A stretch of DNA of 63,496 nt, filler included, from Octopus bimaculoides (GCF_001194135.2; 5 parts of 4 records of this genome joined end to end with filler, not necessarily neighbours in it), one strand, 5' to 3'; numbered from the whole stretch's first letter, positions 1 through 63,496 are shown. The notes: generated from the sequence alone by a model not told the origin. A program made the numbers and translations.

Positions 1-28130: not shown

Positions 28131-28315
28131 CAGTTAATACATAATACTCTAATGTCTGAGACTGTTACAGAGACGTAGACAAGTCATAATGTTTACCATT
28201 ATGGTGAAATAAATATTCAAAAACATAACAATGACGAAAAGAATTAGAAAACATCAACACGAGCAACAACAAGAATCACAACAACAACAATAACAAAAAC
28301 AAAATAATAACAATG

Positions 28316-28400
<85 letters not shown>

Positions 28401-29980
28401 TGATGATGATGATGATGAGACAAAATAAAACTAAGGATAATTATATTAATTTGATTTCGTCAAAAGCTTGCTTATGTGACCTTTACATTTGTTAAATGTC
28501 ACATGATATGAAACGATATCAAAATCATGTCTAGGGCAAAGATAAGGTTTATGTGACGTGTAGGGGCCTTTCTATTGTTGTTTGTGTTTCTGGGGGGATT
28601 CTGTCGTCTATTGCATTGAGGTAGTTGTATGGGGACATGCGCTGTAAGAGCGCGTCGTTCATCCATCATTTGTTGGTGATACCCTACTCCTCCAGGCAGA
28701 CGTCACATTTGCACCGCTCAAGCGACAACCTACCAACCCATGGCTGTTTGCGTATCATTGTGGGTGAGGATTTTACTTGGCCTTACTTCGGTTACTTTTA
28801 ATTCCCTTTTCCGAAACGCACAGGAAACCTTGGGTCTAGTGTTTTGGTATGTCAGTCCCCACGCATGGAGAGAATTTTATTGTGTGGTGTTGAAATGGAT
28901 CGCTCTTGTGTTAAGTGTTTGTATTGTTCTGCTTTCGGAGGGACTATACCTTGTAATGTTGAATGGATTCACTGCTGTGTTCTCTACTTCGGCTTTGGTT
29001 GGTGTTACTCTGAATGTATGAAAGAAGGGCTAAAACCCTGAAAAAAAAGCACTGACGCTTAAGACAAACATACAAAAATACCTCGGATAGGCAAACGTTT
29101 AAAACCTGTCTCGCCACATCTTGAAGGGTTTAGCCTGTTGTGGAACTGGTCGGCGCCTATTATTTCTAATTAGTTAGGATGATGGTCAAAGGCACAGAGG
29201 CCATTTAATCAGACTTATAAAGTGGCTGAGTACTTCTGGCCAACCTCTGTCTGCCGCGGTCAAAGACAGCATTGTCTGGGAGGATGTTAGTAAGTCTAGC
29301 TTGAACTGATTTCGTCTGTCATGACAACATGACAATAATTACGGTGTTCTGGTTTATAAAAATCTCGGTTGTGCTGCTATGACTAATCTTGGATAGATTT
29401 GGTTCTGGCCTTGAGGTAGCACAGATATGTTACACAACACGAATATAGCAAAAGTAAATTCTAAAACAAATGACAATAATTCCGAAACACAATTGCCGTT
29501 GTATATAATTAATTAGTAAAACGGTGCAAATGTTGGTGTGAAGAGGAAGGAGGATAACTCGAAACAACGATTACCATTTAGGAAATTCCTGCCGATGTAT
29601 GGTTTCTAGAAATTCGTGTGAATGGGAGGAGGGTAGATACGGAAGATGTTTGAATGCAATGGGTGGCAGTCACGTGATGTGCTTAATTAAGCTGTCGAAT
29701 AGCTAACTGCAGGTAGATGCAAGCAGATATGAGCTACGCTGCATTCGTTGCAAGAATATAGGTTTCGTAACATCCGGGATCCTGTTGCGTTGCCTGCCGT
29801 TGCCATAGTTATCTAATTGCGTGTAAGATTGAACGGGTGTGTGCGTGTGTGTGCACGTGTATATGCGTGGAAGTGTGGCTATGTGTGAGTCTGTGATCTG
29901 TATACGCTTATGTGCATGTAAACACATATATATATACATATACACATATATATATACATATATATGTATTATCTATGTAA

Positions 29981-30020
<40 letters not shown>

Positions 30021-30659
30021 ATACATATACACACACACACACACGCATATATATAAATATATATTTATAATACATACATATATATATATATATATATACA
30101 AATATACACGCATACATACACACAAACACATACATAAAGAGGTGGGGAGAGGGGAAGTGTGTTACATAATACCCATGAAATGCAATAAGCCGGTGTCCCG
30201 CTTTGAGGAGGTGAAGCGAATGAAGGCTGGAGGAAAAGAGGTCTGTGAGTTTGGTTATTTTTCAAACATTTCGTGCTGGGACATTTATTTGAAGAGGAAA
30301 CAGGACGCTGACAGAGTAGGAAGAGGACTAAAGATCAAAAGGTACAACAGGTAAGAAATGACGCCCGACACTTATTTTAGAAACCTGATAAAGTGTAGGA
30401 GGGATTTGGAGGGTTTCAATACTGGATTGATTCAGATGAAAATAGGGTTAGACGAAATGAGGGAGCATTCAGAATAATGATACAGAATAATTTTATATTA
30501 CGCATGCGTATATAAGGTGGGGTGGGGTGTCTGAAAAAGGGTTAGAACGTGGGAATAATTGATTTCTGATATTTGGATTGACTCGGTCAGTTCTGAGTTC
30601 GACTCTGACTTATGTTAAGTTCGTTTTTAATATTTGCGGGTCGATAAATAAAGTAACCG

Positions 30660-31226
30660 TCAGGAACATCTCCTTAGCCCATTTCTTTCTTTTCCTGATA
30701 TTAATTGATTGAAGGAAAGGTTTTCTTCTAGCTACTTGTCCATAATACCCAAGCATATGCAGATATGTAACACACGTTCTTGGACTAACTTCTAGCTGTT
30801 TTGCAATGTTAGAAGCCTTCGAACGGGGTTCATTTTCCACAATTCTCTTCAAACAGAGAAACTTCCTTTCTGAGGGCCCAGGTCGGCCGGAACGAGAATC
30901 TGTTGATTCTTCTCCTTGGCTTTTGAATTGCACAATAATTCTATTAACATTAGCAAGAGGAATTTGAAAATTTTCGGCAATTTTTCACTGGCAAAGACTA
31001 GCTTCAGATGACCCAACAATACGACCTCTTTGAAAATCTGACAGTTCTGCTGAATTTTTTGTGCGTGGCATGGTTACTCTTTGCAAATGTTTAATATAAT
31101 GGCACCTGGAATGAAAAAGAATAATTACATTGTGAATTAAATTCTACACAGCTGAAAACATATTAAGAAGCTTAAATAAGAAATTTTGAAAATTAAAGGT
31201 GTCTATTTGCTTCTTGTATGTCTGTG
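30660..31226 (-). mobile_element. 5' half of a decayed Tc1-family transposon (paired-like HTH region)
   Basis: ATG at 31071: MPRTKNSAELSDFQRGRIVG...*KIAENFQIP...SRSGRPG...VARRKPFLQSINIRKRKKWAKEM. One stop; truncated by a SINE B piece at about 30580-30660, so the DDE domain is absent. Confidence 0.88.
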
Positions 31227-33013
31227 TATATGTATATACGTGTATATGTGTGTGTGTATATGTATGTATGTATAGATGGACAGATAGATAGATAGACACA
31301 CACACACATACTTTGGCAATTTCAACGATAAGTATTCAGGTCACTTGATTCAAAAAAACCTCAACCCCACTGAATTTTCCTCAGACCTGTTGTATCCTTT
31401 ATGTGACACTCACCCAGAATCTGCATGACAACATCGATAAAACCTGGCCCTTCAATTTCTACAACAGTGCCTCCAGTAGGCTTCCGCATAGTTTCCCTCC
31501 ATACAAATCTTTGCAAGGCTTTTGTCGACTCAAGGTTATGATAAAATAAGAAAAATCTACTGCGTTGCTATGAAGCAATGGAATTGCTATTATTTCTATT
31601 ATTATTCCATGTGTAATATTGTCTCTGTTATTCCTATAATTCAATATGCATTTTAATACCTTTAAAAGATTGATACCTCACCTACTGCTACGTCTACAGC
31701 AACATCAGTTTAATTTTCGTCTTACGTTGTCAAGAATGATGAGACCTAACAAAGTTGAAATCTTAATCTTCCTGCCACTAGAACAGCATTTTCTTATAAT
31801 TTCATTAAGCGAAACCCTACAAATACATGAATATCTTCCTCGATTTAAATCTATCATTTCTATCTTTTAAATTATCTTAAATGTTCCTCCGGGTTTTTTG
31901 TTTCATTTTCGTTTTCTGTTCCTGTTTTTGTTGATTTGCCTTCTTCCTTTTGTTGTTGTTTTTCTCCTCGTGTGAATATTATCGTAGTTGGCAACTAGTT
32001 AAGACGATTGACATTTGGCACCTGTAATGAGGAATTCTTATCAATTTGACATTCAGGAAAATAATTCGTTTTCGCTCGACACTGTTGAACTGTACTTTTC
32101 AAATAATGTCTTTGTGAGGTGAGAATTAATTGATGTTAGAGAAAGCGAGGAATGTGATGAAGAAGAATCCAAAAGCACAGTCCTAGGTGACATGGTAGTA
32201 TAATAATAATGATGATTTCTAAGCTTTGCAGTTCACGTATGGGCAAAAACAAATAGTGGGGAAGGAGGAGCAGTAGCAGTCGAAATCGAACCCTGATTGT
32301 TTCAAGATTTTCGTTATACTGATCTTACGAACAAAAGGACCAACGGGGATTTATTAGATATCAGACCCTCCTACACGAACACCTCTGCAATGTTTCTGCA
32401 ATATTTCAGTTGTTGTATATTACGATGCAATATTCTCGTTGTTGTTTATATTAATGCAACATGATAGTTGCTGCAACTGTTTATATAACCGCAGTATTCT
32501 TGTTGTTATTGTTGTTGTTGTTGTTATTGTTGTTGTTATTGTTGTTGTTGTTGTTGTTGTTATTGTTTATATTGATGCAATATTGTTATTGTATATTTTG
32601 GTGCAATAGTGTGCTTCTTGTGTGTTTTACATGCGTGAAACATTGTTATTTTTTCAATTATATTAACCTCAAATTGTTCATGTTTATATTCGCACAATAT
32701 TATAGTAGATTATTTTTCTCCTTACAATATTGTTCTTGTTGTTGTTGTTCTGAATTCTCCCTTTTGTTGATCTATTCTATTCAATCATTACCCTTCGTCT
32801 TGCCACCATGTTGTTCTTTCTGCTGTAATTATTCTTCTTCATGTTGTTGACGTGGTTGTTTCCTTGATTATCTTTATATAGGCACCTTCTATTCTCAATA
32901 ATACTATCACTACCGGAGCAGCAGCAGCAGCGGCGGCAGCGGCAGCAGCGGCGGCAGCGGCAGCAGCGGCGGCAGCGGCAGCAGCGGCAGCAGAAGTTGA
33001 AGCAGTAGCAACT

Positions 33014-33060
<47 letters not shown>

Positions 33061-33153
33061 CATTGTTTTTGGTCTTTTTATTATTATTACTATTGTTATT
33101 TAGCATTTGTTATTTTCATTTTATATTCATCATCATCATCATCGTCATCATCA

Positions 33154-33209
<56 letters not shown>

Positions 33210-33354
33210 TTCATCTTCCTTCTATCTTAATCACTATTTTTCCTTGATCTTGTACTTAACCTCCAGAGTTTACCGCAGATAACCACTGAATTGTTGTCGG
33301 TATTGGTTCTGTGTGTATATATATGTATGAATATATATGTGTGTGTGTGTGTGA

Positions 33355-33388
<34 letters not shown>

Positions 33389-33488
33389 NNNNNNNNNNNN
33401 NNNNNNNNNNNNNNNNNNNNNNNNNNNNNNNNTTAATTAATTAANNNNNNNNNNNNNNNNNNNNNNNNNNNNNNNNNNNNNNNNNNNN
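33389..33488. other. Artificial scaffold join
   Basis: 44 N + TTAATTAATTAA (33433-33444) + 44 N. Confidence 0.95.
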
Positions 33489-34040
33489 CAACGAAAGCCA
33501 GGTACAGAGGTTTATCCTTGGCTAGGTATTTCTCCTGCAGCTGTCTTACTAGAAATATGACATCAGTAGTGCTTTTACCTGGCACGAACCCAAACTGCAT
33601 CTCATCTAAATTGATTCGCTCCCTAATTAGTTGGGCTATGACCCTCTCTGTAACTTTCATAACCTGATCTAACAGCTTGATGCCTCTGTGATTATTTGTA
33701 TCTAAAGCGTCACCTTTACCTTTGTAGCAGTTGACTATGGTGCTGCTACACCAGTCATTGGGTATGACTCCTTCGTGTAACATGATTCTTATGGTAATAA
33801 TCTATCTACTGACAAGAGGATTTGACTTAACTACAAGCAATGTAGTAGTACTACTGATGAGCTTTAATTTCAAGCGAAACTGACATGCCAATTTAGCCCC
33901 CTCGCTCACTATGGGGCAGTTAACTCCCCTATCAGTACATAGACCTGTGCTATGTTTGTGGCTACAAGGGTCTTGACACTGATTTCTAGCAATGTAGGTG
34001 CTACAGTGGATCCTCAGTCACTATTAGGGACAATTGAAGT
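33489..34040 (-). mobile_element. RTE-clade LINE reverse transcriptase fragment
   Basis: IPNDWCSSTIVNCYKGKGDALDTNNHRGIKLLDQVMKV...EMQFGFVPGKSTTDVIFLVRQLQEKYLAKDKPLYLAFV, cut by a scaffold join. Confidence 0.92.
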
Positions 34041-34401
34041 CTTCCTTTTTGATTTTATATTGTGTCTATCCATATTTATTATTATTATTACTATTATATA
34101 TATATATAAATACACACCCATTTATGAATTTGTGTTGTAAGATCCCTGACATGAAACTATGTGTTGAAACAGATATTGTACTTAGGGATGGTCTTCTTTT
34201 TTTTTTTTTTTTACTCTTTTCTAAACAGACACACCCACTATGCATTCATTCTTCACTCTTATTCTAACTCATGTCCATTAACCAAAAATCTTTTGCCACT
34301 TGCATTTAAACATTTCATTTTTTGTTTCTTGATTTTGTTGTTTTCTTTTTTTATGTTTGTTTGTTTTATAAAGATTGTCGTGACTTTTATTTCTTCCTCA
34401 G

Positions 34402-34535
34402 GGAGCATTTTGTGTATGCTTCAATGGCTTGATAAAGCTCTCGACTGCAATAAAAGACGATACAAAGGTTTCACCCCATACGAGATTGTGCAAGGCCTGG
34501 AAAAGTTGGCTGTCACAGATTCTAACAAATTAAAG
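34402..34535 (+). CDS. ARM-TIR protein, first detected exon (helical repeat region)
   Basis: Acceptor ttttatttcttcctcag, donor AAG|gtgaac; 134 nt, phase 1 to 0; (x)SILCMLQWLDKALDCNKRRYKGFTPYEIVQGLEKLAVTDSNKLK, joining the next exon in frame. Confidence 0.82.
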
Positions 34536-34879
34536 GTGAACTTACTTTGAGACCATATTCTGTTCTTTATTCTGAAGGAATTAAACTTATGCTTCTTTGA
34601 GATTAAGACTTCTCTCTCTCACTGTCTCTCTATCTCTCTCTCTCTTTCTCACTGTCTCTCCATCTCTCTCTCTCTCTCATTGTCTCTCCATCTCTCTCTC
34701 ATTGTCTCTCCATCTCTCTCTCTCTCACTGTCTCTCCATCTCTCTCTCTCTTTCTCACTGTCTCTCCATCTCTCTCTCTCTCTTTCTCACTATCTCTTCA
34801 TCTCTCTCTCTCTCTCTCTCCATCTCTCTCTCTCTCTCTCTCTAACTCTCTTCCACCTTCCTCTCTTTGTTTGCCCCAC

Positions 34880-35155
34880 AGGAATCACCAAGAATCTCCT
34901 CAACAGAAAGAGGGCTACCTCTGTTCCCTTAACTGGTGTCACATTAAAAGCGCCTGTGCCACGTATGAAGCACTGCACTGGTACAACATAAAAAGCACCC
35001 CCAGTCCACTCTGTAAAGTGGTGGGCATTATAGGAAGGGCATCCAGCCATAGAAACTCTGCCGAAACAGACAATTGGAGAGTGGTACAGTTCTCTGGGTG
35101 GCCAGCTCCTGTCAAGCCGTCCGAACCATGCCGGCATAGAAAATGGATGTTAAAA
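34880..35155 (-). mobile_element. Family C repeat (LINE/SINE 3' tail next to a (GAT)n tract)
   Basis: Reverse complement of the 35410-35550, 44090-44240 and 47010-47190 copies (ccatgctggcatgggttggacgg...ggatgcccttcct). Confidence 0.8.
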
Positions 35156-35319
35156 GATGATGATGATGATGATGGCAATGACTATGACGATGATGACGAT
35201 GATGACGGCAATGGTAATGATGATGATGAAAAGGAGGAGGAGGAGGAGGGAAATGATGATGATGATGATGATGGTGGGGATGGTGATGACGACGATGATA
35301 ATGGTGGTGATGATGATGA

Positions 35320-35612
35320 CAAGTATCTTCTTCTATAGCCTCAGGCCGACCAAAGCCTTGTGAGTGGATTTGGTAGCCGTAAACTGAAAGAAACACATCA
35401 TATCATCATCATCAGCAGCAGCATCCTTTAACGCCTGTTTTCCATGCTGGCATGGGTTAGACGGTTTGACAAGAGCTGACCAGGCAGGAATCTGCACCAG
35501 ACTTCTATGTCTGTTTTGGCAAGGTTTTTACAAAGCTGGATGTCCTTCCTAACACATATATGTGTGTGTGTGTGTGTGTGTATGCATATATGTGTATTTA
35601 TGTGTACGTATG

Positions 35613-35649
<37 letters not shown>

Positions 35650-35880
35650 GTGTGCGTGTGTCTTTCTGTCTGTCAGCGTTTGTCCCCCACCACTGCTTGA
35701 CAACTGGTGTTGGTGTGTTTACATCCCAGTAGTAACTTAGCAGTTTGGCAAAAGAGACTGATAGAATAAGTGTCGAGCTTTAGAAAATAAAACTACTGGG
35801 GTTGATTCATTTGACCGAAATTCTTCTAGGCACTGCCCCAACATGGCCACAGACTGAAGCAATTAAAAAATAAATGATGA
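35320..35880 (+). mobile_element. SINE family A copy interrupted by a family C copy (about 35395-35552)
   Basis: Family A middle at 35320-35392 and 3' half at about 35650-35880 flank the family C sequence. Confidence 0.75.
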
Positions 35881-35974
35881 AAGATAAAATCCTAGATGTC
35901 ACTGCTGTTATTTCTTCTTTACCACTTTTTTTTTTACAGTTGTATATATTGTTTTTGTTTTTTTTTATTCTTAG

Positions 35975-36230
35975 ATTGTTGATGGTGGAATATTATCGAT
36001 GCTAAGTCGTATGTTACAATTTGATGACGTCCGCGAGCAATGCTCAGCTGCAAGGATTCTGTGGACGTTAATGTTTGATGAAAATGTGCGCGAAAGGTTA
36101 ATAAATGATGAACAAGCGTTGGTAACTCTACTGGAATCTCTCAAAGACAACAAAGACAAACTAGTCAGTGCAAATGTTAAAGGGGTGTTGTGGTTATTAA
36201 ATGGAGCAACACAAGTAACGGAGGTTGACA
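35975..36230 (+). CDS. ARM-TIR protein exon (ARM/HEAT-like repeats)
   Basis: Acceptor ttttttattcttag, donor ACA|gtaaga; 256 nt, phase 0 to 1; IVDGGILSMLSRMLQFDDVREQCSAARILWTLMFDENVRERL...VSANVKGVLWLLNGATQVTEVD, with ARM-like AARILWTL and VKGVLWLL helices. Confidence 0.88.
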
Positions 36231-36744
36231 GTAAGATTTTTCATTTCTTTCTCACTTTCATTTCTGTTTAATGCTTTTTTAAAAAAACTAAACAGATTAT
36301 GAGATTAAAAATATTGAGTTTTATTTGGATGGTTAAAATCTTATTATTTATAATTCTATAGAAAATTCAAAATTCGGTTTAAAATTCAAAATTCTATTTA
36401 AAATTTAAAATTCAGTTTGATATTCATAATTTTGTCTAATTTTATAATTCTATTTAAAATTCAAAATTCTATTTCAAATTTATAAAATGGGTGATTCTGT
36501 GACAGACCAGTGTCCCATCTAAGTGGGGAAATATATGCGCCAAAAAAAACTAACAGACTTATGAGTCTGTCTGACTTGAGAAGCAGGACGTTTATTCAAA
36601 TTATTCTTCTTGAAATCCATTTGCTGACATTTTGTTTTGTAAAAAAAAAATTATTATTTCCAAAATTAAAAAAAAAAAATAAAAATCCAATCCCAAAATG
36701 AAATTCCTGTTTTTTTTTTCTCTTTTTTCTTTTGTTGTTTCCAG

Positions 36745-36839
36745 AGGAGACGGTCCGTGCAAGAGCAAAGACACATGTTTTTATCAGTTACTCAGTGGTA
36801 GACAAAGAAAGTGTATGGAGAATCCGAGACAGGTTAAAG
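36745..36839 (+). CDS. ARM-TIR protein exon (linker, TIR betaA and alphaA)
   Basis: Acceptor ttcttttgttgtttccag, donor AAG|gttggt; 95 nt, phase 1 to 0; (K)ETVRARAKTHVFISYSVVDKESVWRIRDRLK, containing the TIR FISY motif. Confidence 0.88.
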
Positions 36840-37678
36840 GTTGGTTTCCACTTCAGATCTTACTGTTGTTACTTTTGTTGATCAGCCCTGAGTCAGCCTT
36901 GAGTCAACCCTGTGTCAACTTGCTTCAATAATTGCTTTTAGTTGGAGGAATTTGGAATGGAGCGGAGGGCAGAGGATGGATTTAGAGAATATAAGCGACA
37001 CTGTAATGTTATCTCTCCCTTTTTATTACACAGAATAGAGTAGAGAAGCAGTGCTGACTGATTGGCAGTCTTTAGATTGGTAAGTTTGGTGGTAGGGAAC
37101 TGCTGTAATGTGTGTGTGTGAGGAAATGGTAGCAGTGTGTTTGTGGATAACTAACTGTGCTGCATTGCCTGTAGGAATTTATAGGATGTTAGTAAAGGAA
37201 GGCTTACTAATCAATCAGATTGCGAAGGAAATCAATATCTACTAACTACAGATCACTATATACTCACTTACTCACTTGTGTGTCTGCCTAATTTTGCAGG
37301 CAGCAGTAAAATGGCAAAAGTTGATGAAGAATTTGGTTAAAGGGAAATAAATCTCTGATTCCATTTTGATAAATCTGATAACAACAATTCTAATCTTTAA
37401 TTTTCTAAAACAGATAAAGCAAAACCATGAACCTATTACTTTTAGTTTCTCACTATAATTATATTAATTATTGAGGATGGACGCTTTTAGTGGGTGAAGT
37501 TCTATTTACATTTAATTAAAACCAAAAACAACCACATTATTTCCTAATACGGTAATCACAGTTTCACTACACATTCCCCAAATCATTTCTCTTTGGTGAA
37601 ATTCTTCAATAAATTCTATCCTAGTAATACTGGTAATACTGCAGTATTAATGTCTAGGCCATTAATATGTATGTATGT

Positions 37679-37713
<35 letters not shown>

Positions 37714-37874
37714 NNNNNNNNNNNNNNNNNNNNNNNNNNNNNNNNNNNNNNNNNNNNNNNNNNNNNNNNNNNNNNNNNNNNNNNNNNNNNNNNNNNNNNN
37801 NNNNNNNNNNNNNNNNNNNNNNNNNNNNNNNNNNNNNNNNNNNNNNNNNNNNNNNNNNNNNNNNNNNNNNNNNN

Positions 37875-38080
37875 ATATATTTAAATTATGTCAGAAAAAT
37901 GTTATAAAATCTTTTTGGTATATAAACATTGTATTTTGAGAAATAACCGCTCTGGAGCGAACACGTTACAATGAAGTAGAGAAATTTGAAAAGACAACAC
38001 GAAACCAGTTATTTCTCAAAATACAATGTTTATATACCAAAAAGATTTTATAAGATTTTTCTGACATAATTTAAATATAT
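37875..38080. repeat. Foldback / MITE-like inverted repeat
   Basis: 73-bp arms 37875-37947 and 38008-38080 with one mismatch and a 60-bp spacer; left end abuts an N gap. Confidence 0.85.
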
Positions 38081-38204
38081 ACTTTAACCATGTAACACAA
38101 GCCTTCTGTAGTTTTTTCACTCTTATTATCTTTTATACATCCAACCACGTGCTTTCACATACCAACTTTCTCATATATATATATATATATATATATCTTT
38201 TATC

Positions 38205-38610
38205 CCTCTCTTCTACTGGTTTTAGTCATTAGACTGTGGCCATGCTGGGGCACCGCCTTGAGGAATTTTTGTCGAATAAATCAATGCCAGTACTTGTATA
38301 ATTTTTAAGCCTGGTACTTATTGTATCAGTTTCTTTTGCTGAACTGCTAAGTTACAGGGATGTAAACACACCAACACCAGTTGTAAAGCAGTGGTGGGGG
38401 GACAAACATAGACACAAAAGCACACATGACAGGGTTCTTTCAGTAAAAAAAGCACCCACTACACTCTCGGAGTGGTTGGTGTTAGGAAGGGCATCCAACT
38501 GTAGAAAAACCTTGCCAGATCAGATTGGTGCCAGGTGAGGCCTCCTGGCTTGCCAGTCCCCAGTCAAACCGTCCAACCCATGCCAATATGGAAAGTGAGT
38601 GTTAAACGAT
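38205..38610 (-). mobile_element. SINE family A 3' half (38205-38445) plus family C copy (38445-38610)
   Basis: Reverse-complement matches to the plus-strand family members; most CpGs mutated. Confidence 0.8.
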
Positions 38611-38702
38611 GATGATGATGATAATGATGATGATGATGACGCACCATGTTACAACCAAACCCACGTCACATTGATGATAATCACTATTACTTTAGTAACA
38701 TG

Positions 38703-38738
<36 letters not shown>

Positions 38739-40622
38739 GGGAATTTGCATTTTCCGTATCTTCACATGCATCCACTGTTTGTAAACAGTGAGCCTTGTTG
38801 TTGTTGGTGTTACTTACATGCCATCCAGTATGTAAGTTCGTCCCAGTTTCTCGACACGTCTCAACATGTTATGCTGTCTTTCTAAACAAACGGCTCATTC
38901 ACGCAGTGTCAATCATCTGTTTTCATTTCTGCACATAATAATTAGCTCTTTTGAAAACAAGTGGGGTGAAGTGCGTTGGGTGAATTGGCAACAGGAAATG
39001 TACTTAGCCATTGAGTTCTCTGTTCTGGCATAATTTCATGTGACCCACGTGACAACAACGACAACAATGTCAATAATGGTGATGACGATGATGATGATGA
39101 CGATGACAATGATGATGATGACAACAAAGATCTTGGTCATTGCCTCCATGAGACCCAACACTCAAAAGAAGCTCAGCCACTTTGCTTCCATGAGGCCCAA
39201 TGCTCAAAAGGACACCCTGTTAATGACACCCTGACTCAGCTCCACATGACTTAAAGTTGTGTGGGTATGTAGGACACACCCATCTCATCAGATGTCAGGT
39301 GAAGACTGAGAGAGAGTTAAGACAAATCCAAGATGGCTTCTAGGTGTTGAGCCTCTGTTGGTCAACTCAGGTTACTTAACAGCAATGTTGTGAAAGCAAC
39401 ACCATCTATTTTTCTTTATTCTTAGGTCCATATGAAATTGCAGTTTAGGTGTGAGAGGTCAGATACGGTCAGTTTGAATATAAAACAGGGAGAATATTTA
39501 GGCCAGTGGCTGATTTGAATGCTCAAGGGTTCAGGCTTTATTTATCCACACCAAAAAGAACCGAATGCAGAGCTGACCTCAGCCGGATTTGAACTGAGGT
39601 TGTTGACTGCCATAACAGATACTGCATGGCACTATATACTTGATTGTCTGACAACTCAGTTCATTTGTTTTGGGGAAACAATCTGAATTGATTATGTTTT
39701 GTTTGGGGTTTGTTTGTTTTTCTTTCAGTAAACTTAGCATGTTTTCTCTTGTCAAAGCAATTAAGTTAATTGTTATGCAAATGAGTTGAGCTAGGCAGAC
39801 AGTTAATTGCTTTGTCAGTAAGATATTTACCTTCTATGAATTTCCAGTTGAAGCAAATCAAAAAAGCAAAAATCTGTGACAGCGAAAATTATTCAATAAA
39901 GTTATATGTATGTTTAACCCTATAACATTTAAACTGTCCAGATCCAGCCTCTCACACCTACCTACAATGTCATTCTAAAAACAAACAGTCATATCATTGA
40001 AATCTTGAAGCTACGAGACAATGCTGAAAGGTTAAAAGTGTATGCCATAGATGAGACAAGAATACAGACATTTTGAAAAAATTTTCCCTTTTTAAAAAGA
40101 TTTAAAAGAGTTTGAATTTCTGTTTCCCAGGAGAAGAGTTTTGCTACTTGACATGTTAAGCTCACATCTTCCTATAACTGGGTAAGTTTATTCAAATGGA
40201 TAAAATTTAACAGTTTTGAGGCGAAATATAAAAGTAAACTGATTTACAGAGAGGTGATAGTGTGATATTTACCATTCTACTAATTCCTCATCATCATTAT
40301 CATTATCATCATTGTTTAACATCCATCTTCCATACTGGCTTGGGTTAAATTGTTCAACAGGATCTGACAAATGGGAGAACTGCACCAAGCTCTGATGCCT
40401 GGCATGGCTTCTTTGACTGGATGCCCTTCCTAGTACCAACCACTAGCCATTAGTTCATTTAGCTAAAAAGAAAGCAATTTTTATTTCTTCATACAATATG
40501 CAGAAAACACCACCAAGTAGCACTTTGTATACTTATTATAAATACAGTATGTTCTCTCATACATGTAAAAAATAAGTTGAAAATCTTCAAGCCATGAATA
40601 TTATACCAAAAAAAATCAACAG

Positions 40623-40932
40623 GTGCAGGAATGGCTGTGTGGTAAGTAGCTTGCTTACGAATCACATGGTTCCAGGTTCAGTCCCACTGCATGGCACCTT
40701 GGGCAAGTGTCTTCTACTATAGCCTCGGGCCGACCAAAGTCTTGTGAGTGGATTTGGTAGACAGAAACTGAAAGAAGCCCGTCGTATATATGTGTGTGTT
40801 TGTGTGTCTGTGTTTGTCCCCCCGACATCGCTTGACAACTGATGCTGGTGTGTTTACGTCACCCGTAACTTAGCGGTTCGGCAAAAAGAGACCGATAGGA
40901 TAAGTACTAGGCTTACAAAGAATAAGTCCTGG
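40623..40932 (+). mobile_element. SINE family A copy running into a gap
   Basis: tRNA-like head through cttacaaagaataagtcctgg; relatively intact. Confidence 0.88.
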
Positions 40933-42354
40933 NNNNNNNNNNNNNNNNNNNNNNNNNNNNNNNNNNNNNNNNNNNNNNNNNNNNNNNNNNNNNNNNNNNN
41001 NNNNNNNNNNNNNNNNNNNNNNNNNNNNNNNNNNNNNNNNNNNNNNNNNNNNNNNNNNNNNNNNNNNNNNNNNNNNNNNNNNNNNNNNNNNNNNNNNNNN
41101 NNNNNNNNNNNNNNNNNNNNNNNNNNNNNNNNNNNNNNNNNNNNNNNNNNNNNNNNNNNNNNNNNNNNNNNNNNNNNNNNNNNNNNNNNNNNNNNNNNNN
41201 NNNNNNNNNNNNNNNNNNNNNNNNNNNNNNNNNNNNNNNNNNNNNNNNNNNNNNNNNNNNNNNNNNNNNNNNNNNNNNNNNNNNAGGGATAAACAATATA
41301 AACTGGTGTGAAACTGGTGAAAAGTAACGACCATTTATTGTTCGTGTTGTTATTGTTGTTGCCATTTAAGCAGAGATTAGCCCTGATCAATCTAAACCTA
41401 CGACCAAAAGCATTTCAATTAGTATTATTCTGGTGAGTGGGGGGGGGGCAATTCAACGTGTGTCCTTCCTGTTCAAAAGATGGCAAGTATGATTCGAGGA
41501 AGCTGTGTTGCTGCTGCTGCGGTTGTTGTTTAATCTCAACTGACCTATGACCAACAACATTCCAACAGTGACCATCCCATCTTTTAATCAAAAACTAATG
41601 TTTCTCGCTTTTTGTTGATGTTTAGCACCCGGTCAGCCCCTGATCAGGCAGATCGATAATCAAGAGTGTTCCAATGGTGACCATCTAAACTTTTTGTTTC
41701 CAGGCATGATGCATCTAGAACTATATTATCTTAAATGTCTTTCCCACGGAGCCATTACAAACTGTGGTACCTATTACAGCTAGGTGGACTGGGCTGTTGA
41801 AAGTTAAATGTAAATTGCTAGTGACACAATAAAACCCCAACAACAGGATGTAAAATTTTAATCTAATTAGCTGGCTGCTTGGTAGAGAGAATTTACTATG
41901 CCAAGTATGGCTCTGGCCATACTGGAGTACTGCTAAACAGTAAATAAAGAAAATTCTGGGAGGCAGGGTGGAGCTTAGTTAGATAGAATCAGTATTAGAT
42001 GCCAAGATATACTGTGTTGACCAACCTAGTGGAGTTGTCAAAGATAGGAATCTTGTGGCGGTGGCAACAATACTGACAGCGATGACTGCTGCTGTGATGA
42101 CAATGACAGCAACAACAACAACAATTATGTTAATGAGAAGAACAATTGGCAACAGTGTCGGGGTAACTTCTGAGAAATTCTGTCATTCTAAATAACATTT
42201 TTGAAAAACATAAAATCTGTAATTACATGGAAGAAAGGAAGTAAACCACTTTGAATAATCAGAGAGGTCAGGTGACATTTCAACATCTTTCAGTCTATAA
42301 TCATAGGGTCAGGGCTAGGGGGAGAAATTTCTCTCCCCCCAGTTTATCTTTTAT

Positions 42355-42639
42355 CTTTTACTTGTTTCAGTCATTACACTGTGGCCATGCTGGGGCACTG
42401 CCTTGATGAATCTTTTTAAGGAATGAATTGACCCCAGTGTTAATAATTTTTTTTTTCTAAGCTTGGTACTTATTTTATCAGTCTCTTTTGCTGAACCACT
42501 AAGTTACAGGGACGTAAACACACCAATACCACATATCAAGCAATGGTGAGAACAAACACAAAGACACACCCACATACATATATATATACATGGTGGGCTT
42601 CTTTCAGTTTCCTTCTACCAAATCCACTCACAAGGCTTT
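42355..42639 (-). mobile_element. SINE family A copy, truncated at the R4-like fragment
   Basis: Reverse complement of the family A tail up to ccactcacaaggcttt; CpGs mutated. Confidence 0.8.
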
Positions 42640-43103
42640 ACGGATAGCATGGTCCTTGTACTGGTCAAAATATGCAATGTGCTCACAAATGCAAGTGGTC
42701 TGTTGATATGAACCAAAAGGTCATCCAGTGCCATGAACAAGCCCTGCTAGACAAGAACAATGGCAAATGTAAAGCTGTTGGAAAAAGACAATTTATTGAG
42801 ATTACTAAGATGTGGCAGCTACGAGAGTCGAATATAAAGGTTATCCCTACTGTCATCAGAGCATTGGGTTCAATACCACCCAATCTGAAAAAAAGACATC
42901 TGGAAACCTTAGAAATACCCTACAATCTAGGTGTATTGCAAAAGTCGACATTACTTGGAACTGCACGAATATTGCATAAAGTAGTGTCAGTCTGAGGTCC
43001 TTGTTGTGACTAGACAAGCAATACAAACCTCCGGTAGGCACAATATTTTTAATCAATAACCTCACAATATTGTATACTGTGCAACGTCTATAATAATAAT
43101 AAT
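42640..43103 (+). mobile_element. 5'-truncated R4/Dong-like retrotransposon 3' end (restriction-like endonuclease C-terminus, 3' UTR, (TAA)n tail)
   Basis: EITKMWQLRESNIKVIPTVIRALGSIPPNLKKRHLETLEIPYNLGVLQKSTLLGTARILHKVVSV* matches the RLE C-terminal pattern EI..MW...V.P.VIGALG...LQK..LLGTARIL; TAA repeats at about 43091-43103. Confidence 0.85.
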
Positions 43104-43936
43104 ACTTGTGAGTAGCACCTATGGTTTTGACCTTATGCATGAACATGCTCACATATATACACACACCCACTTATACGCTACCAAGTAGTCATTTCTTGTT
43201 TTCACCCCTCCTCCTCTGTCTGGTCTTTGAGTATAATATCAGCTTAAACAGTTGTCATTGTTTGTTTTCTCAATGACTCTTTCAATAGATCAAATCCAAC
43301 TCAACAGAGCAACTGGAGCAGAAATATGTCACAAAGGGATCTCAAAGCCAGCTGCTTTCAATGCAATGTTTTTGATTTTGTAGCAGGTCAAATGACACGT
43401 TTATCCAGTTACTAAAGTTGTAAATTTAGAAAAAGCTCACAAAGCACACACATACACACATACACACACACAATGAAATGTGTAGGACTTGATAGATATA
43501 CATAAATCATATAAATACAGGAAAATTTTTAATAGCCACTCAATAAAAAATACCATATAACTTCTACAAATTTTTAGCAGATGTAGACACATGGAGATGC
43601 TTCTTTTATTGAATTGAAGGGCACACACATTCTGGATTGCGTCTTGTAGACTGTTTTGTGTTCTAAACCTGTTGTATTTTTTGAGCTCTCTACAATCGGG
43701 TGGTGGGGAAGGATCATAATTCTTGATTTCATTTCTTTTTTCTCAAACCATTTTTTGCACCAACTTTCTTCATGTTTTTTCCATGTTTTTCTTATTTTCT
43801 TACTGACCAACATCTTTGATTTTTAAAAAATTATATACAATGCATAAACATAGCCTGAAAAGTTACTCTATGTCTGTTCAAGTATCATAACAGCATGAAA
43901 CTATTAGTAGCTCTTTCAGTCGTATATTTAATTTGA

Positions 43937-43982
<46 letters not shown>

Positions 43983-44008
43983 NNNNNNNNNNAGATATAG
44001 ATATATAT

Positions 44009-44056
<48 letters not shown>

Positions 44057-44089
44057 TTTAAGTTTGTATACAGGAAACATTTTGAATCA

Positions 44090-44240
44090 TCATCATCATC
44101 ATCATCATCGTTTAACATCCTCCTTCCATGCTGGCATGGGTTGGACGGTTTGACAGGGGCTGGCCAGGCAGGAGCCTGCACCAGACTTCTGTGTCTGTTT
44201 TGGCATGGTTTTTACAGCTGGATGCCCTTCCTAAGCCCCT
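44090..44240 (+). mobile_element. Family C repeat
   Basis: (CAT)n followed by gtttaacatcc...ccatgctggcatgggttggacgg...ggatgcccttcctaa. Confidence 0.8.
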
Positions 44241-46784
44241 ATTTTTTATGCCAGCCTAGTGATATCTACTGGCAATACTACTTTTTGGGGTGGGGGTCAT
44301 ACGAAGATGTACCAATATATAGCATATAGCACATGAAAATAGTGGTTGTTATTTTGTTTAATTGCTTAAACGTTCTCCCCTTGGTCTATTATATGCTGGA
44401 GGTGGTCAGTGTTTGAAACAGAAAAATACTGACTGCCTTTAGCACATAACAGAATGAGGGAAGAGCATAAACTATCAACCAAAATAACAACCATGCCATT
44501 TCCCATGCCATTATACCATTATACCATCAAAATGATGAAAAGGACATTTAAGAAAATATTATTTATTAACTCAGACAATGAACTTCAACAATTGATGACT
44601 TGCTGACCGGACGGACGGACCACTTCTGAATTAATTGAGAAGACATCTATTGTGACGGAGATGAAACCAAAGGACTCTTCTGCCCATCCTGACATCTGCA
44701 TACTCAAGTATCAAAACAAATCCAACATCACCACACACACCTCCATCTCCTTATAACTACCATTCTTTCCTCCATTTCCATCACATTCTACTCCTCCCCT
44801 CCCCACCTCAGTTCAAGGGTCTTGTCCTGAGAGTTACTTGGACACCAGCTGTAAAAACTCTTTCAGGCCTTGTGCCTATAGTAGAAAGGATTATCATTGT
44901 CGTCATCAGCGTTGCTGTCATCATTGTCATCGTCATCATTGTCGTCATCGACAGTGGTGGTGATGACGACACTGATGATATGTAACTCTATATAATAATG
45001 TTATTGATTTATGTACAAAAGAATACAAATAATAACAACATCTGGAGTTAGTATGAAATAATTAAAGCTAAGAGTTAATTGAGTTGGAAAAAATATATTG
45101 GTTTTAAAATTAAAAAAAAAAAATAATAAACATTGTCAGGTAGCAATAAAGGTGGCACTCACGTGTTACTTCAGGAAGGTGTCACTTTTTCTGATGCCAT
45201 GCTTCCTACAGGAATATATATCTCTCACCATCACTCATTACGACCACCTCTACTTCTTCTCCAACCATCTCTGCTCACACTCTTATGAAACTGCCCCCCC
45301 CCCACCTCTATTCCCTGCCCCTGCTCACTCACCCTCTCCAATCCTCTGTGACACTTCACTTATTTCCACCCTCCACTCTTCCTCAAGAGTACATTCCAAC
45401 ACATCACCACCATCATCAGTGTCTTCTACTATAGGCTCAGACTGACCAAAGCCTTGTGAGTGGATTTGGTAAATGGAAACTGAAAGAAGCCTGTCCATGT
45501 GAGCGAAACTGAGCTCTAGAAGCACTGTGTGTCCCAAGCACACTTAACAAGAAAAGCTCTCTCACACTCAACCACAACAAACGAAACCACAACAAACCAA
45601 ACCACAACAAACCAAACCACATCACTTCTCTTGGTCCTGTATCATTGCTATCCGCTAGCTTCTGACCTGCGTGTTCCACCCACACCCACGCCCTGTCTCA
45701 CCATATCGTGGCATATGCCCAGCACTTTGCTACCATCTCTATTCTACTGTCTCCCCCCTCTCTCTCTCTCCTTCTCTTGCACTTCCCACATACACACACA
45801 ACCTTCTGGCATTGTACTGAAAATTCCAGAATTCTCTTATCTTTCATCACCTTAATTTTTTTCACCCAAAATTCCCACATTCCAGAAATTCCCCCCCCCC
45901 CCGACAATGGTATTTTATTCTGTGTCATGAGACACCACCTAAACATTTCAGTTAGTTCATTGCTCATTTATAGGTGGACATCATTGTTTTTTTATAGTGT
46001 AAGCTATCACGTGTGATATGTAACAGAACAATGAATGAATTTTTAACAGGTAAAAAGAGGCAAGAGTCGACTTTCATAAAATATACACCAAACAAAATCA
46101 GTTCAGAATTCAATCTGGAATGATCAAAGAAATGGAATTTATTTCCAGATCTGTTGCAATAAAGCTTTCGTTTCTGACAGCTAAGACATGGATATGGTTG
46201 TGTGGTTAAGAAATTTGCTTCCACTGCACAGCAACTAGGGGAAGCAGTGGCAGATGCCAGAGCGTTGCCTAAGCAACACCCTTTTTAGCCGAGCTGACAC
46301 CTAAAAAATTGGAACCAAGGATTTTTGGGCAACAGTCAAGGAAAAGGAAGTCAACGTTTACTTGAATAATTTTTTCAAATCTTTTGGGCAACACACATAT
46401 ATATATACACCTGTTGTATGGAATATGCATACAGCTACATGTCCCTTAGGACTGAAGGAGAATGCGCCAAGATCAGGTTTAATATTTCTGATACAGGTGA
46501 GAACAAAGGAGGAAGTTGTGATCACACAAGAAACCCAACCTGAATATTTGTGACAATATATGTTTTACTTAATGTCAGCCGAACACTGGATGGATTATGT
46601 TCAGCTACCATGGGGAGACGAAAATATTGAAGTTTCAAGAAAAACCATTCTTTGAAAAGAGGGGAAAATTGTTTTTAAATGTTTTGTGGTAGCACCAAGA
46701 AGTCTGCTACGATTCTAGATGAAAGTTAGAAGATCCTAATTGGTCAATGTATTTATTAGCATTCTAACTTCTCTTTTCTTTCAG

Positions 46785-46926
46785 GAAGAAGGTTACCAGT
46801 TATGGATAGATGTTGACTGTATGGGGCCTTCGAATTTACAAGCCATGGCTAGTGGTATAGAAAACGCTGCTGTTGTCTTAATTTGCATGTCTGAGAAATA
46901 CAAACAAAGCCCTAGCTGTCGTACAG
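46785..46926 (+). CDS. ARM-TIR protein exon (TIR betaB, BB loop, betaC, start of alphaC)
   Basis: Acceptor ctcttttctttcag, donor CAG|gtgaga; 142 nt, phase 0 to 1; EEGYQLWIDVDCMGPSNLQAMASGIENAAVVLICMSEKYKQSPSCRT. Confidence 0.93.
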
Positions 46927-47009
46927 GTGAGAAGCGAAACTCATAGAATATAAAATATACTATAACTGACAGGAAAATTACAGAACACACCATAATCATC
47001 ATAATCATC

Positions 47010-47300
47010 ATCATGATTAAATGTTTGTTTTCCATGCTGGTATGGGTTGGATGTTCTGACAGGAGCTGGCAAGGCCAGGAGCCACACCAGGTTCCAGTTG
47101 TCTGTTCTGGCATGGTTTCTACAGCTGGAGGCCCTTCCTAATGCCAACCACTTTACAGAGAGTGTTGGGTGCTTTTTATGTGGCACCAGCACCAATGCTT
47201 TACGTGTGACACCAATGGGGATGCTGTATCTGTGACACTAGCTTGATTGCTTTTTACGTGGCACCAGCACACCATATGGTCATCATTATCATCAGCATCA
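47010..47300 (+). mobile_element. Family C repeat
   Basis: ccatgctggtatgggttggatg...cccttcctaatgccaaccactttacagagagtg...gtggcaccagcac. Confidence 0.8.
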
Positions 47301-47569
47301 TCATCATCATCATCATATATATTTTAGTGGTTTCAATTAATTGTGTGCAGCAATGCTGAGGTACGACCTGCAAGGGTAGACAGAAACTGTACTGAAGCCC
47401 AACAGGTCGGTTGTATCTGTAATTCAAAAGGTACGACCTTCTCACATATGTAAGTTTTGCTGATTCTGGCTAAGAATTAAGTTGCAGAAATATGAAGGGT
47501 GGGGTTAGACAATGATATCAACTAAGCCTGCCCCTAAAATCTCCAAGCTTTCTGCCTAAATTGCTTTTG

Positions 47570-47760
47570 AATTTAGGCACAAGGCCAGCAATTTCAGGGG
47601 ACATGCTAAGTCAGTTATATCCACCCCAACTGGTTCAACTAGTACTTTTCTCAACTCCAAAAGGACGGAAGACACAGTTGGCCCCAGGAGTACTTGAATT
47701 CAGGATGTAAAGACAGGTGAAATTCCACTGAACTATTCTGTCAGCTCACCACCTGGCCTT
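47570..47760 (-). mobile_element. Degenerate SINE family B copy
   Basis: ggcacaaggccagcaatttc...gacaggtgaaat...tgtcagctc; CpGs largely lost. Confidence 0.65.
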
Positions 47761-48165
47761 ATGTATCAAATTAAAAAGCCACATTAATCCTTCAGCATTT
47801 AAACCTGCCATATCCGGCCCAAATATTCTAGCCATTTTATATCCAAACTGGCCAAATCCGGTTTCTCACACCTACCCTACAATGTCATTCTAAAAATAAC
47901 CACTCACCTCATCAAAATCTCAAAGCTATGAGATAATGCAGGATTAATTGAAACAATGTGGATTAATAAGCATTACATGCGGTAGAATACTCTGAATGCT
48001 AAAGGATTTAGTGATTATCACAGACAGTGTCAACTTCTTGACAAAATCATAAGAAAAATCTTATGGTTTTTTTCTCATTTTTCTTTGTTAAAGATTTTTA
48101 CTTCATTACTTTTCTGCAACATTTAAAGAAATTAATTGCTTTTCTTTTTCTTTAAATTATTTCAG

Positions 48166-48377
48166 AAGCTGAATACACATTTCGATTACGTAAAGACTAC
48201 ATTCCAATGATGATGCAGAAAAAATACAATCCAGATGGTTGGCTTGGTACCATGCTTGGAGCAAAATTGTTCTTTGATTTTAGTGGGAAGTACCCTTTTG
48301 AGAAGAGTTTTGGTGGACTTATAAAAGAACTTCGTGGACGTGGACAATATTCACCTGGTGATGCTCAAGGTTTGTGA
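48166..48377 (+). CDS. ARM-TIR protein exon (TIR alphaC to alphaE); ends at TGA 48375-77 or splices at 48369/48370
   Basis: Acceptor ttctttttctttaaattatttcag; phase 1 start completes GAA; (E)AEYTFRLRKDYIPMMMQKKYNPDGWLGTMLGAKLFFDFSGKYPFEKSFGGLIKELRGRGQYSPGDAQ(GL*), with the DGWLG motif of invertebrate TIR_2 proteins. Confidence 0.93.
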
Positions 48378-48882
48378 AGAAATATCATTGTTGACCCAAA
48401 CTTTAGAATGTATTGTATCTGCTGCATCAGTATATATGATGTCTTTAGAAAAATCTGCTATAGTATTCTTCCATTTAATGCATCCATTTTGGTTACCATC
48501 TTTCTATTGAAATACACTGCTTTTTATCATCATCATCTTCGATTGATGTCCGTTTTCCATTATATATATATATATATATATAGATATGCAGGGCAGGGAA
48601 TCGTCAATTAGTAATAAAATTAATAATCAACAATTTTGCCGGGTAGCTCAGTATGAAAAAACCTTCTTCGGTAAAAATTTATAATCATAAATATATAGGG
48701 ATTGACAGTAACCTGCTTCTCCAACATACTGAGAATTTCGAAATAGCAGTCAAAGAACTACTGATTTCAAAACTACAAATTATTACTCCAGATTGATAGC
48801 GATATCTTTGATACACACAGAACAAAAAACAGTAGAGAAGAGTAAAAAACACTTGCCTTTAGTTAATTTAGTACAATTGTTT

Positions 48883-48982
48883 NNNNNNNNNNNNNNNNNN
48901 NNNNNNNNNNNNNNNNNNNNNNNNNNTTAATTAATTAANNNNNNNNNNNNNNNNNNNNNNNNNNNNNNNNNNNNNNNNNNNN
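48883..48982. other. Artificial scaffold join
   Basis: 44 N + TTAATTAATTAA (48927-48938) + 44 N. Confidence 0.95.
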
Positions 48983-49019
<37 letters not shown>

Positions 49020-49200
49020 TTAATACGTTCCCTTCGCAACCACACCGTTTTGGCTTCAGTCCAACCCTCTGGCACATTGATGACTTATAGAAATCATGTG
49101 GATGTCTAAGGTTTCAGGAAGTAACCAGTTTTCTCAAAAATTCTACCAGGAATAAGACCAATCCTGAGAAAAGAATATAATAATAATAATAATAATACTC

Positions 49201-49313
<113 letters not shown>

Positions 49314-49314
49314 T

Positions 49315-49374
<60 letters not shown>

Positions 49375-51112
49375 GCCCTGATGCAGTACCAGGCAGTGGC
49401 TTTCATGGCTTCTCATCTTAACTGATTAGAAGTGGTATCATTTATATTGTTTGTCTTGGCATAAAAGGTGGGCTACAGCAAATATTCTGTTGAATACCAC
49501 CCATTTTTGATCAGTATGTACTTTTTCTTATTTCAAGTTTTCTTATTTTCTTTTAAAAATTCATTTTATGTTCACATGCCTTATATTGTATCCACTGTTT
49601 TGCGTCATTGTGTAATAGCACCTGTTGATAATAAAGAAATGTTTTGGCACCATAATTAAAATGTCAACCAAAAAGTATTATTTTTTGCGAACATTCAGAT
49701 GATGTCCCGCCGAGGTCAACTTTGCCTCTTAACCTTGCGGAGTTAATAAATAAAGTACCAGTCAAGTATAGTTATTGCTGGAACAGACAAATCCACATCT
49801 CAAAATTCTCTTGTCTTCTACTTCAAACAGAATTAATCATATGAGGTTGCCATTTGTGAAAATCCTCAATGCTTCGAACAAAATACCTGCGTATTTCTTC
49901 CGACTAGTTACGTTATGAATTTCTTATTCGTCTGAAGCTACTTTGGCTTTTTCATCTCCTCAGAGTCTATAGGAAAATATAGTTCAAATTTACAGAAAAC
50001 AAGAGACGATGACAGGTGAAGGAACAACCAGCAAGATGGACACTCGGGTAGAATAGCCCTGTTTAAAGGACTAAGAATTTTAGGCCTCCAACCAGGCCTT
50101 TCGGAATAACCTTAAAACCAGGACCCCACTACCGTTTGTGTCTTTAAAATAATTTCTCTATGATAAGCGTGTACCGTTCTACGTTTGTATGTATACTATA
50201 AATGTTATACACTTCGTTCCTTAAATGTAATATTTCAGTTGGTTGTATTTTTTAGACCATATCACTTTTTAATACCAGTTCAGTCTAAATAACAATTCCA
50301 ATGGTTGTTTCTTCGAATCAAATATTTTTCTTTTTTTAATTTTCCATTCATTTGTACTAATCTGCAACTATAACATTAGATAACATTCAGTTACATTACC
50401 CAGAATTCATTCAACCTGTTAGTGTAATCCAGGTTTCATTATATATTTTGCTATTTTATCTTCTCTGACTATATCCGGTTTACTACCGACTTACCTAGAG
50501 AAACTGTATTGGCCCTAATATCGTTAACTTTATAAAATTGGGATGCATTTTCTTTATCTGCATCGACATAAAACACCATTGGAATATGTCAGCCTTTACA
50601 TTCCGATATCCTATAATATCTTCTTTTGCATTATATATGTTTTTCGTGCACAAACTAAATCTAATTATTGTTTCTATAGATATACATCTGTCACGTATAA
50701 TCTTGTATATTTCTGTCAGTTTTGGTGTTTTTTATTTGTTTTTGTTTTTTTTTTTCAGAAATATTTTCGTTATCATTTGTGCTTGGTCAGCCATGGCCAG
50801 AATTTTCCATTCATATCCAGTCTTTTTCTTCTGACTGTCCAGTGTCTGTTCTTTGTGCATGGCAAACTGTTTACGCCATACACAGACAGCTGTCAATGAC
50901 TATTCTACAATATTTCCTCCTGTTTGAAGCAAATTCATTCTTCCATATTTCAGACAAGTCTCACGTCCATCTCTCATCCCTATGTTCTCTATGACGGAAG
51001 CACCACTCAAACAGCACAGTTTTTTTTATACTTTGTGGTTTCATGAATATGTCCGATGTTGTTAACGTCAGGAACGTCGTAACACTACGGTATACAAACT
51101 TATATAAACATA

Positions 51113-51285
51113 CATTCTCTTTTACTTGTTTCAGTCATTTCACTGTGGCCATGCTGGAGCACCGCCTTTAGTCGAAAGGATGAAAGGCAAAGTCGACCTC
51201 AGCGGAATTTGAACTTAGGACGTAACGGCAGACGAAATATTGCAAAGTGTTTCGCTAACGTTTCTGCCAGCTCGCCGCCTTAATA
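51113..51285 (-). mobile_element. SINE family A 3' end fused to a SINE family B head
   Basis: tttcagtcatttcactgtggccatgctggagcaccgcc followed by gcaaagtcgacctcagcggaatttgaact...tctgccagctcgcc. Confidence 0.75.
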
Positions 51286-52724
51286 TGCTTTGTTATACTG
51301 GGCACACATGTGAAAGTACTTCACACAGTCACGATTACATACAATTATTTTGTCAATTATTAGAGGGACAAGCTGACAGAATGGCTGTCACACACAAGAA
51401 TTCGAAAGAAGGACTCGAAGTATTAAATTATACCTCTTGGTGAGGTATAATTGAATTCAAATTCCACTTCTGTCGATTTTACCATTCATATATCTTTAGT
51501 GGTTAAAATTACTGCCATCAATGTACTTAAGTCCCATTAATTCAATTCGCCCAGCACTGGGTATAGAACTATGTCACTTTCGGAAATATTAAAGTTAGCA
51601 TTATTACGATCATCACCATTGCATTCACGATCAACCTCATTCATTTAAAAGAGAATATTTTGTAACTTCCACTCAACATCTTTTTTTAACGGCAGTTCCA
51701 TTTTGAAAAATATGAGTTTCATTTTCCTCCTAATTGAAATAAATTCATTTTCTACTTTAATATTCTTTTTTGTTTTGTGTTGACTACGATTTGTAATTAT
51801 TACATTTAATGTTAATTTTAATTCTGTATATGTTTGAAGGAAATGAAGCAAAAAATAATCAATATTTTTCGTCTGCTGTTTTCATTTCGTTCATTAAATC
51901 TATTATTACTTCTGTCAAACCGGTAGAAGAAGAAACGAAACAAATAATTTCTCTATTAATGTTTGATGATGCTATAGCCTACGTAAATCAAGGAACTTGA
52001 TAATATAGCATATCCTATATTAAACGTATGATTTCTTAAATTATTAAATTGGGATTTTATTACTATGTTTGGCAAGATAATCATCGTAGGGCAGAGCAAA
52101 GTTCATTATATTTTCTTTTTAACTATTCCCCTTGTTTCAATCGATTAGCATGAGGAGGATGAGTAGGATCCAAGTCATATTGCAGTGTCTCTAAAACTGG
52201 TGAGAATTCAAACTTCCGATACAGTGAACCACGAATGATTAAAAGCAGTGAAACATATGTGAGATTCCATTTTTTGAGATGGAAAAATTATTGCACATAA
52301 CAAGATCTAAGGGATGGACGCTGCATAAAAGAGATTAGTAGGATCGACTTACAGATGGTCTTCGTAAGATTTCCTTTGATGAGATTATGATCAGAGCCTT
52401 CTACTTTACAACAGCAGAGAATGGCAAAAGAATCCAAACACGTTAATCCGTTCGAAAATATTAAGAAACTAACCGTTAAATACAATTGATTTTTAAAGCA
52501 GGCAACCATTGAATAACACTGTAAGTTGATACTAATTATATGAGATATACAGCAATAATTACATTCTTGTGTAAAAGTTTAAAATAACTGCTTCTTCCAA
52601 TTACTTTTTTTTTTTTTGTTAAATTCCTGTAAGAAAGTTTATAAATTTTCCCCTTCAGACCTTTTTAATTAATCTATTCGAAAAAGGGAAGAATAAAAAA
52701 AAATACGAAAATCATGAGAAATAA

Positions 52725-63496: not shown

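What the first reader, a model, noticed from the sequence alone, without database searches (positions are those of the whole stretch)
34402..48377. Spliced ARM-repeat + TIR gene: candidate SARM1-like NADase or immune executioner with no intervening SAM domains
Seen: five exons with GT-AG boundaries and matching phases (1-0, 0-1, 1-0, 0-1, 1-) join into one stop-free frame of about 278 aa; introns are 1439, 514, 9945 and 1239 bp. Helical repeats (GFTPYEIVQGLEKLAVTDSNKLKIVDGGIL, AARILWTLMFD, VKGVLWLL) lead after a roughly 20-aa linker into a full TIR fold: HVFISY, LWIDV, VVLICMS, SPSCRTEAEY, YIPMMMQ, DGWLG, LFFDFS. Established: TIR domains of SARM1, plant TNL receptors and bacterial Thoeris/TIR_2 proteins cleave NAD+ using the Glu of an SxxCxxE-type alphaC helix, and SARM1's ARM domain is an autoinhibitory NMN/NAD+ sensor. 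TIR-only and ARM-TIR families exist in molluscs but are largely uncharacterised. Inference: this may be a metabolite- or pathogen-gated NADase or signalling enzyme in a cephalopod, activated without SARM1's SAM octamer.
Basis: partly seen in the sequence, partly recalled or inferred. Interest (0 to 1): 0.75.

Follow-up and report, generated by a model that had tools for sequence, protein, structure and literature searches.

The report
Partial ARM–TIR(–SAM) immune-type gene
The five exons are real and encode the middle of an armadillo-repeat plus TIR protein from a large, already catalogued but functionally untested eukaryotic family; its relatives end in a SAM domain, so it is not a SAM-less SARM1 relative.

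Summary
All three assembly gaps lie inside intron 3, and homologues align across that junction without a missing residue.

The product has canonical armadillo repeats followed by a TIR_2 domain (E 1.5e-22). It carries every near-invariant family residue, including the catalytic-position Glu (E209), whose codon is split by intron 4.

The model is only an internal fragment. Family members have a median length of 644 aa, with more ARM repeats upstream. In 122 of 141 representatives a divergent SAM domain sits at the extreme C-terminus. Exon 5 has a GT donor 5 nt before the "stop", at the same position and phase as in a genomic relative whose SAM exons lie 2-5 kb downstream. The piece ends 505 bp after that donor.

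The family is large: 1831 clusters at E≤1e-30. A 2026 TIR atlas lists about 595 members, including Octopus and Sepia. Four isolated TIR domains of this cluster gave no detectable activity in E. coli there.

The TIR shows no sequence similarity to SARM1. Verdict: a real gene and a new member of a known, uncharacterised kind. NADase activity is plausible but unproven, and the "no SAM" claim is probably wrong.

The parts
34402..34535 (+). Exon 1 of the fragment (starts in phase 1, ends in phase 0), aa 1-44. It encodes part of an ARM repeat (…GFTPYEIVQGLEKLAVTDSNKLK).
   Evidence: Acceptor ttcctcag|GG and donor AAG|gtgaac. Family profile E 9e-9. tblastn boundaries fall at 34538.
34536..35974 (+). 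Intron 1 (1439 bp). It contains a CT-rich microsatellite and one copy of a SINE-like repeat.
35975..36230 (+). Exon 2 (phase 0 to 1), aa 45-129 plus 1 nt. It encodes ARM repeats (IVDGGILSML…AARILWTLMFD…VKGVLWLL) and the start of the linker.
   Evidence: Acceptor ttcttag|ATT and donor ACA|gtaaga, the only donor in frame with exon 3. Profile E 6e-17. PDB phmmer hits Vac8 ARM at 1e-10; the profile hits Vac8 and beta-catenin at about 1e-25 to 1e-13.
36231..36744 (+). Intron 2 (514 bp).
36745..36839 (+). Exon 3 (phase 1 to 0), aa 130-161. It encodes the linker plus TIR beta-A and alpha-A (HVFISYSVVDKESVWRIRDRLK).
   Evidence: Acceptor tttccag|AG and donor AAG|gttggt. Profile E 1.6e-4. The Pfam TIR_2 match starts at aa 141.
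36840..46784 (+). Intron 3 (nominally 9945 bp). It holds all three assembly gaps (37714-37874, 40933-41284, 43983-43992) and several SINE-like repeat copies, and no family exon.
   Evidence: The homologue alignment is continuous across the exon 3/4 join.
46785..46926 (+). Exon 4 (phase 0 to 1), aa 162-208 plus 1 nt. It encodes TIR beta-B (LWIDVD), the BB loop, alpha-B, beta-C (VVLICMS) and SPSCRT. Its last base, G, is the first base of the catalytic-position Glu codon.
   Evidence: Acceptor ctttcag|GAA and donor ACAG|gtgaga. Profile E 1.6e-25.
46927..48165 (+). Intron 4 (1239 bp). It splits the codon of Glu209 (G | AA).
48166..48369 (+). Exon 5 (starts in phase 1), aa 209-276 plus 1 nt. It encodes TIR alpha-C to alpha-E (E-AEYTFRLRKDYIPMMMQKKYNPDGWLG…LFFDFSGKYPFEK…).
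   Evidence: Acceptor tatttcag|AA. Profile E 8.6e-31. The Pfam TIR_2 match ends at aa 259.
48370..48377 (+). gtttgTGA: a probable 5' splice donor of a further intron.
   Evidence: The donor is at the same residue position and phase as G|GTATGT in related locus L001, where SAM-encoding exons follow 2-5 kb downstream. No SAM exon lies in the remaining 505 bp of the piece.

Best explanation
The window holds five internal exons of a cytosolic protein with the architecture [more ARM repeats]–ARM–TIR–SAM.

Shown:
- The gene structure.
- Canonical armadillo repeats joined by a linker of about 15 aa to a complete TIR_2 domain.
- All family-invariant TIR residues are present, including the alpha-C Glu.
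- The gene belongs to a very large eukaryote-wide family whose typical member is about 640 aa and ends in a divergent SAM domain.

Inferred:
- The missing 5' exons encode more ARM repeats. The missing 3' exons, reached from the donor at 48370, encode the SAM domain.
- The SAM domain assembles the protein into oligomers or polymers.
- The ARM solenoid binds a protein or peptide ligand and/or holds the TIR apart.
- On activation the clustered TIR domains form composite active sites and process NAD+, either depleting it or making a cADPR-type signal, using Glu209.

In parts list and likely logic it works like SARM1 (ARM regulator, SAM oligomeriser, TIR enzyme). It is an independently assembled, differently ordered protein, not a SARM1 orthologue. 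My confidence is about 0.95 for the identity and about 0.45-0.5 for the enzymatic mechanism.
For: Gene model and domains:
- The gene model is supported.
- Pfam TIR_2 scores 80.8 bits against a cutoff of 28.
- ARM: Vac8 at 1e-10 with the single sequence; designed ARM, Vac8 and beta-catenin at about 1e-25 to 1e-13 with the profile; Pfam Arm is above cutoff in many relatives.

Structure:
- An AF2 model of a 45%-identical homologue gives an ARM solenoid, a TIR and a five-helix C-terminal bundle (pLDDT 78).
- The TIR-only model (pLDDT 82) is closest to the SPARTA TIR-APAZ NADase (rmsd 2.2-2.9 Å). It also matches MyD88, RPS4 and SARM1 TIRs.
- PADLOC gives bacterial effector TIRs: bSEFIR, SAVED-TIR and short-pAgo TIR.

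Family and SAM tail:
- 1831 representative clusters reach E≤1e-30, and most top hits match the ARM–TIR–SAM profile end to end.
- A SAM-tail HMM hits 122 of 141 representatives, a median of 2 residues from the C-terminus.
- The tail profile hits only SAM domains in PDB: TEL/ETV6 4e-10, liprin-beta 6e-10, SMS1 2e-6, SARM1 SAM 9e-6.
- The conserved donor and downstream SAM exons are seen in L001 and L002.

Active site:
- Glu209 is conserved in 136 of 141 representatives. S144, Y145, W168, D170, Y200, S203 and L235 are each conserved in 138-139 of 141.
- The structure-based 'GLU' call for this cluster is in Hurieva et al. 2026 Table S2.
- A 39%-identical oyster TIR does make cADPR in a Glu-dependent way.
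Against: - Four isolated TIR domains of the same cluster (amphioxus, 59% identical to the window's TIR; Phallusia; Chlamydomonas; gar) showed no cADPR, 2'cADPR or 3'cADPR and no NAD+ depletion in E. coli.
- The aromatic residue four positions before the Glu (Trp in SARM1 and plant TIRs) is Ser or Asn here.
- The SAM exons and N-terminal exons are not in the piece, so this gene's full architecture is inferred from relatives.
- No expression data exist.
- The SAM identification rests on profile hits and a predicted fold. Pfam does not reach its cutoff.
Confidence: 0.6

Rival explanations
1. Non-catalytic adaptor. The TIR acts only as a protein-protein scaffold in TLR/MyD88-type signalling. The ARM and SAM domains recruit partners, and the conserved Glu is structural or binds a partner.
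For: - Four TIRs of this cluster were inactive in the E. coli screen.
- The 'ecTIR-DC' class of invertebrate TIR proteins has been proposed to act as adaptors or regulators (PMC6321704).
- Aplysia 'ARM-TIR' genes are filed under adaptors (PMC9334734).
- Foldseek also matches the MyD88 and MAL TIR filaments.
Against: - An adaptor surface is not expected to show near-absolute conservation of Glu209 together with the S-x-x-C-R-x-E-A-E-Y helix, W-x-D and S-Y motifs across about 140 clusters spanning animals, algae and protists, many of which lack TLRs.
- The nearest solved and profile relatives are bacterial NADase effector TIRs.
- The negative assays used isolated domains, and known NADases RUN1 and RPP1 also failed in them.
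Confidence: 0.28
2. The protein really ends at the TGA at 48375-48377, giving an ARM-TIR protein with no SAM domain that is gated by a metabolite through its ARM domain, like SARM1 but without an oligomerisation ring.
For: - The open frame does reach a stop 8 nt after the donor.
- A minority of family representatives (19 of 141) lack a detectable SAM tail, as do some annotated mollusc models (Mytilus P0001, Elysia P0002, Dreissena P0014).
- An intron-retaining short isoform is possible.
Against: - The donor is conserved in position and phase with a relative whose SAM exons follow.
- 87% of representatives have the SAM at the very C-terminus.
- The SAM-less mollusc models end in sequence that looks like intron read-through or a duplicated segment.
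- The ARM repeats show no sequence similarity to the SARM1 ARM (no SARM1 at E≤1; none among the 60 hits listed).
- The piece ends only 505 bp downstream.
Confidence: 0.1
3. A decaying or unexpressed gene copy (pseudogene fragment) in a repeat-rich region.
For: - The introns are packed with SINE-like repeats, and a reverse-transcriptase fragment lies upstream.
- Only part of the gene is visible, and there are no expression data.
Against: - All five exons are open, and all splice sites are canonical with matching phases.
- Every near-invariant family residue is intact.
Confidence: 0.04

Closest known systems
ARM–TIR(–SAM) proteins annotated only as 'TIR domain-containing protein'. Examples: Mytilus edulis P0001, Candidula P0003, Patella P0004/P0007, spotted gar W5N735, amphioxus A0A8J9W3M3. 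This is TIR cluster A0A0B7AZE4_1 of Hurieva et al. 2026 and the 'ARM-TIR' class of the Aplysia immunome.
   Same: - 54% identity to Mytilus over 90% of the fragment.
- 59% TIR identity to the amphioxus member.
- The same ARM-linker-TIR layout, the same invariant residues and the same intron positions as a genomic relative.
   Different: Nothing qualitative. The window shows only the middle of the gene. The closest hit returned is 54% identical, so it is a distinct orthologue or paralogue.
SARM1 / dSarm / TIR-1
   Same: - The same three kinds of domain: ARM repeats, SAM and a TIR with an alpha-C Glu.
- The tail profile detects the SARM1 SAM domain at 9e-6.
- Foldseek matches the SARM1 TIR fold.
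- An autoinhibit, oligomerise and cleave-NAD+ logic is plausible.
   Different: - The domain order is ARM–TIR–SAM(x1), not ARM–SAM–SAM–TIR.
- There is no TIR sequence similarity (BLASTP E 1.8), and it sits in a different TIR cluster in the 2026 atlas (T1J6E6_2 against A0A0B7AZE4_1).
- The ARM is the canonical beta-catenin/Vac8 type.
- There is no evidence for an NMN/NAD+ pocket.
- Trp at Glu-4 is replaced by Ser/Asn.
Bacterial defence-effector TIRs (SPARTA TIR-APAZ, SAVED-TIR, bSEFIR)
   Same: - The best structural match is SPARTA TIR (rmsd 2.2-2.9 Å, 20-24% identity).
- These are the best PADLOC profile hits.
- They are NADases activated by oligomerisation.
   Different: The partner domains differ (APAZ/Ago, SAVED). 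These are prokaryotic proteins, and the similarity is remote.
Oyster (Magallana gigas) TIR A0A8W8J0Z4, shown to make cADPR in E. coli (Hurieva et al. 2026)
   Same: 39% identity over the whole TIR at E 3e-32, with the same motifs (ISY, VWxD, S..C.xEA.Y, GWL).
   Different: It belongs to a different 40%-identity cluster (K1QUY0_1). I could not check its flanking domains in the held tables.
Amphioxus 'TIR-SAM' hybrid gene (Zhang et al. 2008, Genome Biol 9:R123)
   Same: A TIR followed by a SAM was noted as a novel domain combination with cDNA support. Amphioxus members of the present family are abundant.
   Different: I could not confirm that model Brafl1_131196 is a member of this family. No ARM domain was mentioned.

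Membership tests
TIR domain (Pfam TIR_2, PF13676) | Profile score above the curated gathering cutoff | tested here: met
   80.8 bits against a cutoff of 28, E 1.5e-22, aa 141-259, covering profile positions 1-120 of 122.
TIR domain (Pfam TIR_2, PF13676) | Flavodoxin-like alternating beta/alpha fold that superposes on solved TIR domains | tested here: met
The AF2 model has pLDDT 82 with five strands and five helices. Foldseek matches SPARTA, MyD88, RPS4, Hydra TRR-2 and SARM1 TIRs at E 4e-6 to 1e-4.
Catalytic (NAD+-processing) TIRs | [quoted passage not shown] | tested here: met
   Window E209 aligns with W5N735 E317, which the structure-based pipeline of Hurieva et al. called the catalytic GLU. 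It is conserved in 136 of 141 representatives and lies in the predicted alpha-C helix.
Catalytic (NAD+-processing) TIRs | Glu-dependent NAD+ turnover or cADPR-isomer production | not testable with these tools
   Published screen: four TIRs of the same cluster were negative, and a 39%-identical oyster TIR was positive.
ARM–TIR–SAM family (TIR cluster A0A0B7AZE4_1; mollusc 'ARM-TIR') | TIR at least 40% identical to cluster members | tested here: met
   59% to amphioxus A0A8J9W3M3. The two main TIR exons are 57-59% identical to gar W5N735.
ARM–TIR–SAM family (TIR cluster A0A0B7AZE4_1; mollusc 'ARM-TIR') | Canonical armadillo repeats immediately N-terminal to the TIR | tested here: met
   Vac8 at 1e-10. 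Profile hits to Vac8, beta-catenin and ODAD2 at about 1e-25 to 1e-12. Pfam ARM families are sub-threshold on the fragment itself but above cutoff in relatives.
ARM–TIR–SAM family (TIR cluster A0A0B7AZE4_1; mollusc 'ARM-TIR') | SAM domain at the extreme C-terminus | tested here: inconclusive
   It is not encoded in the piece, which ends 505 bp after exon 5. The conserved phase-1 donor is present. 122 of 141 relatives have the SAM tail.
ARM–TIR–SAM family (TIR cluster A0A0B7AZE4_1; mollusc 'ARM-TIR') | Shared intron positions with genomic relatives | tested here: met
   All four introns fall at the same residue positions as in L001, and the fifth donor is at the same position and phase.
SARM1 orthologues | Domain order ARM – SAM – SAM – TIR | tested here: not met
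   The TIR follows the ARM repeats after about 15 residues. In relatives a single SAM lies C-terminal to the TIR.
SARM1 orthologues | TIR domain recognisably related in sequence to the SARM1 TIR | tested here: not met
   BLASTP E 1.8 against the human SARM1 TIR. SARM1 is absent from the PDB phmmer hits at E≤1.
SARM1 orthologues | NMN/NAD+ allosteric pocket in the ARM domain | not tested
   Most of the ARM region lies outside the piece. The visible repeats show no sequence match to the SARM1 ARM (no SARM1 at E≤1; none among the 60 hits listed).
MyD88-type TIR adaptors | Death domain | tested here: not met
   No death-domain hit in the fragment or in 17 relatives scanned.

The most novel reading that the evidence does not exclude
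The ARM–TIR–SAM family may be an ancient second 'SARM-type' machine that arose independently of SARM1 by a different arrangement of the same three domain types. It occurs in animals from corals to a ray-finned fish, and also in green algae, diatoms and amoebozoans. In this reading, a C-terminal polymerising SAM domain, so far unannotated because Pfam misses it, clusters TIR domains that stay silent as isolated domains. That would explain the negative E. coli screens. An ARM solenoid gates a Glu209-dependent NAD+-consuming or nucleotide-signal-producing activity in immunity or cell death.
Probability: 0.3. Interest if true: 0.7.

Novelty: new member of a known kind. Interest (0 to 1): 0.35.

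Why it matters
As a single locus it is ordinary: one more member of a family with well over a thousand sequence clusters that has already been listed in TIR surveys.

The family itself is worth attention. It is among the most widespread non-TLR TIR families in eukaryotes, and its active-site Glu is almost never lost. It carries a SAM domain that standard annotation misses. The only biochemical tests so far used the TIR domain without that SAM.

If SAM-driven clustering is what switches the TIR on, this family would be a second, independently built SARM1-like NAD+ executioner or signal generator. It would also be a concrete explanation for false negatives in isolated-domain screens of animal TIRs.

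Tried and rejected
- **Whole-protein Foldseek.** It was dominated by designed ARM proteins and by poor multi-domain SARM1 superpositions (rmsd 12-29 Å) and was uninformative. A TIR-only model was used for the fold comparison.
- **Source organism.** Exact-sequence look-ups of two window ORFs found nothing. No returned protein is more than 54% identical over the full fragment. The 2026 atlas does list Octopus vulgaris and Sepia pharaonis members.
- **Extra exons.** A search for 5' ARM or 3' SAM exons in the piece by tblastn and six-frame HMM found none. One SAM-profile hit in intron 3 (40581-40646, E 0.5) is chance.
- **Alternative exon 2 donor.** The phase-0 donor at 36214 (CAA|gtaacg) was rejected because it is out of frame with exon 3.
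- **SARM1 orthology.** Rejected.
- **Pfam detection of SAM.** It failed: only sub-threshold SAM_1, SAM_2 and SAM_3 hits. A 40-sequence tail profile against PDB was needed.
- **RNA genes.** tRNA and Rfam scans of the piece found nothing.
- **Literature.** Gerdol et al. 2017 (the ecTIR-DC classification) is not held in the library. I cite it only through PMC6321704.
Full report
**Observation**

The exons are 34402-34535, 35975-36230, 36745-36839, 46785-46926 and 48166-48377. Each is preceded by a polypyrimidine tract plus AG and, for the first four, followed by GT. The phases are 1-0, 0-1, 1-0, 0-1 and 1-. The introns are 1439, 514, 9945 and 1239 bp, and the joined frame gives 278 residues without a stop.

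The signal is far above chance. A profile built only from homologues hits each exon separately in a six-frame scan (E 9e-9, 6e-17, 1.6e-4, 1.6e-25, 8.6e-31) and hits nothing else in the 15.4-kb piece on either strand. tblastn alignments of seven homologues stop exactly at the splice sites.

**Assembly gaps**

The three N runs all lie in intron 3. They make that intron's length an estimate but touch no codon. The exon 3/exon 4 junction (…RIRDRLK|EEGYQLWIDV…) aligns to 14 homologues with no residue missing or inserted. The same intron position occurs in a related genomic locus. An exon hidden in a gap is therefore excluded. A scaffold misjoin would have to reunite two halves of one TIR domain in the right order, strand and phase.

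**What it encodes**

- *TIR.* Residues 141-259 are a complete TIR_2 domain (80.8 bits against a cutoff of 28).
- *ARM.* Residues 1 to about 125 are canonical armadillo repeats. Pfam ARM families are sub-threshold on this short fragment. phmmer against PDB gives Vac8 at 1e-10. The family profile gives designed ARM proteins, Vac8, ODAD2, beta-catenin and importin-alpha at about 1e-25 to 1e-9. Pfam Arm is above cutoff in many relatives.
- *Whole-protein model.* An AlphaFold model of the 45%-identical Candidula homologue (pLDDT 78) shows an ARM solenoid, a short disordered linker, a TIR, a second disordered linker and a five-helix C-terminal bundle.
- *TIR-only model.* This model (pLDDT 82) superposes best on the SPARTA TIR-APAZ NADase (rmsd 2.2-2.9 Å). 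It then matches MyD88, RPS4, Hydra TRR-2 and SARM1 TIRs. PADLOC profiles give bacterial effector TIRs.

**The model is only a fragment**

- Exon 1 opens in phase 1, so upstream exons exist.
- The 'stop' (TGA, 48375-48377) lies 5 nt inside a good donor, CAAG|gtttgtga.
- In a related locus (L001, with L002 a near-copy) the equivalent exon ends at G|GTATGT at the same residue and phase.
- Exons 2-5 kb further on in L001 encode …FAQLDGRLLWQLKLMKDE and APQFFFQLLDTKLKLSFVDILKFTAAIDELQ-stop.
- L001 also has two further ARM exons upstream.
- The window piece ends 505 bp after the donor and starts 913 bp before exon 1. Neither stretch contains a family exon.

**The family**

An exhaustive HMMER search with an ARM–TIR–tail profile finds 1831 representative clusters at E≤1e-30. 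Most of the top 150 match the profile from position 4 to 392 of 393 in one stretch that ends at their own C-terminus.

Among the 141 new representatives the median length is 644 aa. A tail HMM hits 122 of them, a median of 2 residues from the C-terminus. Pfam does not recognise this tail above threshold. A 40-sequence tail profile searched against PDB returns only SAM domains:

| PDB SAM domain | E-value |
|---|---|
| TEL/ETV6 | 4e-10 |
| liprin-beta | 6e-10 |
| SMS1 (almost full length) | 2e-6 |
| SARM1 SAM | 9e-6 |
| Shank, neurabin, DGK-delta | weaker |

The family's canonical architecture is therefore (ARM)n–TIR–SAM.

**Prior knowledge**

- Mollusc immunome papers list 'ARM-TIR' genes as uncharacterised putative adaptors. 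Aplysia has 11 (PMC9334734).
- Invertebrate 'ecTIR-DC' proteins have been proposed to be adaptors or regulators (PMC6321704).
- A TIR-SAM combination with cDNA support was noted in amphioxus in 2008 (PMC2575513).
- Most relevant is the TIR atlas of Hurieva et al. (bioRxiv 10.64898/2026.04.20.719644). It places the gar homologue W5N735 (my P0005) in one 40%-identity TIR cluster, represented by A0A0B7AZE4_1.
  - The cluster has about 595 entries in the held, truncated table.
  - Other members include two Octopus vulgaris proteins, a Sepia pharaonis protein, Lottia, Mytilus, amphioxus, corals and rotifers, and also green algae, a diatom, a haptophyte and an amoebozoan.
  - Members seen in the retrieved rows, apart from apparently truncated models, carry an N-terminal 'TPR-clan' (ARM) domain. 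Nearly all have GLU at the catalytic position; one Haematococcus entry has PHE. No SAM is annotated there.

**Active site**

Window Glu209 corresponds to W5N735 Glu317, that study's structure-based catalytic residue. Its codon is split by intron 4 (G|AA), so correct splicing creates it.

Conservation across the 141 representatives, all of which the window protein retains:

| Residue | Conserved in |
|---|---|
| Glu209 | 136 |
| S144, Y145, W168, D170, Y200, L235 | 139 |
| S203 | 138 |
| W234 | 137 |

The Trp found four residues before the Glu in SARM1 and plant TIRs is Ser or Asn here.

**Experimental evidence from the literature**

Evidence against activity:
- In Table S4 of the preprint, four isolated TIR domains of this very cluster have a blank 'Active' column. 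They come from Chlamydomonas, Branchiostoma lanceolatum, gar and Phallusia. None gave cADPR, 2'cADPR or 3'cADPR, and none depleted NAD+.
- The window's TIR is 59% identical to the amphioxus one.

Reasons those negatives are weak:
- Known NADases RUN1 and RPP1 were also negative in that assay.
- The authors stress that isolated domains lack oligomerisation and flanking-domain context, and that several known products were not measured.
- The gar construct has an aberrant beta-A region.
- A 39%-identical oyster TIR from a neighbouring cluster did make cADPR in a Glu-dependent way.

**Relation to SARM1**

- The domain order differs: ARM–TIR–SAM against ARM–SAM–SAM–TIR.
- BLASTP of the window TIR against the human SARM1 TIR is non-significant (E 1.8).
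- SARM1 is absent from the sequence hits for the ARM and TIR parts (no SARM1 at E≤1; none among the 60 hits listed).
- The atlas puts SARM1 in a different cluster.

It is therefore not a SARM1 family member, although it has the same three kinds of parts.

**Mechanism**

- *Shown:* the gene structure, the domains, the conservation pattern and family membership.
- *Inferred:* the SAM domain oligomerises or polymerises the protein. The ARM solenoid binds a ligand and/or restrains the TIR. Clustered TIRs then use Glu209 to process NAD+.

I put about 0.95 on the identity and about 0.45-0.5 on catalysis. The main rival is a purely scaffolding adaptor (about 0.28).

**Verdict**

This is a new member of a known, catalogued but functionally open family. 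As a locus its interest is modest. The family-level point is the more interesting lead: an overlooked terminal SAM domain, and assays done without it.

**Limits**

- The source organism is not determined.
- The spliced window protein itself could not be modelled.
- There are no expression data.
- The SAM domain and the N-terminus of this particular gene are inferred from relatives.

Noticed in passing
window 33489-33783 (- strand): This is a reverse-transcriptase fragment (…FGFVPGKSTTDVIFLVRQLQEKY…; Pfam RVT_1 E 0.001, below cutoff). It runs into the left edge of the piece, so it is cut off. It is a retroelement remnant about 620 bp upstream of exon 1.
   Followed up: partly
window 35031-35532, 38302-38641, 40278-40860, 42354-42639, 44074-44216, 45416-45499, 46980-47140: A short interspersed (SINE-like) repeat occurs in at least seven copies in both orientations within introns 1, 3 and 4, at 60-89% identity. 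It often adjoins (GAT/GAC)n tracts that create spurious poly-Asp and poly-His ORFs. There was no tRNA or Rfam match.
   Followed up: partly
window 34581-34906: A long CT-rich compound microsatellite (period 8-14, more than 20 overlapping copies) sits in intron 1. It gives the 'LSLSLSL' ORFs on the + strand.
   Followed up: no
window 37875-37947 and 38008-38080: A 73-nt inverted repeat, 99% complementary with a 60-nt spacer, starts at the very first base after assembly gap 1. It looks like an assembly or foldback artefact at the gap edge rather than biology. Gap 3 (43983-43992) sits inside a TA-rich palindromic microsatellite.
   Followed up: no
relatives P0003-P0016 and P0039-P0178 (C-terminal about 75 aa); L001 15058-15174, L002 14187-14303: The family's C-terminal domain is a SAM domain. 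Pfam scores it below cutoff, and the 2026 TIR atlas table does not annotate it. This is a family-wide annotation gap.
   Followed up: yes
P0005 (spotted gar W5N735) residues about 247-275: The gar protein's TIR beta-A/alpha-A region (SDHFLLPYQEGRLTIPVWENMF) departs from the otherwise near-invariant H-x-x-I-S-Y… pattern, and its SAM region is partly replaced by hydrophobic junk. This is probably a gene-model error. If so, the published negative activity test of this construct says little.
   Followed up: partly
P0001 (Mytilus edulis) residues about 180-203; P0002 (Elysia) C-terminus: The annotated Mytilus protein contains a duplicated EKYKLSPNCRL segment and a non-homologous tail. The Elysia model ends in sequence that looks like intron read-through. 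The apparent SAM-less mollusc members may be annotation artefacts.
   Followed up: no
L001 12289-12832: Tandem short ORF fragments of roughly 32-64 nt period lie in the intron between the TIR and SAM exons of the related locus. They give repeated weak SAM-profile hits and look like a minisatellite.
   Followed up: no
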